DNA of 64,000 bases from an uncultured Candidatus Saccharibacteria bacterium (GTDB lineage Bacteria > Patescibacteriota > Minisyncoccia > Phycocordibacterales > UBA918): contig CAZSOS010000001.1 of the NCBI GenBank assembly GCA_964608605.1, forward strand, positions 117,888 through 181,887. Direction: 5' to 3'. The notes below the pieces were generated by a model that was not told the origin of the DNA, searched no databases, and saw only the letters and a list, made by a program, of their open reading frames with translations. This document shows positions 1 through 64,000 of this stretch, one piece after another. The position numbers were made by a program, and so were the translations under genes. Every line of letters starts with the position of its first letter. The first letter of the stretch is position 1.

Positions 1-1643
1 ACGAATGTCCTTCTTGCAAGGGGGCGAGATTGCGACCGGAGGCTTTGCGCGTGTACTTGGGGGGCGATCCTAAAAGCGGGAAGAACATCGTCGACTTCAC
101 CGACATGACGGTGAATGGGGCCGCTGAATTCATCGCCTCTTTGAAGCTGACCAAGAAGCAGCAGGATATCGCCTGGCCGGCCCTGCGCGAGATCATCGAG
201 CGGCTGGAATTCATGCAGAACGTGGGTATCGAATATCTGACATTGAATCGCCGCGCCAACACGCTCTCCGGCGGCGAGGCGCAGCGCATCCGCTTGGCTT
301 CCCAGCTCGGAAGCGGCTTGGTCGGGGCGCTTTACGTGCTCGACGAACCGACCATCGGCCTCCATCAACGCGATAACGATAAGTTGATCGCCACTTTGAC
401 GAGTCTTCGCGACCTCGGCAACACCATCATCGTGGTGGAGCATGACGAGGACACCATCTACGCGGCTGATTATCTGGTGGATATCGGTCCGGGCGCGGGC
501 GTTCATGGCGGCAACGTGGTGGTGGCAGATTACCTGGATAAACTCTTGTCGGCCAAGAAGAACGAATCTGGCTCGATCACTCTTGATTATCTTCGGGGCG
601 AGAGGAAGATCGAAGTGCCTAAGCGGAGACAAAGCGAAAAAGGTTCCATCAAGATCCGCGGCGGCAAGGCCTTCAACATCAGGAATCTGAACGTGGACAT
701 CCCGCTCGGGCGCTTGATCGCCGTCACCGGCGTGTCGGGAAGCGGCAAGTCGTCCTTCATGTACGAGATCCTCTACAAGAATCTCCAGGCGCGGCTGGAA
801 CGCCGCTATCGCACCGCCAAGACCTACAACGTGGCTTCGATCGATGGCACCGAGTATCTGGGCCGGTCGGTGTTGATCGACCAGTCGCCGATCGGCCGCA
901 CGCCGCGCTCCAACCCCGCCACGTATACCGGCGCTTTCACACATATCCGCGATATGTTCGCTCATACTAATGAAGCGCGGGCGCGCGGTTGGAAGCCGGG
1001 CCGTTTCTCCTTCAACGTCAAAGGCGGGCGCTGTGAGGCCTGCCAGGGTAACGGAGAGATCGCGGTGGAGATGCACTTCTTGCCGACGGTCTTCGTCACC
1101 TGCGACGTCTGCGACGGCAAACGCTTTACCAAGGAAACTCTGGAGGTAACTTACCGTAATAAGAATATCGATGAGGTCTTGCACATGACCATCGAGGAGG
1201 CGCACGTGTTCTTCAATGACGTGCCGGCCATCGCCGAGCGCCTAAAGAGCTTGCTCGACGTGGGCTTGGGTTATTTGGAGCTGGGTCAAAGCGCCACCAC
1301 GCTCTCCGGCGGCGAGGCGCAGCGCGTGAAGATCGCTTCCGAGTTGTATCGCCCGCACACGCAGAAAACCATCTATCTGCTGGATGAGCCGACCATCGGC
1401 CTCCACTACGAAGATGTGAAGAAGCTGATCGAAATTCTGCAGGAATTGGTCAATCGCGGCAACACGGTGATGGTGATCGAGCACAATCTCGACCTGGTGA
1501 AGTCGGCCGACCATATCCTCGATATCGGTCCGGAAGGCGGCGAGGGTGGCGGCAACCTGATCGCCAAGGGCACTCCCGAGGAAGTGGCTAAGAACGAAAA
1601 GTCACACACTGGCAGGTATCTGAAAAAAGCGTTGAAGCGATAG
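1..1643 (+). CDS. uvrA: Excinuclease ABC subunit A (UvrA), C-terminal portion; 5' end lies outside window
   Basis: ORF 30..1643 open to window start; two ABC signature motifs LSGGEAQR, Walker B LYVLDEPT/IYLLDEPT, zinc-finger CEACQGNG typical of UvrA. Confidence 0.9.
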   Translation, partial: ECPSCKGARLRPEALRVYLGGDPKSGKNIVDFTDMTVNGAAEFIASLKLTKKQQDIAWPALREIIERLEFMQNVGIEYLTLNRRANTLSGGEAQRIRLASQLGSGLVGALYVLDEPTIGLHQRDNDKLIATLTSLRDLGNTIIVVEHDEDTIYAADYLVDIGPGAGVHGGNVVVADYLDKLLSAKKNESGSITLDYLRGERKIEVPKRRQSEKGSIKIRGGKAFNIRNLNVDIPLGRLIAVTGVSGSGKSSFMYEILYKNLQARLERRYRTAKTYNVASIDGTEYLGRSVLIDQSPIGRTPRSNPATYTGAFTHIRDMFAHTNEARARGWKPGRFSFNVKGGRCEACQGNGEIAVEMHFLPTVFVTCDVCDGKRFTKETLEVTYRNKNIDEVLHMTIEEAHVFFNDVPAIAERLKSLLDVGLGYLELGQSATTLSGGEAQRVKIASELYRPHTQKTIYLLDEPTIGLHYEDVKKLIEILQELVNRGNTVMVIEHNLDLVKSADHILDIGPEGGEGGGNLIAKGTPEEVAKNEKSHTGRYLKKALKR

Positions 1644-1653
1644 GCAGAGTCCG

Positions 1654-1662
1654 TGTTATAAT
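1654..1662 (+). promoter_or_regulatory. extended -10 box TGtTATAAT upstream of small ORF 1703
   Basis: gtgTTATAATct; identical 12-mer also at 3721 (ddl). Confidence 0.4.
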
Positions 1663-1702
1663 CTGTTTTTAGGAAGTTCCAAAGCAGGAGAGGGGTGTCG
1701 TC

Positions 1703-1891
1703 ATGAATGTCGAGAACCAGCGTCAACAAAGCCTGATCCATATCATCGAGGAGTATCTAAGCCGGTTAGCCGTTTACGGTCTGACCGAGACAGATCGAGT
1801 CGATATTCTGCGGGAGCATGTCGCGGCTTCGCAGCTCGCGCCCGATGACTTTCTCGATGAGGTAGCCAAGGTGAGGGGTTTGGCCGCTTGA
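1703..1891 (+). CDS. hypothetical small protein (62 aa)
   Basis: ORF with AGGAGAGG Shine-Dalgarno ~10 nt upstream; no recognisable domain. Confidence 0.4.
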   Translation: MNVENQRQQSLIHIIEEYLSRLAVYGLTETDRVDILREHVAASQLAPDDFLDEVAKVRGLAA

Positions 1892-1937
1892 ACCAGTGAG
1901 AGTGGCCGCGCGAGCATACGCGCGGCCAAGCTATTTT

Positions 1938-3293
1938 ATGACCAAAGAAGCCTTACAAAAAAAGAAGCTGCCTGACGCACCCGGGGTGTACTTTTTTCTG
2001 GGTGCCCGGAAAGAGATACTCTATATCGGCAAGGCCACTTCACTACGCAATCGGGTGCGCAGCTACTTCGCGCCGGACATCAAGGACAAACGCTCGGCCC
2101 TGATCGAAAAGATGGTGTCGGAGGCTAAGAGTGTAGAGTCGACCGTGACCGACTCGGTCTTGGAGGCGCTCATCCTCGAAACCAACCTCATTCGCACCCA
2201 CAAGCCAAGGTACAACACCATCTCCAAGGACGATAAGAGCTACAACCACCTCATCATCACCGATGAGGAGTGGCCGCGGGTTTTGGTGGTGCGCGGCAAA
2301 GACCTTGATGGTTATACCAGTCTGACTAGTATAAGAAATAATGTAAATACTAGTCAGACTGGTATAAGCTATCACTTCGGTCCGTTTCCAAACGGCCAGC
2401 TATTTCGCGAGGCGCTGAAGATCGTGCGTCGCCTGTTCCAGTTTTATGATACCAAAGAGCCGGTGGGCACGGAAAAGTCGAAACTAGTACGCGGCAAGAT
2501 CGACTTCAATCGGCAGATCGGCCTTTACCCCCACACCAACTTTTCCGTAGCGCCGGAGGCGCGTCAGTCTTCAAAGAAGACTGACAACGGAAAAGTTGGT
2601 GTGGGGGTGTACCTGAGCGAAGTCACGCAGGCGAAGAAGGACTATCAACGTACCATCCGCTATATCCGACTTTTCTTTGAAGGCAAGAAAGGACAGATCA
2701 TCAAAGAGTTAGAGAAAGAGATGAACGCCTTGGCCAAGGAAGAAAGGTTCGAGGAGGCTAACGTCATCAAGAAGAAGGTGTTCGCGTTGCAGCACATTCA
2801 GGACATCGCCCTTATCAAGGATGAGAGCCGCGTCTATCGCGACGAGAATTCTGTACGCATCGAGGCCTACGACGTGGCGCATCTTTATGGCAGCGACATG
2901 GTCGGCGTGATGACCGTGGTCGAAGGCGGGGAAATGAAGCGCTCTGAATACCGCAAGTTCAAGATAGAGAGCGTTACCGGATCGAACGACCCGGCGGCTT
3001 TGCGCGAGGTGTTGGAGCGCCGCCTGCATCACGTGGAGTGGCCCTTTCCACAGATCATCGCGGTCGATGGTTCGACGGCGCAGAAGAACGTAGCCGAACG
3101 GGTGCTTAGAAAGCGCGGACTGATGATACCGGTGGTGGCGGTCGTCAAAGACGACCGCCACCGTCCCGTCCGCGTCCTCGGCCCGGCCTCGCTTCTCAAA
3201 AAACACCACGACGCTATTCTCTTGGCGAACGCCGAGGCCCACCGATTCTCTATCGGTTTCCACCGTGAGCGACGCGGGCGGAGGTTAGGGTAG
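1938..3293 (+). CDS. uvrC: Excinuclease ABC subunit C (UvrC), GIY-YIG plus endonuclease domain, lacking C-terminal HhH; carries two in-frame palindromic insertions
   Basis: PGVYFF...YIGKATSLRNRVRSYF GIY-YIG motif, FGPFPNG, C-terminal EAHRFSIGFHRERR; ATG 1938 preferred over GTG 1896 by alignment to UvrC N-termini. Confidence 0.85.
   Translation: MTKEALQKKKLPDAPGVYFFLGARKEILYIGKATSLRNRVRSYFAPDIKDKRSALIEKMVSEAKSVESTVTDSVLEALILETNLIRTHKPRYNTISKDDKSYNHLIITDEEWPRVLVVRGKDLDGYTSLTSIRNNVNTSQTGISYHFGPFPNGQLFREALKIVRRLFQFYDTKEPVGTEKSKLVRGKIDFNRQIGLYPHTNFSVAPEARQSSKKTDNGKVGVGVYLSEVTQAKKDYQRTIRYIRLFFEGKKGQIIKELEKEMNALAKEERFEEANVIKKKVFALQHIQDIALIKDESRVYRDENSVRIEAYDVAHLYGSDMVGVMTVVEGGEMKRSEYRKFKIESVTGSNDPAALREVLERRLHHVEWPFPQIIAVDGSTAQKNVAERVLRKRGLMIPVVAVVKDDRHRPVRVLGPASLLKKHHDAILLANAEAHRFSIGFHRERRGRRLG
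2312..2368. repeat. Palindromic element type 1, copy A, in-frame within uvrC
   Basis: TTATACCAGTCTGACTAGTAT ... ATACTAGTCAGACTGGTATAA; ~20-bp perfect inverted repeat around AT-rich 14-nt loop; near-identical copy at 13028-13078. Confidence 0.85.
2526..2609. repeat. Palindromic element type 2, nested inverted repeats, in-frame within uvrC
   Basis: ACCCCCACACCAACTTTTCCGT (2527-2548) perfectly complementary to ACGGAAAAGTTGGTGTGGGGGT (2587-2608); inner palindrome GTCAGTCTTCaaaGAAGACTGAC (2563-2585). Confidence 0.8.
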
Positions 3294-3302
3294 GTGTATA
3301 AT
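3294..3302 (+). promoter_or_regulatory. extended -10 box TGtATAAT upstream of 3330 ORF
   Basis: gtgTATAATgg immediately after uvrC stop. Confidence 0.35.
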
Positions 3303-3329
3303 GGTTTTATCATTTAACTTGCCCTCCGT

Positions 3330-3641
3330 ATGATTTTGTCCTCACAAAGTCCTGTGGTAGAAAAACACTATTTATTTGTATCTATTCTACTTGGTCTCAT
3401 AGGTTTTGCTGCGGGCGATACGTGGTTTCGTACATACATATTTGAACTCAATTGGATTTTTGTCATAGCAGGTTTAGCCGGTACGATTAGTTTTCTTCTT
3501 GGGCTACGAGGATTGCTTAAAACCAAATATACAATCTTAGGTTTAATAAGCATCCTTCTTTCGGTGTACGGTGCGTTAGTTCCGGTTGTGTACGTTATAT
3601 TTTGGTTTGCGATTATAGTTTCGTCAGTCCTTCAGTACTAA
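3330..3641 (+). CDS. small hydrophobic membrane protein (103 aa), AT-rich locus
   Basis: ORF with 3 predicted TM helices by hydrophobicity; local AT-rich composition. Confidence 0.45.
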   Translation: MILSSQSPVVEKHYLFVSILLGLIGFAAGDTWFRTYIFELNWIFVIAGLAGTISFLLGLRGLLKTKYTILGLISILLSVYGALVPVVYVIFWFAIIVSSVLQY

Positions 3642-3719
3642 GCCACTAAATCACTCGCTCGGTAGTATATACGTCATTGAAAACTTGAGTAATTCTCATA
3701 ACTTTTAATTTGAGCGGAG

Positions 3720-3728
3720 TGTTATAAT
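3720..3728 (+). promoter_or_regulatory. extended -10 box TGtTATAAT 6 nt upstream of ddl ATG (leaderless arrangement)
   Basis: gtgTTATAATctccgtATG. Confidence 0.5.
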
Positions 3729-3734
3729 CTCCGT

Positions 3735-4697
3735 ATGAAAAACCTGCGGGTAGCGGTGCTTCGCGGCGGGCCGAGCGACGAGTATGACGTCTCGATGATG
3801 ACCGGCAGCGAGGTCATAGCTTCGCTCCGACGCCAAGGCGTCGATGTCGTCGACGTGATCATCAATAAGAAGGGTGAGTGGATGGTTCATGGCTTCATGA
3901 CCGAGCCCAAAGCTTTGGCGGTAGTGGCCGACGTGGCTTTCGTGGCGCTGCACGGGCAGTACGGTGAGGACGGCACGGTCCAACGTATCTTAGACAATGC
4001 CGGCATGCCTTATACCGGCAGCCGTGCGTATCCTTCGGCTTTGACGATGAATAAGATCCTTACTAAGGACGTGTTGCGCGCGGCCGGCGTGAAGACTCCG
4101 CCGCACTTGCGCGTCACTCGCGCCTCGACCGACGTGCGCCGCGTGGCCACCACCATCGAGTCGCTCTTTGGTCCCACCTACATAGTGAAGCCGATTAACA
4201 GCGGTTCGTCCGTTTCCACCTATAAGGCTAGCGGCGTGCACGAGCTGGTGCGCGCGCTCGCGAGCGCGCTTCGAGATCGCGATGAGGTCTTGGTGGAAAA
4301 ATACATCAAGGGTCGGGAGGCCACCGTGGGCGTGGTCGAAGGGCTGCGAGGGGAGTCGTTGTATCGCTTGCCGACGGTGGAGATCATACCACCGGCCTCG
4401 CACGGGTTCTTCGACCGCGACGTGAAGTACAACGGTGCCACCGAAGAGATATGTCCGGGCCGGTTCTCTCGTCAGGAAAAGCAAGATCTGGAGGAGGCCG
4501 CTTTAAAGGCTCACGGACTGCTCGGACTTTCACACTATTCTCGCAGTGACTTCATGGTCGCTGATGATGGTATCTATTTCCTGGAGACCAACACTTTGCC
4601 CGGACTCACGCGCGAATCACTGATCCCGAAAGCTTTGGCCGCTGTCGGACATTCTTATGACGACTTCATCATGCATCTCATCGAACGCGCGCGATGA
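3735..4697 (+). CDS. ddl: D-alanine--D-alanine ligase
   Basis: ATP-grasp family; N-terminal VAVLRGGPSDEYDVS, C-terminal FLETNTLPGLT motif characteristic of Ddl. Confidence 0.9.
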   Translation: MKNLRVAVLRGGPSDEYDVSMMTGSEVIASLRRQGVDVVDVIINKKGEWMVHGFMTEPKALAVVADVAFVALHGQYGEDGTVQRILDNAGMPYTGSRAYPSALTMNKILTKDVLRAAGVKTPPHLRVTRASTDVRRVATTIESLFGPTYIVKPINSGSSVSTYKASGVHELVRALASALRDRDEVLVEKYIKGREATVGVVEGLRGESLYRLPTVEIIPPASHGFFDRDVKYNGATEEICPGRFSRQEKQDLEEAALKAHGLLGLSHYSRSDFMVADDGIYFLETNTLPGLTRESLIPKALAAVGHSYDDFIMHLIERAR

Positions 4698-4752
4698 TTT
4701 ATGCACATGTTTCATCTGGACCGACCGAACGCTTCGTCTCATAATGGAATGA

Positions 4753-5397
4753 ATGAAGGAGACAACTACTAAAGAGAAGAAGAGCGTGACCACGAAGAAG
4801 CCGCGAGTTAGATCGGCCAAAGTGACTAGAGCAGAAGCGGCACCGGCTCACCAGGGCTCAAAAGGTGAGAATGAGAAAGCTATTCTGATATCGCTAGCTT
4901 ATCTGATCGGATTCTTGACGGCCTACATCGCCTTTTCTCTTAACGGCGGTACCACGGTCGAACATCAAAGATTGGCCGAGCATCGCCCTTATGCCCTGGC
5001 CGGATCCGAACAAGTAGCGGCGGCTAGTGGACGGGTCGGCATCCATAATGACGACGAGGGATTGTTCGTGGTCAATCATGGCCGTGAGCGCATCATCAGC
5101 GCCAAAATGAACGCTAGCGAATATGAACCAGGTTTTCACCGCGGCATCGCTTCCACCGCGGTATCGGGTGACGATAACTTCGTCCATTATTGCGCCATGA
5201 TGACGGTCTCGGATGATCAGTGTTCGCACTTCGTCTACGTGGTCGACGAGGACAAGGTCTATCGCGTGTCTCACGCTGGCGCGCCTCTCATTACCTCGAC
5301 CAACGAAGCTATGAACGCCGCCTGGTCCGACATCAATCTTCTCAGTGTTGGCGACCGAGTATCCGTGAACGCGGCCACCCCTTGGATCCTGGAGTGA
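4753..5397 (+). CDS. hypothetical membrane-anchored protein (Lys-rich N-terminus, one TM helix)
   Basis: ORF; no recognised domain. Confidence 0.45.
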   Translation: MKETTTKEKKSVTTKKPRVRSAKVTRAEAAPAHQGSKGENEKAILISLAYLIGFLTAYIAFSLNGGTTVEHQRLAEHRPYALAGSEQVAAASGRVGIHNDDEGLFVVNHGRERIISAKMNASEYEPGFHRGIASTAVSGDDNFVHYCAMMTVSDDQCSHFVYVVDEDKVYRVSHAGAPLITSTNEAMNAAWSDINLLSVGDRVSVNAATPWILE

Positions 5398-5445
5398 ATC
5401 CTTTGACTTTAAGGACATAAATCAGTAATATAGCGAGGTTCAAAA

Positions 5446-5518
5446 GGGCCCTTAGCTCATTTGGTAGAGCGTCGGTTTTGCACTCCGAAGGCGAGCGGTT
5501 CGAATCCGCTAGGGTCCA
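5446..5518 (+). tRNA. tRNA-Ala (anticodon UGC)
   Basis: cloverleaf folded by hand: acceptor GGGCCCT/AGGGTCC with G3:U70 alanine identity pair, D-arm GCTC-ATTTGGTA-GAGC, anticodon loop TTTGCAC, T-arm AGCGG-TTCGAAT-CCGCT, discriminator A; no encoded CCA. Confidence 0.9.
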
Positions 5519-5526
5519 CAGCGACT

Positions 5527-5555
5527 AAAAAACGACGCCTGCGCGTCGTTTTTTT
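5527..5555. terminator. rho-independent terminator hairpin after tRNA-Ala
   Basis: AAAAAACGACGCctGCGTCGTTTTTTT. Confidence 0.7.
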
Positions 5556-5556
5556 G

Positions 5557-5640
5557 TACGCCGTGGAAGCCGGAGCGATGTTTTTGTTTGAGCGAAGCGA
5601 AAGGCAAAAACCGCGAGGCGGGGTCGCAAAATTTTTCCGT
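5557..5640. repeat. Dispersed modular intergenic repeat, copy 1
   Basis: motifs GGAAGCCGGAGCGAT, GAGCGAAGCGAAAGGCAAAAACCGCG, CCGCGAGGCGGG shared with 5694-5790 and 54500-54625. Confidence 0.6.
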
Positions 5641-5693
5641 CAGGAAAAATATTTGTGACCACAAGTAAAAACAGCCCTTGTGGGCTACTTTTC

Positions 5694-5790
5694 ATAAGCC
5701 ATGGAAGCCGGAGCGTTAGCGAACGATTCTGCATAGTGATTCGTGGCCACGAATACGAAAGGCAAAACCCGCGCCGGTAGGCGCGGGTTC
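5694..5790. repeat. Dispersed modular intergenic repeat, copy 2 (overlaps 3' end of minus-strand ORF 5716..6216)
   Basis: GGAAGCCGGAGCGTT ... CGAAAGGCAAAACCCGCG. Confidence 0.6.
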
Positions 5791-6216
5791 AAGACGCAAG
5801 GTGGCGTCCATGATCTCTTCCATGAACTCTCTCTTTCCCACGGGATTCGGTAGGAACACGCAGAAGAAACGAAATTCATTCACTGGCCGTCCGAAAGAAT
5901 TCACTTCCGGCTGACGGCAGACATGGGCGCGGCCGTCAGGCGTATCGACGTAATACTTCTTCGCTTTGTCGGTATAGTGCCATTTTGAATCATCAGGCAG
6001 CAGGACTCGCGCGCCTCCGATGCCCAGGTCTTTGAAGTCCGCGACCGGGCCGCAGTCGTTGTTCTCTTTGTCGCAGCAGCCCCAGATACCAAGTTTTTCT
6101 TGGATGGTCTGGTACCAGTGGTGGAAGTGATGATGGCCGGGAGCCACGTACTTTTCTTCGCTATTGGCGGCATAGATGCCGGCGAGCAGGAACAGAATGG
6201 CTGAAAGCGTTCGCAT
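5716..6216 (-). CDS. hypothetical secreted protein with signal peptide (166 aa)
   Basis: N-terminal MRTLSAILFLLAGIYAANS signal-like; His/Cys-containing; C-terminal 20 aa encoded by repeat copy 2 so true 3' end uncertain. Confidence 0.5.
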   Translation of the reverse strand: MRTLSAILFLLAGIYAANSEEKYVAPGHHHFHHWYQTIQEKLGIWGCCDKENNDCGPVADFKDLGIGGARVLLPDDSKWHYTDKAKKYYVDTPDGRAHVCRQPEVNSFGRPVNEFRFFCVFLPNPVGKREFMEEIMDATLRLEPAPTGAGFAFRIRGHESLCRIVR

Positions 6217-6287
6217 TTCACCCTCCTTTCTGAGGTTCTAGGCGCAGACTATCATCGGGCAACGCTGATTTCAAGCTAGCGGAACGC

Positions 6288-6875
6288 TCACCCCCGAGCG
6301 GTCTTCAAAGCCTTGGTCCACCATCGGAGCTGCTCGATCATCGACTTGGCTTTTTCATCATAGGAATCGAAGAGCTCCTTGGCGTCAGCCTGACCGAAGT
6401 AGACGGGGAAGTAGCGTTCGCCGTTCATGTGGATGGCTTCCCGGATCGGGGCCATCTGCAGTTCGATGGCCGAAAGCCGCAGCTGCTCGACCGCTCGCGC
6501 GCCGCCGACCGAGCCATAGCTCACGAAGGCAACTGGCTTCTGGTTCCATTCTTGATATACCCAATCAAGAGCGTTCTTGATGACCGCGGAAGGACCGTGG
6601 TTATATTCCGGAGTTACTAGTACGTAAGCGTCGCCTTCGGTTATCTTCCCGGTAAAGCGGGCGACCGCCTCGTCTGCGTAGGGCGCGGTCTTCATGGATG
6701 GAGAAACAGCTTCGTTAAAGAAGGGCATCTCGTAGTCCTTGAGGTCGAGGATCTCGGCGTCGATATCTTCGAACTTGGATAATTCGCCGGCGATCCATTC
6801 GGCCGCTTTGAGGCTGAAGCGACCTTCGCGGGTGCTGCCAGCGATGACTTTCACGTTCAATTTTTGGTTTTCCAT
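6288..6875 (-). CDS. NADPH-dependent FMN reductase family flavoprotein
   Basis: KVIAGSTREGRFS ... VTPEYNHGPSAVIKNALDW motifs of NADPH-dependent FMN reductase fold. Confidence 0.75.
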   Translation of the reverse strand: MENQKLNVKVIAGSTREGRFSLKAAEWIAGELSKFEDIDAEILDLKDYEMPFFNEAVSPSMKTAPYADEAVARFTGKITEGDAYVLVTPEYNHGPSAVIKNALDWVYQEWNQKPVAFVSYGSVGGARAVEQLRLSAIELQMAPIREAIHMNGERYFPVYFGQADAKELFDSYDEKAKSMIEQLRWWTKALKTARG

Positions 6876-6940
6876 AAATACATTCTATCCGATGAGCCGG
6901 GTTGTGCAAAAAGCCGCTGGCGCTGACTAAGAATGTTATA

Positions 6941-7786
6941 ATGAAGGCGTATCCATTAAATCATCAAAGTATGCGTGGCCCTCTACAACTTTTTAAGGAT
7001 TCCATCGCGCTGGTAAAAGAAAACTACTGGTTATTTATAGGGATTTTGGCAGGACCGATGTTTTTGTCCTACTTGGCCACTTTGTTCATGCCGCCGGAGA
7101 ATACTGGAGTAGCTAATCCTGGTGAATGGCTCATATACTCTGTGCTAATGCTAGTTTCCATTATGGCGAGTATTTTCGTGGGAGCAGCCTTGACCCTTGC
7201 GTTGAATGACAGGTCACTAACAGTGAAGCAAGCTTACTCAAGCGCCTTCCCATTGTTTTGGCGTTACTTCGGGGTCTCAATGATCGTTGGGTTCATTACT
7301 GGTGGTGTTATGCTGGCGACCTTCATGGTCAGTATGATCGTGGCGACTGTCTTCACAGGAAGCGGCCCTGCCGGTTTCGCCATGTTTTTTGTATATCTAT
7401 CTCTATTCGCGGTATTGTCGACTCTGATAGGTATTGCTGTTTCGACGTGGTTCGTCTTTGCTACTTTCGTAACGGTTCTTGAAAATGATTCTGTCTTAGA
7501 CTCAATAAAGCGTAGTAGACAATACGTAAGGGGTCGTTGGTTCGGAGTCTTTGGTAGGATCATGCTTCTGGGCCTGTTCGTGATTTTGGTAGGCGCAATT
7601 TTGGGTGGGCTTGTAGAGCTCTTCTTGGCCAAGAGTGCCGTCTCTGAGTTTTTGGTTCTTCTCATAAATCTAGCGATCATTCCCGTATTTGCTGGCTACG
7701 TTTACCTGATGTATCAGGATGTCAAAGGCAGCCCGACCATGGGCGCTGTCGATCTGGCTCCTGCTTCCGCCGCGGGAGGGCAGTAA
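6941..7786 (+). CDS. polytopic membrane protein, hypothetical (start ambiguous: 6902, 6941 or 6971)
   Basis: 6-7 hydrophobic helices; -10 box TGtTATAAT at 6927-6936. Confidence 0.5.
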   Translation: MKAYPLNHQSMRGPLQLFKDSIALVKENYWLFIGILAGPMFLSYLATLFMPPENTGVANPGEWLIYSVLMLVSIMASIFVGAALTLALNDRSLTVKQAYSSAFPLFWRYFGVSMIVGFITGGVMLATFMVSMIVATVFTGSGPAGFAMFFVYLSLFAVLSTLIGIAVSTWFVFATFVTVLENDSVLDSIKRSRQYVRGRWFGVFGRIMLLGLFVILVGAILGGLVELFLAKSAVSEFLVLLINLAIIPVFAGYVYLMYQDVKGSPTMGAVDLAPASAAGGQ

Positions 7787-7797
7787 GCGGGAAGTTC

Positions 7798-7840
7798 GTG
7801 GGTATAAAAAGGCGGCCCAAAGGGCCGCCTTTTTATACCC
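7798..7840. terminator. perfect palindromic terminator
   Basis: GGGTATAAAAAGGCGGCCCaaaGGGCCGCCTTTTTATACCC. Confidence 0.75.
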
Positions 7841-7892
7841 GCCCAGACTTTAAAAGATCGCGTTTCCGTGCTAGAATGCCGCCGAATTTCTC

Positions 7893-8678
7893 ATGTTCGC
7901 AAAGACTGCACACGCGGCCGAAGGCCTCTCCATACACCTGGCTCCCGACACGGTCACCACTCTATTTGGCGTACCCCTTACCAATACTTTGATGACAGTG
8001 TGGCTTACCATGGCGGTATTGATAGGATTGGCGCTACTGGTACGTAGCCGCCTGTCGCTAGTGCCGGGCAAGTTGCAGAATTTTTTCGAAATGGTCATCG
8101 GCGGGGTCTATGAATACATGGCCGACGTGCTGGAAAGCCGCCCTTTGGCGCGCAAATTCTTTCCGCTGGTGATGACCATCTTTTTGTTTATCCTTCTCAT
8201 GAACTGGATCGGTCTCCTGCCGGGCGTGGATTCCATCGGCATCCATAAAGAAGTGGAATCGCACGGGGAAGTGGTGCAGAAGCTGATACCATTTTTCCAT
8301 CCGGCCGCCACCGACCTCAACATCACCATCGCCTTCGCGCTGGTGGCCTTCGTGGCCATCGAGTTGGCCGGGGTGACGCTCTTAGGTTTCTTCAAGTACG
8401 CTGGCAAGTTCGTCAACTTCTCGTCGCCTCTAGCGTTCATCATCGGCCTCATCGAGCTGTTGTCCGAGATCGCGCGGCTGATCTCCTTTTCGTTCCGTCT
8501 ATTCGGAAACATCTTCGCCGGCAAGACGCTCTTGATGGTGGTGATGTTCCTGGCCACGCCTTACTTGCTGCCGGTACCGCTCATTGCCTATGAGCTGTTC
8601 GTGGGATTCATCCAGGCGTTCATCTTCGCCATCCTGACCTTGTATTTCATCAAGCTGGCGATCGAAGAACCGCACTAA
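7893..8678 (+). CDS. atpB: F0F1 ATP synthase subunit a
   Basis: RLFGNIFAG motif with essential Arg, 5 TM helices; first gene of atp operon. Confidence 0.9.
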   Translation: MFAKTAHAAEGLSIHLAPDTVTTLFGVPLTNTLMTVWLTMAVLIGLALLVRSRLSLVPGKLQNFFEMVIGGVYEYMADVLESRPLARKFFPLVMTIFLFILLMNWIGLLPGVDSIGIHKEVESHGEVVQKLIPFFHPAATDLNITIAFALVAFVAIELAGVTLLGFFKYAGKFVNFSSPLAFIIGLIELLSEIARLISFSFRLFGNIFAGKTLLMVVMFLATPYLLPVPLIAYELFVGFIQAFIFAILTLYFIKLAIEEPH

Positions 8679-8821
8679 TCGTGATCAGACGGGAGTCAGG
8701 CTTCAGGCTTGGTTCCCGTCTGCTCGTGAGCAGATTATTTAATAGCACTTAGCACTTAGGTTTTAGCGGTTAGGTGTGCCAGCCAAGCTGGCACACCGTG
8801 CTAAGAACCAAGTGCTAATAA

Positions 8822-9064
<243 letters not shown>

Positions 9065-9226
9065 AACTCCCGAAATTGGCGGCCTCACGCCCGCTTCCCT
9101 CAGCGTTTCGGTCGCTGGACAATTTGTCCCGCTTCTCTCAACGCTTCAGTCCAGCGAGCGTGGTCCCATCCAATTTCGTAAGTTTAAGATCTATACGCTA
9201 TCAGCTATTCGCTAAACGCTAACCTT

Positions 9227-9670
9227 ATGGACTCCCTTATCCAAGCCTTCGGCATCGATGCTCGTCTCATCACCATCCAGGTGCTGAACTTCATCGTGCT
9301 GGCCGGTCTCTTGAGCTACTTCCTCTACAAGCCGGTCTTGCGGCTTTTGGAAGAGCGGGAGGGAAAGATCAAGCAGGGTCTTGAAGACGCCGATAACGCC
9401 AAGAAGGCGCTCGCGGGCGCCGAGGAGGAGAAGCGGGAGATCCTGTCGGTCGCGCAGTCCAGCGCTGCTGACATGGAAAAGCGCGCCGTGGCTCACGCCC
9501 GCGAAAGCGGCGCCGCCATCGTCGACGCCGCCCACCAGTCGGCGGCGGACAAGATCAAGCAGGCCGAAGCGCGAGCTAAGGCCATCGAAGCCGAGGCGCT
9601 AAAGCAAAGCGAAGCCGAGGTCGCCAAGATGGCGGTCCTGGCCGCCGAAGCCATCCTTAAGAAGTCATAG
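9227..9670 (+). CDS. atpF: F0F1 ATP synthase subunit b
   Basis: N-terminal TM helix followed by long Ala/Glu/Lys-rich coiled coil; position in operon. Confidence 0.8.
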   Translation: MDSLIQAFGIDARLITIQVLNFIVLAGLLSYFLYKPVLRLLEEREGKIKQGLEDADNAKKALAGAEEEKREILSVAQSSAADMEKRAVAHARESGAAIVDAAHQSAADKIKQAEARAKAIEAEALKQSEAEVAKMAVLAAEAILKKS

Positions 9671-9676
9671 TCAGAC

Positions 9677-10051
9677 ATGAACGCGCAACTAAAACGATAC
9701 GTCGAAGCCGCGGCCGCCCTTCTCAAGGAGGGGATGGCCGTCGACGTGGTCCTCCGGAATCTGCGCCGGATCATGGACGACCGCGGCCACGGCAAGATGT
9801 ACCAAGCGGTAGCGCGGGCGCTGGCTCGGACCTATCCTTCGATCGAACGCTCCGTAACCCCGCTGTTGACCGTGGCCAAGGAGTCGGACGCCGCCAAGTA
9901 CCGACAGCTCGTCGGCGACAAGGATGTGGAGGTCAAGATAGACCCTTCGATCATCGGCGGCTACGTTCTGACCGAAAACTTCACCCGCCGGGACAATAGC
10001 TATCGATCCAAACTGCTCACGTGGTATCGGTCGGCTATTGCCTCAAAATAA
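9677..10051 (+). CDS. atpH: F0F1 ATP synthase subunit delta (short, 124 aa)
   Basis: C-terminal IDPSIIGGYVL OSCP/delta signature; operon position. Confidence 0.7.
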   Translation: MNAQLKRYVEAAAALLKEGMAVDVVLRNLRRIMDDRGHGKMYQAVARALARTYPSIERSVTPLLTVAKESDAAKYRQLVGDKDVEVKIDPSIIGGYVLTENFTRRDNSYRSKLLTWYRSAIASK

Positions 10052-10117
10052 AAAAGTAAATGTCAAAATAAAAATATAGTCTTTTGACATTTGAGTTTTA
10101 AATTTTAAATTAACAAC

Positions 10118-11686
10118 ATGAGTACCAACATCGTAGAGAAATTGAAGCAGGAGATCGCCGGGCTCGCCGCCGAAGCGCCGGCCGAGAAGGTGGGCGTCGT
10201 TACGGCCGTTTCCGACGGTATCGTCGAGATCGAAGGCTTGCGAGCGGCCAAGATGATGGAGATGGTCTCGTTCGACCAAAGCGAAGGACGTGAACTCAAG
10301 GAAGCCTTGGGCCATTCCGGCGCGCTCTTCGGTTTGGTACTCAACCTCGAGGAGGATGGCGTCAAGGCGGTGGTCTTGGGAGACGCCACCAAGGTGAAGG
10401 AGGGAATGACCGTGCGCCAGACCGGCCAGCTTTTGTCGATACCGGTCGGCGAGGGGATGATCGGTCGCGTGGTCAGCCCTCTCGGCGAGGCCATCGACGG
10501 GCTCGGTGCGATCAAGGGCAATAAGGACATGCCGATCGAGCGCGTGGCTTACGGCGTGATGGACCGTTCGGCGGTGAACGAGCCGCTTCATACCGGCATC
10601 AAGGCTATCGACTCGATGATCCCGATCGGCCGCGGCCAGCGCGAGCTCATCATCGGCGACCGCGGCACCGGCAAGACCACCATCGCCATCGACACCATCA
10701 TCAACCAGAAGTACGAGCCGAAGGAGAAGCGCCCGATCTGCATCTACGTGGCCATCGGCCAGAAGCGCAGTAAGACCGCTAGCCTCATGGCTAAGCTGGA
10801 GGCTGCCGGTGCCATGGAGTACACCATCATCGTCGCTACTTCGGCTTCCGAGGCCTCACCATTGCTCTTCTTGGCTCCCTTTGCCGGCGCCGCCATCGGT
10901 GAATACTTCATGGAGCAGGGACGTGATGTCCTAGTGGTCTTCGACGACCTTTCCAAGCACGCCAACGCCTATCGCCAGATGTCTCTCTTGCTCCGCCGTC
11001 CGCCGGGACGCGAGGCCTATCCGGGCGACATCTTCTACTTGCATTCTCGTCTTTTGGAGCGCTCCGCCAAGCTCTCCAAGGAGCTCGGCGGCGGATCGAT
11101 CACCGCGCTGCCGATCATCGAGACCCAGGAGGGAGACGTGTCGGCCTACATCCCGACCAACGTCATCTCCATTACCGATGGCCAGATATTCCTGGAAGGC
11201 GATCTCTTCAACAAGGGCATCCGCCCGGCTTTGAACGTCGGCATCTCAGTGTCGCGCGTGGGATCGAGTGCTCAGACAAAGGCCATGAAGAAAGTGGCTG
11301 GCAAGATTCGTCTGGAGCTGGCGCAGTTCCGCGAGCTCGAGGCTTTCATGCAGTTCGCCTCCGATCTCGATGAGGAGACCAAGGCCCGCATCGATTCCGG
11401 CCGCAAGTACGTGGAGCTTTTGAAACAGAGTCAGAACGCGCCGGTGCCGTTCTACGAACAGGTAGTGGCCATCTACGCCGCCAACTCCGGGATCTTCGAC
11501 GGCACCACCCCGGAGAAGGTGCGGGAGCTGGAAGCCGCTTGGATCGCGTTCTTGAAGCGTGACCGCGATGATATCATCAATGATATCAAGACCGGCCGCG
11601 AGCTCACTGACGAAATAGTCGGCAAGCTGGACACCGCCATCGGGGACTTCAAAGATTCGCACCCGCAATTCTATGGAATCGTGTAA
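10118..11686 (+). CDS. atpA: F0F1 ATP synthase subunit alpha
   Basis: Walker A GDRGTGKT, full-length alpha homology. Confidence 0.95.
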
Positions 11687-11790
11687 TTTTGAGTTTCAAA
11701 TTTCGAATTAATTTCTAATGAACTAATTTTGAAACATTCGGTTATTCAAAATTGTATCGAAATTCGAAAGTCATCATTCAAGATTCGCTT

Positions 11791-12699
11791 ATGGCATTAA
11801 AGCAAGTTAAAAACAAAATAATCGCCACCAAGAAGACCGGGCAGGTGACCAAGGCCATGGAGGCCGTTTCGGCGGTAAAGATGCGCAAAAGCCAAGAGAA
11901 GGCTTTCGTTGGCCGGCCGTACGTGCGCTCGGCGCTGCGCGTCTTAGCGCGCCTGAGCGCCTCCGAGGAGGGCCTTTCGCACGCGTTTGCCAAGAAGCGC
12001 GTGGGTGAAGGGAAGCACCTTCTGGTGGTCGTGACTAGCGACAAAGGCTTGGCCGGTTCGGTGAACAGCGCCGTGCTGAAGAAGGTGGACGAACTACAAG
12101 CTCGGGGAGAGGAACTCGAGGTCATCGCCGTTGGCCGCAAGGCGGTCGAGCACGCTCTCCGGATCAAAGCGCCGCTTCATGGGGAGTATCTAAACGTCTC
12201 CGATGACGTAACCATCGCCGACACGCGAGCCATTTCGGAGACTATCTTCGAACTTTATGGGGATGAGCGATTCAAGAAAGTGTCAGTGGTCTATCAGAAC
12301 TTCCTGTCCACCTTCGAGCAGGCACCGACGGTGCGACAGATCTTGCCGCTTGATCCTTCGGAGATCGGCTACGTGATGAGTGGCATCAAGCCGAAAAGCG
12401 GCAAATGGAGCGAAGAGGCGGGTTCGGCCGAAGGCCGCGCCGACTACTTGATCGAACCGTCGGCGGAAACCGTTCTCGAGACCCTGGTGCCGCAACTCAT
12501 CAACATCATGGTCTACCACGCGCTCATCGAGAACAAGGCTTCCGAGCACTCGGCCCGCATGGTGGCCATGAAGAACGCCACCGACAAATCGAAGGAGGTG
12601 GTGAAGAGCCTGACCATCAAGTTCAATAAGGCCCGTCAGGCCGCCATCACCGCCGAAGTTTCCGAAATCACGGCAGGGGTCGAGGCGATGAACACTTAA
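11791..12699 (+). CDS. atpG: F0F1 ATP synthase subunit gamma
   Basis: MALKQVKNKIIATKKTGQVTKAMEAVSAVKMRK N-terminus and C-terminal ITAEVSEI helix; start at ATG 11791 rather than 11752. Confidence 0.85.
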   Translation: MALKQVKNKIIATKKTGQVTKAMEAVSAVKMRKSQEKAFVGRPYVRSALRVLARLSASEEGLSHAFAKKRVGEGKHLLVVVTSDKGLAGSVNSAVLKKVDELQARGEELEVIAVGRKAVEHALRIKAPLHGEYLNVSDDVTIADTRAISETIFELYGDERFKKVSVVYQNFLSTFEQAPTVRQILPLDPSEIGYVMSGIKPKSGKWSEEAGSAEGRADYLIEPSAETVLETLVPQLINIMVYHALIENKASEHSARMVAMKNATDKSKEVVKSLTIKFNKARQAAITAEVSEITAGVEAMNT

Positions 12700-12716
12700 A
12701 AATTAACTTTTAATAA

Positions 12717-14132
<1,416 letters not shown>

Positions 14133-14253
14133 CCTCATCTGCTTTGTTGCGCTTCGGAAAATAGTGCTCGCTGGACTGTCTTTGTCTCACTCACATTATT
14201 TTCCTTGCGCGCCTCGCATCTGAGGCCATCTAACCCCTTCAATCAAATACACT

Positions 14254-14496
14254 ATGAAACTACTCAATCTAACCATTTCCCGCGTCGACATGCCGTTGTT
14301 CGACGGCCCCGTAGCCTTTGTGACCGTGCCCGGTCTGGCCGGGGAAATGACCATCATGGCCGATCATGCCGCCCTGATCTCGCCGCTTAAGGCCGGCACT
14401 ATCGTGATCAGGCGGGAAGACGGGGAAGATGAGAGTCTCCAGATCGAAACCGGAACCCTCGAGATCAGCCATAACCAGGCGACGATATTGGTCTAG
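14254..14496 (+). CDS. atpC: F0F1 ATP synthase subunit epsilon (short, beta-sandwich only)
   Basis: operon position, 80 aa beta-rich N-terminal domain; lacks C-terminal helical hairpin. Confidence 0.75.
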   Translation: MKLLNLTISRVDMPLFDGPVAFVTVPGLAGEMTIMADHAALISPLKAGTIVIRREDGEDESLQIETGTLEISHNQATILV

Positions 14497-14521
14497 GTCG
14501 GTTGGAAACAGGCTTCGTTAT

Positions 14522-14555
14522 CAACGCCGCCGCCCGTAGGGCGGCGGCGTTTTCG
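14522..14555. terminator. rho-independent terminator after atpC
   Basis: AACGCCGCCGCCCgtaGGGCGGCGGCGTTTTCGG. Confidence 0.75.
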
Positions 14556-14556
14556 G

Positions 14557-14562
14557 TATAAT
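14557..14562 (+). promoter_or_regulatory. -10 box TATAAT 8 nt upstream of giant-protein ATG
   Basis: ggTATAATaaaagggtATG. Confidence 0.45.
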
Positions 14563-14570
14563 AAAAGGGT

Positions 14571-17500
14571 ATGCACCAAAGACGCGCCGCGTTTATCGGC
14601 GGTCTCAGTCTTTTTCTGTTAGTGTTGGCGATCTGCTTCTGCGTTGGCTTTGTTTTTTCAGCGCGTCAGACACCTGAAGAGAACGCGGTGAGTTCCGGTG
14701 TAGAAAAGGCAGAGCCGGTCTCGTTCTCTCCTTGGCGGACTCTCTTCTGCGGTCTGCGCTCGCTTGTCCTTTGGCCTTGTGCTGAACCGACTTCTCTCCC
14801 AGAACCTTCTATGCCCGCTCCAACCACTTCCATTGAGACGCGGCCGGTTCCGGCAGTCGATCTAGATGTCGCTACCACCTCTGCTTCAACCACGTCTTCT
14901 TCACCCTCCACCCAATACATAACTAACGAAACCATAGTCCGCCCCCTCGAACGCGAAATCATCCGCGAAATCACCATCCGCGACCAGGCCGTCGACACTT
15001 CCCGTTTCGTCACCCGTACTGAATATGATAGGCAAGTAGACGCGCTTCTGCGGTCCATTGAGAGTAAAGGTGGTAGTACCACTATAGTGGATCAAGGTGG
15101 CGGTGGAGGAGGTCCTGAAACCGACCCTGTCTTCATCGCTTCCGCCGCTTTTACCATTACTGGTGGTGATCTTTCTGATTGGAATCAGGCTTTTGGATGG
15201 GGTGATCACACCCAGGCTGGTTATCTAACTTCGTTCACCGAAAATGACCCACTTTTCTCCTCGTCCACCGCCGCTTCCATCACCAATACGGATGTCTCAA
15301 ATTGGAACCAATCTTTTGCTTCTTCAAGCGTGCTATCTATATCAGTGTCTGGTCTCATGGCGTCGTCGAGCGCTTGGGACCAGGCTTTTGGGTGGGGCGA
15401 CCACTCCCAAGCCGGATACCTCACTTCGTTCACCGAACTCGACCCCATCTTCAGCACCTCACCGGCCTTCGGCATCAGCGGCACCAATATCAGCAATTGG
15501 AATAGTACGTACACCACCGTCACCGCCTCCTCTTCACAGTGGGGAAGCGCGTACACCTTGGCCACTCTCTTGAACTCCGCTTCCTCCACCTGGAACCAAG
15601 CCTACTCCTGGGGCGACCACTCCACGGAGAACTACATCCAACAGAACACCGACGCCACTCTCGACAACGCCACCACCACCAACCTCACCACCAACACACT
15701 CACGCTCTCTGGAGCGCTCAAGACTGGTCTCTCAGACGGTTGCGTTGAAGTAGCTGGCGGTGTCCTCACTTCTCTGGGAGTGGCATGTGGCACTGGCGGC
15801 GGGGGACTGACAAACCTCAATGGCCTCACCTCTTCCTCGCAATCTTTCGCCACTTCCACTTCCGGCGGTCTTTCTCTTAACATCACCTCATCGGGAGGGG
15901 TACATACGTTTTCTGTGGGACTGCAGGCTGGTCGGACCCTGCCGCTTACCGCTAGTACCACTGAGTGGGCCAACATCAGGAACCTGGTCAACGCCTCCTC
16001 TTCACAATGGGGAAGCGCGTACACCTTGGCCAATCTCCTCAACAGCGCCTCCTCCACCTGGAACGCCGCCCATGCCTCCACCACCGCCCTCACGCCCTCG
16101 TACCTCCGCGGACTCTTCAATGCCGGTACCGGCCTCTCGTACGGCACCACCACTGGCACCTTCACCAACACCGGCGTCCTGTCGATCGGAGGGCTGAGCG
16201 GGAGCGTGGCGACGAGTTCGTTGGGGCTTGGTAACAATAGCTTCATCGGATTGTCCGACACCCCAGGTTCATATAACGCCGATCGCGTCTTGTTCACCAA
16301 TGCTGCCGGCAACGCTTTGACCGACTCCGCCAACTTCACCTATAACGGCAGCTCCGAGTTGCTGACGATCAGTGGCAACCTCGCCACCGGCTACGGCATC
16401 TCTTTGGGGTCTTCCGGAGGCATATATGCCAGTGAAGATATCCTGACCGCGGGCAACGGCATCAATATCATCGGTACCGAACACGCGGTTTTAAGGACCG
16501 GTAACGCTTACGTCTCTCTCACTGATGATGGAATCGATACTTTTGCCAATATTGCTGGTGATGGTGTCCAGCTCTACTCCCATTTTGATGACATCACCCT
16601 TCATTCCACTAATAACATCATTCTCACCGGCATCGGCAACGTCGGTATCGGCACCACCACGCCATCGCACAAGCTGACGGTGGCAGGAAACACTCTTATT
16701 GCTGGGAATGCCACTACTACGGGCAACCTAGTGGTGCAAGGGGCGGACATCGTGCTGGGAAACACTGGCATGGGTTACATAAGTAGTGCTTCAGGTGGAG
16801 TCTTGATCCTGGGGGGCGCCTCTAACGGTACCGGTGAAAATCTACGTTTTGATTTTGATATCAGTACTGGTCTTGATTTAGATGTGGTAACAGTAAGTTC
16901 TGGCACCGGTGCTAATCATTTGTTATTCCTCATGGGCCTGGAGACGATGGGAAATCTTAAGGTCGGCGGCAATATCACCGATGCTACCTGGCAGGGAAAT
17001 GATATCGACATCTCCGACTACACCAACCTCGGCGTCACCGCCACTGGTCTTTCTCTTTCTGGAGATAACATCGCTCTGACTGCTGGCTATTCCATACCAC
17101 TCACCTCTTCCACCTCAGAATGGACCACAGCGTATTCCTGGGGCGACCACGCCACGCAAGGCTACTTGACCGGCCTCGGCACTTCCACCTTCAACGGCAA
17201 CATTTCGATGGCCGGACATATCATTCCGGCGGCCGACATCACCTACGATCTCGGTTCACCCACTAGCATGTGGCGGGACGTCTACATCGGTCCGGGTTCT
17301 CTCTATATCAATGGCAAGAAGGTGTTGGAGGACGTGTCGGATACCATTACGTTGCGTACCGATCACAACCAGAATCTCGCGGTGCAGACCAGCGGTATCG
17401 GCAGTATTCATGTCAATGCTTCATCCACCGGCGGCATCACCATGGAGTCCATCTCAGGTAATATCAACATCACCTCCGCCTCTGGCAACCTCAACATCGG

Positions 17501-20500
17501 CACCACCGGCAGCGGTCAGCTCAACCTCGGCACCATTAACCAAGGCGTCTGGCACGGCACCGACGTCGACATCTCCGACTACACCAACCTCACCGTCTCT
17601 GCCACCGGCCTCACTTTGAACAACGACGCCATAGAGCTTGCTTCCGGCTATGCTATTCCACTCACCGCCAGCACCACTGAATGGATGAGCGCTCGCACTG
17701 ACGTGCTCGCGCTCACGGCCTCCTCCACCCTTTGGGATTCTTTCTACAACACCCCTTCATCCCGCCTCACCGCCGGCACCGGTCTCTACTGGAGCGGCAA
17801 TACTCTAAACGCTTCGTCGTCGGCTGACATCAACTACTGGACGTTGTCGGGAGGCAATGTTTATAGGGCTTCCGGCAATGTGGGTATCGGGACTTCCACT
17901 CCCGCTGCTAAGCTGGATGTTCAAGGTAGCTGGTTGCGTCTCCTTAATCCAAGTGGGGGATCGAGCATAACCTCGCAAAGCGTAGGAGGGGAGGCTATTT
18001 TCGCGGCGCGCAATTCGGCCAACGCTTGGACCTCCGGTGTAAACACCAGCGGACAGTATTTTATCTACGACGAGACCAATGCCAGCATACCTTTCCGTAT
18101 CTATCCTAGTTCTGCGAACAGTGTCATGTCAATCAATGGTAGTAATGTTGGTATCGGCACTACGACTCCGAACTCTAAGCTTCACCTAGCCGATGGATAC
18201 ATGCTTGTAACGCGCTCAGAGACCGCTAGTCAACCTAACTTTTATCAAGCCTTGAACTCCAGCGGCAGCGGCTTCGGTCTTAGATATACCGAGGATGCTA
18301 TCGGAAACATCCCGGCAGATGCCTGGCAGTTCAGATTATCCGGAACCAACGTCAGCCCGCTCATCTTCTCAACTTTCGACTCGACTCCGATCCTGACCAT
18401 GGCGACTTCCGGCAATATTGGCATTGGTACTACGACGCCTAACGCGGCGTTGGACATCAGTTCCACAGCTACGGGGGCTGTCACGGCAGCCTTCTTTAGA
18501 TCGAACCCAGGTGGTGCTGGGGCGGCGAATCAAAATACGATTGTGCTCGATAACCTGCAGGGTTCCGCTAACTTCAAAAATTCCATCCGACTCGCCAGTA
18601 ACGGGGCTTTGAAGTGGTCATTCGGAAATGATTACTACGGCGCTGGAGAGCAGAATTTCTTCATACATGACGCGGTATCCAACGCGGCGCGTCTCTTGAT
18701 AGATCCGGACGGCAACGTCGGTATCGGGACCACCAGTCCAAACAGTATCTTGAATATCAACACCGGCCTCTCCGGTTTTATGGGCCTTCCCGCACACGGC
18801 AGTGTAGGCTTCGGTAATTTCAGTTCTGGTAATACGGCACCTAGCATGATGGCCCGCTCGGATAATTCGACGGCCCTCCGTCTAATTAGCTTAGCAAGCA
18901 ATAGCAACACTGACGCCGACATGAACTTCGATGTCCGTGAGAACGACAACACCGACTTCGCCACCTTGACCAGTCAAGCGTTCAGCTTCAGCCGTTTTGG
19001 CAATAGCCTACTCACTATCCTACGCAGCGGCAACGTTGGCATCGGTACCTCGACGCCCAGTGCGAAGCTTAGTGTACAAGGCACCATTCGGGCAGAGAGT
19101 GTCTCATCCATTAGTACAGGGTCTGGCGTTGAAATCAACTACAACACCGGCACCGGACTCGGTAAGATCCAAGCCTATGATCGAGACGCAAGTACTTTTA
19201 AGGACTTGTGGCTAGATGGCTCTACGCTCACTCTCGCTACTGGCGGTGCTTCTCGCGTGACCATCCTTCCTTCTTCAGGAAATGTCGGTATAGGAACCAC
19301 TACTCCTCAAGCTACACTTCATCTCGGCACTTACGGCGCCACCCTCCGCCTCAATAGCCCAATAACTGGTTCTGGCATATACGGATACAATGACGCTAGT
19401 GGCGGTTTAGCTTACTCCTTCACGCGTCAATCCAACGACCTTCATATCACCGGCGCGACCGGCATCGGGTTCCAGTCTAACGCAGGTTCAGGCATAAATA
19501 CTGCTAGCACCTCGATGTATATCTCTTCCGCCGGCAACGTGGGCATCGGCACTACAACCCCAGCGAGCAGATTAAGCGTGTTTTCAACTGACAGCGTTAT
19601 CGCGGAATTCACCGCTTCGTCATCGGCAGCTACTCGAATGAAGCTAAATACCACAGGTTCCAATAAAAACGTGGGACTTAGTCTGGCAATAGACGGCATT
19701 ACTCGATGGACCAACGCCGCCTATCTCCCGAACGGGACTAACTATGACTACACGATATGGAATGACGCACTTAATAGTCCAGCCCTCCTCATTGACGGTG
19801 ACACGAACAACATCGGTATCGGCACCCTTAGTCCTGCATACAAACTCCATCTGGCCTCCGGCACGACGACGTTGGCCATGGTACCGTGGCAATCGGATGA
19901 TCTGGTAATACAAGGAGGTCTGGCAGAACAGAACGGCATCTCCATAGTCAACGGCTCCAATAAATACCTCACCTTCGTTGATGACAACATCGGCATCGGC
20001 CAGATCGGCTATTACTGGAACGGCAACATGAACTTCCTCACCGACGGCACGGAGCGAATGGTTATTAATGCCACCGGCAACGTCGGCATCGGGACCACAT
20101 CACCACTTACGAAACTCGACGTGAAGGGCTCGATCTTGATCGATCAAGGATCGAACGGACGTCTCATATTCAATAATTATACTTCTTTGTCAGATCATGG
20201 ACCATATATCGGCTACTCTACAGGTAACAATTCCATGGACATCGTGTCCGGAATGAACCCCAATGCCAATGGCGTTGGCACGGGTGGTATCCGCTTCGGT
20301 CGAGCCAGCGGTTCGTCGTGGGCCACGACCATGGTCATCGACGGCTCCGGATTGGTCGGTATAGGTACCTCAACACCTACACACAGTCTCACCGTAGGCG
20401 CGGTCAATTCGACCGTTGATCGGATTATCCGGGTCGTATCGCAAAATAACGTTGGCCTTATCCTTGAAGCCGATACGGATAATCTTACCGAGACACATAA

Positions 20501-21470
20501 CCCGTACGTGAAGATGTCGCAAGACGGTGGGGCGGTGGCTAGTATCATGGGTATGACCGGTGGTGCCAACATCGATCCTGAGGGTAATACCTTCACCGGC
20601 GGACACGATAATGCCCTGGTCTTGATCAACCAGTATGCCGGTTCAATACAGTTGGGTACTAACGGAGCTCCCCGGCTCTCTATCGTTTCTTCGGGTAATG
20701 TCGGCATCGGCGCCTTGTCTCCCTCCGCCCAACTCCACACCACCGGCACCGTCCGTTTCGCCAATTTCGGCGCCGGCACCCTCCAGACCGACGCCTCCGG
20801 CAACCTCTCAGTCTCCTCAGACACCCGTCTTAAAGACCTCGAAGGTACCTTCGACCGCGGACTCGAAGCCATCTTAGGCATAGAACCCATCATGTACCGC
20901 TGGAACGCCGCTTCCGGCTACGACCGTTCTACTCTATACGCCGGCTTCTCCGCCCAGAACGTGGAAGACTTCATCCCCGAAGCCGTGGGTACCAACCCTG
21001 ACGGTTTCCTCTCGTTGTCTGATAGACCGCTCCTGGCGGCGGTGATCAACGCGGTGAAGGAGATATACGGCCAATTGACGACTTTGTCCGATAAGATCGC
21101 TGGCTTTGCCGACAGCTTTATGTCCGCCAGCATCACCGCCACCGACAGGATCTGCGTGGGAGACACATGCGTTACCGAAGGTGAGTTGAAGGCCGTGTTG
21201 GATATGGTCGGTAGCAATGGTGGAGGCTCTAACGATGGAAATGGCAGCTGGGGCGGATCTTCCGGCGGCGGCGACACCACGACCGGTACTTCGACCGCCT
21301 CCACCACGCCGCCGGTTACCTCGACCTCGACACCGCCCGCCACTCCCGTATTAGGCTGTATGGACCCTCTGGCTTCGAACTTTGCTCCCGCGGCCACGGA
21401 GGATGATGGTTCGTGCGTATTTCCGCCCGCGCCGCCGGACGAGTCGGCCACCACCACTCCGGCGGAGTGA
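14571..21470 (+). CDS. giant secreted/surface repeat protein (2299 aa): N-terminal TM/signal, Pro/Thr-rich linker, tandem repeat modules, ~12 GNVGIGTTTP-type repeats, C-terminal phage tailspike-like intramolecular chaperone (peptidase S74-like) domain and Cys motif tail
   Basis: uninterrupted ORF; internal repeats visible at protein level; SSDTRLKDLEG...IMYRWNAASGYDRSTLYAGFSAQNVEDFIPEAV motif near C-terminus. Confidence 0.85.
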   Translation: MHQRRAAFIGGLSLFLLVLAICFCVGFVFSARQTPEENAVSSGVEKAEPVSFSPWRTLFCGLRSLVLWPCAEPTSLPEPSMPAPTTSIETRPVPAVDLDVATTSASTTSSSPSTQYITNETIVRPLEREIIREITIRDQAVDTSRFVTRTEYDRQVDALLRSIESKGGSTTIVDQGGGGGGPETDPVFIASAAFTITGGDLSDWNQAFGWGDHTQAGYLTSFTENDPLFSSSTAASITNTDVSNWNQSFASSSVLSISVSGLMASSSAWDQAFGWGDHSQAGYLTSFTELDPIFSTSPAFGISGTNISNWNSTYTTVTASSSQWGSAYTLATLLNSASSTWNQAYSWGDHSTENYIQQNTDATLDNATTTNLTTNTLTLSGALKTGLSDGCVEVAGGVLTSLGVACGTGGGGLTNLNGLTSSSQSFATSTSGGLSLNITSSGGVHTFSVGLQAGRTLPLTASTTEWANIRNLVNASSSQWGSAYTLANLLNSASSTWNAAHASTTALTPSYLRGLFNAGTGLSYGTTTGTFTNTGVLSIGGLSGSVATSSLGLGNNSFIGLSDTPGSYNADRVLFTNAAGNALTDSANFTYNGSSELLTISGNLATGYGISLGSSGGIYASEDILTAGNGINIIGTEHAVLRTGNAYVSLTDDGIDTFANIAGDGVQLYSHFDDITLHSTNNIILTGIGNVGIGTTTPSHKLTVAGNTLIAGNATTTGNLVVQGADIVLGNTGMGYISSASGGVLILGGASNGTGENLRFDFDISTGLDLDVVTVSSGTGANHLLFLMGLETMGNLKVGGNITDATWQGNDIDISDYTNLGVTATGLSLSGDNIALTAGYSIPLTSSTSEWTTAYSWGDHATQGYLTGLGTSTFNGNISMAGHIIPAADITYDLGSPTSMWRDVYIGPGSLYINGKKVLEDVSDTITLRTDHNQNLAVQTSGIGSIHVNASSTGGITMESISGNINITSASGNLNIGTTGSGQLNLGTINQGVWHGTDVDISDYTNLTVSATGLTLNNDAIELASGYAIPLTASTTEWMSARTDVLALTASSTLWDSFYNTPSSRLTAGTGLYWSGNTLNASSSADINYWTLSGGNVYRASGNVGIGTSTPAAKLDVQGSWLRLLNPSGGSSITSQSVGGEAIFAARNSANAWTSGVNTSGQYFIYDETNASIPFRIYPSSANSVMSINGSNVGIGTTTPNSKLHLADGYMLVTRSETASQPNFYQALNSSGSGFGLRYTEDAIGNIPADAWQFRLSGTNVSPLIFSTFDSTPILTMATSGNIGIGTTTPNAALDISSTATGAVTAAFFRSNPGGAGAANQNTIVLDNLQGSANFKNSIRLASNGALKWSFGNDYYGAGEQNFFIHDAVSNAARLLIDPDGNVGIGTTSPNSILNINTGLSGFMGLPAHGSVGFGNFSSGNTAPSMMARSDNSTALRLISLASNSNTDADMNFDVRENDNTDFATLTSQAFSFSRFGNSLLTILRSGNVGIGTSTPSAKLSVQGTIRAESVSSISTGSGVEINYNTGTGLGKIQAYDRDASTFKDLWLDGSTLTLATGGASRVTILPSSGNVGIGTTTPQATLHLGTYGATLRLNSPITGSGIYGYNDASGGLAYSFTRQSNDLHITGATGIGFQSNAGSGINTASTSMYISSAGNVGIGTTTPASRLSVFSTDSVIAEFTASSSAATRMKLNTTGSNKNVGLSLAIDGITRWTNAAYLPNGTNYDYTIWNDALNSPALLIDGDTNNIGIGTLSPAYKLHLASGTTTLAMVPWQSDDLVIQGGLAEQNGISIVNGSNKYLTFVDDNIGIGQIGYYWNGNMNFLTDGTERMVINATGNVGIGTTSPLTKLDVKGSILIDQGSNGRLIFNNYTSLSDHGPYIGYSTGNNSMDIVSGMNPNANGVGTGGIRFGRASGSSWATTMVIDGSGLVGIGTSTPTHSLTVGAVNSTVDRIIRVVSQNNVGLILEADTDNLTETHNPYVKMSQDGGAVASIMGMTGGANIDPEGNTFTGGHDNALVLINQYAGSIQLGTNGAPRLSIVSSGNVGIGALSPSAQLHTTGTVRFANFGAGTLQTDASGNLSVSSDTRLKDLEGTFDRGLEAILGIEPIMYRWNAASGYDRSTLYAGFSAQNVEDFIPEAVGTNPDGFLSLSDRPLLAAVINAVKEIYGQLTTLSDKIAGFADSFMSASITATDRICVGDTCVTEGELKAVLDMVGSNGGGSNDGNGSWGGSSGGGDTTTGTSTASTTPPVTSTSTPPATPVLGCMDPLASNFAPAATEDDGSCVFPPAPPDESATTTPAE

Positions 21471-21532
21471 TGTGGACAACCGCCTCAGGACCGCCACTAT
21501 AGGCGTTATCATGATCGTATAACCAATAAAAT

Positions 21533-22039
21533 ATGGAAATCGCATATATCATCAGCATGATCGTCATGTCCTTCGCGGTATCGCTGGGCGTGGGATGTTC
21601 GACTGTCGCCGTCACTCAGTTCTTCGCGGCCATCAAGGACGGCGGCATCAATGAGGCCGAGCGGAAGATGTTGGGCGTGGTGTACTTCCTGCTTAGGGTG
21701 GCCATGGCTGGCATCTTGCTTACCATGATCGCCCAGGGAGCGATCGTCTATTACATCTCCGGCAACTTCCTCTTTATCTCGCCGTTCTTCATGGCTCTGT
21801 ACACCGTGGTGGGCGTGTTGTTCCTCAACGCCATCGGTATGACCTGGCGCTTGATACCGAGCTCGCTCGGACCGGCCATTCAGGCCTCGAGCTGGTATTC
21901 GCTCGGCTTCCTCATGGCCCTGGTGCCGCTTGGGCTCACGGCCTTCACCTACACGCAGTTCCTGCTCGTATACGCCGGCGTTATGCTGATCACCATCGCC
22001 GCTCTCAATATATTGATGGGGTATCTAAGAAAGGACTAG
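21533..22039 (+). CDS. hypothetical membrane protein (168 aa, 4-5 TM)
   Basis: hydrophobic ORF directly downstream of giant protein. Confidence 0.55.
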   Translation: MEIAYIISMIVMSFAVSLGVGCSTVAVTQFFAAIKDGGINEAERKMLGVVYFLLRVAMAGILLTMIAQGAIVYYISGNFLFISPFFMALYTVVGVLFLNAIGMTWRLIPSSLGPAIQASSWYSLGFLMALVPLGLTAFTYTQFLLVYAGVMLITIAALNILMGYLRKD

Positions 22040-22050
22040 GGAAAGGATAG

Positions 22051-22086
22051 AAAAAGCGGCGGGGCCAGAGGCCCCGCCGCTTTTTA
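22051..22086. terminator. bidirectional terminator between convergent genes
   Basis: AAAAAGCGGCGGGGCCagagGCCCCGCCGCTTTTT. Confidence 0.8.
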
Positions 22087-22093
22087 TTCCTTG

Positions 22094-25000
22094 TTATTTC
22101 TTAGTGGCCTCTTTCGCCAAATGCCGGTATGACAGCAGCGGGATAAGCACCAGCGTGAGGAGGGTGCCGTAGATAAGGCCAAAGGCGATGGTGTACGCCA
22201 GAGGCGCCCACATCTCGGACACAAAGACCAGCGGCACCATGCCGATCATGGTGGTGATGGTGGTGAGCAGGATCGGACGCAGGCGGCTTTCGGCGGCCGC
22301 TAGCACGACCTCCTTCGGTCCGCGAGCCGATCCATCCGCCTGAAGATTGTTAAGCACGTCCAGAAGCAGGATGCCGTGATTGATAATGACGCCGCCGAGC
22401 GCGATGATACCGAGGAAGGCAGTCAAAGACAGTGGCTGTCCCATGAGGAAAAGTCCGATCAGGACGCCGGTTAGCGAGAGCGGAATGGCCAAGAGCAAGC
22501 GGAGCGTGGTCCGGAAGGCATTGAACTCCAGCACCAGCACCGCGAACATGAGCACTAGTCCGGCCACCAAGGCGACCATCATTTCGGTGAAAGTGCGTTT
22601 TATCTCCTCGTCGTCGCCACCGTAGGTGAAACGGACCCCTTCGGGAACATCGAGCGCCTCGATCTTGGCTCGGATCGCGGCCGTTACCTCGATGGCGTTG
22701 GCGCCTTCTTCCACTTGAGCGCTCACCGTACCGATGCGCTTACCATCCTCATGGCTGATAGCGGCGCTGGCCCGGTCAGCCGTGACGTTTATGAGAGAGC
22801 CGAGCGGTATGATGCCGCGAGCGGTGTTGATGGGCGCTCTGGAAACGGCGTCGATGTCGGCGATGCTGGCGTCTTCCGGCTGGATGTAGCCTGGATTTAA
22901 TCCCGCGATCACCCGGACCGAAAGATCGTCGCCCGCCACGCGGATCTTGGTGGCTTCGGTACCGGAGATGGCCGCGCGCAGGGCGAAGGCCACGTCCATG
23001 GCCGACAGACCGTATGACGAAGCTTTGGCCCGGTCGATATCGATCTGGATCTCGGTGCCATCACTGGAAAGGGAAGAGGTGACGTCGCGGGCTCCAGACT
23101 CGGCCGCCATCAGCCGTTCCACCTGCTCAGTGGCGGTGGCCAGCGTGGTGGCGTCGTCGCTCCAGACCTGCACCACAATGGGAGCGCCCGAAGGCGGTCC
23201 GCCGGCGGTCTCGGAGACGGTGACGCGCGCGCCGTTCATGCCCTGAAGCGGCGCTAGACGTCCGCGCAACCTATCGGCTATGGCCATCGAGGTCTCTTCC
23301 GTCTCCCGGTCTTTAGAAAGATTGACCGTGATATTAGCGATCTTGGCGCCAGAGTTGCCGCTGCCGCTGAAGGCGCTGCCGGCGCCGACGGTGGTGAGAT
23401 AGGACTCTACTGACGGCTCAAGGGCCACTATCTTCTCGATCTCGCGAGCGACGTCGTCGGTCTTAGACAGGGTCGAAGCCTGCGGCAATTCGATCTCGAT
23501 ATAGAAGAAATCCATGTCCGAAGGCGGAAACATGATCGACTTCAGCAGTCCCGTGGTCGGCAAGAGCAGGGCGGCGATAAAAGAGACCGTCAAAAAGGCG
23601 TAGAAGATCTTTTGCATGGGGCGGCTATCCAAGAGCCGTTCCAGACGTTCCCGGTACCAGCCGCTGACCGAGCGCCAGAGTCTCTCTCTCAGGGCGGCGA
23701 AACGGCTGACCTCATGCTTCATGACCCACATGGCGATAAGCGGCACGAAGCCAAGCGCCACGGCGATGGATGCCAAGAGGACGACGATGATGGTGAAGGG
23801 GATGGCCTTCAAGAATTGACCCATGATGCCGGTAAGGAAGAAGAGCGGCACGAAGACGGCCACCGTGGTCATGGTGCCGGCAATCAAGGGCCAAGCGAAC
23901 TGCCTGATAGCCTTTCGAGCGGCCGCAAGTTTGTCCAGGCCCTTTTCGCGGTTGGTATGGATGGCCTCCACCACCACGATGCCGGAATCCACCAGAATAC
24001 CGATGGCGATGACCAGCGCGAAGAGCGAGATGAAGTTGATGGAATTACCGGTGGCCCACATCCCCAAGAAAGCGATCATGAAAGAGAAAGGGATCGAGAG
24101 GGCTGACACAATGGCCTCGCGCAGGCCGACCGTGAGGAAAAGCACCAAGACCACGAGGATGATGGTGTCGCGACCGGCGTGCAAGAGCTCGGAAATGCTC
24201 TTCTTCACCTCCTCGCCGGCGTCGTAGATGATGACGTGATCAGAGCCAAGCAGCAGGGTATCGGAAAGCTCCTGGAGGCGTTCATGGACGCGCTCGCTGA
24301 CGGAGAGGATGTTGCCGCCGGAAGATTTGTAGACGTTGAGGTTCAGCGCGTAGGCCGGCTCTTCTCCGGCGTCGGAAAGCCGGGAGATGGTCATGGTGGG
24401 CGAAAAGCCGTCGACGATCCTGGCCACTTGATCGAGGCGGACCTCGCCGCTAGGAGTACGGACCGGTACGGCGGCCACTTCTTCGACGGACTTCAGGTCG
24501 CCGTTGAACTGCACCGGGTATTCGATCTCATCGATCCGCAAAGCGCCGGCGGGCACCGAGGCGTTGGCGCTTTGTAGGGCGGCGACGATGTTGGAGGTGG
24601 TGATGTTATGGGCCGCCAGGGCTTGCAGGTCGACGACCACTGAAACTTCCCGGGCGCGGGTGCCGGTAACGTCTACCTTGGAGACGTCCGGCAAGGTAAG
24701 CAGATCGTTCTGTAGATCCTGACCCAATTTGGTGAGGGTCTCTGGAGCCAGATCGCTCGAGATGCCGATCATGAGGACCGGTTGGTCCTGGAAGTCGATC
24801 TTGGTCACGGTCGGCACTTCGGCGTCGGACGGGAGTTCGCGCCGCGCGCCTTCGACGGCGTTGCGCAGATCTTGGATGGCGGTCTCGATGTCGGCACTGG
24901 CGATGAACTGGGCGGTGATCATCGACACGCCCTGGCGGGAGCTCGAGGTCACCTTGTCGATGTCGGGCACGTTCATCACGGCCGGTTCGAGCTTATCGGT

Positions 25001-25192
25001 CACCAGGCGCTCGATATCGGCGGCGGTGGCTCCAGGCAGCACCGTCGTTACTATGCCGATGGGGATGACCACTTCAGGCGTGGATTCCTTCGGCATGGAC
25101 AATATGGCCGCCGTACCCGAGGCCAGCAAAGCCACCATCAATAGGATGGTGAAGGCGCGGCGGTCAAGAAAGAAGTTCCAGAGGAAATACAT
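22094..25192 (-). CDS. RND-family efflux transporter permease (AcrB/HAE1-like), 1032 aa
   Basis: 12-TM architecture with two large periplasmic loops; typical AcrB-family conserved stretches. Confidence 0.9.
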   Translation of the reverse strand: MYFLWNFFLDRRAFTILLMVALLASGTAAILSMPKESTPEVVIPIGIVTTVLPGATAADIERLVTDKLEPAVMNVPDIDKVTSSSRQGVSMITAQFIASADIETAIQDLRNAVEGARRELPSDAEVPTVTKIDFQDQPVLMIGISSDLAPETLTKLGQDLQNDLLTLPDVSKVDVTGTRAREVSVVVDLQALAAHNITTSNIVAALQSANASVPAGALRIDEIEYPVQFNGDLKSVEEVAAVPVRTPSGEVRLDQVARIVDGFSPTMTISRLSDAGEEPAYALNLNVYKSSGGNILSVSERVHERLQELSDTLLLGSDHVIIYDAGEEVKKSISELLHAGRDTIILVVLVLFLTVGLREAIVSALSIPFSFMIAFLGMWATGNSINFISLFALVIAIGILVDSGIVVVEAIHTNREKGLDKLAAARKAIRQFAWPLIAGTMTTVAVFVPLFFLTGIMGQFLKAIPFTIIVVLLASIAVALGFVPLIAMWVMKHEVSRFAALRERLWRSVSGWYRERLERLLDSRPMQKIFYAFLTVSFIAALLLPTTGLLKSIMFPPSDMDFFYIEIELPQASTLSKTDDVAREIEKIVALEPSVESYLTTVGAGSAFSGSGNSGAKIANITVNLSKDRETEETSMAIADRLRGRLAPLQGMNGARVTVSETAGGPPSGAPIVVQVWSDDATTLATATEQVERLMAAESGARDVTSSLSSDGTEIQIDIDRAKASSYGLSAMDVAFALRAAISGTEATKIRVAGDDLSVRVIAGLNPGYIQPEDASIADIDAVSRAPINTARGIIPLGSLINVTADRASAAISHEDGKRIGTVSAQVEEGANAIEVTAAIRAKIEALDVPEGVRFTYGGDDEEIKRTFTEMMVALVAGLVLMFAVLVLEFNAFRTTLRLLLAIPLSLTGVLIGLFLMGQPLSLTAFLGIIALGGVIINHGILLLDVLNNLQADGSARGPKEVVLAAAESRLRPILLTTITTMIGMVPLVFVSEMWAPLAYTIAFGLIYGTLLTLVLIPLLSYRHLAKEATKK

Positions 25193-25277
25193 AAGTTAGG
25201 GTGAAGGGTATAGGGTAAAGGGTAAGTGGGGTTGGTGAGATCGGGGCGCGGCGGCTTCGCCGCCGCGCCCCGATCTC

Positions 25278-26600
25278 TTATCGAACCGTTACCGTGTCGC
25301 CGGCCTTGAGACCGCGCACGTCCTTGACTATCGTTTCGGTGCCGGTTAGACCGCTGACGCGCAAAGATCCGGCGGTGACCAACCCTGTCTCGACGGCCAC
25401 GCTATTCACCTTGCCATCCTCTCCCAATGTGAACACGAAGGCGCCTTCCGGAGTGTATTTGACGGCGGACAGCGGCAGGTCGAAATAGCTCTCGGTCTCC
25501 GCTCCGTTGTCAGGAACGATGATGGCGACGTCGGAACCAGGGTTGATGAAATCTCCGACGATGACGTTGAGGGAAGAGATCTCACCGGCAAAGGGAGCGC
25601 GGACCACGGTCTTGTTGTAGGCGTTCTGCGCGGCCCGATAGGCGCCAAGCGCTTGTTTTACCTGGGCGTCAGCGGCGGAGACGGCTCCGCCAGTGCCACC
25701 GATCTCGGCGCCTCGAAGATTCTCCTCGGCGCGGGTCAGGGACACCTGAGCGGCTTCCAGACTGGCCCGCTGCGCGTTTAGGGTGGCGCGAGCGCCAGCG
25801 AAGCTTGATTGCAGGCGACCCAACTCGGCGGTCGAGAAGACGGCGTCCGGCTTATGAAGTGGCAGCAAGGCGATGAACCCATCCACCAAGCGGATGAGCT
25901 GATCGACCCGGCTGATGCTCTGACCGAGGGCGGAGATGAGCGCGCTGCTATTCTGGTCGGCGCTGAGGCGAGCGCTATCGCGCTGCCAGACTTCGAGAGC
26001 TTGGCCCAGGGCGACCCTCTGTGCTCCCAGTTCGGTGGCGGCACCAACGGCGTCGATGCGCACGCCGGGGTTGCCGAGACGGGGATTGGAGAACAGCTCG
26101 TCGACGGTGTTGAAAAGCACCGAGTTCCAAGCCGTGAAAGCGGCCTGGTCGGCGCTGACCGCTCCTTGCTTGGCGGAGGTTAGGGCGGCTCCAGCGTCAT
26201 CGACGCCGATATCGCTGCGACGGGCGGCGGCCAAAGCGGCCTCGTAGACGCCCTCGGCTTGAAGTAAGGCGGCCCGCTGTGCCGCGTTGTCGATCTCGGC
26301 GATCACGGTGCCTTGAGCCACTCTGCCGGAACGGCCGACGCGATCCACGCGACCGCCGCTTTCGGCTCGTACCACGAAGGAACGTCCGTCAGCGGTAGGG
26401 GCGGCGATACCCAGGGCCCCGCTCTGATAGTCGGAAACGTTCAAGACCTCGACAGTTCGGACGGCCTCCTTGGCCTCTTCCTCGGATCCCTCGCCGCCGG
26501 TGAACAGCCAAGAGACGATCAGTACCAAGGCCAATCCTAAGATAAAAGCGACGGCCCAGACCGTCCTTTTTCCGAACCTCCCGTAAAGCTTTTGAAGCAT
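25278..26600 (-). CDS. efflux pump periplasmic adaptor (HlyD/membrane fusion protein family)
   Basis: N-terminal TM anchor, long Ala-rich coiled coil, C-terminal beta-barrel motifs; immediately upstream of RND gene on same strand. Confidence 0.8.
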   Translation of the reverse strand: MLQKLYGRFGKRTVWAVAFILGLALVLIVSWLFTGGEGSEEEAKEAVRTVEVLNVSDYQSGALGIAAPTADGRSFVVRAESGGRVDRVGRSGRVAQGTVIAEIDNAAQRAALLQAEGVYEAALAAARRSDIGVDDAGAALTSAKQGAVSADQAAFTAWNSVLFNTVDELFSNPRLGNPGVRIDAVGAATELGAQRVALGQALEVWQRDSARLSADQNSSALISALGQSISRVDQLIRLVDGFIALLPLHKPDAVFSTAELGRLQSSFAGARATLNAQRASLEAAQVSLTRAEENLRGAEIGGTGGAVSAADAQVKQALGAYRAAQNAYNKTVVRAPFAGEISSLNVIVGDFINPGSDVAIIVPDNGAETESYFDLPLSAVKYTPEGAFVFTLGEDGKVNSVAVETGLVTAGSLRVSGLTGTETIVKDVRGLKAGDTVTVR

Positions 26601-26741
26601 AAAATTATTCGATGAGTTTAACCGGGCAATATTACCACAAATTTGTCAAAAAGCAAGAGGTTTTGAGGCGGCGACCCTGCAACCTGCGCCAGGCTCCTTC
26701 TGGTGGTACACTGGCCCTCAGTCAGCTCTTAGGAGGCAAGA

Positions 26742-27416
26742 ATGTCGATGAAAGAGTATTGGGCCCAGGCCTTGGCTATCGGTCTAGTCGTGGCCGGCCG
26801 GATGGCCGTCGCTTACGGGCGCGTAGTGGTCGTGGGCCAAAGCCGGGCCGAGGAGGCTTTGAGGGCCGGTGGCGTGCTGGTTTTGTCCAACCACCCATCC
26901 TTGGCGGAAACGGTGGTGCTCCCGAGTCTATTCTGGCATTGGAGCACCGGCCGGTATGCCTCCAAGGTTCCGTGGAGCGTGGCCGACGACCAGCTCTTCG
27001 GCGATCGTCCGTGGATACTCCCGGCTTTCCGCTGCATTCCGATCAGCCGGCGCGACCCTAGCGCCTATCCGACAGCCCGGATCATGTACCAACGGCTGCG
27101 TGATGGCGGGAACGTCATCGTCTATCCGGAGGAAGGGAGAACCATCAAGGGGGAAGCTTTTGTAAAAAAAGGTGATCGCCGGGTGCGGCTTTGCCGTGAT
27201 AGCCCGTTGCGGGTGGCGGCGCTCGCTAGGGCTCTTATCCTTCCGGTTTGGATCGACCATCCGGCGGCCGACAGGCCGCGTTCGCTCTTTCGGGACTACC
27301 GACTCTTGTGGAGCGGGGCGACAATGAGGATCACTTTCGGTGTCCCTGTGCGGATCGGTCAGAACCTCGATGAATACGATGTCGCGGAGCTCTTGCTCGA
27401 TTGCGGCCGAGGCTAA
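26742..27416 (+). CDS. lysophospholipid acyltransferase (PlsC-like)
   Basis: VLSNHPSLAETV (HX4D/E block) and IVYPEEGRT block; AGGAGG SD upstream. Confidence 0.7.
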   Translation: MSMKEYWAQALAIGLVVAGRMAVAYGRVVVVGQSRAEEALRAGGVLVLSNHPSLAETVVLPSLFWHWSTGRYASKVPWSVADDQLFGDRPWILPAFRCIPISRRDPSAYPTARIMYQRLRDGGNVIVYPEEGRTIKGEAFVKKGDRRVRLCRDSPLRVAALARALILPVWIDHPAADRPRSLFRDYRLLWSGATMRITFGVPVRIGQNLDEYDVAELLLDCGRG

Positions 27417-27422
27417 AGATCA

Positions 27423-27455
27423 AAAGACCGGCGCGAAGCGCCGGTCTTTCTTTTA
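27423..27455. terminator. rho-independent terminator
   Basis: AAAGACCGGCGCgaaGCGCCGGTCTTTCTTTT. Confidence 0.7.
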
Positions 27456-27483
27456 GGTCGGGTTGAGCTATAATGCGAGGCAT

Positions 27484-27798
27484 ATGTTTGGAAATTTGAA
27501 GAACTTCGCGATGAGGAAGCTTTTAGAACGGCAACTCAAGAACGCGCCGCCGGAGCAGAAGGAGATGATCACCGCGCTTTTGGAGAAAGATCCGAAGCTC
27601 TTCGAACAGATCGCCAAGGAGATGCAGGAAGAACTCAAGAAGAACGGCAATAACCAGATGGCGGCCGCCATGAAGGTTTTACCTAAATATCAGACCGAGA
27701 TCATGGGCGCTATGACCCCGGAAATGCGAGAGAAGCTTCTTAAGATGCAGGGAGGAGCGGCCGGCCGCTTCAATCCGAACGGCACCATTCGACGCTAA
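27484..27798 (+). CDS. hypothetical helical Lys/Glu-rich protein (~104 aa); leaderless start after TATAAT at 27469
   Basis: ORF; gcTATAATgcgaggcatATG. Confidence 0.45.
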   Translation: MFGNLKNFAMRKLLERQLKNAPPEQKEMITALLEKDPKLFEQIAKEMQEELKKNGNNQMAAAMKVLPKYQTEIMGAMTPEMREKLLKMQGGAAGRFNPNGTIRR

Positions 27799-27910
27799 TT
27801 TGAGTATCAACAGGACCGCGTCATTGATACGACGTCTTTTCTGTTAGACTGTATTCATCGTTAATTTTGATTTCGAAATTGATTCAAAATTGAGAATTCA
27901 AAATTAGAAA

Positions 27911-28498
27911 TTGTTTCATATGTCTAAAAAAATCCTGGTGCTGCTCGGCCATCCCGACAAGGACACCTATTCCGGCCAGATGGCCGACCGCTACGAGCAG
28001 GCGGTCCGGGCCGCGGGTCATGAAGTTCGTCGAGTCAATTTAGGGGAGATGCAGTTCGATCCGATACTCCATAAGGGATACAAGGAGATCCAGGCCCTGG
28101 AACCGGATCTGGTAACGCTGCAGGAACAGTTCCGGTGGGCCGAACATATCGTTATCGTATATCCGAACTGGTGGAATACCATGCCGGCCCTGCTCAAAGG
28201 CCTCTTCGACCGCATGTGGCTCCCCGGCTTCGCCTTCAATTTTGACAAGGAGACCAAAAAACTGATCCAGCGTCTTGACGGCAAGACTGCCAGAGTGATC
28301 ATTTTGGCCGGCACGCATAGCCCATTCCAGACGTGGTGGAAGTTCGGCGACTACACCAACGAGATCCAATACGGCATCCTGGAGTTCGCCGGTATCGAAA
28401 CCAAGGTCTCGGCCTTCGGCCCTTGCGAAAAGGTGGACGGTGTCTGTCGCGAAAAGTGGTTAGGGCAAATCGAGTCACTAGCGAAAAGGGGTGCGTAA
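27911..28498 (+). CDS. flavodoxin-like NAD(P)H dehydrogenase (quinone) family protein
   Basis: KILVLLGHPDKDTYSGQMA ... YPNWWNTMPALLKGLFDRMW pattern of Flavodoxin_2/NQO-like proteins. Confidence 0.75.
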   Translation: MFHMSKKILVLLGHPDKDTYSGQMADRYEQAVRAAGHEVRRVNLGEMQFDPILHKGYKEIQALEPDLVTLQEQFRWAEHIVIVYPNWWNTMPALLKGLFDRMWLPGFAFNFDKETKKLIQRLDGKTARVIILAGTHSPFQTWWKFGDYTNEIQYGILEFAGIETKVSAFGPCEKVDGVCREKWLGQIESLAKRGA

Positions 28499-28527
28499 AG
28501 CCGGTTTTTCTGATACTCTCTGCCGTT

Positions 28528-29628
28528 ATGCAATTATCCGTAGGCATCGTGGGCCTTCCGAACGTGGGAAAGAGTACGCTTTTTAATGCTTTGACCCGCA
28601 GCAACGTTCTGATCGCGAACTACCCCTTCGCCACCATCGATCCTTCGGTGGGGGTGGTGGCCGTGCCCGACCATCGTCTCGAGACGCTCTCCAAGATCTC
28701 CGGCAGCGAGAAGATCATTCCAGCCGTGGTGGAGTTCGTCGATATCGCCGGCTTGGTGAAGGGAGCTTCGGCTGGCGAGGGTCTCGGCAACAAGTTCCTC
28801 CAGAATATTCGCGAGGTTTCCATGATCGCGGAGGTGGTGCGCATTTTCGACGACGAAGAGATCCATCACGTGGCCGGTGCCGTCGACCCCCTTGGAGATA
28901 TCGAGGTCATCAATTTGGAACTCATGATGGCTGACGCGGAAACTGTTTCTAAACGATTGGCTAATGTCGAGCGGGACGCCAAGCGGGGTGACAAGGCCGC
29001 TGCGGCGGAGAAGGAAGTCCTGGAGCGGATGTTGTCGCACTTGCAGGACGGCAAGCTGGCCAATTCCATGGAGATGACTGACGAGCAGCAGAAGCTCGTC
29101 AAGAACCTCCACCTGCTCACAATGAAGCAGTTTCTCTACGTCTGCAATCGCAAACAGGGAGCTTTCAACTTCGACGAACAGAACGATGATCGGTGGCAGA
29201 ATCTTCTGCACTTCTTTGAAAGTACCGGTTCCGAATACGTGGTGGTGGACGCCGGGATGGAGCATGAGCTTAAGGATATGGAAGAAGATGAGAAGCTCGA
29301 GTTTCGCCGCGAATATGGCGCGCAGGACAGCGGTATCGAGTCTTTGATCCGCGCTTGCTATCATCGCCTGGGCTTGATGTCGTACTTCACCACCGGTGAA
29401 AAGGAGACTCGCGCTTGGACGGTAGAGCAGGGTTCGACCGGACCGGAGGCGGGCGCGGCTATTCATACCGACTTCCAGACCAAGTACATCCGCGCGCAGG
29501 TGGTTTCTTTTGCTGATCTGGTGGCCGCTGGCTCGCTTGCGAAAGCTCGCGAGGTTGGTAAACTGCGCACAGAAGGCAAGGAATACATCGTCAAAGACGG
29601 CGATGTGATTGAGTTCATGGTCGGTTAG
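28528..29628 (+). CDS. ychF: ribosome-binding ATPase YchF (Obg-family GTPase)
   Basis: GIVGLPNVGKSTLFNALT G1 motif, C-terminal TGS domain FIRAQVVSFADL; start ATG 28528 rather than upstream-extended ORF. Confidence 0.9.
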   Translation: MQLSVGIVGLPNVGKSTLFNALTRSNVLIANYPFATIDPSVGVVAVPDHRLETLSKISGSEKIIPAVVEFVDIAGLVKGASAGEGLGNKFLQNIREVSMIAEVVRIFDDEEIHHVAGAVDPLGDIEVINLELMMADAETVSKRLANVERDAKRGDKAAAAEKEVLERMLSHLQDGKLANSMEMTDEQQKLVKNLHLLTMKQFLYVCNRKQGAFNFDEQNDDRWQNLLHFFESTGSEYVVVDAGMEHELKDMEEDEKLEFRREYGAQDSGIESLIRACYHRLGLMSYFTTGEKETRAWTVEQGSTGPEAGAAIHTDFQTKYIRAQVVSFADLVAAGSLAKAREVGKLRTEGKEYIVKDGDVIEFMVG

Positions 29629-29640
29629 AAGGAGGAAGTC

Positions 29641-29763
29641 ATGCAGTCGCATAGTCTGCTATTGAAAAGATTCGGAAAAGGAATTTTGTACGCCACCTTT
29701 TTCACTGGTGGTTTAGTCGGAGCGCTTATCGTCGCGATGAGAGTGACGCGTTTCTTGGTTTAA
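29641..29763 (+). CDS. small hydrophobic peptide (40 aa), not in supplied ORF track
   Basis: ATG 12 nt after ychF stop preceded by AAGGAGGAAGTC; single TM-like segment FFTGGLVGALIVAM. Confidence 0.45.
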   Translation: MQSHSLLLKRFGKGILYATFFTGGLVGALIVAMRVTRFLV

Positions 29764-29772
29764 ACGTTTAGA

Positions 29773-29804
29773 CGCGCCCCGGCCATCGGTCGGGGCGCTT
29801 TTTA
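29773..29804. terminator. rho-independent terminator
   Basis: GCGCCCCGgccatcggtCGGGGCGCTTTTT. Confidence 0.75.
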
Positions 29805-29902
29805 AATGGTATAATTCTGGGAGATGAAACGGCACGGAGGCGAAGCCGCCGTGCCGCCAAGACTACGTTCTACGTACTAATTACCACTAGCTAAATCTAT
29901 TT

Positions 29903-30799
29903 ATGGCAAAAAGTTTCGTGTTGCAGTTGGCGGCCTTAGCGACACTTTTCGTGTCCTTGCCCGCTTTTATCACGCTCTTGTTCTCCATCATCAACCTGCA
30001 GTTCCCGGATGCCACGGACAATTATTGGCAGATCGAAAGCGCCGAGTCGGCAATCCGCTACTCCATCGCCGTACTGGTCATCTTCTTCCCGGCTTATCTG
30101 GTCCTGACCCGGAAGGTGAACGAGTCCCGCCGTCATGAAGGTGAGCTCTACCACACGCTGACCCGCTGGCTCATCTACCTGGCCCTCTTGGTGGCCGGCA
30201 TGATCATGCTCGGGGACCTGGCGGTCGTGGTCTACACCTTCCTTAACGGCGAGATCACGGTCCGCTTCATCTTGAAGGCCGTGGCCTTGTTGCTGGTCAT
30301 CGGCGGAGCTTCCTATTACTACATGCTCGACGCCAAGGACCATTGGAAGAAGCGGGAAAGGATCTCGATGCAGATCGGCGGCGGGACTTTGGCCATCGTG
30401 GCGGTATTCGTCATCTATGGCTTCACTCTCATCGACGCTCCAAGCGTGGCGCGCGAGGTACGGCTGGATCAGACCCAAGTGAGCGATCTCCAGGATATCC
30501 AGTGGCGCGTGGAGGCTTATTATCAGGAGACCGACTCCTTCCCGGCCAACATCGACATGATCTACCGCGACTTGCCGGCCCCTAAGGCACCCGAAGGCCG
30601 AGAGGCGTACCAATTGCGGACCACTGGCCGCGATACTTACCTGCTTTGCGCCACTTTCGCCCATCCCACCCCGGCGAGCGATCGCATCGTGGTGAAGCCG
30701 ATCGGGTCCGGCAATGACGCCTATTTGCAGAATCAGAATTGGGAGCATGGAGCCGGAGAAAAGTGCTTCGAACGCAAGATCATCCCGCTGAATAATTAG
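29903..30799 (+). CDS. hypothetical membrane protein (4 TM N-terminal region plus C-terminal soluble domain)
   Basis: hydrophobic helices; competing minus-strand ORF is low-complexity. Confidence 0.6.
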   Translation: MAKSFVLQLAALATLFVSLPAFITLLFSIINLQFPDATDNYWQIESAESAIRYSIAVLVIFFPAYLVLTRKVNESRRHEGELYHTLTRWLIYLALLVAGMIMLGDLAVVVYTFLNGEITVRFILKAVALLLVIGGASYYYMLDAKDHWKKRERISMQIGGGTLAIVAVFVIYGFTLIDAPSVAREVRLDQTQVSDLQDIQWRVEAYYQETDSFPANIDMIYRDLPAPKAPEGREAYQLRTTGRDTYLLCATFAHPTPASDRIVVKPIGSGNDAYLQNQNWEHGAGEKCFERKIIPLNN

Positions 30800-30820
30800 A
30801 AATTGTGAAGAGCATAAAAT

Positions 30821-31306
30821 ATGAAAAAGTATTTGGTGTTGGCTGTAGTGGTTTTGGCTGGTGTTGTCCTAGCGTCTTACTTCATTAAAAGTAATGGAAG
30901 CTCTGTGCCATTGGTGAAAAATCAGGAAACTAGTGCCGCCCAGTTTTCTTGGGATGTTGTAGTGGACAGATCAGCATGCGATAGTCATATGTGCGACTCA
31001 GATCTTTACCTGAATTACGGTGAGCACCGTTTTCAAATCAATGACTACATCCGGTCAAGGATGATTGGGCAATGTGGGTCGTACGATGGTGCGTATGCTG
31101 ATTTGCGAGAACAGAATCCACGTTCTAATTTGCCAACCGAAGATAGCTTAGTAACCTACAAGGATTGTCTGGTTATGGGAGGAGGCAGCTTGTATTATGT
31201 ATTGGACCAAGGTACAGGGTATCAGGTGATGGAGAAAGAATTTAGCGATGCGGATTACTCTAGTGAACCAAGTAACCCAAGGGTCATATTTGTAATAGAG
31301 AAATAA
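30821..31306 (+). CDS. hypothetical secreted Cys-containing protein, AT-rich gene
   Basis: signal-like MKKYLVLAVVVLAGVVLAS; lower GC than surroundings. Confidence 0.5.
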   Translation: MKKYLVLAVVVLAGVVLASYFIKSNGSSVPLVKNQETSAAQFSWDVVVDRSACDSHMCDSDLYLNYGEHRFQINDYIRSRMIGQCGSYDGAYADLREQNPRSNLPTEDSLVTYKDCLVMGGGSLYYVLDQGTGYQVMEKEFSDADYSSEPSNPRVIFVIEK

Positions 31307-31397
31307 AGCGTTGCTAACGACCAGGTTGAACAATCATGATAATCACTGCATAATGACTTCCATATCGGAGGTCATTTTGCTTATATAGTCCTTAATT

Positions 31398-34214
31398 ATG
31401 CATAAAAAGTTCGATCATCAGGCCATAGAGAAGAAATGGCAGGAAAAATGGCGGGAGAGCGACCTCTATCGGACCGATGGCGATTCCGCCAAGGAGAAGG
31501 TCTACGTGCTCGACATGTTCCCGTATCCATCCGGCGAAGGCCTCCATGTCGGACACCCGAAGGGCTACATCGCCACCGACGTCTACTCACGTTTTAAAAA
31601 GATGAGCGGCTTCGAAGTGCTGCACCCGATGGGTTGGGACGCTTTCGGCCTGCCGGCGGAGAACTTCGCCATCAAACACAAAGTGCATCCGCGAGTAGCG
31701 GTGGAGAAGAACATCGCCAATTTCAAGGAGCAGCTGGCGCATCTGGGCTTCAATTACGATTGGTCGAGGGAGATCAACACCACCGATCCCGAATACTACA
31801 AGTGGACGCAGTGGATCTTCCTGAAGCTCTTGGAGAAAGGTCTGGCCTACGAGTCGCGCGAGCCGATCAACTGGTGTCCTGGCTGTCAGACGGGCCTGGC
31901 CAATGAGGACCTTGAAAGCGACGGTACTTGCGAGCGCTGCGGCTCGGTCGTCGAGAAACGGCCGATGCGCCAGTGGGTCTTGAAGATCACCGCCTATGCC
32001 GATCGGATGCTCGAAGATCTGGAGACGCTGACCGCCTGGCCCGAACACATCAAAGAAGCGCAACGCAACTGGATCGGCCGTAGCGAAGGCGCCGAGATCG
32101 ACTTCAAACTTACCAGCGGCGAGACCGTTACTGTTTTCACAACCCGGCCGGATACGCTCTTTGGCGCTACCTACCTGGTGCTAGCGCCCGAGCATGAATT
32201 GGTTGCTAGATTAGCGATCGAAAACAAAGACGAAGTGGCGGGGTACGTGCGAGCGACCGCCGAAAAGACCGAGATCGATCGCACCAACGCCGAGAAGGAA
32301 AAGACCGGCGTGGAATTAAAAGGCGTCAAGGCGATAAATCCAGGGAATGGCGAAGAAATTCCGGTCTTTATCGCCGACTATGTCCTCTCTCACTACGGCA
32401 CCGGTGCCATCATGGCCGTCCCGGCGCACGATGAGCGTGACGGCGCATTCGCGCGGAAGTTCGGTTTGCCGATTAAAGTGGTGATCGCACACGAATACGT
32501 CAACATCAAAGAAGGAGTAGAGACATTGGAGCGTGGTGATGTCGTCGATCTCATCATTGAGCACCCCACGAACGGTACCTTTTTGTTGCAACGTGAGAAA
32601 GATGAACATGGGCCAGATCATGTTCACTTTGTAGGCGGCGGTACGGAAGGGGAGTCGCATGAGGACGCCATTGCCAAAGAGTTAGTCGAAGAAACTGGTT
32701 TCCAGAATTTTGAGATCATTGGCACGCCAGTAAACGTGACCAACGCCTTCGCGTATCGGCACAATAAGAACAAGAATCAAAAAACCAGAAGTCACTTCTA
32801 CTATATAAAGCTGAAAAATCTGGACCAGATCCCTTCTGAGATCGAGGAAGGTAAACACACGATCGAGTGGGTATCGAAAGAACAGCTGGACAAGCTGATC
32901 ACTTGGGACGCGCACAGGGCCGCCTGGAATAATTTTATTGGCAAGGAATATCTGACCAAGAGTGGGATGCTGGTCTTTTCAGACGAGTTTTCTGGTATGG
33001 ATTCTGAAGAGGCCAAGAAATCTATTGTGGAGAAGGTGGGCGGACGGATGACGAATACCTACCGTTTAAATGACTGGGTGTTCTCACGCCAGCGGTATTG
33101 GGGCGAGCCCATTCCGGTGATTCACTGCTCCAATTGCGGCGTGGTGCCGGTTCCCTATGACCAACTGCCGGTGAAGCTGCCTGAAGTGGAACATTACGAG
33201 CCGACCGGTACGGGAGAGTCGCCGCTGGCGGCTATCGACGACTGGGTCAATGTGGACTGCCCGAAGTGCGGCGGCCCGGCCAAGCGCGAGACCAATACTA
33301 TGCCGCAATGGGCCGGTTCTTCGTGGTATTACCTCCGCTTCATCGATCCGAAGAACGACCAGGATTTGATAGACCCGGAGAAGGAAAAGAAATGGGCGCC
33401 GGTGGACGTCTACGTGGGCGGCGACCACGCCGTCAGGCACCTGATCTACGCTCGCTTCTGGCATAAATTCCTCTACGATCTGGGCGTGGTTTCCACCATC
33501 GAGCCTTTCATGCGGTTGGAGTTCCTGGGCTTCATCCTGGCCGAGGATGGACGCAAGATGTCCAAGCGCTGGGGCAATATCATCAATCCGGACGATATCG
33601 TGAAGCAGAATGGCGCGGACGCTTTGCGCGTCTACGAGATGTTCATGGGTCCGTTCGAGAACACGGTGGCCTGGAGCACCAATGGCCTTGTGGGAGCGCA
33701 ACGTTTTGTCGAGAGAGTGAACGGTCTTTCCGAGGACATCACGGAAGCTGAACCAGCCGAGACCTCGCGGCTGCTGCATAAGACTATCAAGAAGGTGCGC
33801 GATGACATCGAATCGTTCAAATTCAACACGGCGGTGAGCGCCATGATGATCTTCGTGAACGCGGCGGAAAAGAGCGGACTATCTCAGGGATCATACGAGA
33901 CCTTCCTGAAGCTCTTGGCACCCTTCGCGCCGCATCTTTGCGAGGAGCTGTGGGAGGCGGCCGGACACGGGACGTCGATCCATCTGGAAGAATATCCGAG
34001 CTTCGATGCCGCTTTGGCTAAGGACGATCTGGTGACCATCGGCGTGCAGATAAACGGCAAAGCCCGCGGATCCATCACCATCGCGCCGGAGGCGGATGAA
34101 GCGGCCGCGATCGCCGCCGCCAAGGAGGAACCCGGCTTGGCGAAGTATCTGGAAGCGGGGGAGTTGAAGAAGGTGGTCTATGTTCCGGGTCGCATCCTGA
34201 ACCTGATCGTCTGA
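31398..34214 (+). CDS. leuS: leucine--tRNA ligase with an embedded Nudix hydrolase domain (aa ~364-518)
   Basis: class I HVGHP (HIGH) and KMSKR motifs, editing-domain TTRPDT..HDERD; insert contains Nudix box GGGTEGESHEDAIAKELVEETGF. Confidence 0.95.
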   Translation: MHKKFDHQAIEKKWQEKWRESDLYRTDGDSAKEKVYVLDMFPYPSGEGLHVGHPKGYIATDVYSRFKKMSGFEVLHPMGWDAFGLPAENFAIKHKVHPRVAVEKNIANFKEQLAHLGFNYDWSREINTTDPEYYKWTQWIFLKLLEKGLAYESREPINWCPGCQTGLANEDLESDGTCERCGSVVEKRPMRQWVLKITAYADRMLEDLETLTAWPEHIKEAQRNWIGRSEGAEIDFKLTSGETVTVFTTRPDTLFGATYLVLAPEHELVARLAIENKDEVAGYVRATAEKTEIDRTNAEKEKTGVELKGVKAINPGNGEEIPVFIADYVLSHYGTGAIMAVPAHDERDGAFARKFGLPIKVVIAHEYVNIKEGVETLERGDVVDLIIEHPTNGTFLLQREKDEHGPDHVHFVGGGTEGESHEDAIAKELVEETGFQNFEIIGTPVNVTNAFAYRHNKNKNQKTRSHFYYIKLKNLDQIPSEIEEGKHTIEWVSKEQLDKLITWDAHRAAWNNFIGKEYLTKSGMLVFSDEFSGMDSEEAKKSIVEKVGGRMTNTYRLNDWVFSRQRYWGEPIPVIHCSNCGVVPVPYDQLPVKLPEVEHYEPTGTGESPLAAIDDWVNVDCPKCGGPAKRETNTMPQWAGSSWYYLRFIDPKNDQDLIDPEKEKKWAPVDVYVGGDHAVRHLIYARFWHKFLYDLGVVSTIEPFMRLEFLGFILAEDGRKMSKRWGNIINPDDIVKQNGADALRVYEMFMGPFENTVAWSTNGLVGAQRFVERVNGLSEDITEAEPAETSRLLHKTIKKVRDDIESFKFNTAVSAMMIFVNAAEKSGLSQGSYETFLKLLAPFAPHLCEELWEAAGHGTSIHLEEYPSFDAALAKDDLVTIGVQINGKARGSITIAPEADEAAAIAAAKEEPGLAKYLEAGELKKVVYVPGRILNLIV

Positions 34215-34295
34215 ACGGACGACGGTCGCATTGGACAATGTAGTTGACGTATTTGAAAGGTAGTGGTAGTATGCTGATATTCATTAATTCAAATT

Positions 34296-35324
34296 ATGAT
34301 CACCTTTAAACCGAAGCAGATAACCAAGAAGCTCTTGTCATCCCTTCCGGACCGGGCCCGCGACGTGCTCGAGAAGCGTTACGGACTGGGCGCTGACGCC
34401 GAAGCTTATACTCTAGAATCCATCGGCCAGGCCTACGGCATCACCCGCGAACGCGTGCGCCAGATCGAGGGTTACGGCATCGGTTCCATCCAGAAATCTG
34501 ATGCTTACAAGGAGTTCGCTCCGGTCTTCGAGGAGCTCCACCGGCTGATCGGAGAGCTCGGCGGCGGCGTCATCGCCGAGGATCATCTCTTGGACATGCT
34601 GGCCAAGGATCAGTCGACCCGCAACCACATCTTCTTCCTCCTGGTAGTGGGTGATCCTTTCTACCGTTCCAAGGAGAACAACTCCTATCTGCACCGCTGG
34701 TTCACCGAGAAGAAGATCGCTGACGCGGTCGAGAAGGCTCTCAAGAACGTGCATCAGTCCTTAGAGCGCGACCAGCTCATCACCGAAGAGGAGATCTTGA
34801 CCCGCTTCCGCGACCAGCTCATCGAGATCGCCGATCGTCATGACGAGGATATCTTGAAGCGGTGGCTCCTCATCTCCAAGGACATCGCCCGGAACCCCCT
34901 CGGCGAATGGGGTCATGCCACCAGCCCGAACGTGAAGGTGAAGGGCATCCGCGACTACGCTTACCTGGTGGTGAAGCGCCACGGTTCTCCCATGCACTTC
35001 CGCGAGGTGGCTAAGGCCATCGAAGAGCTTTTTAATCGCAAGGCCCACATCGCCACTACCCACAACGAGCTCATCAAGGACAAACGCTTCGTTCTAGTCG
35101 GCCGCGGACTCTATGCTCTCTCCGAGTGGGGCTACTCCGCCGGCGTCGTTAAGGACGTGCTGCGCGACATTCTCGAGAAGCACGGTCCTCTGACCCGCGA
35201 GGAGATCATCGACAAGGTCCGCAAGGAACGCTACGTGAAGGACAACACTATCATCGTCAACTTGCAGGACACCAATCTTTTCAAGAGACTGGGGAACGGC
35301 GCTTACACGCTGGTGACCGAGTAA
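34296..35324 (+). CDS. putative DNA-binding protein: sigma-70 region-4-like HTH followed by HARE-HTH-like modules
   Basis: AYTLESIGQAYGITRERVRQIE resembles sigma70 r4; HFREVAKAIEELF and LTREEIIDKVRK...GNGAYTLV resemble RpoE/HARE-HTH. Confidence 0.5.
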   Translation: MITFKPKQITKKLLSSLPDRARDVLEKRYGLGADAEAYTLESIGQAYGITRERVRQIEGYGIGSIQKSDAYKEFAPVFEELHRLIGELGGGVIAEDHLLDMLAKDQSTRNHIFFLLVVGDPFYRSKENNSYLHRWFTEKKIADAVEKALKNVHQSLERDQLITEEEILTRFRDQLIEIADRHDEDILKRWLLISKDIARNPLGEWGHATSPNVKVKGIRDYAYLVVKRHGSPMHFREVAKAIEELFNRKAHIATTHNELIKDKRFVLVGRGLYALSEWGYSAGVVKDVLRDILEKHGPLTREEIIDKVRKERYVKDNTIIVNLQDTNLFKRLGNGAYTLVTE

Positions 35325-35421
35325 GGTAGAGGCGCGAAAAAGGCGGATCATATGATCCGCCTTTTTCGCGCCCGGCGCTCACTTTGCCGAAAACAGGTGT
35401 GCTATCATTTAAAGACAAATT

Positions 35422-36876
35422 ATGGCCGAAAAGAAAAAACCGCCATCCTCTCTAGGTCTGCTGCTTGACGGCAAGTTCGTCAGCGATGATAAGAAGAAAA
35501 AGGTGCCGATCATCGGCGGCCCGCTTAATTGGATGAGTGGCAACGACATGGATATCGGCCCGGTGGTGGCGCTCTTGGCGCTGTCCCTGCTTCTTATCGG
35601 TCTCTTAGTCTTCGGTGTCTCCACCGGCCAGGTACTGTCGGTCTTCTTCGCGCTGACACCGATCTGGCTGCCGATCGTGCTGTTTTTGGTCTTCTTCGAG
35701 AAATGGATGGACATGGTGGGGGCGGCTTTCGCCCTAAGTCAAGGACGGGCCACGATGAGGCTGCGCCTGCCGCCGGAAGTGTTCAAGTCTCCCGAAGCGA
35801 TGGAATTCGTCATTTCGCAGATCCACAACACCGCCAACCCGGACAACCTCTTCCAAACCTACATCGATGGCAAGCGCCCGCTTAACTTCTCCTTTGAGAT
35901 CGTCTCCATTGGCGGCGAGGTGCGTTTCTACGTGAACACGCAGCGCAAACCGACCAAGGATGCCATCGAGGCCAACTTGTACGCTCAGTACCCCGGTATC
36001 GAGGTCATCGAAGAACCGGTCGATTACGCCGCCGAGATACCGCTTGATTTCGAGGACGAGTACGAACTCATGAGTTTCCACATGGGCAAAAAGAAGGATG
36101 GCGAGATGCCGATCAAGACCTATATCGACTTCGGACTCGATAAGCTGCCCAAGGAAGAGGAGAAATTGGACCCGATGACGCCGATGCTCGAGGTGCTTTC
36201 CACGATCAAGCCCTACGAGCGCGTCTTCATCCAGATCGTGGCTAAGTCCTTCAGGAAGAGCAGTTTCAAGAACGGCCAGTTGCAACTCAGCGAGGGTGAC
36301 GATTGGACCAAGGCCGCCGCCGCCAAGATAAACAAGATCATGAATCGCGATGGCGAGAAGAAGACGCCGCTCGGCATGAAAAGCGGCGGAGACGAGGACG
36401 ACGAGCGCGGGCAGATGGCCATGCTCACCATGGGTGAGAAGGACGACATCGCCGCCATCGAGCGCAACATGACCAAGTACGCTTTCAGCACCTCTATTCG
36501 CTGGGTCTATGTCACCAAGAAGGGCAAATTCAACGGCGCCATCATCAATCCGATCATTCGCTCCTTCAGCCAGTACGATATGATCGGGCGTAATGAGATC
36601 GGCGTGCGCTGGCGCACGGACATGGGTTACAAGGACTATATCCCTGGCCAGAAGAAAGCCATCGCCGGATTGAAGAAGCAGGAATGGAAGGAATATCGCC
36701 GCCGGGTCATCTATCCGAAGAACAAGGCCGGTGAGCCGAAGATCTTTACGGCCGAAGAACTGGCCACCATGTTCCATATGCCGGGTAAGGTGGCCTTGAC
36801 GCCGACCCTCGACCGCGTACCTTCGACTCGAGGCGAGGCCCCGGCCAATCTGCCGATCGGCGAATTGCCGCAATAA
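35422..36876 (+). CDS. hypothetical membrane protein (484 aa), Lys-rich
   Basis: 2-3 N-terminal TM helices then large soluble region; no domain recognised. Confidence 0.55.
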   Translation: MAEKKKPPSSLGLLLDGKFVSDDKKKKVPIIGGPLNWMSGNDMDIGPVVALLALSLLLIGLLVFGVSTGQVLSVFFALTPIWLPIVLFLVFFEKWMDMVGAAFALSQGRATMRLRLPPEVFKSPEAMEFVISQIHNTANPDNLFQTYIDGKRPLNFSFEIVSIGGEVRFYVNTQRKPTKDAIEANLYAQYPGIEVIEEPVDYAAEIPLDFEDEYELMSFHMGKKKDGEMPIKTYIDFGLDKLPKEEEKLDPMTPMLEVLSTIKPYERVFIQIVAKSFRKSSFKNGQLQLSEGDDWTKAAAAKINKIMNRDGEKKTPLGMKSGGDEDDERGQMAMLTMGEKDDIAAIERNMTKYAFSTSIRWVYVTKKGKFNGAIINPIIRSFSQYDMIGRNEIGVRWRTDMGYKDYIPGQKKAIAGLKKQEWKEYRRRVIYPKNKAGEPKIFTAEELATMFHMPGKVALTPTLDRVPSTRGEAPANLPIGELPQ

Positions 36877-37013
36877 GCCTAAAATGGCGAATTTCGTCGT
36901 TGTGCTGCGGCATTTCAACACTCGCTCTATGGCTCGTAGCATTCGTGTTAAAATCCTTGCACGTCCAGAATCTCATCCATTTTTAGACTTATTGTATCGC
37001 TAGATAGAATGTA

Positions 37014-37997
37014 ATGATCGAAACGTTTGAAGTACGGCGACCGCGGAGGTACGCGTGGGTGAAGGCGGGCGGGTTTGCCTTGTTTCTTTTGGTGGCTATT
37101 TTTAGCGCGCTCGCATGGCAAACCCGCCCGCCCGCCGACTTCCCGGTCAATGACGCGGTTGTGATCACTCGCGGTCTGTCGGCCTCGGAAATAGCCGATC
37201 TGATGAGCGAACGCTCCGTCACGCGTTCCAGCCTGTTCTTGTATCTGACCCTGGTCTGGCGACATGACCCGAACAACATCCAGGCCGGCACGTTCCTTTT
37301 CGATCGGCCCTTGAGCGTTTTTGAGGTGGCCGAGCGCATCACCACCCTTGGCGCCACCGAGAATCTGGTGGTACTGACCCTCCCCGAGGGCTACACCGCC
37401 AAGGAATTCGCTTATCTGGCGGAGGGATCATTGCCGAATTTCAATGAAGCTGAATTCGCCGCGACCGCCAAAAGCAAGGAAGGTTATCTTTTCCCGGACA
37501 CCTACTATCTGCCCGCCGATTTTACCAATGTCGAACTGCTGGAGCTGCTTTTAGAAACATATCAGCAAAAAACCGCGGGACTGCGAGAGAGAATGATCGA
37601 TCATCCTCTTGGTGAACGCGGAGTGCTCATACTGGCTTCCCTGATCGAGCGCGAAGCCAACACGGAGGAGTCCATGCGTTTGGTCTCGGGAATACTGCAA
37701 AACCGTCTCAACGAAGGCATGCGCCTCCAGGTCGACGCTTCCATGGAGTACGTGCTGGAGCGGCCATTAAACACTCTAGGACCGGAAGATCTGGAAAGTG
37801 ACACGCCGTATAACACTTACCTGTACGGTGGTCTGCCGCCCACGCCGATCGGCAATCCTGGTCTGCGCGCCATCGAAGCGGTGCTGGAACCCCTGGACAG
37901 CGATTATCTCTATTATGTCACGGACGCGGAAGGAAAGTTCTATTACGCCGAGACGTTCGACGAACATCGGGCAAATATTGCACGCTACTTGCGTTGA
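37014..37997 (+). CDS. mltG: endolytic murein transglycosylase MltG (YceG-like)
   Basis: N-terminal TM anchor, LASLIEREA and YNTYLYGGLPPTPIGNPG YceG signature. Confidence 0.85.
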   Translation: MIETFEVRRPRRYAWVKAGGFALFLLVAIFSALAWQTRPPADFPVNDAVVITRGLSASEIADLMSERSVTRSSLFLYLTLVWRHDPNNIQAGTFLFDRPLSVFEVAERITTLGATENLVVLTLPEGYTAKEFAYLAEGSLPNFNEAEFAATAKSKEGYLFPDTYYLPADFTNVELLELLLETYQQKTAGLRERMIDHPLGERGVLILASLIEREANTEESMRLVSGILQNRLNEGMRLQVDASMEYVLERPLNTLGPEDLESDTPYNTYLYGGLPPTPIGNPGLRAIEAVLEPLDSDYLYYVTDAEGKFYYAETFDEHRANIARYLR

Positions 37998-38017
37998 TCG
38001 TGTTATTATTTTAGGTA

Positions 38018-38611
38018 ATGAATACACTTATTTTCGTCTTGATTTGTGGTTTGGCATGGCTCGGCGTCTGGATTTTTACCACTTTTGTCCTTTGGCGTTT
38101 GGCGAATCGGATACTTAGAGCCAAACAGCTTTTATGGAAATTGGCCCTGATCGTTCTCTGCACCCTGTTTGCGTTTGTCTTGTCGCTAGTTCCTGTTTTT
38201 CTAGTGAAGGTATATATTTTAGAACCTTTCATTGTCGCTGGTAATACTATGGAACCTAATTACCGGAACGGAGATTTTTTGATCATCAATAAATTTCATC
38301 GTAACTTTGATCGTGGTGACGTTATTGTATTTTGGCATCCGACAAATTCGAGATATCACATCAGCCGTATCACTGGCCTGCCGGGAGAAAGCGCCGATGT
38401 CAGGCGCGTTACAGGAAATGGAATCATAGGGCTTAACACCCAAGATTACTCAATTACACTTGAGCATGACGAGTATTCAGTTCGAGCCGACAATCGTAAT
38501 TTTCCTTATGACGGAATTGATTGGGAAGTTCTGACGTTGCCTGCGGAAAACATTGTCGGAAAGATACTTCTTCAGGATAAGCTTAAACCTTTAAACCTCA
38601 ATTCTTTCTAG
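38018..38611 (+). CDS. lepB: signal peptidase I (S26 family)
   Basis: N-terminal TM, GNTMEPNY (SMxP box), GDVIVF box. Confidence 0.7.
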   Translation: MNTLIFVLICGLAWLGVWIFTTFVLWRLANRILRAKQLLWKLALIVLCTLFAFVLSLVPVFLVKVYILEPFIVAGNTMEPNYRNGDFLIINKFHRNFDRGDVIVFWHPTNSRYHISRITGLPGESADVRRVTGNGIIGLNTQDYSITLEHDEYSVRADNRNFPYDGIDWEVLTLPAENIVGKILLQDKLKPLNLNSF

Positions 38612-38645
38612 ACCAAACAATCGATATTTGGTAGGCTCGCAACAC

Positions 38646-39698
38646 ATGAAGAGACAAAAAGTATTCGTGGGCCTCTCCGGCGGCGTGGATTCATCCGTGG
38701 CCGCTTTGCGCTTGCTGAGGCAGGGTTATGAGGTGGTCGGCGTCTTCATCAAGGTGTGGCAGCCGGATTTTTTGAAGTGTGACTGGGAACGGGAACGCCT
38801 TGACGCCATGAGGGTGGCCGCGCATCTTGGCATCCCGTTTTTGACCTGCGACGCCGAAGCCGAATACAAACGGCACGTGGGCGATCACTTCGTGAACGAA
38901 TATCTGGCCGGCCGCACGCCGAACCCCGACGTGCTATGCAACCGTTTCGTCAAATTCGGCGCGTTTTGGAAGTTCGCCCGCGAAAGGGGCGCGGATTTCA
39001 TCGCCACCGGTCACTACGCGCGGACACTTAAGACCGAAGACCGTTTAGAGCTACGGCGCGGAGTCGATCAGGCCAAGGATCAGTCCTACTTCCTCTGGAC
39101 GTTGACCGAGGAGGATCTACGCCACGTCCTGTTCCCCGTTGGCGACAGCCCTAAGGCGGAGATCAGACGCGAAGCCGAGAAGGCCGGCCTGCCCACGGCC
39201 GTCAAGAAGGACAGTCAAGGCATCTGCTTCTTGGGACATATCGACATTCCGGAGTTCATCGGTCATTTCACCGACCTTTCGCCAGGCCAGGTGTTCGATG
39301 TTCATGGACAGGTGGTGGGGGAGCATCGAGGATCATTGGTCTACACGTTGGGACAGCGACACGGGTTCACCATCTTCGGGGAGAACGCCAAGCAACCGTA
39401 TTTCGTCGTCAGCAAGGATCTGGCATCGAACACGCTCATCGTCGACGTCAAACCTCCCTCGGTCGGAACGAAAAGCGATATCGAGCTGACCGAGGTCAAC
39501 TGGATAAGTGGCCGACCCGAAGGGGAGAATTTCACCGCCGTCTTCCGCTATCGGGGAGAGGCCGTGCCGGTAACTGTGGCGACGGAAGGGGGAAAGGAAA
39601 AGCTATCGCTAGGCGGCCAGACCGATAAGCCCGCTTCCGGACAATCGGTGGTTTTCTACCGTGATGAGGTTTGTCTCGGCGGCGCCGTGATAAGATAG
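38646..39698 (+). CDS. mnmA: tRNA-specific 2-thiouridylase MnmA
   Basis: PP-loop SGGVDSS, catalytic Cys context, full-length MnmA homology. Confidence 0.9.
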   Translation: MKRQKVFVGLSGGVDSSVAALRLLRQGYEVVGVFIKVWQPDFLKCDWERERLDAMRVAAHLGIPFLTCDAEAEYKRHVGDHFVNEYLAGRTPNPDVLCNRFVKFGAFWKFARERGADFIATGHYARTLKTEDRLELRRGVDQAKDQSYFLWTLTEEDLRHVLFPVGDSPKAEIRREAEKAGLPTAVKKDSQGICFLGHIDIPEFIGHFTDLSPGQVFDVHGQVVGEHRGSLVYTLGQRHGFTIFGENAKQPYFVVSKDLASNTLIVDVKPPSVGTKSDIELTEVNWISGRPEGENFTAVFRYRGEAVPVTVATEGGKEKLSLGGQTDKPASGQSVVFYRDEVCLGGAVIR

Positions 39699-39703
39699 TG
39701 TCA

Positions 39704-40660
39704 ATGCTGTGGTTCTACGGCCTGGCGGCCATCGTGGTGTCTAGCGCGCTTCTTTACATGGCCGGAGGCTTCTTGGTCGCTGGTCTGCTCCGGCTCTCCA
39801 GACACTTCAAGGTGACGGAGTTCGTGGTGGCCTTCTTCGTCATGGCCTTCGCCACTTCCTTGCCGAATCTTTTCGTCGGCGTCACTTCGGCCCTGCAGGG
39901 GATACCTGAGCTGTCCTTCGGCGACATCATGGGCAACAACATCCTGGTGATGACCGTGGCGGTGGCCTTAAGCGTCTTCTTCGCGCCGCGCCGCGAGCTG
40001 CCGGTCGAGACCGAGACCACTCTCGACACGACCTTCCTGACGGCGGCCGCGGCCATCCTGCCGCTCATCCTCATCTCCGACGGACTGATCTCGCGCAGCG
40101 ATGGTCTAGTGCTGATCCTCTTGTTCATCGGCTACGCCTACTGGCTATTCCTGCGGCGCGGTCGTTTTTCGCGCACGGTCACTGATGAGACCGACACTTT
40201 ATCTAGAGAAGCTGTCCTCCTCGACATGGTCAAGGTGATCGCCGGAGTGGCCCTCCTGACCCTGTCGGCGCAAGGTGTCGTTTATGGCGCCTCGCTCCTG
40301 GGGACCGCCATCGACATGCCGCTCGTGCTTATCGGTATCCTGGTCACCAGCCTGGGCGGCGCTCTGCCTGAGATATACTTTTCGATCATCTCCGCCCGGC
40401 GCGGCGAGATCGGCCTCATCGTGGGCGGCTTGCTCGGGGCGGTCATCATTCCGGCGACGCTGGTACTGGGACTGGTCGCCATCATTCATCCCATCCAGAA
40501 CGACATCTTGGCCTTTCCGGTCATAAACCGGCTCTTTCTGGTGGCCATCGCGCTGTTCTTCCTCTACGTCTCTCAGGCCCGCAGCGCCATCGCCTGGCGC
40601 GAGGCCGGCATCCTGCTGGGTTTCTATATTCTCTTCCTGTTGTCGCTTTTCCTGCTGTGA
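39704..40660 (+). CDS. Ca2+/Na+ antiporter family (CaCA/YrbG-like) membrane protein
   Basis: two alpha-repeat regions incl. GGALPEIYFS; ~10 TM. Confidence 0.7.
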   Translation: MLWFYGLAAIVVSSALLYMAGGFLVAGLLRLSRHFKVTEFVVAFFVMAFATSLPNLFVGVTSALQGIPELSFGDIMGNNILVMTVAVALSVFFAPRRELPVETETTLDTTFLTAAAAILPLILISDGLISRSDGLVLILLFIGYAYWLFLRRGRFSRTVTDETDTLSREAVLLDMVKVIAGVALLTLSAQGVVYGASLLGTAIDMPLVLIGILVTSLGGALPEIYFSIISARRGEIGLIVGGLLGAVIIPATLVLGLVAIIHPIQNDILAFPVINRLFLVAIALFFLYVSQARSAIAWREAGILLGFYILFLLSLFLL

Positions 40661-40681
40661 GTCGTGATAACATGAGCGCAT

Positions 40682-41512
40682 ATGCTTATCACCAAGGCCG
40701 ACGGCACCGTTGAGGAATTCGCGCCCGCCAAACTGAGGCGCTCGCTGAGGAGCGCCGGCGCTTCCGGACGTGAGATCGACGGCATCGTGCGGGAGATCGA
40801 AGCCACCGTGCGCGAAGGCACGCGCACGCAGGATATCTACAAACAGGCCTTCGCGCTCCTTAAGGGCGCGGAAAGGTCCGTGTCCGCTCGTTACTCGCTT
40901 CGTCGCGCTCTCTTCAACCTCGGTCCCACCGGCTTTCCTTTCGAAGCTTATCTGGGAAGACTTTTTAGACATCAGGGCTACGAGACGAAGACCGGCATCG
41001 TCATGAACGGTCGCTGCGCCGTTCACGAGATCGACCTGGCTGCTTACAAACCGGATCACGCTTTCATCGCCGAAGCCAAATTCCACGCCCGGCCCGGACT
41101 CAAATCGGACCTGCAAGTGGCCATGTATTCCTACGCGCGGCTGCTCGATCTGTCGGATCAGAAGATTTGCGCCGAGGACATCTGCGGCGTGAAGAACCTC
41201 AAGCTCATCACTAACACCAAGTTCACGCTGGCCGCCACCAAGTATGCCGCCTGCGTCGGCGTCGATCTATTGAGCTGGGATCATCCCCAGGAAGGGAACC
41301 TCTATGAGATGATCGAGAAAAGCAAGCTTTATCCCATCACGGTGCTCCAAGGCCTTTCGGTCAGCCAAAAACAGGCGCTGCTGTCGCAAAACGTGGTGGT
41401 CTGCCAGGATATCGTCAAAGAGCCGTCCTTGCTTTCCGGTCTCAACCTGGCCCCACGGCGGCTAGAGGCAGTACTTTTCGAAGCCCGTCAACTTTCACCG
41501 GAGAGCGTCTAG
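40682..41512 (+). CDS. ATP-cone domain fused to Mrr-like restriction-endonuclease-fold domain protein
   Basis: N-terminal ATP-cone-like ITKADGTVEEF..KLRRSLRSAG; C-terminal HEIDLAA...IAEAKFH D-(x)n-ExK; leaderless TGaTAACAT upstream. Confidence 0.6.
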   Translation: MLITKADGTVEEFAPAKLRRSLRSAGASGREIDGIVREIEATVREGTRTQDIYKQAFALLKGAERSVSARYSLRRALFNLGPTGFPFEAYLGRLFRHQGYETKTGIVMNGRCAVHEIDLAAYKPDHAFIAEAKFHARPGLKSDLQVAMYSYARLLDLSDQKICAEDICGVKNLKLITNTKFTLAATKYAACVGVDLLSWDHPQEGNLYEMIEKSKLYPITVLQGLSVSQKQALLSQNVVVCQDIVKEPSLLSGLNLAPRRLEAVLFEARQLSPESV

Positions 41513-41544
41513 CCTTATAATTGGCGGTATTATCATTACCGTAA

Positions 41545-42123
41545 ATGTTTGTTATGGCAGAAGAAAGCAACATGTCTGAAGAGAACAAGAAAACTATCAT
41601 CGCCTTCGTCGCCGGTCTGGTGGTCGGCGGTCTATTGGTCTTCGTCTTTGGCGGCACCGCGGCCGTGGTGTCCGACGAAGAGCGCGACACTGACGCGGAA
41701 GTATCGACGGAGATATCGTCCGAGCTAGAAGCGACGAACGAGGAAGAAGCTACCACCTCGATCGTGGTCCGGGAACCGGAAGCAGAGACGACTCGTCCGA
41801 CCGTCGAGGTCGGGGAGGGCCGCCTGTCGGTCGGCGATCAGCCAGCTGGATCGGTCGTGGCGTTCACTGACGCGGAGTTTCCGACCAACGAAGGCTGGGT
41901 GGCCGTCAGGGACTATCGCGACGGGCAATTGGCTGGCATCCTCGGCGCCGCCCGCTGGAACAAGTCGACCTGGCTGCTTCCCACGGAGGTGAAGCTGCTT
42001 CGGGCCACTGTCCCGGGAAATACATACGCTATCGTCTTCTACACCGATAACGGCGACCGGACCTTCAATCTGGCCACCGACGTGCAGATGTCGAGCGTCA
42101 TGGAGACCTTCAGGGCGGAGTAA
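41545..42123 (+). CDS. hypothetical membrane-anchored protein with acidic linker
   Basis: single N-terminal TM, Glu/Thr-rich segment, C-terminal beta-rich domain; terminator at 42126-42152. Confidence 0.5.
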   Translation: MFVMAEESNMSEENKKTIIAFVAGLVVGGLLVFVFGGTAAVVSDEERDTDAEVSTEISSELEATNEEEATTSIVVREPEAETTRPTVEVGEGRLSVGDQPAGSVVAFTDAEFPTNEGWVAVRDYRDGQLAGILGAARWNKSTWLLPTEVKLLRATVPGNTYAIVFYTDNGDRTFNLATDVQMSSVMETFRAE

Positions 42124-42172
42124 AGGAAAGCGCGGGCCGGCCCGCGCTTTTTCGAATGCTATAATCAGACAC

Positions 42173-42970
42173 ATGGAATTCGCCAAGAGATACAATCCCG
42201 ACCGTTCGCCCGATTGGAACTACGGCGGCCAGAAGTGGCGGCTGTCGCGTTCCAAGATCGATCTGTTCATCGAGTGTCCGCGCTGCTTCTATATCGACAA
42301 CAAGCTGGGGACCAAGCGTCCGGGCATGCCGTCTTTCAACCTCAACATCGCCGTCGACGAACTCTTCAAGAAGGAGTTCGACGTGCATCGGAAGAACGGC
42401 ACGCCGCATCCGATCATGACCAGGTACGGCGTCCAGGCCGTGCCGTTCTCACACCCTAAGATGGACGAGTGGCGCGATCCTTTCGCGGGCGTGTCGCATC
42501 TCCATGAAGCCACCGGGCTCGTGGTCTGCGGCGGCGTCGACGACCTCTGGCAGGCGGCCAACGGGAAGATCATCGTGGTCGACTACAAAGCCACTTCCAA
42601 GGCCGAGCGCATCGAGAAGCTCGGCGACTCGCCCTGGGAAAAGCAGTACCAGCGCCAACTCGGAGTCTATCGTTGGCTGCTGGAACACAACGGCTTCGAG
42701 GTCGAGGACCTGGGTTATCTGGTCTATGCCAACGCCTCAAAAGAAGAGGACGCCTTCGACGACAAGCTGACGTTCGAGACCACTTTGGTGGAATGTCCCA
42801 CCATGACCGACTGGATAGAGCCCACCCTGGCCAAGATCAAGTCCTGCCTCGAGGGTGACGCGATCCCGCCTTCGGGAGACGGCTGCGAATATTGTCCTTA
42901 TCGAGAGGCCTCGGGAAAGAAGCTCATGTCTTTGCATCTCCAGGCTAAGAAGTTAAAATCAAAAGGTTGA
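42173..42970 (+). CDS. Cas4-like/RecB-family PD-(D/E)XK nuclease with 4 Cys
   Basis: SRSKIDLFIECPRCFY N-terminal motif, GGVDDLW, IVVDYK, QYQRQLGVYRWLL (QxxxY), C-terminal CEYCPY. Confidence 0.7.
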   Translation: MEFAKRYNPDRSPDWNYGGQKWRLSRSKIDLFIECPRCFYIDNKLGTKRPGMPSFNLNIAVDELFKKEFDVHRKNGTPHPIMTRYGVQAVPFSHPKMDEWRDPFAGVSHLHEATGLVVCGGVDDLWQAANGKIIVVDYKATSKAERIEKLGDSPWEKQYQRQLGVYRWLLEHNGFEVEDLGYLVYANASKEEDAFDDKLTFETTLVECPTMTDWIEPTLAKIKSCLEGDAIPPSGDGCEYCPYREASGKKLMSLHLQAKKLKSKG

Positions 42971-42993
42971 TCAATATCACTTAAGTTCGCCAC

Positions 42994-43230
42994 ATGTCTA
43001 TTTCATCAATACAAGCCAAGATCGAAGCGGTGGAAAAGGATCTAAATAAGGCCGAAACCGCCGTTACCAGCAAACAGCAGGAAGTATCCGGCCTGAACAG
43101 TGAGATCACCGCTTTGGAGCGCTCCGTACATGACGCTCAGGGAAAGCTATTGGACCTGAAAGAGGAGTTGCGGAAGGCCGAGGCCGCGGCGGCGGACGAA
43201 AAAGCCCGACGAGAAGCCCGGACCAGTTAA
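42994..43230 (+). CDS. hypothetical coiled-coil protein (78 aa)
   Basis: heptad-rich ORF. Confidence 0.4.
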   Translation: MSISSIQAKIEAVEKDLNKAETAVTSKQQEVSGLNSEITALERSVHDAQGKLLDLKEELRKAEAAAADEKARREARTS

Positions 43231-43241
43231 CCTAGACTTTC

Positions 43242-43838
43242 GTGTACTCCTACCGCCTCGAGCAAGCCATCCGCGCCGCGGCCGTCCTGCACCAGGACCA
43301 GCGTCGGCGCGGCCGGGTACCGCTACCTTACGTGACCCACTTGGCGGCCGTGGCCTGGCTGGTCGGGGATTACACCAAGAACGAGAACGCCATCATCGGC
43401 GCTTGGCTTCACGATACGCTGGAGGACACCGAGTATTCGGCCGAGGAGCTCGAGGAAGATTTCGGCGAGGAAGTCAGGAAGATCGTCGAAGCGGTGACCG
43501 AGCCGAAGGAGAAGAACGGCAAGAAATTGAAGTGGGAGGACCGCAAAGCGGCCTATCTGGAGCGATTGAAGGTCGGACCTGAAGCCGCGCTCATCATCGC
43601 CGCCGCGGACAAGATCCACAACATGCGCAGCATCGTCGAGGAATATTACGACAACCATCAGGGCTTCATCAAGGATTTTTCAGGTTCGTTGGATGAAAGG
43701 GCCATGCGGTATCAGGAGCTTTCCAATCTGCTGAACCGCAAACTGTCTAATGATATAATCGCCGAATTCAATCACGTTTATTCCGAATATAAGAATTTTC
43801 TAGCCCATGTCAAAAGATCAGTCGAAGCCAAAAAATAA
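43242..43838 (+). CDS. small HD-domain hydrolase, RelA/SpoT-type (putative (p)ppGpp hydrolase)
   Basis: H..H ... AWLHDTLEDT HD motif. Confidence 0.65.
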   Translation: MYSYRLEQAIRAAAVLHQDQRRRGRVPLPYVTHLAAVAWLVGDYTKNENAIIGAWLHDTLEDTEYSAEELEEDFGEEVRKIVEAVTEPKEKNGKKLKWEDRKAAYLERLKVGPEAALIIAAADKIHNMRSIVEEYYDNHQGFIKDFSGSLDERAMRYQELSNLLNRKLSNDIIAEFNHVYSEYKNFLAHVKRSVEAKK

Positions 43839-45639
43839 GTCTTTTGACTATCGAGCCGTGAATACCATTCCCAAACTAGGAAAGTACAAGCTAGAATGGG
43901 ATCTCAAAGGAATCTACTACAAAAGCGCTAAAGATCCGCGCATCGAGTCCGACTTAAAGAGCGCGGAAGCGGCTTATGCTGATTTTGCGAAAAAATGGTC
44001 AGATAAGGATCTGGCAGACGGAACGATCCTCTTAAAGGCTTTGACCGAATACGAAAGCTTGGCCGGAATGCCAGCTGTCACTCGTCCTGGTCGGTACTTC
44101 TCGTTTCGTAAGTGCTTAAACGTCAATGACGCGGAAGCTGATCGGGCACTGGCTTTAATGTCTAAGCGTTTGCGTCAGGCTAGTGATCAAATACTATTCT
44201 TCACTTTGAAACTGGGCAAACTGCCTACGCCTGAGCAAAAGCGTTTGCTTAAAGAAGATGCTTTAAAGCACTTCAGGTATTTCTTAGAAAGGATCTTCGA
44301 AGGCGCTAAGCATGATCTTTCCGAACCAGAGGAGCGGATCATCCGCTTGAAAGCCCGCCAATCTTCGGGCATGTGGCACGAGGCCGTGGAGAAGATCCTG
44401 AGTAATCGCAAGATAATTTTTAAAGGAAAGGAACTGCACTTGCCTGAAGCTATCGAAACGATCGACTTACTATCGGTAAAAGATAGGGTTAAGCTTTGGG
44501 ATTTGATCATTAAAGAGTTGAAACAGATCAGTGAAGTGGCTGAGCATGAGATGAACGCCATCATCAGCGACGCGCGGGGCGAAGATGAACTTCGCGGTTT
44601 CAAGAAGCCTTATAGCGCCACCGCTCTATCTTATGAACACGACGAGAAAAGTATCGAGAACTTGGTCGCGACGGTCTCCAAAGAAGGCTTTGAGCTCAGT
44701 CAGAAATTCTACAAGCTTAAAGCCAAGTACCACGGAGTTAAAAGCCTGCATTACACCGAGAAGTATCGCTCCATCGGCCAGGAACTCGATATCAGTTTCG
44801 AGGAAGCCATGGAGATTTGTCGTGATGTCTTTTACGGACTTAAGGTCGAGTACGGTGAGATCTTTGACAAGATGTTGAGCAATGGCCAGATCGACGTCTT
44901 TCCAAAGAAAGGAAAGCAAGGAGGGGCTTTTATGTCTGATCAGACCGGACATCCGGTCCACGTATTCTTGAATCACGTGCCTAATTTCAAATCGCTAGAG
45001 ACGTTGGCGCACGAGATGGGCCATGCCATCCATGCCAGTCGCAGCGCCCAGAACTCGCCTTTGTACGATGGACATTCTATCGTTACCGCCGAAACGGCCA
45101 GCACGCTGTTCGAAAATCTAGTGTTCGAGGCTATTTACGCGCAAGTGAACGAAAAGGACAAACTTACTCTGCTTCATGATCGGATCACCCGCGATATCGC
45201 CACTATCCAAAGACAGATCGCCTGCTTCAACTGTGAACTGGAATATCACAGAACTATTACTGAAAGAGGTGCCATGGCCAATGACGAGTTTCGGGAAATA
45301 ATGGTGAAGCATTTAAAGTCGTATCTAGGTCCTGGTGTTGATGTTTCCAGCGACGATGGTTACACCTATGTGTATTGGTCACATTTGCGTTATGGATTTT
45401 ACGTTTACTCCTATACTTTCGGTCTTTTGATGAGCACGCTGATGAGTCAAAGCTATAAAACAGATAAGAGCTATATCAAGCAGTTGGATAAGTTCCTATC
45501 TGCTGGCTCTTCCGACACCGTGGTGAATATCTTTAAGTCGATAGGCATAGACACCACCAAGGAGAACACCTTCAAGGAAGCGTTGAAGAATCAAGCCGCG
45601 GACATCGCCACCTTCGAGAAATTGATCAGTCGCCGCTAG
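43807..45639 (+). CDS. pepF: oligoendopeptidase F (M3B metallopeptidase)
   Basis: HEMGHAIH zinc motif, full-length M3B architecture. Confidence 0.85.
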   Translation: MSKDQSKPKNKSFDYRAVNTIPKLGKYKLEWDLKGIYYKSAKDPRIESDLKSAEAAYADFAKKWSDKDLADGTILLKALTEYESLAGMPAVTRPGRYFSFRKCLNVNDAEADRALALMSKRLRQASDQILFFTLKLGKLPTPEQKRLLKEDALKHFRYFLERIFEGAKHDLSEPEERIIRLKARQSSGMWHEAVEKILSNRKIIFKGKELHLPEAIETIDLLSVKDRVKLWDLIIKELKQISEVAEHEMNAIISDARGEDELRGFKKPYSATALSYEHDEKSIENLVATVSKEGFELSQKFYKLKAKYHGVKSLHYTEKYRSIGQELDISFEEAMEICRDVFYGLKVEYGEIFDKMLSNGQIDVFPKKGKQGGAFMSDQTGHPVHVFLNHVPNFKSLETLAHEMGHAIHASRSAQNSPLYDGHSIVTAETASTLFENLVFEAIYAQVNEKDKLTLLHDRITRDIATIQRQIACFNCELEYHRTITERGAMANDEFREIMVKHLKSYLGPGVDVSSDDGYTYVYWSHLRYGFYVYSYTFGLLMSTLMSQSYKTDKSYIKQLDKFLSAGSSDTVVNIFKSIGIDTTKENTFKEALKNQAADIATFEKLISRR

Positions 45640-45646
45640 TTGGCAA

Positions 45647-45925
45647 ATGATCGCCGTTCTGGTTAGATATGGTTTGGGAACAAAAAAGGAGGCGTCAGTG
45701 ACCTACGCGGTGGACTTCGAGAGGTACTACGACAAAGGGGACTTTCGTTACTGGCTGCGCCGCACGCGGGACGGCACGGTGGCGGTCAGGCAGCCGTTTT
45801 ACAGCCCCAAACTGTTGGACCACTCCTCCGGCGAGACATCGGTCGATCCCCGGGACCTTCCGGATGACCTGAAGGCTCCCTTCAACATCCTCTGCGCCGG
45901 GGGCATTCCCGCTGTCGACGCTTAG
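45647..45925 (+). CDS. hypothetical small protein (92 aa)
   Basis: ORF only; followed by two terminator-like hairpins 45935-45995. Confidence 0.35.
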   Translation: MIAVLVRYGLGTKKEASVTYAVDFERYYDKGDFRYWLRRTRDGTVAVRQPFYSPKLLDHSSGETSVDPRDLPDDLKAPFNILCAGGIPAVDA

Positions 45926-46018
45926 GACATTATAAGAGCGCTCGCGCTCTTTAAGGCCAAGTACCCTTTGGGGACTTGGCCTTTTATAAAATCTCAAGAG
46001 TCTGCTATATTAGCCGAT

Positions 46019-47902
46019 ATGTCAGGAAATGAGATCCGCGAGAAATACCTGAAGTTTATGGAAGCGCGCGGGCACGCCATCGTGCCTTCCTCGGCTCTGG
46101 TGCCGGAGAATGATCCGACCACGCTCTTTACCGGCTCGGGCATGCAGCCGATGCTGCCGTACTTGCTTGGCGAAACACATCCGAAAGGCACGCGCATTGT
46201 CGATAGCCAGAAATGCTTCCGCGCCGAAGATATCGATGAGGTCGGTGACAACCGCCACACCACGTTCTTCGAGATGTTGGGCAATTGGTCGTTTGGCGAC
46301 TACTTTAAAGAAGAGCAGATCGAGTGGATGTTCGAGTTTTTGACGAAAGAAGTCGGTATCGACCCGAGTCGTTTGTATATCACTGTCTTCGGCGGCGATG
46401 ACAAAAACAACTTGCCGAAGGACGAGGAAGCACCACGGATCTGGCAACGGTTGTTCTCTTCCGTGGGCATCGAAGCCGGAGTAGCTGATATCGGTAGCGA
46501 AGCGGCCGGCTATGAGCGCGGCATCAAGGAAGGCGAGCGCATTTTCTATTACGAAGCCAAGAAGAACTGGTGGTCGAGGGCCGGCGTGCCGGATAAGATG
46601 CCGATCGGCGAGCCGGGCGGCCCGGACTCCGAGATGTTTTATGATTTCGGCACGCCGCACGACCCCAAGTGGGGTGGACATTGCCATCCGAACTGCGATT
46701 GCGGCCGCTTCATGGAGATCGGCAACAACGTCTTCATGCAGTATGTGAAGACCGGTGAAGGGCAGTTTGAAGAACTCAAAAATAAGAACATCGACTTCGG
46801 CGGTGGAATGGAGCGTATGCTGGCGGCCGCGCTCCATAGTTCGCAAAACATCGATGATGTTTTCAAAACCGATGTGTTTACACCGATAATCCGTCAAATC
46901 GAGGAGTTGTCGGGTAAAAAATACGAAGAGGCGTTGACCGCTTTCCGTATCATCGCCGACCATATCCGCGGCGCGGTCTTTATGATCGGCGATGGCATTC
47001 TGCCGTCTAATTCCGAACAGGGTTATTTCGCTCGTCGGCTGTTGCGCCGAGCCGTGCGTTATGCCGATCAGTTGGGTGTGCCGGATGGTGAGTTGAAAAA
47101 CTTGGCAGAGGGGGTTATCCACATCTATAAGACGCCTTATCCCGATCTGTTGGACAAAAAGGACAACATCATGGATGCCATCGCCCGCGAAGAGGAGCAG
47201 TTCCGTAAAACTCTCGAGAAGGGCCTCAAAGAGTTTGAAAAACTGGCCGCTCAAGGACAACTCTCCGGTGATGACGCCTTCGTGCTTTTCACAACCTATG
47301 GCTTTCCGTATGAACTGACCGAGGAGTTGGCCCGCGATCGAGGTTTGACCGTGGATAAGGAGAGTTTCGAAAACAAGATGAAGGAACACCAGGAGTTGTC
47401 TCGTTCCGGGGCTGAACAGAAGTTTAAGGGCGGCCTGGCCGATCATTCTGAGAAGGTGGTGCAGTACCATACGGTCACGCACCTGATGTTGGCGGGCTTG
47501 CGTAAATACCTGGGCCACGGCGTGCACCAGGCCGGATCCAATATCACCGGCGAACGTTTGCGCTTCGATTTCACGCATCCGGATAAAGTCGAGCGTGAAG
47601 TGCTGGATATGGTTGAGGAGTTCGTGAATAGCGCTATTCAAACCGGTGGTGACGTAACGATCGAGATGGTGCCGAAAGCTCAAGCTGAGAACGATCCTTC
47701 CATCGAAGGTAGCTTCTGGGACCGATATCCGGACGAAGTTAAGGTCTATACTGTCACTGGCCGTAATGGAGAGGTCTTTTCCCGCGAGCTCTGCGGCGGT
47801 CCGCATGTGGAGCAGCTTGAGGACATCAAAGGCCGGTTCAAGATCGTAAAGGAAGAATCCTCTTCGGCCGGAGTGCGACGGGTGAAAGCGGTACTGGAGT
47901 GA
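46019..47902 (+). CDS. alaS: alanine--tRNA ligase, short form (catalytic + tRNA recognition + editing, no C-Ala domain)
   Basis: N-terminal class II AlaRS motifs, editing-site HxxxH...CGGPHV; leaderless after gcTATATT at 46005. Confidence 0.9.
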   Translation: MSGNEIREKYLKFMEARGHAIVPSSALVPENDPTTLFTGSGMQPMLPYLLGETHPKGTRIVDSQKCFRAEDIDEVGDNRHTTFFEMLGNWSFGDYFKEEQIEWMFEFLTKEVGIDPSRLYITVFGGDDKNNLPKDEEAPRIWQRLFSSVGIEAGVADIGSEAAGYERGIKEGERIFYYEAKKNWWSRAGVPDKMPIGEPGGPDSEMFYDFGTPHDPKWGGHCHPNCDCGRFMEIGNNVFMQYVKTGEGQFEELKNKNIDFGGGMERMLAAALHSSQNIDDVFKTDVFTPIIRQIEELSGKKYEEALTAFRIIADHIRGAVFMIGDGILPSNSEQGYFARRLLRRAVRYADQLGVPDGELKNLAEGVIHIYKTPYPDLLDKKDNIMDAIAREEEQFRKTLEKGLKEFEKLAAQGQLSGDDAFVLFTTYGFPYELTEELARDRGLTVDKESFENKMKEHQELSRSGAEQKFKGGLADHSEKVVQYHTVTHLMLAGLRKYLGHGVHQAGSNITGERLRFDFTHPDKVEREVLDMVEEFVNSAIQTGGDVTIEMVPKAQAENDPSIEGSFWDRYPDEVKVYTVTGRNGEVFSRELCGGPHVEQLEDIKGRFKIVKEESSSAGVRRVKAVLE

Positions 47903-47945
47903 ACAAAGAGCGCGGGGCCGAAGGCCCCGCGCTCTTTGTTCAAAA
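47902..47945. terminator. rho-independent terminator after alaS
   Basis: AAAGAGCGCGGGGCCgaaGGCCCCGCGCTCTTT. Confidence 0.8.
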
Positions 47946-47986
47946 CTCGCTTCGTGTTTTCGCCATCACCCCGCTATAATAGGGGC

Positions 47987-49093
47987 ATGTTTTTCGCGGG
48001 TGCCAAAAGGAAGGCGGCCGATGACCTCGGCGTGCTGCTTGATATCGAGAGTAACGGCGTCACCATAGCCATAGCGCTCTCAGGCGAGCAAAGCGGCCAG
48101 CTCCGCGTCCTTTGGTCCTACAAGGAGGAAGTGCCCGTCACCGATCCGGGCCTGCTCGAGCGTCGGCTGTTCGTGGCCATATTGAACGCCTTTACCGAAC
48201 TAGGCAGCCAAGGCCTGCCGAGCTTGCGCAAAGAGGGCCGTTTCGACCTGCCGTCATTGGTGCAAGTATCGATGGCGGCGCCCTTTGCCTATACGGTCGG
48301 TCGCAACGTCTCCCTGAAGGACGAAAAGCCCTTCCGGATCACCCGCAAACTGGTCAAAGAACTGGAAAAAAAGGCTATCGACGAAGTGCGGGCTCAGGCG
48401 GAGAGCGAGCTGTTCTCCAAGAATCTCAAGCTGGCCGTACTATCGGACTCGACTGCCGCCCTTAGCGTCAACGGCTATCCAACCTACTTTCCTTTTCGGA
48501 GCACGGCCAGGGAGATCACGCTTTGCCAAGTGGTGGCCATCGGCCAGAGCGACATAGTGGAGCACGTCAAACGGTGTCAGGAGAAGATCCTGCCCGAAGC
48601 CAAGATCGACATCGACTCTTTCATGTCTTTGTATCTGCGAACGGTGACGGAGCTGGCACCGAAGGCCGATGACATGTGTCTGGTGGCGGTGGGTGACCAC
48701 GTGACCGAACTGCTGACCCAGCGTGACGGGTTGCCGCAAAGCTCCGTCTTCATGCCTTTTGGCGACGCCGATCAGGCACCGCGAGGAGGGAGTGCCAAGA
48801 CGGATTACCAAAGCGAGCTGGCTAAGCTCTTCGCGCGGAACAACGACGGATTGTCGCTCCCTAAGAATGTCTATCTGTTGTCCGACAAAGAGGTCGGGCA
48901 CTCCATCGCTCGGATCGCCCAAGCCGCCTCCAGGGAGGCCACGGGGACGCATCACCAGATATTCTCGGTGGCGGCCGCGTTCTTCAGCCGGCTCAACATA
49001 CAAGATGCGCGGCTCTGTTGTTTGGTTTTCGCGTACGGCCGCAAGCTGTATGAGGATCGGCATCTGACCGAATTAGAGGATATGATAAAATAG
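47987..49093 (+). CDS. hypothetical protein, possibly actin-fold (PilM/FtsA-like) ATPase
   Basis: LGVLLDIESNGVTIAIAL N-terminal motif reminiscent of PilM/FtsA phosphate-1; leaderless after TATAAT 47975-47980. Confidence 0.4.
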   Translation: MFFAGAKRKAADDLGVLLDIESNGVTIAIALSGEQSGQLRVLWSYKEEVPVTDPGLLERRLFVAILNAFTELGSQGLPSLRKEGRFDLPSLVQVSMAAPFAYTVGRNVSLKDEKPFRITRKLVKELEKKAIDEVRAQAESELFSKNLKLAVLSDSTAALSVNGYPTYFPFRSTAREITLCQVVAIGQSDIVEHVKRCQEKILPEAKIDIDSFMSLYLRTVTELAPKADDMCLVAVGDHVTELLTQRDGLPQSSVFMPFGDADQAPRGGSAKTDYQSELAKLFARNNDGLSLPKNVYLLSDKEVGHSIARIAQAASREATGTHHQIFSVAAAFFSRLNIQDARLCCLVFAYGRKLYEDRHLTELEDMIK

Positions 49094-49100
49094 TTCGCAT

Positions 49101-50390
49101 ATGGATAAGAAGTGGAATCTGCAGGACATTAAACCGTCTGAAAAAAGACGGACGACCTTAAGACCCTCGCCGCGGCAGGCGGAGCGGAGGAGCGAAGAGT
49201 CGCCCACTGTTTCCGAAGCTGGCGAAGCCAAAAGACGCCCGGCCGCGAGGAAAGAGCGTCGAGGATCGAAGAAAGGGATCGCGTTGGCCGCACTAGCGGT
49301 GGTCTTACTGGCTTTCGGCGGCGTTCTTTTCTCGGCTCTGACCAGCAAGACCGTCGTGACTGTCTTCCCGCGCTGGCGCGAACCGACTGTGAACGCCGTC
49401 TTCGAGGCGAAAAGGGACGCGTCCGGTACCGAGTTGGCCTATGAGATCATGTCTCTAGAGGCCCAGGGAGACCGTGAGGTGACGGCCACCGGACAGGAAG
49501 AGGTGGAGGAACAGGCCACCGGACGAGTTACCATCTATAACACCTCCAACGCCTCCCAACGGCTTATCACCAACACCCGTTTCGAGAGCGCTGGCGGACT
49601 CATATTCAGGATCAAGGATTCGGCCGTCGTACCGCCGGCGGCCGGCGGTACTCCTGGTTCCATCTCCGTGGAGGTATTCGCCGATCAGGCTGGACCGGAG
49701 TATAACCTCCCGGCCAACACCCGTTTCACCGCTCCCGGACTTAAAGGGTCGGACCTTTATGAATCGATCTATGCCGAGAATCCCGCGGCCATATCCGGAG
49801 GTCATCGCGGCCCTAAGTTCATCATCGATAACGCCGAACTGGAATCGGCCACGGCCTCCTTGCGTTCGGAGCTGCAGCAGGCCTTGGCCGGACGAGTAGC
49901 TTCGGAGAAGCCGGCCGGCTTCGCTACCTTCGACGCGGCCATCCGATACGCCTTCGAGGCTCTACCAGCCGAGGACCTCGGAAACGGCAAGGTCAAGATC
50001 CGGGAGAAGGTGACCTTACAGCTGCCGATGTTCAAGAACGAGGATTTCGCCTCCTTCATCGCTGCCGCCACCGTGCCCGGCTACGAAGGGGAGCCGGTGC
50101 GGATCGAGAATCTCTCGGTCTTCACCTTCGAATATGCTGGCGAACCCGATCTTTCGGCCGGAGAGCCCATCACCTTCAAATTGCTAGGTCGACCCAAGGT
50201 CATCTGGGCCTATGACGCCGAGCAGCTGAAGCGTGATTTGGCCGGAGGCGCCCAAACCGCCCTCAACACCGTGCTGGGTGGCTATCCGGCCATCGAAAAG
50301 GCCAATGCCACCATAAAACCCTTCTGGCGGAGGTCCTTCCCGGAGGATCCGGCCGGTATTACCGTGGTCGAAAGCCTTACGACCGAATAA
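49101..50390 (+). CDS. hypothetical membrane-anchored protein, Arg/Lys-rich N-terminus
   Basis: ORF with one TM helix and large extracytoplasmic region. Confidence 0.5.
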   Translation: MDKKWNLQDIKPSEKRRTTLRPSPRQAERRSEESPTVSEAGEAKRRPAARKERRGSKKGIALAALAVVLLAFGGVLFSALTSKTVVTVFPRWREPTVNAVFEAKRDASGTELAYEIMSLEAQGDREVTATGQEEVEEQATGRVTIYNTSNASQRLITNTRFESAGGLIFRIKDSAVVPPAAGGTPGSISVEVFADQAGPEYNLPANTRFTAPGLKGSDLYESIYAENPAAISGGHRGPKFIIDNAELESATASLRSELQQALAGRVASEKPAGFATFDAAIRYAFEALPAEDLGNGKVKIREKVTLQLPMFKNEDFASFIAAATVPGYEGEPVRIENLSVFTFEYAGEPDLSAGEPITFKLLGRPKVIWAYDAEQLKRDLAGGAQTALNTVLGGYPAIEKANATIKPFWRRSFPEDPAGITVVESLTTE

Positions 50391-50432
50391 TAACTTGACG
50401 TTTGTGGATACTTTTGCTAAACTCTTCCCCGT

Positions 50433-50654
50433 TTGATGCCGGGACAACAAAACGAAAACCTCGTCTACGGAGTTGTGGAGGAGGCGCTGCCTAACGCGCT
50501 CTTTCGGGTTGTGCTCGACGATACCAAGGAGACGATGCTCACGTATCTTTCCGGTAAGATGCGGAAGTTCCGTATCCGCGTACTCGTCGGCGACAAAGTG
50601 GCCATAGTGCCAGACCCGTATGGAGGCAAGGGCCGGATAACCAAACGAATGTAG
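50433..50654 (+). CDS. infA: translation initiation factor IF-1
   Basis: S1-like OB fold; FRVVLDD...[10 protein letters not shown]...GDKV signature. Confidence 0.9.
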
Positions 50655-50665
50655 AGCTATAGAAT

Positions 50666-50782
50666 ATGAAAGTAAAATCTTCCATCAAAAAACGCAGCCC
50701 CGACGATATCATCGTTCGTCGCCGCGGCAAGATCTACGTCATCAACAAGCGAAAGCCGCGCCATAAGCAGCGTCAAGGATAA
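50666..50782 (+). CDS. rpmJ: 50S ribosomal protein L36 (38 aa), not in supplied ORF track
   Basis: [38 protein letters not shown] matches L36 family; sits between infA and rpsM as in canonical cluster. Confidence 0.85.
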
Positions 50783-50788
50783 ATTTCT

Positions 50789-51166
50789 ATGAGAATTTCA
50801 GGTATCAACATCCCAGATAACAAGCATCTCTCGTTCGGACTGACCGCCGTTTACGGCATCGGTCGTACCCGCGCCAAGGAGATCCTGGCCGAGCTTAAGA
50901 TAGACCAGTTCGCCAAGCCGGCCGACCTGTCCCCGGAATTGGAGAACTCCGTTCGCGAGAAGGTGGAGTCCTTCACCATCGAAGGCGAATTGAAGCGCAA
51001 GGTGTCCTCTGACATCAAGCGTCTCAAGGACATTCAGTCTTACCGCGGATCGCGCCATCAGAAGCGCTTGCCGGCCCGCGGCCAGCGCACCAAGACCAAC
51101 GCCCGCACCTTGAAGGGCGTCAAGAAGACGATGGGTAGCGGACGCCGTAAGCTCGAGAAAACCTAA
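50789..51166 (+). CDS. rpsM: 30S ribosomal protein S13
   Basis: MRISGINIPDNKHLSFGLTAVYGIGRTRA. Confidence 0.9.
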   Translation: MRISGINIPDNKHLSFGLTAVYGIGRTRAKEILAELKIDQFAKPADLSPELENSVREKVESFTIEGELKRKVSSDIKRLKDIQSYRGSRHQKRLPARGQRTKTNARTLKGVKKTMGSGRRKLEKT

Positions 51167-51239
51167 AAGTTGAAACTTGAAATCTCAAAATGGAAAATTT
51201 TCAACTTTGAGATTTCCACTTTAAATTTACAAATTTCCT

Positions 51240-51671
51240 ATGGGTAAGAAAAGAATCATAAAAAAAGGTGGAGGATCGGACGTGGCGGGTACTTCTCGCG
51301 CGCTTAACCGCGTGCCTAAGAAGAAGGTCGTCTCCGGCCGCCTCAACATCCTGGCCACCTTCAACAACACCATCGTCACTCTGGCCGACCAGAAGGGCAA
51401 CACCCTGATCGCGGCTTCCTCTGGAGCCATCGGTTTCAAGGGTTCGCGCAAGTCGACTCCGTTCGCCGCCGCCAAGGCTGGTGAGGTCATCGGCGAGAAG
51501 GCCAATCAGATGGGTATGCGCGACGCCGAGGTGATCATTCGCGGCATCGGCGCCGGTCGCGAGTCGGCTCTCCGGGCTTTCGCCGGCAAAGGCATCTCCG
51601 TCACCAAGATCATCGACATGACCCCGGTGCCGCACAACGGCCCGAGGGCTAAGAAGCCGCGCCGCGTCTAG
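51240..51671 (+). CDS. rpsK: 30S ribosomal protein S11
   Basis: ATFNNTIVTLADQKGNTLIAASSGAIGFKGSRKSTPFAA. Confidence 0.9.
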   Translation: MGKKRIIKKGGGSDVAGTSRALNRVPKKKVVSGRLNILATFNNTIVTLADQKGNTLIAASSGAIGFKGSRKSTPFAAAKAGEVIGEKANQMGMRDAEVIIRGIGAGRESALRAFAGKGISVTKIIDMTPVPHNGPRAKKPRRV

Positions 51672-51697
51672 TCAGCTAAATCGTTTACTGTTTACTT

Positions 51698-52309
51698 ATG
51701 AAAATCGGTCCAAAATTCAAGATAGCCAAACGCCTCGGAGCTCCCATCTTCGAGAAGACGCAAACCCAAAAGTTTGCGGCTTCGGCGGCGCGTACCGGCG
51801 ACAGAAAGAAGAAGAACGTCCGTCCCGGACAGATGAGCGACTACAAACGTCAGCTGATCGAGAAGCAGAAGATGCGTCTTACTTACGGCATCACCGAGAA
51901 GCAGCTGCGCAAATACGTGGACGAAGCGCTTCAGAAGAGCGAGCAGCCGGTTCAGTTCTTGATGTCCCGCTTGGAATCTCGTTTGGACAACGTGGCCTAT
52001 CGCCTCGGACTCGCTAAGACCCGCCGCCTAGCCCGCCAGATGGCTTCCCACGGCCACCTGACCGTCAATGGCCGCAAGTTCACCATCCCGTCGCACCAGC
52101 TCCGCGCCGGAGACGTGGTTTCCGTCCGCGAAGGCAGCCGCAACTCCGTGCTCTTCACCGATCTTTCCGAAAGACACTCCGGAGTCGTCCCAACCTGGCT
52201 GAAGTTCGATATGAAGAAGCTGGAAGGAAAGATGGATGGCCAGCCGGCCTATGAGCCGGCGGAGACTTTGTTCGATCCCGAGCAGGTGTTCGAGTTCTAT
52301 AGCCGCTAG
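51698..52309 (+). CDS. rpsD: 30S ribosomal protein S4
   Basis: S4 domain; RLDNVAYRLGLAKTRRLARQMASHGHLTVNGRKFTIPSHQL. Confidence 0.9.
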   Translation: MKIGPKFKIAKRLGAPIFEKTQTQKFAASAARTGDRKKKNVRPGQMSDYKRQLIEKQKMRLTYGITEKQLRKYVDEALQKSEQPVQFLMSRLESRLDNVAYRLGLAKTRRLARQMASHGHLTVNGRKFTIPSHQLRAGDVVSVREGSRNSVLFTDLSERHSGVVPTWLKFDMKKLEGKMDGQPAYEPAETLFDPEQVFEFYSR

Positions 52310-52357
52310 AACGGACGCCTTTCTGAAATTTATTAAAGGACCTTTAACATCACCACT

Positions 52358-53311
52358 ATGTTAGAAACCAACGTCACGCTACCGAGCAAGCCTCGCGTCG
52401 TCAAAGAAGAAGAATTTCAGGGGATCTACGAGATCGACGGCCTTTACCCGGGATACGGCCACACTCTCGGCAATAGCCTCCGCCGCATCATCCTATCCTC
52501 ATTGCCCGGAGCGGCCGTGACCCACGTCAAGATCGACGGCGTCAAGCACGAGTTCGACGCCATCGACGGCGTTCGCGAGGACGTCATCACCATCCTCCTC
52601 AACATCAAGCGTGTTCGTCTGGCCCTTCATGGCGAAGAGCCGGTTACCATGACCTTGAAGGCTGACAAGATGGGCGTGGTCACCGCCGGTGACATCAAGG
52701 CTCCTTCCCAGATCGAGATCCTTTCGCCGGAACAGCCGATCGCTGAGATCACCGCCAAGGGCGTTTCTTTGGATATCGAGATGACCGTGGCCCGCGGACT
52801 CGGCTACGTCCCTCGCGAAGTGCACCAGAAGGAGAAGATGGACATCGGCGCCATCGCCATGGACGCGGTCTTCACTCCGATCCGCCGCGCCAACTACGAG
52901 GTAGAGAACATGCGCGTCGGCGACCGCACCGACTACAACCGTCTGCGTCTCTTTATCGAGACCGATGGCACCATGAGCCCCAAGGAAGCTCTGGAAAAGT
53001 CCGTCGAGATCATGATCCATCAGCTGAAGGCCGTGACTGGCTTCAAGGAGATCAGCGAGGAATCGGCTCCGGCCGAGACCGCCGCCGACACTTCCTCTGA
53101 GGTCGATCCGGACGTCCTCAAGACCCGCATCGAGAACCTCGAACTGTCGGCTCGCACCATGACCGCCCTCGGCGACGCTTCGATCCGGACCATCGGCGGA
53201 CTTGTGAAAAAGTCAAAGGATGATATCCTCTCGCTTGACGGAATCGGCCCTAAAGGTCTTGATGAGATCGTCTCGCTCTTGAAGGAGATGGGTCTGTCCC
53301 TGGCCGAGTAA
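52358..53311 (+). CDS. rpoA: DNA-directed RNA polymerase subunit alpha
   Basis: NTD dimerisation motifs and C-terminal HhH domain LELSARTMTAL. Confidence 0.9.
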   Translation: MLETNVTLPSKPRVVKEEEFQGIYEIDGLYPGYGHTLGNSLRRIILSSLPGAAVTHVKIDGVKHEFDAIDGVREDVITILLNIKRVRLALHGEEPVTMTLKADKMGVVTAGDIKAPSQIEILSPEQPIAEITAKGVSLDIEMTVARGLGYVPREVHQKEKMDIGAIAMDAVFTPIRRANYEVENMRVGDRTDYNRLRLFIETDGTMSPKEALEKSVEIMIHQLKAVTGFKEISEESAPAETAADTSSEVDPDVLKTRIENLELSARTMTALGDASIRTIGGLVKKSKDDILSLDGIGPKGLDEIVSLLKEMGLSLAE

Positions 53312-53334
53312 GTTAAAAAGTTCAAGCAGTTACC

Positions 53335-53688
53335 ATGAATCACGCGAAATCAACCAGAAAACTCAGCCGAACCCGCCGCGGGCGCACCGCTCTTTTGCGT
53401 GGTCTGGCCGCTGACCTGATCTTGAAGGGCAAGATCAAGACCACCGAGGCTAAGGCCAAGGAACTTCGGCCTTTCGCCGAGCGTTTGGTCACCTACGGCA
53501 AGCGTTCCACCGTGGCTTCCCGCCGCCTGGCCGCCAGCGCGCTTGGCGAGCCGCGCGAGGCCGTCATCAAGAAGCTGTTTGACGACGTGGCCGCCAAGTA
53601 CCAGGACCGCCAGGGCGGTTACACCCGCATCGTCAAGATGGGACGCACCGAGGCCGGCCGTGACGAAGCGGTAATCGAATTTGTATAA
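53335..53688 (+). CDS. rplQ: 50S ribosomal protein L17
   Basis: LLRGLAADLILKGKIKTTEAKAKELRPFAERLVT. Confidence 0.9.
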   Translation: MNHAKSTRKLSRTRRGRTALLRGLAADLILKGKIKTTEAKAKELRPFAERLVTYGKRSTVASRRLAASALGEPREAVIKKLFDDVAAKYQDRQGGYTRIVKMGRTEAGRDEAVIEFV

Positions 53689-53689
53689 T

Positions 53690-54052
53690 ATGGAAAAGGA
53701 AACCACTAACAACGAGTACGTGATCGACGCCGCCGGCAAGCGCCTCGGTCGCGTGGCCACCGAGGCCGCCAGCGTGCTGCTCGGCAAGAACTCTCCGGAC
53801 TTCTCCAAGAACGAGATCGCGGACGTGACCGTGAAGATCGAAAACGCTTCCAAGATGGACATCCCGGAACATCGCGAGAAGGAGATCTACCAGAGCTATT
53901 CCGGCTACCCGGGAGGCCGCCGCACCGAGACCTTGGCCCACTTGGGGAAGCGTCTTGGATTCGCGGAGGTCCTGAAGCGCACTATCTCCGGCATGCTGCC
54001 GAAGAACAAGCTGCGCAAGCCGACCTTGCATAACCTAAAGATAACCGAGTAA
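53690..54052 (+). CDS. rplM: 50S ribosomal protein L13
   Basis: L13 family; ATG 53690 directly after rplQ stop (TTG 53681 alternative). Confidence 0.85.
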   Translation: MEKETTNNEYVIDAAGKRLGRVATEAASVLLGKNSPDFSKNEIADVTVKIENASKMDIPEHREKEIYQSYSGYPGGRRTETLAHLGKRLGFAEVLKRTISGMLPKNKLRKPTLHNLKITE

Positions 54053-54055
54053 TTT

Positions 54056-54466
54056 ATGTCAGCCACTACTAAAGAGCGATACAACGAAGGCATTGGCCGC
54101 CGCAAGACCGCGAGCGCTCGCGTTCGTCTGACTCCGGCGAAGTCGACCACCGTCACGGTGAACGATAAGAAGCTCGAGGACTACTTCAAGCATCAGGCGC
54201 AGATCAATCGCGTCATGGCGGTGCTTTCCACCAAGGAACTCGGCCTTGGAGATTACACCATCACCGTCCAGGTATCGGGTTCTGGTCTTTCCGCCCAGGC
54301 TGACGCGGTGAAGCTTGGTATCGCCCGCGCACTTTTGAAGGAGAGTGGTGAACGCCGCGGCACCCTGAAGAAGGAAGGTTTCCTTAAGCGCGACTCCCGC
54401 GCCGTGGAGCGCAAGAAGTTCGGCTTGCGGAAAGCCCGCCGCGCGCCACAGTGGTCAAAGCGTTAA
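54056..54466 (+). CDS. rpsI: 30S ribosomal protein S9
   Basis: GRRKTASARVRL ... KFGLRKARRAPQWSKR. Confidence 0.9.
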   Translation: MSATTKERYNEGIGRRKTASARVRLTPAKSTTVTVNDKKLEDYFKHQAQINRVMAVLSTKELGLGDYTITVQVSGSGLSAQADAVKLGIARALLKESGERRGTLKKEGFLKRDSRAVERKKFGLRKARRAPQWSKR

Positions 54467-54467
54467 G

Positions 54468-54494
54468 AAAAGAGCTCCGTTTGGAGCTCTTTTT
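54468..54494. terminator. rho-independent terminator after rpsI
   Basis: AAAAGAGCTCCgtttGGAGCTCTTTTT. Confidence 0.8.
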
Positions 54495-54499
54495 AGCTT

Positions 54500-54625
54500 T
54501 GACGGCCGGAGCGTTGTGATTTTGCGGCTAATTCCTGCCGCAAAATCACCGCGAGGCGGGCCTGCGAGCGCTTAGTAGAATTGGAACGAAGCGAACAATT
54601 ATACTTAGCGACTCGATGGGGAAAC
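54500..54625. repeat. Dispersed modular intergenic repeat, copy 3, with 13-bp stem hairpin
   Basis: GCCGGAGCGTT, GTGATTTTGCGGCtaattcctGCCGCAAAATCAC, CCGCGAGGCGGG, GAACGAAGCGAA shared with 5557-5790. Confidence 0.55.
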
Positions 54626-54633
54626 GCTAGAAG

Positions 54634-54658
54634 ATAAAAGCCCCAAAGGGGCTTTTAT
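54634..54658. terminator. bidirectional terminator
   Basis: AAAAGCCCCaaaGGGGCTTTT. Confidence 0.75.
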
Positions 54659-54677
54659 AAATTCGTTAAACTTTACT

Positions 54678-55076
54678 CTACACCAAATTAAAGAAAGTCG
54701 GTATAACCCTGATTATTCGAGTTCCTATGTCGACCTCTATCACGTTCTTTCTTTTATCTATACTTGAGATCTTGCCGGTAATCTTACCATCAGTGACCCT
54801 GTCACCAACCTTTAGCATCTTGGCTTCCAACAGCTGCGCCCGCTCCAACGTCTCCTTCTTTATTCTTTTGCGGACTTCAACAGCTGACAGCTGCCGCTTC
54901 TCGTCCTTTTCTTTATAAAGTCTCCCGTAGTTCGTCCCTATGTTCAGGACAGTGCCGGCGACCTTCAAATGACGTTTGATGCGCTTAAGATCCCTAGAGA
55001 CCATCAGATCCTCCTCAAGGTTCAATTCAAAGGATAAAATACCACGTTTGTTATTTTTGACAACAACGTTCTTCAC
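54678..55076 (-). CDS. hypothetical basic protein (132 aa), GTG start
   Basis: ORF; KOW-like GDRVTDGKITGKI segment; start very close to palindromic TTATAA -10 so true start uncertain. Confidence 0.4.
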   Translation of the reverse strand: MKNVVVKNNKRGILSFELNLEEDLMVSRDLKRIKRHLKVAGTVLNIGTNYGRLYKEKDEKRQLSAVEVRKRIKKETLERAQLLEAKMLKVGDRVTDGKITGKISSIDKRKNVIEVDIGTRIIRVIPTFFNLV

Positions 55077-55079
55077 CGT

Positions 55080-55085
55080 TATAAT
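55080..55085 (+). promoter_or_regulatory. -10 box TATAAT 9 nt upstream of grpE ATG; palindromic TTATAA core also reads as -10 for divergent minus-strand gene
   Basis: cgTTATAATgcgggagttATG. Confidence 0.4.
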
Positions 55086-55094
55086 GCGGGAGTT

Positions 55095-55643
55095 ATGGAG
55101 GAAAGAGATGATATAGACATGGAGATGACGGAAGCGGAAGAAGCCCCCATCGAAGACACTGAATTGGAAGAGGAAGAGGCCATGTCGAAGGACAAGCTGA
55201 AGCGACTGAGAGACAAACTGAAACGAGCCGAGGAGGAGAAGATGACCGCGCTTGAAGACCTCGCTCGGGCCAGGGCCGACTTCCTCAACGCTCGTCGCCG
55301 GATGGACGAAGAAAGGATATCCGACCGGGAGCGTACCAAATTAGGATTCGTGGAGGATCTGCTGCCGCTTTGCGACAGTTTCACCATGGCCCTCAAGGAC
55401 GCGGCTTTCGAGGCTTTGCCGGACCATCTCAAGAAAGGCATCCTCGGCATCAACATGCAGCTTTCTTCCATACTTAAAGGCTATGGAGTTGAGGAGTTCG
55501 GAAGCGTCGGCGACGAGTTCGATCCGAACCTCCACGAAGCCTTGGCGAACGACGGTGACGGACTGGTCTTGAAGGAGATCGTACAGAAAGGGTACAAAGC
55601 TGGAGAGAAGGTGATCCGTCCGGCCAAAGTCATCGTCAGCTGA
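55095..55643 (+). CDS. grpE: nucleotide exchange factor GrpE
   Basis: acidic N-terminus, long helix, C-terminal GYKAGEKVIRPAKVIVS beta domain. Confidence 0.85.
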   Translation: MEERDDIDMEMTEAEEAPIEDTELEEEEAMSKDKLKRLRDKLKRAEEEKMTALEDLARARADFLNARRRMDEERISDRERTKLGFVEDLLPLCDSFTMALKDAAFEALPDHLKKGILGINMQLSSILKGYGVEEFGSVGDEFDPNLHEALANDGDGLVLKEIVQKGYKAGEKVIRPAKVIVS

Positions 55644-55685
55644 CAAACTTACTAAGAGCTAATTGCTAATAACTAAGAGCTATCT

Positions 55686-57536
55686 ATGGCAAAAATAATC
55701 GGTATCGACCTGGGAACGACCAACTCGGCAGTGGCTTTCATAGAGGCTGGCGAGCCGAAGATCATCGAGAACGCCGAAGGCGGACGCACCACCCCTTCGG
55801 TGGTGGCCATCTCCAAGACCGGAGAACGCCTGGTGGGCCAGATCGCCAAGCGGCAGGCCGTCACCAACCCCCAGAACACCATCTACGGCATCAAGCGCTT
55901 CATGGGCCATTCCTTCAAGGAAGAGGCGGTGCAGAAAGATAAGGCTATCGTGCCTTACGAAGTGAAGGACGGAGCCGACGGAGGAGTTCTGGTCAAGATG
56001 AGCGACAAGGACTACCGTCCGGAGGAGGTATCGGCCATGATACTCACGAAGCTCAAGGCCGACGCCGAAGCTAAGCTCGGAGAGAAGGTGACCGAGGCGG
56101 TCATCACCGTCCCGGCCTACTTCAACGACGCTCAGCGCAAGGCTACCCAGGACGCCGGCAAGATCGCCGGACTGGAGGTCAGGCGCATCATCAACGAGCC
56201 GACCGCGGCAGCGCTCGCCTACGGTTTCAATAAGAAGAAGGACGAGCAGCTGGTGGTCTTCGACTTTGGCGGCGGCACCTTCGACGTCACGGTGCTCGAA
56301 GTGGGCGACGACGTGGTGGAGGTGAAATCCACCGATGGCGACGCGCACATGGGCGGCCGCGACATCGACCAGGAGATCGTCCGCTGGTTGATCGCCGAGT
56401 TCAAGAAGTCCGAAGGCATCGACCTCGGCAACGACAAGTTGGCCCTTCAGCGCCTGGATGAGGCCGCCGAAAAGGCCAAGCTTGAGCTCTCATCTTCCAT
56501 GGAGACTGAGATCAACATTCCGTTCGTCACCTCCGGTGCGGACGGGCCGAAGCATCTTTTGATCAAGCTGACCCGCGCCAAGCTCGAAGAGCTGGCCCAC
56601 GAGTACGTCGATCGTGCCATGGAGATCACTAAGCGCGCCTTGGAGGCCTCTCCGTTCAAGAAGGAAGACATCGACGAGATCATCATGGTCGGCGGCCAGA
56701 CCCGCATGCCGATGATCGTGCAGATGGTGAAGGAATTCTTCGGCAAGGAACCGAACAAGTCGATCAACCCCGACGAAGTGGTGGCGCTCGGCGCCGCCAT
56801 CCAGGCCGGTATCTTCCAGGGCGACGTGCAGGACATCACGCTGGTGGACGTCATTCCGCTGTCTTTGGGCATCGAAACCATGGGAGGGGTCAACACCAAG
56901 CTGATAGAGAAGAACACCCACATCCCCACCGCGAAGTCCCAGGTGTTCTCCACGGCGGCCGACAACCAGACCTCGACGGAGATCCATATCGTCCAGGGAG
57001 AACGAGCTTTGGCCGCCGACAACAAGTCGCTCGGCCGCTTCATCCTCGACGGTATCCCGCCGGCTCCGCGCGGCGTGCCGCAGGTGGAGGTTACCTTCGA
57101 CGTCGACTCCAATGGCGTTCTCAAAGTGACCGCCAAGGACAAGGCCACCGGCAAAGAGCAGTCTATCCGCATCGAAGCTAGCTCCGGACTCTCGACCGAC
57201 GATATCGAGCGCATGAAGCAGGATGCTGACGCTCACGCGGCCGAGGACGCCAAGAAAAAGGAGACCGTGGAAGCCCGCAACTTGGCCGACCAACTCATCT
57301 ATACCGCCGAAAAGGCGCTTAAAGACCATGCCGAGAAAGTGTCTGATGAGATAAAGACCGGCATCGAAAGTAAGATAACCGACCTTAAGAACGTCAAGGA
57401 CAAGGATGACGCGGCCGCCATCAAATCAGCTACCGAAGCCCTTTCGACGGAGCTCGGCAAGATCGGCGAGGCCATACAGCAATCGGGACAACCAGAAAAT
57501 CCCGCGTCAGAAGACACAAGCGATAAAAAGGAGTAA
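55686..57536 (+). CDS. dnaK: molecular chaperone DnaK (Hsp70)
   Basis: [18 protein letters not shown], full-length Hsp70. Confidence 0.95.
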
Positions 57537-57603
57537 GATGCAAGCAATGCGTGGCGGCGAAGCCGCCACGCCACTCAACCCTGAACCCTAATCCCTTTAC
57601 CCT

Positions 57604-58677
57604 ATGCCCAAAGACTACTATCAGATCCTAGGAGTTGAAAAAGGCGCTTCCAAGGAAGACATCAAGAAGGCTTTTCGCAAATTGGCGGCCCAGTATCATC
57701 CGGACAAGAAGACCGGGGACGAATCCAAGTTCAAGGAAGTGAGCGAGGCCTACGCGGTCCTGGGAGACGAGAAGAAGCGAGCCGAGTACGACACCTATGG
57801 ACGAGCCTTCAATAACGGCGGCGGAGGTTTCGGCGGCTTTGGCGGTTTCGATTGGTCGCAGTCCGGTCAGATGGGCGGCATGAACTTCGACATCAACGAC
57901 ATCTTCGAGAATTTCGGTGAGATGTTCGGTGGCGGCTTCGGCGGCCGCCGATCGCGGCGGGGCAACGATATCTCGATCGATATCGAGCTGCCCTTCCGGG
58001 AATCGATCTTCGGCACCACCCGCACCGTGGTATTGACCAAGCAGAACGTCTGCGACACCTGCAAGGGCAGCGGCGCCAAGCCCGGGGTCGGCACGGTCAA
58101 ATGCCAGACCTGCAACGGTCAAGGCAAGATCCGCGAAGCCCGCCAGAGCATACTCGGGAGCTTCACCACGGTTCGCGAGTGTTCCGATTGTTTCGGCCGC
58201 GGCGAAGTACCGAAGGAGAAATGCCAAGACTGCGCCGGACATGGCGTGAAGCGCTCGCAAAGCGAGATCGTCATCAAGGTGCCGGCGGGCATAAACGACG
58301 GAGAGGTGATCCGCATGGCCGGCCAAGGCGAGGCCATGCCGGGAGCCCAGTCGGGCGACCTCTACGTCAAGCTTCACGTCCGGCCCGACGCTCACATCAG
58401 ACGAGAAGGCTCCACCTTATACCGGGAACTGTCCATCAAGCTTTCAGACGCGCTCCTCGGGGCCACCTACGGCGTCGAGACCTTGGACGGCACCGTGGAT
58501 ATAAACGTGCCGGCTGGGGTAGAGCATGGCGAAGTGCTCCGCATCAAGGAGAAGGGAGTACCGGTCTCTGGAAACCGGCGCGGAGATTTCAACGTTAAGA
58601 TCGTGCTGCAGATGCCGCGCAAACTCTCGCGTCGAGCCAAGAAGCTCATAGAGGAATTGAAAGAGGAAGGGATCTAG
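57604..58677 (+). CDS. dnaJ: molecular chaperone DnaJ
   Basis: J domain HPD (YHPDKK), Gly/Phe-rich region, four CxxCxGxG zinc-finger repeats. Confidence 0.95.
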
Positions 58678-58717
58678 CAAAATAGGGAAGAGGGTTCAGG
58701 GTGAAGGGAGTAGGGAA

Positions 58718-58744
58718 CAAGGCCGGCGCGAAGCGCCGGCCTTG
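58718..58744. terminator. terminator hairpin after dnaJ
   Basis: CAAGGCCGGCGCgaaGCGCCGGCCTTG. Confidence 0.6.
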
Positions 58745-58800
58745 TGGTTATCAACCCTACTTTACCTTCTCGTCACTTCGCGGATGCTAAAATTCCTAGC

Positions 58801-59286
58801 ATGGAAATAGACGCGGTGCTCTTGCTGCTTCGGGGCTGGGCCTTCATATTGATCACCTTCGGAGTGGCCCTGGGGTTCGCCATGTTCAAGGGCCGCCAGA
58901 ACCTCATCAACGTCATGATGGGCGCCTATGTCGGCTTGCTCCTGTATCAACTTTTTCCTTTCAAAGACCGGCTTACCGAGTCCTTGGGCAACACTGAAGC
59001 CGAGGCCGGTGCCCTGATCGCCGTCTATGTCATCTTCGCCGGTCTCGGCACTTGGCTATTCGCCAGGCTCATGCCACGAGAATATTTCGAGTCCACCTTC
59101 GAGACCATGGGAAAGAAGCTGCTGCTAGCCTTTGGCGCCACCGTGTTGGTCATGACTCTATGCCAGCACTATCTGCCCGTCAGCGAGATCCTCAACACCG
59201 GCACGCCTCTTCCAGCATTCCTCCAAAACACCGACCTCGCCTACCTCTGGCTCCTTCTCCCGCTAATTGGTCTTTTTATTCTCTAA
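58801..59286 (+). CDS. hypothetical membrane protein (~160 aa, 5 TM)
   Basis: hydrophobic ORF; ATG 58801 preferred because GTG 58744 overlaps terminator hairpin. Confidence 0.5.
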   Translation: MEIDAVLLLLRGWAFILITFGVALGFAMFKGRQNLINVMMGAYVGLLLYQLFPFKDRLTESLGNTEAEAGALIAVYVIFAGLGTWLFARLMPREYFESTFETMGKKLLLAFGATVLVMTLCQHYLPVSEILNTGTPLPAFLQNTDLAYLWLLLPLIGLFIL

Positions 59287-59381
59287 AGGCCAATTACCAC
59301 ATCAAATGACAGGTTGCATTACTGGAGCTAAATAAGGTACATTAGCTATAGATTGACATATGTGGGAGAAGGAGTGCTCAG

Positions 59382-59564
59382 ATGAACTTTTTCACATGGA
59401 TCAAAAAGGTTTTTCATGGCTTTGTCAGATACTTAGCCCAAAATAAGGTTGAGTCGGTGGATGCCTATTTGGAGCACGGTGAGTGTTTTGAGGAAGATGA
59501 TGTGATGCAGAAGGTTGATACCTACTACGATGAAGATATCCGCCCGAAACACTTCAAAATCTAA
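59382..59564 (+). CDS. hypothetical small protein (60 aa)
   Basis: GAAGGAG SD 7 nt upstream; AT-richer accessory region. Confidence 0.4.
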   Translation: MNFFTWIKKVFHGFVRYLAQNKVESVDAYLEHGECFEEDDVMQKVDTYYDEDIRPKHFKI

Positions 59565-59673
59565 CCAGGAAATAACCCCTCTTGAGAGACTATTGTACAA
59601 ATTATTATCTTGTGTTATGGTCCTATCCGGAGGGGTTTTGCATCCTCAACATCCATGAGTGGGAGAAAACAAC

Positions 59674-60222
59674 ATGAACGCGCAGTTTCTAACTGATGGC
59701 AACACGAAAGTGGTCGCCGTTCTCGATCCGACGCTCATGGACAAGGTCCTGGGCTATCAGAATCCCGAGTTCATCGAGCGGCTCAAGCACAAGCTCGGCC
59801 TCTCGCACGAAGACGCGGAGGTGCTGTTCCACGACATGAAGCAGTTCCTCTACCTCTGCGGGACCCGACCGGGCGTATGGAGTCCGACCGAGCAGATCGA
59901 CGCCGCCTGGCACGAGTTCATTCTGTACACGAAGGACTATGCCGAATTCTGCAAGGAAATATTCGGCAAGTTCGTCCATCATGTGCCCAACTCGTACCTC
60001 ACGAAGGAGGCGCAACTCGTCGGCAATACCTGGCGCACCTACAAGGTTGCCTTGCATCACTTCGGCGAGCTCAGCTCGAACTGGCACGTGCCGGAAGCAC
60101 AACGGCCGAGGGACAAGCAGAAGTTCGATAATGTCGCTGTTCTGGAGTCCGACGCCTGCGATTCATGTGGTTGCAATTCCTGCAATTCCTGCGGGGGAGG
60201 CAACGGTTGCAGTTCGGACTGA
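59674..60222 (+). CDS. hypothetical protein with C-terminal Cys/Gly-rich tail
   Basis: GGGAG SD 9 nt upstream; tail CDSCGCNSCNSCGGGNGCSSD. Confidence 0.5.
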   Translation: MNAQFLTDGNTKVVAVLDPTLMDKVLGYQNPEFIERLKHKLGLSHEDAEVLFHDMKQFLYLCGTRPGVWSPTEQIDAAWHEFILYTKDYAEFCKEIFGKFVHHVPNSYLTKEAQLVGNTWRTYKVALHHFGELSSNWHVPEAQRPRDKQKFDNVAVLESDACDSCGCNSCNSCGGGNGCSSD

Positions 60223-60244
60223 TCTGCACCCAATTCGAGTTCTT

Positions 60245-60271
60245 GGCGGGGAGTGAATCTCCCCGCTTTTT
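60245..60271. terminator. rho-independent terminator
   Basis: GGCGGGGAGtgaatcTCCCCGCTTTTT. Confidence 0.75.
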
Positions 60272-60296
60272 CTATGATAAAATCCTGTTTAAGAAT

Positions 60297-61070
60297 ATGC
60301 TGAGTATTAAAAATGTTTCTTTAGACCGATTAACTCTAAAGCTCGAAGATGACCAGGTACAAAAAGGTCTTCTGGTGATGGATCAAATCAGCGGCAAAAA
60401 AAAACCGCTTGTTGTGTACATCCACGGACACGACTTTAGAGGCTCTTGGTCAGGATTGTCATCACCGCTTCGCTTTAAAGTATTTTCTGGTGAGTATCAC
60501 TTCCTATTTCCAACCCAAATGGGTTATGAAAATTCTGGTGACCCCGATTTCTGTGGGCCACAAACTGTGGGGAGGATACAAAAATTGGTAAAAGACTTAG
60601 TAACGAAGTACGAGTCTAGTATAGACCTAGAGAATATTTACTTAGTGGGAGTGTCGCGGGGGGCCATAGTAGCAGCCATGCTTGTCTGTCGCTTCCCGGA
60701 CACTTACGTAAAAGCGGCATTGATAGCTGGAGCTTATGATCTGGAAGTCGATTATAGGTGGGAGCAAAAAGATCCTGCGATAAAAAAGAATATGGAAACG
60801 GAAATGCGGACACTGAATTCGACTGCTTTTGCAGAGCGAAGCGCATTGTATAATGCTGAGTCAATACAAACACCGTTGCTTATAATGCATGGTACAGAGG
60901 ATACGACGATTGATTCTCAGCAAGCGGTTAAATTTGGTGAGCAACTGACGCTCCTCGGGAAAGATCACAGTCTTGTGTTAGTAAATGGCGCCGATCACGG
61001 AGTAGGGAACCCAGCAACTTTTAATGCTCATATCTGGCCGTTTTTCGAGAAACAGAAAAAGGGTGGGTAA
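60297..61070 (+). CDS. alpha/beta hydrolase (esterase/peptidase S9-like), markedly AT-rich gene
   Basis: GVSRG nucleophile elbow, C-terminal GTEDTTID and NGADHG catalytic Asp/His context. Confidence 0.7.
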   Translation: MLSIKNVSLDRLTLKLEDDQVQKGLLVMDQISGKKKPLVVYIHGHDFRGSWSGLSSPLRFKVFSGEYHFLFPTQMGYENSGDPDFCGPQTVGRIQKLVKDLVTKYESSIDLENIYLVGVSRGAIVAAMLVCRFPDTYVKAALIAGAYDLEVDYRWEQKDPAIKKNMETEMRTLNSTAFAERSALYNAESIQTPLLIMHGTEDTTIDSQQAVKFGEQLTLLGKDHSLVLVNGADHGVGNPATFNAHIWPFFEKQKKGG

Positions 61071-61094
61071 ATCAAACCCACCCTCCTAATTTCG

Positions 61095-62282
61095 TCATAG
61101 CCGATCTTGAACTCTGGCCAAAAATGCTTCCAGATTGTTCATCCCATAAGCATAATGGGATGTGGCATCCACGACCGGCTCTTGAGAGAGGCGATGCATT
61201 TCTTCCATACGACCTGGGAGACCTGATAAGACCTCACACAACTCATCGGGAACTACCGGATTCAGTTCCAATATCGCCGCTGACTTGCTATTAATTATAT
61301 GAGGGTATTTGGCCGCTATCTCTCTCGTAGTTATGAGTAGTCGGCCACACGCCATCACTTCATAAGGAATTACCGGCGTATGGATACCGATTCCAAAACT
61401 GTTCTCTAAATAGAGAACAGCATGTGAATCTCGGATGGTGTCTGCGATCTGCCAATGCGGTACGTAGGATGTTGCGTTGACGGTTTTCTCCAATCCGAGG
61501 GATTCAATTCTTTCCCGGTACTTTTGGAAGTATCTCCCGCCCCAATGTGCCGTCAAAGATATCGAAATATCTTTGACCCGAAACCGATTAATTGCTTCGA
61601 TCACTTGCGGCGTTCCTTTGTGGCGACCAGTTTTTCCATAAATTGCCAGACGGACAGTTCTGTCAGGCTTGGGTAAAGGGGTAGCAAAGAAAACGTCTGG
61701 CGGATAAGGGCGAAACCCCACCATTGCAAGCCGGTCTGCTTTCACTCCGACAGATGTGAAGTAGTCGTGATGACTGGGACGAGTGGCCACCAGGACAGCT
61801 TCAGAGTACACCCGCTGATGTAGAGTACGCATCTGCGGCATCAAGCCGAGTTTGCCAAGATCACTGCCTGCATGCCTGATAACAAAGGGTACGCCAGTGA
61901 GCTTTGACAGCATAAGTGCGGTCACGCCATAAGGCTCCATATAGTGGGCGTAAATGAAATTCGGCTGAAACTCCTCTACCAGCTCGAGCCCTAGGCTAAC
62001 AAGTTTGGTTGTATATGGCTTCGATTGAGGAATGAATATTTCTTCGACATCGGCCTTGGTAGAGATCACCCGGACAGTTCTCGGCTTATGATAGCCAGAG
62101 AGGCGAGGTTCATTACCTTCGGCCAAATGAATTCGAAACTCATCCTCCACCTCGTCCGCGTTTGTTAACACCACAACACTATGCCCTAGAGCACTCATCG
62201 CTTGCGCCAGCCAATAATTCTGAACGCTCACTCCCCCCTGGATAGGGAGATACTTCGTTATCATCAGGATGCGCATCACCAT
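61095..62282 (-). CDS. glycosyltransferase family 1 (GT4-like)
   Basis: N-terminal RILMITKYLPIQGGVSVQNYWLAQAMSALGHSVVVLT GT-B fold start; length and overall pattern. Confidence 0.7.
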   Translation of the reverse strand: MVMRILMITKYLPIQGGVSVQNYWLAQAMSALGHSVVVLTNADEVEDEFRIHLAEGNEPRLSGYHKPRTVRVISTKADVEEIFIPQSKPYTTKLVSLGLELVEEFQPNFIYAHYMEPYGVTALMLSKLTGVPFVIRHAGSDLGKLGLMPQMRTLHQRVYSEAVLVATRPSHHDYFTSVGVKADRLAMVGFRPYPPDVFFATPLPKPDRTVRLAIYGKTGRHKGTPQVIEAINRFRVKDISISLTAHWGGRYFQKYRERIESLGLEKTVNATSYVPHWQIADTIRDSHAVLYLENSFGIGIHTPVIPYEVMACGRLLITTREIAAKYPHIINSKSAAILELNPVVPDELCEVLSGLPGRMEEMHRLSQEPVVDATSHYAYGMNNLEAFLARVQDRL

Positions 62283-62486
62283 GTTCCTTCTAGTGTGTAG
62301 AACTAAACCTTTCTAAATAAACATCAATGTAAGTAATAAGTCAATAGCTAGTGGGGAAGCGGTCTGGAAATAAAGAAAATTATACCTCCGTTATGGGGAT
62401 AACATCCTCGGAATAACCCCTTTGACTTTTATAGGATCGATATGTAGAGTGTGTATCGGTATCAACCTTTCTCACGGAGAAAAGAG

Positions 62487-63224
62487 ATGCGTACTTTGAT
62501 AGCTTATTTCAAGCTCGCTGGCGTCGCTTTGGCGCTGGCGGTTGGTCTGGCCTTCGTCCATACCTCTGTCGCGGCTCCGCTCAAACAACGCGACGCGGAC
62601 CGGGAAAGGCACACTTCCTTCGTCGAGGATATTCAGGAGTCCCTCTACATTCTCAATTACCTGAAGATCGACGACGTCGACGGCACGGCCGGCCCCAAGA
62701 CCGCGATCGCCATCCGCCGCTTCGAGTCCGACCATGGTCTCGTCGCCTCAGGCCGACTGACCGACGAGTTGCGTCAGCTTCTCATCGACATGGCGTTCCC
62801 GGATCTGCCGACAAACCTCGAACTCGTCGGCGCGATCAGTGTCGCGGGTGACGGCAAGTGGGGAGCGGCCTTCGGCCGTTATTCCACGGAAGTGGCTAAG
62901 GCCTCAGCCATCCGGCGTTGCCAGCAAAGGTCCCGCTTTTCCAAAAACTGCGCGACCCATGTCGTGGTCACTGCCGGTTTTGACTGGTTGGCAAGCGTCA
63001 GTTGTGGCCGACTCTACGCATCGGCGACTGGCAAAACCCGAGAAGAAGCTGAAAGGGAAGCCGTGACCACGGCCAGGGAAGGTGGCAGTCGTAGCAACTG
63101 CAGTCTGATCGTGCTAGTCAACGCCACCTTCGGCGAGATCATCGATACCGAGGAGGAGTACCTGCTCTCTCGGCCCGTGGTGAATGTTCCGGCACCGACC
63201 CCGCGTTCTCGCACCGGCATCTGA
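62487..63224 (+). CDS. secreted protein with peptidoglycan-binding (PG_binding_1-like) domain and C-terminal Cys-containing domain
   Basis: signal peptide LAGVALALAVGLAFVHTSVAAP; LNYLKIDDVDGTAGPKTAIAIRRFESDHGLVASGRLTDEL PGBD-like. Confidence 0.6.
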   Translation: MRTLIAYFKLAGVALALAVGLAFVHTSVAAPLKQRDADRERHTSFVEDIQESLYILNYLKIDDVDGTAGPKTAIAIRRFESDHGLVASGRLTDELRQLLIDMAFPDLPTNLELVGAISVAGDGKWGAAFGRYSTEVAKASAIRRCQQRSRFSKNCATHVVVTAGFDWLASVSCGRLYASATGKTREEAEREAVTTAREGGSRSNCSLIVLVNATFGEIIDTEEEYLLSRPVVNVPAPTPRSRTGI

Positions 63225-63384
63225 GCAAATGCCGGCGCGTCCCAAATAACGGCCTGGAAATCCTTTTTCCAGGCCGTTTTTCGTTCCAGCGGGGATAATT
63301 CCTTGCGTTTTTATCCATTTTGTGCTATAATGGAAGAAGTACGGCTCGCAATGGTGCGAGCCTAGTTAGAACAGGAGACCCAGA

Positions 63385-64000
63385 ATGGTCGCCGATTTCT
63401 TCACTCACCTTCAGGATGAGTTGTCGATCGCGCTGGCCTTTGGGTCAATCGCGTTCGTTTTACATATCATTGGGTACACGTGGTATTCCGTGGAGATCCT
63501 GCGCGGACATACCCGTCCCAACGCGGCAACATGGATGATGTGGCTTCTGGGTGCCTGGGTTGAATGGTATACCTATGACGCCATTGAATCCCACTGGTCC
63601 ACGTCGGCACTACCACTAGCCTGTCTGATAGGAGTCTGTTCGGTCGCTCTTGTGACCAGCATGCTTCAGTTCAGGGTCTTGCTACGGAATGAAGAGAATG
63701 TCATCTTTGAACCATCTGATCCACGCGACTATTGGCTGGTCGGGGCAGATATCGGAGCTCTCATCTTCTACTTCCTGACCGAAGAGGCCTTCTGGGCGAA
63801 CTTCATAGCGGTCTCAACCACGATCGTGACCTTCTGGCCGATCTGGAAAACCACTCTGAAGAACGGTTATGAACGTCCAGGTCCCTGGGTGGTGTGGTGT
63901 TTGGCCTACTACTTCATGTGGCTGGCGGTTCTGGCCGAGGAGAACAAGACAGCGGATCTGGAGCTTCAGTTCTACCCGCTGTATTATCTTCTTCTGCACG
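63385..64000 (+). CDS. hypothetical membrane protein, 3' end beyond window (not in ORF track)
   Basis: ATG with AGGAGACC SD, open frame to window end, 5+ hydrophobic helices; TATAAT at 63335. Confidence 0.55.
   Translation, partial: MVADFFTHLQDELSIALAFGSIAFVLHIIGYTWYSVEILRGHTRPNAATWMMWLLGAWVEWYTYDAIESHWSTSALPLACLIGVCSVALVTSMLQFRVLLRNEENVIFEPSDPRDYWLVGADIGALIFYFLTEEAFWANFIAVSTTIVTFWPIWKTTLKNGYERPGPWVVWCLAYYFMWLAVLAEENKTADLELQFYPLYYLLLH

Follow-up and report, generated by a model that had tools for sequence, protein, structure and literature searches.

Comparison of related alleles indicates that a loop in the CP1 editing domain of leucyl-tRNA synthetase (LeuRS) is a cassette site, at which Nudix domains are exchanged by homologous recombination between leuS genes. 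The window, a 64,000-nucleotide stretch of DNA, carries a leuS gene with a Nudix domain in this loop. The enzyme does not have the insert as a constant part: the cassette is polymorphic and rapidly exchanged, and the window shows one of its alleles, a point that the initial annotation overlooked. Coordinates are given in Table 1.

Table 1. Features of the leuS gene in the window, with the evidence for each
Feature	Position	Strand	Evidence
leuS, bacterial-type LeuRS, 938 aa including the Nudix cassette	31398..34214	+	ORF list, TIGR00396, phmmer, AF2
HIGH signature, H50-V-G-H53, class I catalytic site	31545..31556	+	Translation; invariant in 71 aligned LeuRS
N-terminal portion of the CP1 editing domain (residues ~223-363)	32064..32486	+	Pfam PF13603, motifs
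TTRPDT, T-rich editing motif, residues 248-253	32139-32156	+	Same with or without insert
HDERD, CP1 motif, residues 344-348	32427-32441	+	Same with or without insert
Nudix cassette, T1 type, residues 364-521	32487..32960	+	Pfam, empty-site alleles, Thermus alignment, models
Nudix box, G413-x5-E419-x7-K427-E428-L-V-E431-E432-T-G434-F435	32634..32702	+	Pattern match; predicted helix 421-433
Basic beta-hairpin, Y453-RHNKNKN-Q461, hallmark of T1 Nudix	32754..32780	+	Conservation, model
S480-E481-x3-G485-x-H487 (SEIEEGKH)	32835..32858	+	S480, E481, G485, H487 invariant in T1-type
CP1 C-terminal part, residues ~522-555, begins LVFSDEFSGMDSEEAK	32961..33062	+	Thermus alignment; right-hand swap breakpoints here
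KMSKS-type loop, K720-M-S-K-R724	33555..33569	+	K720-R724 invariant in 71 aligned relatives

The gene is a single open reading frame in the ORF list, without stop or frameshift, and the initial annotation was right to expect one polypeptide. The protein scores 1006.3 bits against the bacterial LeuRS model TIGR00396 (equivalog cut-off 548.4), in two stretches either side of the insert, and matches Thermus thermophilus LeuRS (1H3N) with a phmmer E-value of 1.2e-228. An AF2 model of the whole protein has a pLDDT of 84.6 and Foldseek TM-scores of 0.67–0.71 against LeuRS structures. By phmmer and Foldseek (TM about 0.7), it shares its domain order with the T. thermophilus (1H3N, 2BYT) and Escherichia coli (4AQ7, 4ARC) enzymes: HIGH, KMSKS, ZN1, CP1 with its T-rich motif and catalytic Asp, and the anticodon-binding and C-terminal domains. 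Earlier described as otherwise canonical, the enzyme does contain HIGH, KMSKR, TTRPDT and HDERD, and across the 71 aligned LeuRS the synthetic and editing motifs are identical regardless of insert state. It differs in two places. The leucine-specific domain that precedes KMSKS in Thermus (Tt 580–637) and E. coli is missing, the alignment skipping from Tt 579 to Tt 638, and a 158-residue Nudix domain sits where these enzymes have a CP1 loop of 13–18 residues.

The Pfam NUDIX profile (PF00293) matches residues 383–504 of the whole protein with 47.8 bits (E = 1.9e-12; cut-off 21.1), and the excised insert alone scores 51.2 bits against the same cut-off. Together with a confident predicted fold, this upholds the initial reading of a complete Nudix domain in frame within LeuRS. 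We defined the insert boundaries from alleles with an empty site and also used the Thermus alignment. The start first proposed, 32487, stands; the end shifts from 32951 to 32960. The counterpart of the cassette in other LeuRS is a loop of 2–18 residues, and in Thermus it is the 13-residue loop 366–378. Alignment with the Thermus protein restarts at Tt 379 (window residue 521), still within CP1. The Pfam editing-domain model PF13603 (205 bits) covers residues 223–367 with its positions 1–144 of 185, where the insert splits it. Judged by these alignments, the insert is inside the C-terminal third of CP1 and not directly after the editing domain, as had been described.

The AlphaFold prediction for the Nudix domain has a pLDDT of about 90–95 (92.7 for a separate domain model) and shows an alpha/beta/alpha Nudix fold in which a helix covers the box. 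At E <= 0.001 Foldseek matched 455 PDB entries, of which the best 50 are all Nudix proteins. The nearest structure is 2AZW, an uncharacterised MutT/Nudix protein of Enterococcus faecalis (TM 0.75/0.80, rmsd 2.8 Å), which resembles the cassette in length and in its C-terminal helices. The two are 23% identical, and 2AZW differs in being free-standing and in lacking the basic hairpin consensus, YRHTKNKNQ.

The case for exchange comes from closely related alleles. P0155 and P0211 have LeuRS cores that are 98.4% identical and carry unrelated Nudix types (T1 and T3, respectively), while the core of P0143 (T1) is 97.5% identical to that of P0174, whose loop is empty. Insert states are interleaved on a tree of LeuRS cores, and the cassette is present, absent or replaced between cores that are 92–98% identical. 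Since near-identical cores have the loop empty or holding different Nudix types, the insert is an exchangeable cassette. At the DNA level, the flanks of swap pairs are 95–100% identical and the cassettes about 35–40%, as expected at random. The breakpoints of these swaps fall within HDERD..FAKKF and DGMxSEEAK, conserved flanks that code for LeuRS, which argues for homologous recombination between leuS alleles. That the cassette can be present or absent between cores 97.5% identical shows that LeuRS can function without it.

Nudix inserts are widespread among relatives. Of the 120 nearest LeuRS clusters, 70 have a PF00293 match. A relative of the insert occurs in at least 40 Patescibacteria species genomes in GTDB, with an unbroken LeuRS frame across the insert in 28. 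Source records name these fusion proteins simply ‘leucyl-tRNA synthetase’ or ‘class I tRNA ligase family protein’. A pseudogene reading of two LeuRS genes with 3–5 frameshifts (L001 and L002) was set aside. Both lie on very long JGI contigs, YchF is frameshifted in L002 too, and we attribute the frameshifts to indel errors that make these loci uninformative either way.

The Nudix cassette is under purifying selection. In a codon alignment of the window with L047, pN is 0.093 for the insert and 0.061 and 0.120 for the cores; pS and dS are saturated in this comparison, which leaves pN and pN/pS as the usable measures. The box keeps every position of GX5EX7REUXEEXGU except that Lys (K427) replaces Arg. 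The exact box of the initial annotation therefore holds for a pattern that accepts Arg or Lys there, but the usual Arg is absent. Lys occupies this position in 2 of 32 T1 sequences and Arg in 28, and fully canonical boxes are found in 28/32 T1 and 106/156 site-A domains. E428, E431, E432 and G434 are invariant across 24 T1-type sequences. From the aligned sequences, the catalytic glutamates are retained in most insert copies. The basic hairpin lies between predicted strands 438–454 and 459–472; its R454, K457 and N460 are invariant in the T1 type, and conservation is 90% or more at Y453, K459 and Q461. SEIEEGKH may be a further acidic or metal-binding site of the Nudix domain, with a putative catalytic role.

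Related Nudix domains also occur at two other LeuRS sites (B and C), sometimes in tandem, and domains from different sites are up to 61% identical. Each of the three places of insertion lies within or next to the mobile CP1 and zinc modules. A stand-alone Nudix gene of the same pool lies 1–3 nt upstream of leuS; it is confirmed as a separate gene at the P0033 locus and in L022 only, and other ‘free’ matches may be fragments. One such match, P0009, was ruled out as a free-standing T1 Nudix, as LeuRS goes on in frame (NS*EFDG) in L052. L052 has four in-frame TGA codons, so this organism probably uses genetic code 25.

The overall explanation that we favor, with moderate confidence, is a working, bacterial-type LeuRS in a Patescibacteria (Kaiserbacteria-like) genome, with an exchangeable Nudix cassette that would act as a tethered pyrophosphohydrolase of accessory benefit. 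A naturally variable loop on the surface of CP1, within its C-terminal third, hosts a complete Nudix-fold domain that belongs to a Patescibacteria Nudix group with the 2AZW-like fold and the basic hairpin. This group is linked to leuS in three ways: as an abutting gene, as in-frame inserts at three or more loops and as tandem copies. The insert is most likely an active, LeuRS-tethered enzyme, and the Nudix domain would be a Mg-dependent pyrophosphohydrolase held at the synthetase. Synthetase and editing activities would be unaffected by the insert, because all of their motifs are invariant with or without it. Any benefit may be accessory and strain-variable rather than an essential step of leucylation.

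The initial annotation proposed that the insert clears Leu-AMP, Ap4A or NAD/ADP-ribose caps. We found no direct support for this: the insert reaches none of the curated NCBIfam cut-offs for Nudix subfamilies (RppH, MutT, NudC, ADPRase and others). RppH models are the commonest weak match, obtained for 22 of 24 family members with a best E of 4.5e-9, and the insert scores 30.5 bits against NF001936 (cut-off 118). MutT models give 26.3 bits (NF008044; cut-off 148) and 20.8 bits (TIGR00586; cut-off 97.9). In a search of PDB with the family profile, 2AZW is the best match (E = 7.5e-7) and a plant Ap4A hydrolase reaches only E = 0.0023. Foldseek neighbors are mixed in specificity, with RppH and Ap4A hydrolase structures among them. 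The cassette has some profile and structural likeness to the RppH/ApnA-hydrolase group (E. coli RppH, 3I7U) but lies far under the cut-offs. An invariant Tyr lies 18 residues downstream of the Nudix box, at a position that may mark ApnA hydrolases. The Saccharibacteria-like carriers L014–L029 have a separate Ap4A-hydrolase-like gene downstream of leuS (E = 5e-15 to 3I7U); this protein adjoining leuS, similar to Aquifex 3I7U, is of a different sequence type from the cassette. Leu-AMP is an acyl-phosphate mixed anhydride and does not have the nucleoside-diphosphate-X linkage cleaved by Nudix enzymes. With no subfamily cut-off reached and mixed structural neighbors, any guess at the substrate is weak; candidates of the ApnA or RppH kind are a by-product derived from nucleotides and a structure at RNA ends.

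The Nudix module could instead be a non-catalytic appendage of CP1, binding or structural, with hydrolysis not the selected function. It might, for example, provide extra RNA- or nucleotide-binding surface or regulate CP1 movement. In T2 cassettes, the second commonest type (15/70), the first Glu and the Arg are always missing from the box, so catalysis is not kept universally. The closest relative of the window, P0141, has also lost both (E to K and R to N), and the window has R to K, yet the pair is under strong purifying selection. The invariant residues of the basic hairpin would suit phosphate or RNA binding, and the placement of all three insertion sites in or beside mobile modules also fits. 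Against this, the three core glutamates (E..EE) are kept in all cassette types examined, T2 included, and the complete canonical box is present in most site-A domains. At two loci leuS adjoins a separate gene of this Nudix family, and the loop is empty in near-identical enzymes, so a structural role is not required. We consider a non-catalytic module unlikely.

Distinctly unlikely, in our view, is a neutral or selfish passenger in a permissive loop, spread with leuS segments by homologous recombination. Rare excision and guaranteed expression could let such a passenger persist with no benefit tied to LeuRS. The turnover between cores 92–98% identical is as this reading predicts, as are the several sites and copy numbers. 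The loop is naturally variable in length, with short fillers of 26–43 aa in some LeuRS. The cassette also has a ‘foreign’ composition: GC3 is lower than in the remaining gene in 32 of 33 carriers (0.57 versus 0.75 in the window). Other small hydrolases are likewise embedded in synthetases, Ham1 in LeuRS and three kinds (His_Phos_1, Nudix and Ser_hydrolase) in Dojkabacteria IleRS. However, pN of the insert is as low as that of the core, and it is related Nudix domains, not random genes, that occur at the three LeuRS sites and in the abutting gene. There is no transposase, intein motif or terminal repeat at the cassette, and the breakpoints lie in LeuRS coding sequence. A viral or phage origin was rejected too, as we found only four generic partial Nudix matches in IMG/VR and none in INPHARED.

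Like inteins and homing elements, the cassette is present or absent at a fixed site of an essential gene and recombines through conserved flanks. Unlike them, it lacks splicing residues and Hint or endonuclease domains, and the folded Nudix domain stays in the mature protein. The junctions fall between VVI and AHEY and between TKSG and MLVF, where intein splicing residues are absent; no Hint or endonuclease Pfam domain was found in the insert, and the Nudix fold accounts for all of it. With neither junction motifs nor repeats and with breakpoints in coding flanks, we ruled out an intein or transposon-like element.

We give very little credence to a conflict or repair module, that is, an arms-race locus whose product would clear lesions or toxins of nucleotide origin at the synthetase. 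Candidate targets would be pyrophosphate or ADP-ribose attached to the 3' end of a tRNA at CP1, or toxic alarmones and dinucleotides. Strain-level turnover and horizontal exchange do resemble defence loci, and the insert is embedded in CP1, which binds the CCA end of tRNA. Dojkabacteria IleRS pairs a Nudix domain with a histidine phosphatase, and the cassette weakly matches a candidate single-gene family in PADLOC (PDC-S07, 31.9 bits). A fitting lesion exists: toxSAS toxins pyrophosphorylate the tRNA CCA end and block aminoacylation (bioRxiv 10.1101/2021.04.30.441581; PMC11559606). The known reversal of tRNA pyrophosphorylation, however, is by SAH enzymes, and the paper on it does not mention Nudix. 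PADLOC and PHROGs gave generic Nudix similarity only, which does not support assigning the cassette to a defence system, and no toxin, antitoxin or defence genes were seen in the conserved leuS neighborhood.

An assembly chimera or sequencing artefact joining a Nudix gene into leuS, which the fall in GC from about 57% to about 47% over the insert might suggest, is effectively ruled out: NCBI has the identical protein, encoded on a 332-kb contig, an 86%-identical protein comes from another sample, the survey of relatives found the same in-frame architecture and synteny in dozens of independent assemblies, and cassettes in general show the dip in GC3 (32 of 33 carriers). The two findings that the initial annotation named as refuting, a missing Nudix profile match and absence of the insert from all relatives, are thus both contradicted.

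A class Ia synthetase with an unrelated second catalytic domain has a precedent in NCBIfam NF040702 (isoleucine-tRNA ligase with an N-acetyltransferase domain), a curated exception model that is among the NCBIfam matches of the window protein. The guest in the window differs in being a Nudix domain inside CP1 that is polymorphic between near-identical alleles, multi-site and found in tandem. Bifunctional Nudix fusions include NadM-Nudix and MutT1 of mycobacteria. MutT1 joins Nudix to a histidine phosphatase, the same pair of domains as in the Dojkabacteria IleRS relatives (PMC12407098). In both fusions the domains lie end to end and serve one nucleotide pathway, whereas the Nudix domain in the window is nested in a synthetase editing domain. 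Our literature search found no paper on a Nudix insert in LeuRS; most subscription journals are outside its coverage, so this is not proof of novelty.

Few proteins are as conserved as synthetases, whose idiosyncratic insertions tend to be regarded as fixed traits of a lineage. In this case, near-identical strains gain, lose and swap an enzyme domain of an essential synthetase; it is invariably in frame and located in the proofreading domain or its hinges. LeuRS is a common phylogenetic marker, yet it is mosaic here. Fusion and gene neighborhood are classic evidence for a functional link, and they point to an unrecognised connection of Nudix chemistry to leucylation or editing in organisms with minimal genomes. 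In a broader reading, to which we give little credence, class Ia synthetases of Patescibacteria (LeuRS and Dojkabacteria IleRS) would be platforms for horizontally exchanged hydrolase cassettes that act on tRNA ends, nucleotide toxins or alarmones. The cassettes would then include Nudix, Ham1, histidine phosphatase and serine hydrolase domains, and their targets damaged or toxin-modified tRNA ends. If true, this would be an arms-race or repair locus inside an essential gene, its diversity kept by recombination between alleles.

The initial annotation had reported a complete Nudix hydrolase domain embedded in leucyl-tRNA synthetase (LeuRS). This is confirmed: one open reading frame scores above the cut-offs of both a LeuRS and a Nudix profile and carries the motifs of both. 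The protein reaches 1006 bits against TIGR00396 (bacterial LeuRS; cut-off 548), and Thermus thermophilus LeuRS aligns to it as three blocks (E 1e-228). HIGH (HVGH, residues 50–53) and KMSKR (720–724) are present, as are the editing motifs, T-rich TTRPDT (248–253) and HDERD (344–348). Residues 383–504 match Pfam NUDIX with 47.8 bits (cut-off 21.1), and the excised segment alone scores 51.2 bits. The Nudix box, G413-x5-E419-x7-K427-E428-L-V-E431-E432-T-G434-F, is complete but for Lys in place of the usual Arg. AlphaFold2 (71 homologues; pLDDT 84.6 for the whole protein, about 90–95 over the insert) predicts a Nudix beta-sheet with helix 421–433 over the box, and the model of the whole protein can be superposed on experimental LeuRS structures (TM 0.67–0.71).

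The same annotation placed the insert after the editing domain, which is wrong. The insert breaks the 185-position Pfam model of the LeuRS editing domain at position 144 and replaces Thermus residues 366–378; the alignment picks up at Thermus residue 379, still within CP1. Below, ‘empty’ denotes LeuRS alleles with a short loop, such as SDDQK in P0154, and no Nudix domain at this site (the window's site), and ‘core’ denotes LeuRS minus the insert. The leucine-specific domain, which precedes KMSKS in T. thermophilus (residues 580–637) and also occurs in E. coli, is absent from the window LeuRS (33540–33560, about residues 715–721) and from all its close relatives, whether or not they carry the insert.

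Coordinates of leuS, its insert and related features in the window and at related loci (JGI and L-numbered)
Feature	Location	Strand	Remarks
leuS, LeuRS with Nudix insert	window 31398..34214	+	single ORF, 938 aa, no stop or frameshift
Nudix insert	window 32487-32960	+	residues 364-521; boundaries by comparison with empty-site alleles
161-aa ORF	window 30821-31306	+	between DUF5671-like gene and leuS; N-terminus signal-peptide or membrane-anchor-like; no Nudix box
Very long ORF	window 14565-21467	+	2301 aa stop-to-stop; hydrophobic segment at N-terminus
Stand-alone Nudix gene P0033	JGI 3300071358 locus		163 aa, insert's family; ends 1 nt before leuS
Stand-alone Nudix ORF	L022:3255-3851		upstream of leuS; TAA stop, leuS start 3 nt on
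Ap4A-hydrolase-like gene (WTIPKGHIEEGE...)	L014:9001-9501, L018:3330-3839, L019:3991-4479, L020:7981-8475
Ap4A-hydrolase-like gene, further loci	L021:8292-8786, L026:8019-8570, L029:8191-8679

A survey of relatives, suggested in the initial annotation, found the insert in many of them. PF00293 is present in 70 of the 120 closest LeuRS clusters (about 905–1160 aa, most 932–1001) and absent from the other 50 (781–842 aa). When one genome for each GTDB species was scanned for peptide patterns, 40 loci with a relative of the insert emerged, a lower bound because only two patterns specific to the window's insert type (T1) were used. All but one of these loci (39/40) are titled Patescibacteria/CPR lineages or unclassified MAGs, and 28 keep an uninterrupted LeuRS frame across the insert. 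The conserved neighbourhood order is DUF5671, LeuRS, sigma70_r4/HARE-HTH, DUF8128, YceG, and among named relatives Candidatus Kaiserbacteria come closest. At 40% identity, nine or more sequence types can be distinguished among the inserts at the window's site. T1, found in 32 of the 70 carriers, has the hallmarks VDLIIEHP, HFVGGG, YRHTKNKNQ and SEIEEGKH.

We lean towards an intact LeuRS whose Nudix module is exchangeable, under selection and probably catalytic, and would be functionally coupled to the synthetase. In the comparison of the window with locus L047, synonymous divergence has reached saturation (pS at least 0.73), and non-synonymous divergence of the insert (0.093) is near that of the N-terminal (0.061) and C-terminal (0.120) core, which points to purifying selection comparable to that on the synthetase itself. 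E428, E431, E432, G434, R454, K457, N460, S480, E481, G485, H487 and H506 are invariant in 24 T1-type sequences. LeuRS editing and synthetic motifs are invariant with or without the insert, so the host enzyme appears unaffected. The Nudix box is fully canonical in 28 of 32 T1 inserts and in 106 of 156 domains at the window's site; P0142 is a T1 carrier with the canonical Arg. P0141, the window's nearest relative, retains neither E419 nor the Arg of the box, and the box of T2, the second commonest type (15/70), always lacks both. Together with the Arg-to-Lys change in the window, these losses would count against universal catalysis among the cassettes. We consider it unlikely that the insert is a non-catalytic binding or structural module.

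Insert types and empty sites are thoroughly intermixed on a neighbour-joining tree of 120 LeuRS cores. In the five closest pairs differing in insert state, cores are 98.4% identical over 768 residues (P0155, T1, versus P0211, T3), 97.5% (P0143, T1, versus P0174, empty), 93.6% (P0175, T1, versus P0240, T2), 91.8% (P0180, T6, versus P0189, empty) and 86.5% (window, T1, versus P0168, empty). At the DNA level, loci L043 and L044 are 95–100% identical in the flanks and at random level (about 35–40%) across the cassette only; in L045 versus L046, about 450 nt are cleanly present or absent amid a mosaic of 85–100% blocks. The divergent tract reaches a few codons into LeuRS-coding sequence (‘xIKPVI’ strand, ‘GxLxNSxEF’) and is bounded by conserved motifs (left, HDERD..FAKKF; right, DGMxSEEAK). 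Such ends indicate that leuS alleles have undergone homologous recombination with each other, rather than the action of a site-specific element; intein junction residues and terminal repeats were looked for at the cassette and none was found. Cassette GC3 is below that of the rest of its own gene in 32 of 33 carriers (mean −0.14; 0.57 versus 0.75 in the window), which fits continuing exchange. That the cassette is a neutral or selfish passenger of a permissive loop we rate as distinctly unlikely. Over the whole leuS gene, blocks of 100% identity between L045 and L046 alternate with blocks of 73–91%. This mosaic suggests frequent recombination inside leuS, which matters because LeuRS serves as a phylogenetic marker.

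Searched against 1.84 billion representatives, the insert recovered 137 proteins, mostly LeuRS or LeuRS fragments. Related Nudix domains occupy a second site near residues 210–245, at the N-terminal hinge of CP1, where two copies often stand in tandem, and a third at the second zinc knuckle (residues 619 to 629). By a purpose-built HMM, the window's site has 156 domains, the hinge 18 and the zinc knuckle 4, with identity of up to 61% between hinge and window's-site domains. Some proteins carry several: two at the hinge and one at the window's site (P0016), one each at the window's site and zinc knuckle (P0025), a tandem at the hinge (P0038) or a tandem at the window's site (L006, 1315–4692; P0007; P0147).

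Free Nudix relatives also lie beside leuS, their stand-alone status being verified for the P0033 locus and L022 only. Synteny at the P0033 locus is as in insert carriers, and according to its gene table the leuS there also has an internal Nudix domain. That the two are fused in some genomes and neighbours in others is classical evidence that they are functionally linked. The 161-aa window ORF occupies the same position as these stand-alone genes. At least one other candidate, P0009, was rejected: it is part of a LeuRS whose organism uses code 25. In loci L052 (1–616), L023, L036 and L041 the LeuRS frame contains TGA codons, one of them where NSGEF has its conserved Gly, which indicate probable use of genetic code 25 (UGA = Gly) by Gracilibacteria-type organisms. 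Code-11 gene calling splits such LeuRS genes and creates false ‘free’ Nudix proteins such as P0009.

None of the curated Nudix subfamily models scored on the window insert exceeded its cut-off (RppH, 30.5 versus 118 bits; MutT, 26.3 versus 148). RppH models are the commonest weak match, in 22 of 24 members of the insert family. The nearest solved protein by both sequence (E 7.5e-7) and fold (TM 0.75/0.80, rmsd 2.8 Å) is 2AZW, an uncharacterised Enterococcus Nudix protein, followed in no clear order by ADP-ribose pyrophosphatases, RppH, Ap4A hydrolase, CTP pyrophosphohydrolase and YmfB. The insert has an invariant Tyr 18 residues past the Nudix box, which we take to be a marker of ApnA hydrolases. 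Leu-AMP is, to our knowledge, chemically not a Nudix-type substrate. Saccharibacteria-like carriers have a separate Nudix gene of different sequence about 1–2 kb downstream of leuS that clearly resembles Ap4A hydrolases (Aquifex 3I7U, E 5e-15; NUDT2 and Ndx1 also matched). This neighbour suggests that these cells do not simply have the insert as their Ap4A hydrolase. For the coupled catalytic module that we favour, an ApnA/RppH-like substrate would be a guess.

PADLOC, PHROG, IMG/VR and INPHARED searched with the insert gave nothing specific. A role in conflict or repair, with tRNA ends or nucleotide toxins as targets, is rated as very unlikely: pyrophosphorylation of the tRNA CCA end by toxSAS is real (bioRxiv 10.1101/2021.04.30.441581; PMC11559606), but it is undone by SAH enzymes, and the paper on its reversal makes no mention of Nudix. 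The insert is almost certainly no artefact, since NCBI holds a protein identical to the window LeuRS on a 332-kb contig, another sample yields one 86% identical, and many clusters are carriers. Separately, LeuRS has 3–5 frameshifts in L001 (5227–8057) and L002 (4925–7758). Both are very long contigs from JGI (993 kb and 248 kb), and L002 has a split YchF as well; these LeuRS breaks look like assembly indel error rather than pseudogenisation.

Other hydrolase domains occur in related synthetases. P0235 (JGI, 1157 aa) is a LeuRS with Ham1/ITPase (246–353) at the CP1 N-terminal hinge and Nudix (595–713) at the window's site, the former a putative second kind of ‘house-cleaning’ pyrophosphatase inside LeuRS. 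P0050 is an IleRS with Nudix and His_Phos_1, the same domain pair as in mycobacterial MutT1 (PMC12407098). Many of its 120 closest relatives, mostly Candidatus Dojkabacteria (WS6), have His_Phos_1, Nudix or Ser_hydrolase inserts. These IleRS (P0050 and P0260–P0327; 1180–1540 aa) commonly carry His_Phos_1 (PF00300), Nudix (PF00293) and Ser_hydrolase/alpha-beta-hydrolase (PF06821, PF12697) and are named in the sources only ‘class I tRNA ligase family protein’. Judged from domain content, class Ia synthetases of Patescibacteria are probably carriers for small hydrolase domains. The Nudix search also found P0083 (1318 aa), a fusion of GNAT, Nudix, GNAT and M17 leucyl aminopeptidase.

Synthetases with extra domains (e.g. 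NF040702, IleRS with GNAT) and Nudix fusions are already known kinds. A full-text literature search, with most subscription journals outside its scope, returned no description of a LeuRS/aaRS–Nudix fusion or of such cassettes. What appears to be new is a Nudix domain nested in CP1 that behaves as a recombining cassette, differs between strains and occupies several sites within one essential gene.

Follow-up and report, generated by a model that had tools for sequence, protein, structure and literature searches.

A stand-alone Cas4/RecB-like nuclease in a conserved housekeeping gene block of Patescibacteria is a candidate genome-maintenance enzyme

The 64-kb window, by which we mean the whole stretch of DNA analysed here, is chromosomal DNA of a Kaiserbacteria-like member of the Paceibacteria and encodes a protein, Cas4L, that is by its motifs and profile matches a solo member of the Cas4/RecB PD-(D/E)XK superfamily. 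We favor, at a probability of roughly 0.55, the reading that Cas4L is a highly conserved, vertically inherited core gene product of Patescibacteria (CPR), a metal-dependent PD-(D/E)XK nuclease of the Cas4/AddB/Exo5/Dna2/MGME1 structural class that would process DNA ends for genome maintenance. A small alarmone hydrolase predicted downstream is its syntenic companion, and any functional coupling between the two is putative.

Results

Cas4L has an intact RecB-type active site and a 2+2 cysteine pattern

The features around Cas4L are collected in Table 1. The ORF coordinates of an initial annotation of this DNA were reproduced, as was the 32-nt overlap between the 3' end of the hydrolase gene (HD198) and the pepF ORF, taken from its predicted start; an HD/pepF overlap recurs in relatives.

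Table 1. Features at the Cas4L locus, in window positions.
Feature	Position	Strand	Basis
ATP-cone + Mrr/AF1548-like PD-(D/E)XK nuclease, 276 aa	40682..41512	+	PF03477 26.6 bits, PF22357 26 bits, weak PF04471
192-aa protein, hydrophobic N-terminal segment	41545..42123	+	ORF; weak DUF7282 match only
Intrinsic terminator, 12-bp hairpin and U-run, predicted to close the upstream transcription unit	42125..42152	+	GC core 42130-42147
Extended -10 element TGcTATAAT, 7 nt 5' of the Cas4L ATG	42157..42165	+	Sequence
Cas4L, Cas4/RecB-like PD-(D/E)XK nuclease, 265 aa, ATG start, solo gene	42173..42970	+	ORF and motifs
Coiled-coil protein, 78 aa	42994..43230	+	Generic coiled-coil matches only
HD198, predicted RelH-type small alarmone hydrolase (HD_4), 198 aa, GTG start	43242..43838	+	HD_4 1e-14, spoT_relA 1.8e-20
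pepF, M3 oligoendopeptidase F	43807..45639	+	PF01432 9e-28, PF08439

The Cas4/RecB nuclease signature noted initially is borne out both by direct reading of the motifs (S25-R-S27, E34-C35-P-R-C38-F-Y, D123/D124, D137-Y-K139, Q162-x3-Y166 and C238-E-Y-C241) and by Pfam profile matches above cutoff. PF12705 matched at 5e-13 (50 bits; cutoff 22), and PF01930 at 2e-5 (25.1 bits; gathering score 22.7), the latter over the C-terminal half only and far below the PF12705 score. Residues 135-139, VVDYK, supply the hD...DYK motif of RecB/AddB-type PF12705 proteins and, with QxxxY, complete an intact RecB-type active site. Four PADLOC Cas4 models also matched, at ~1e-10, and the cas4 equivalog model TIGR00372 scored 36.6 bits, short of its curated cutoff of 65. 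Cas4L is a single-domain protein with no fused UvrD-like helicase, which sets it apart from AddAB, AdnAB and RecBCD. Its predicted fold is confident and resembles DNA-end-processing exonucleases. Searching the PDB with the single protein sequence gave zero matches, and searching with the family profile gave one, the SSO0001 Cas4 (E = 1e-3).

In the family alignment D123/D124, K139 and Y166 show no variation, and conservation of D137 and Q162 is 90% or more. The invariant residues, together with C35, C38, C238 and C241, are unchanged across 80 divergent sequences and also across ~130 full-length representatives of 50%-identity clusters. CRISPR Cas4 proteins have the cysteine pattern C...CxxCx5C, with one N-terminal and three C-terminal cysteines. 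In contrast, the Cas4L family has C35xxC38...C238xxC241 throughout, with two cysteines at the N-terminal helices, two where the C-terminal helix begins, and no third C-terminal cysteine. We infer that the four cysteines hold an Fe-S cluster or Zn. The initial designation as an Fe-S nuclease keeps its four invariant cysteines, but their 2+2 arrangement is unlike the 1+3 of Cas4, so that Fe-S can only be suggested and Zn is possible.

Cas4L is strongly conserved in Patescibacteria

The Cas4L subfamily, which has no curated model, comprises no fewer than 7,900 proteins and, at 50% identity, ~1,700 clusters. Across related loci the median identity was 65.8% for Cas4L, 62.2% for alaS, 55.5% for both mnmA and the HD gene, 54.7% for the ATP-cone nuclease and 50% for pepF; alaS was better conserved than Cas4L in just 5 of 42 loci and mnmA in none, a ranking biased by the choice of loci, which were picked by Cas4L similarity. 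Identity of 48-52% is kept between the Paceibacteria and Saccharimonadia proteins. Cas4L is under very strong purifying selection.

No Cas4L match was found by tblastn in 50,697 phage genomes, and two scans of viral contigs, queried with the window Cas4L and with the phage-borne P0123, returned no relatives. Viral carriage of the family was seen in one phage-like contig (L085) and in phrog_31195.

The gene order is that of a housekeeping block

In 80 related genomes the shared order is mnmA, ATP-cone/Mrr-like nuclease, (membrane protein), Cas4L, (Ogt), (coiled coil), (Ung), HD_4, pepF, alaS. The most constant neighbor of Cas4L in Paceibacteria is the ATP-cone nuclease (2.4e-27 to AF1548, PDB 1y88), which adjoins it upstream in 68 of the 80 loci and which in one clade (L042-L062) ends right at, or just past, the start of Cas4L; a homologue search with this nuclease returned close Paceibacteria relatives only. 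The 192-aa neighbor is poorly conserved (54 of 80 loci, median identity ~43%). For the coiled-coil gene, position is kept while the sequence evolves fast, with 13-24% identity between orthologues, and in ~28 loci its slot is occupied by an E/K/Q/R-rich ORF of 82-144 aa. An HD gene lies downstream of Cas4L in 44 of the 80 loci. The more distant Paceibacteria lack this link, and so do Saccharimonadia, in which Cas4L instead neighbors serS and, upstream in 5 of 5 loci though not always adjacent, a HAD hydrolase. Nudix genes were found neither in the 80 loci nor in the window, and the Nudix link is sporadic.

In most relatives, repair genes separate Cas4L from the HD gene. The gene after Cas4L encodes an Ogt-type MGMT in 48 of 80 loci, and a uracil-DNA glycosylase (UDG) is present in 22; two loci (L090 and L091) have a tight overlapping operon of ATP-cone nuclease, Cas4L, MGMT, UDG, HD_4 and pepF. 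Both ogt and ung are absent from the 64-kb window, whose gene content by a pooled Pfam scan is housekeeping (uvrC, ATP synthase, dnaK/J and aaRS genes). The idea of a compact, defense-like nuclease/nucleotide-signaling module is not supported by this comparison, as the block also holds mnmA, pepF and alaS, with Ogt and UDG genes intervening. What was seen instead, a repair-type family with housekeeping neighbors across relatives, largely undoes the case for a special neighborhood.

HD198 matches the HD_4 profile at 55 bits (cutoff 27.2), and its closest PDB entries are RelH small alarmone hydrolases (7qoc, 1e-23; 7qoe, 7e-23), which supports the RelA/SpoT type named initially. The metal-binding and catalytic residues H33, H57-D58, E61-D62, D123 and N127 are all present. 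With one HD_4 domain and no synthetase domain it has the make-up of a RelH-type enzyme, and hydrolase activity is predicted. No (p)ppGpp synthetase was seen within the 64-kb window.

Cas4L has its own predicted promoter

The terminator RNA ahead of Cas4L folds at -19.6 kcal/mol (z = -2.6), and comparable hairpins precede the gene in many relatives. No Shine-Dalgarno sequence was found ahead of the Cas4L ATG. The layout of terminator, TGnTAtACT or TATAAT, 6-9 nt and ATG recurs in more than 40 divergent related loci, which agrees with the leaderless promoter proposed earlier and implies that the Cas4L mRNA would be leaderless and made from its own predicted promoter. Probably, Cas4L is co-transcribed with the coiled-coil gene, the RelH-type hydrolase gene and pepF.

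No CRISPR or complete defense system accompanies Cas4L

As the initial annotation had stated, neither a CRISPR array nor another cas gene is nearby: TRF found no CRISPR-like repeats in the 64-kb window, and PADLOC found no cas match beyond the Cas4 models among the 46 window ORFs scanned. The HD and ATP-cone proteins were without PADLOC match, and no complete defense system was found near Cas4L. Elsewhere in the window, a PADLOC mad3 match at 30-1643 was rejected as a defense gene; it is a UvrA-like ABC ATPase beside uvrC.

Outside CPR, relatives of Cas4L are the last gene of restriction-modification (RM) operons and also occur on mobile elements. One type of operon reads SNF2, MTase, ResIII, DUF4357, Cas4L (L081, and L087-89 on an integrative element), and a second is a type I hsdMSR followed by a Cas4L-HD_4 fusion (L086). 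Such fusions are rare (P0137 and P0271, mutually 57% identical), and the two outside CPR make a link between nuclease and HD protein possible. The family also includes a GYF-TIR-Cas4L fusion, a Nudix fusion (P0128) and a DUF2779 fusion (P0255), and a Nudix gene adjoins a family member in L092.

Discussion

How might Cas4L act in genome maintenance? An Fe-S cluster (or Zn) on the four cysteines would staple the N- and C-termini around the active site. A free DNA end could then be threaded through the enzyme, with ssDNA, 5' flaps or broken ends being degraded or trimmed, so that Cas4L would serve in break resection or, following base excision, in clearing strands that are damaged or displaced. 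The ATP-cone/Mrr-like endonuclease, which is co-transcribed with it in some lineages, probably works alongside.

The conserved housekeeping block, with ogt and ung in most relatives, speaks for repair, and the RM-operon and mobile-element contexts outside CPR, with their HD_4, TIR and Nudix fusions, speak against it and point to defense. Gene order is kept throughout the block in Paceibacteria, so the position of ogt and ung beside Cas4L may reflect history and not function. In transposon-sequencing tables for the cultivated saccharibacterium S. epibionticum (PMC10633639), PF12705 occurs only in an AddA-like helicase-nuclease, and no stand-alone Cas4L orthologue was identifiable in those tables. 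With such an enzyme present in at least one cultivated saccharibacterium, Cas4L is not necessarily a substitute for AddAB.

A restriction-type defense module that has become fixed in the genome is an unlikely competitor. The ATP-cone/Mrr-like endonuclease would cut foreign DNA under the control of nucleotide levels sensed by its ATP-cone, Cas4L would degrade the resulting ends, and the HD_4 hydrolase would handle a nucleotide signal. RecBCD likewise degrades DNA ends after restriction. The RM operons that end in family members (L081, L087-89 and L086), the two diverged Cas4L-HD_4 fusions and the GYF-TIR-Cas4L protein all fit such a module, as do the restriction-endonuclease fold of the ATP-cone nuclease and its translational coupling to Cas4L in one clade. 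However, the window Cas4L is core, syntenic and more constrained than alaS in the loci chosen by its similarity, the opposite of typical defense genes. It sits among housekeeping and repair genes, with neither a methyltransferase nor another defense match nearby, and the terminator here parts the unit of the ATP-cone nuclease from Cas4L.

Doubtful, in our view, is a role in nucleotide salvage, in which Cas4L and the ATP-cone-regulated nuclease would break imported or surplus DNA down to nucleotides, and HD_4, Nudix and HAD enzymes would process the products. To our knowledge, CPR bacteria are unable to make nucleotides. Three phosphohydrolase folds are linked to the family, namely HD_4 (as neighbor and in fusions), Nudix and, in Saccharimonadia, HAD, and the adjacent nuclease carries a nucleotide-sensing domain, the ATP-cone. 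Yet these links are clade-limited or rare, with Nudix missing from all 80 loci and HAD sometimes non-adjacent. In addition, the HD198 signature is that of a RelA/SpoT alarmone hydrolase rather than a 5'-nucleotidase, and repair suits the ogt/ung context better. Comparably speculative is the notion that the CxxC...CxxC Cas4-like family is a nucleotide-signal-coupled, DNA-degrading effector, forming in the Paceibacteria core genome a fixed, restriction-like nuclease system that senses nucleotides. This idea draws on the HD_4 fusions in RM operons, the Nudix fusion, the HD_4 neighbor and the ATP-cone-gated Mrr-like endonuclease.

The Nudix and HD associations would also suit a DXO/Rai1-like enzyme of RNA 5'-end processing or decay, coupled to pyrophosphohydrolases, a reading to which we give very little weight. 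An orphan CRISPR adaptation Cas4, a relic of a CRISPR-Cas system encoded elsewhere in the genome or still at work for it, has the PF01930 and PADLOC matches in its favor but is hardly credible given the sub-cutoff TIGR00372 score, the lack of an array or cas gene in 64 kb, a cysteine pattern unlike that of Cas4, and housekeeping synteny in all 80 relatives.

Solo Cas4 proteins were already known in CPR. To these our analysis adds a large subfamily with a distinctive 2+2 cysteine signature, conservation above that of an aminoacyl-tRNA synthetase in Paceibacteria (at loci selected by Cas4L similarity), and two settings that contrast, in CPR a repair-type operon that includes ogt and ung, and elsewhere RM operons with HD_4 fusions. 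If the repair reading is true, Cas4L would be a core enzyme that maintains the genome in a very large share of bacterial diversity; if false, it would be an ordinary housekeeping nuclease, with no new defense system.

Comparison with known systems

CPR solo-Cas4 proteins have been described as vertically inherited, with repair or defense roles proposed (Hudaiberdiev et al. 2017, PMC5704561). Cas4L resembles them, at least in kind, by superfamily homology, non-CRISPR context and mainly vertical inheritance. Like the solo-Cas4 of CPR and DPANN (PMC5704561) and that of Methanosarcina mazei, which has been studied biochemically (PMC12501428), it stands alone outside CRISPR loci, and it shares with solo-Cas4 vertical inheritance in small-genome organisms, four cysteines and intact PD-(D/E)XK motifs. 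It differs in that its best profile is PF12705 (RecB/AddB type, DYK) and not PF01930, and in having CxxC...CxxC where solo-Cas4 has C...CxxCx5C. The CRISPR Cas4 proteins SSO0001 (4ic1), Pcal_0546 (4r5q), Cas4-Cas1 (7mi4) and type I-C Cas4 (8d3l) are 14-24% identical to Cas4L, which lacks cas1/cas2 or an array and has its fourth ligand in the N-terminal CxxC instead of at the C-terminus.

Compared with the nuclease domains of AddB/AdnAB, Dna2, Exo5 and MGME1 and with RecE/lambda exonuclease, Cas4L is a stand-alone protein of 265 aa in which a helicase domain is absent. Its cysteines appear topologically equivalent to the N- and C-terminal positions of Fe-S 'iron-staple' nucleases. HD198, for its part, resembles RelH of C. 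glutamicum (7qoc/7qod) and L. levettii (7qoe; PMC9293644) in being a single HD_4 domain of ~200 aa with all hydrolase motifs. Finally, MMSYN1_0389, a DUF2779/Cas4-like nuclease of the minimal Mycoplasma genome, is quasi-essential without CRISPR (PMC13621843). It belongs to another family, is fused to a DEDD nuclease and has only two cysteines, but it is likewise Cas4-related, and one relative, P0255, joins DUF2779 to a Cas4L domain.

Cas4L lies in a core chromosomal region that lacks CRISPR

The window is a core chromosomal region whose nearest proteins and loci belong to Candidatus Kaiserbacteria, Paceibacterota and other Patescibacteria; its genes include uvrC (preceded by a UvrA-like fragment), ddl, ATP synthase, dnaK/dnaJ/grpE, leuS, alaS, mnmA, yceG, rpoA and others of this kind. 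The initial annotation had seen no repeats or cas genes near Cas4L, a stand-alone Cas4/RecB-type nuclease. Likewise, we found no CRISPR array in the window, its sole Rfam match was a tRNA, and when 46 window ORFs were pooled for a PADLOC scan, Cas4 was the only cas match. A PADLOC 'mad3' match (1e-81) proved a false lead: the ABC-ATPase ORF concerned directly precedes uvrC (GIY-YIG and UvrC RNase H domains) and almost certainly encodes UvrA's C-terminal half. A 2299-aa ORF, with Peptidase_S74 (endosialidase intramolecular chaperone) near its C-terminus as sole Pfam match, resembles a giant fibre or surface protein, a type frequent in CPR genomes.

The ORF calls matched the annotated coordinates exactly, including the 32 nt shared by pepF and HD198, and profile searches bore out the assigned domains. 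Cas4L, read as a Cas4/RecB nuclease, matched PF12705 (5e-13), PF01930 (2e-5, barely over the gathering score) and four PADLOC Cas4 models (~1e-10); against TIGR00372 cas4 its score of 36.6 bits falls short of the cutoff (65). HD198, the proposed RelA/SpoT-type HD hydrolase, matched HD_4 (1e-14) and the RelA/SpoT hydrolase region (1.8e-20), and the full set of metal and catalytic residues is readable. Among solved structures it comes closest to the RelH small alarmone hydrolases 7qoc and 7qoe (1e-23; PMC9293644). The 78-aa protein (cc78) gave only generic coiled-coil matches, in line with its annotation, and the ATP-cone nuclease matched PF03477, PF22357, Mrr_cat (weakly) and PDB 1y88 (AF1548; 2.4e-27).

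Coordinates of features in the window and in loci with Cas4L relatives, with median identity to the window protein
Feature	Position	Strand	Description	Median identity
ABC-ATPase ORF	window 30-1643	+	cut by window start	
uvrC	window 1896-3293	+		
2299-aa ORF	window 14571-21470	+		
mnmA				55.5%
ATP-cone nuclease	window 40682-41512	+	two genes 5' of Cas4L	54.7%
Membrane-anchored protein	between ATP-cone nuclease and Cas4L	+	192 aa	42.9%
Cas4L	window 42173-42970	+	265 aa	65.8%
cc78	window 42994-43230	+	78 aa, coiled coil	
HD198	window 43242-43838	+	198 aa	55.5%
pepF	window, start 43807	+		50.0%
92-aa ORF	window 45647-45925	+	between pepF and alaS	
alaS				62.2%
ATP-cone/Mrr nuclease, Cas4L, MGMT, UDG, HD_4, PepF operon	L090 4146-8955; L091 2070-6879		marine Patescibacteria; compact, overlapping	
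P0137 (HD_4 fusion)	L081 6001-7248		last gene of SNF2, MTase, ResIII, DUF4357 operon (type III-like)	
P0271 (HD_4 fusion)	L086 7001-8380		last gene of type I hsdM-S-R operon	
P0301	L087 6001-6750		non-CPR member, terminal gene of RM operon	

The stop codon of the gene upstream of Cas4L is followed by a hairpin of 12 bp and a U-run (-19.6 kcal/mol), then by TGcTATAAT, which ends 7 nt 5' of the ATG; there is no Shine-Dalgarno sequence. Because over 40 divergent genomes have the same arrangement (terminator, TGnTAtACT/TATAAT, 6–9 nt, ATG) ahead of their orthologue, the leaderless Cas4L mRNA predicted by the initial annotation has comparative support. Arrangements of this type, lacking a Shine-Dalgarno sequence, lie about 60 nt 5' of the orthologue in loci L001–L061 and others, spanning more than 40 divergent Paceibacteria; the pattern suggests that translation in this lineage is routinely leaderless.

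Cas4L is predicted to be a DNA-end-processing exonuclease

At least 7,929 proteins in a 90%-identity clustered database match Cas4L; of the representatives in a 50%-identity library, 1,731 match at E ≤ 1e-3, and 246 of these at E ≤ 1e-30. The family has no curated Pfam or NCBIfam model of its own. Across an alignment of 80 sequences extending down to 32% identity, C35, C38, K66, R73, W100, G120, D123, D124, K139, Y166, P232, C238 and C241 are invariant, and all full-length representatives share the CxxC...CxxC pair. Characterised Cas4, AddB and related nucleases instead have one N-terminal cysteine and a CxxCx5C motif. Since, in a profile alignment, C238/C241 line up with the Cas4 CxxC of SSO0001 and the third C-terminal cysteine is missing, the predicted metal site, Fe-S or Zn, would be topologically equivalent, with its ligands redistributed 2+2.

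The AlphaFold2 model was confident (pLDDT 94.6, pTM 0.90). Its best Foldseek matches were the Cas4 portion of Cas4-Cas1 (7mi4, E 2e-6), AdnA/AdnB nuclease domains, Pcal_0546 Cas4, Exo5, SSO0001, MGME1, lambda exonuclease and AddB. These matches place the modelled Cas4L among DNA-end-processing, mostly 5'-3', exonucleases, no closer specifically to CRISPR Cas4 than to repair enzymes.

Repair genes accompany a strongly constrained Cas4L

ORFs were called in 80 loci, each from a different species, and compared with the genes of the window; some loci are incomplete, so counts are minima. mnmA and the ATP-cone nuclease lie 5' of Cas4L in at least 68 loci, and the membrane protein is present in at least 54; on the 3' side are HD198 (at least 44), pepF (at least 33) and alaS (at least 44). 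In most relatives further genes separate Cas4L from the HD gene: an 85-aa Ogt-type O6-alkylguanine alkyltransferase domain (PF01035, 1.9e-27, active-site PCHRV; 48/80), a uracil-DNA glycosylase (22/80) and an 82–212-aa coiled-coil ORF (~28/80). The block is most complete in marine relatives (L090/L091), as a tight, partly overlapping operon that runs mnmA, x, ATP-cone/Mrr, Cas4L, MGMT, UDG, HD_4, pepF, x, alaS; in one clade the stop codon of the ATP-cone gene touches or runs into the start of Cas4L. Neither MGMT (ogt) nor UDG (ung) occurs in the present window, which has lost or relocated both. The window's 92-aa ORF, which has no Pfam match, has weak positional orthologues (37–42% identity) in the four nearest loci, and a 77-aa ORF takes its position in L090/L091.

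The proposed gene grouping recurs for the ATP-cone nuclease and HD198, but breaks down in Saccharimonadia (five loci, L075–L078 and L080), where the block's other genes are all missing beside Cas4L. There a 48–52% identical orthologue has a HAD_2 hydrolase (and msrA) on one side and serS on the other, and the surrounding 6 kb hold neither an ATP-cone nuclease nor an MGMT, UDG or HD gene.

Cas4L has the highest median identity of the block; alaS was more conserved in 5 of 42 loci and mnmA never, a comparison somewhat biased by picking loci on Cas4L similarity. Between genomes whose Cas4L is >80% identical, the coiled-coil protein retains 13–24% identity, with position and heptad-like composition kept; it is probably a fast-evolving structural or adaptor protein.

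Family members outside CPR close restriction-modification operons

Multi-domain representatives join Cas4L to HD_4 (P0137), Nudix (P0128), GYF and TIR (P0195) or DUF2779 (P0255). The HD_4 fusion is real. Another such protein, P0271, shares 57% identity with P0137 over its full length. Both close restriction-modification operons, and a Chlamydiales member without HD takes the same place in an L081-type operon on an element with integrase and primase. The P0137 hydrolase may be inactive, as its HD dyad reads YD. Another representative, P0125 (749 aa), carries two Cas4L domains in tandem behind a long, low-complexity N-terminus that is rich in K/R/S and similar to a nuclear-localisation region; the protein may come from a eukaryote or a giant virus. 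One family member lies on a phage-like contig, and PHROG 31195 (function unknown) matches Cas4L full-length. A Nudix gene lies directly 5' of a CPR member in L092; none occurs in the 80 loci.

Cas4L fits genome maintenance better than defence

We favor a genome-maintenance nuclease over a defence module, at a probability of about 0.55, because the gene is core to CPR, syntenic and strongly constrained, has repair genes alongside it in most relatives and has an end-processing exonuclease fold. This housekeeping and repair setting tells against the compact nuclease/nucleotide-signalling module first proposed, although the RM operons and fusions keep a functional link between nuclease and HD_4 hydrolase alive. 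The same data show that defence contexts are open to members of the family. The main rival is a restriction-like role, fixed in the genome and shared with the ATP-cone/Mrr-type nuclease, which we consider improbable here. A part in nucleotide salvage is more doubtful still, and neither RNA processing nor orphan CRISPR adaptation is likely.

In the literature searched we found no description of the 2+2 cysteine signature, conservation above alaS, the ogt/ung operon context or RM-linked HD_4 fusions; these additions are incremental rather than categorical. Cas4L is an already-known sort of gene, as solo-Cas4 has been reported as common, vertically inherited and over-represented in CPR/DPANN genomes without CRISPR, with a possible role in repair or defence (Hudaiberdiev et al. 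2017, PMC5704561).
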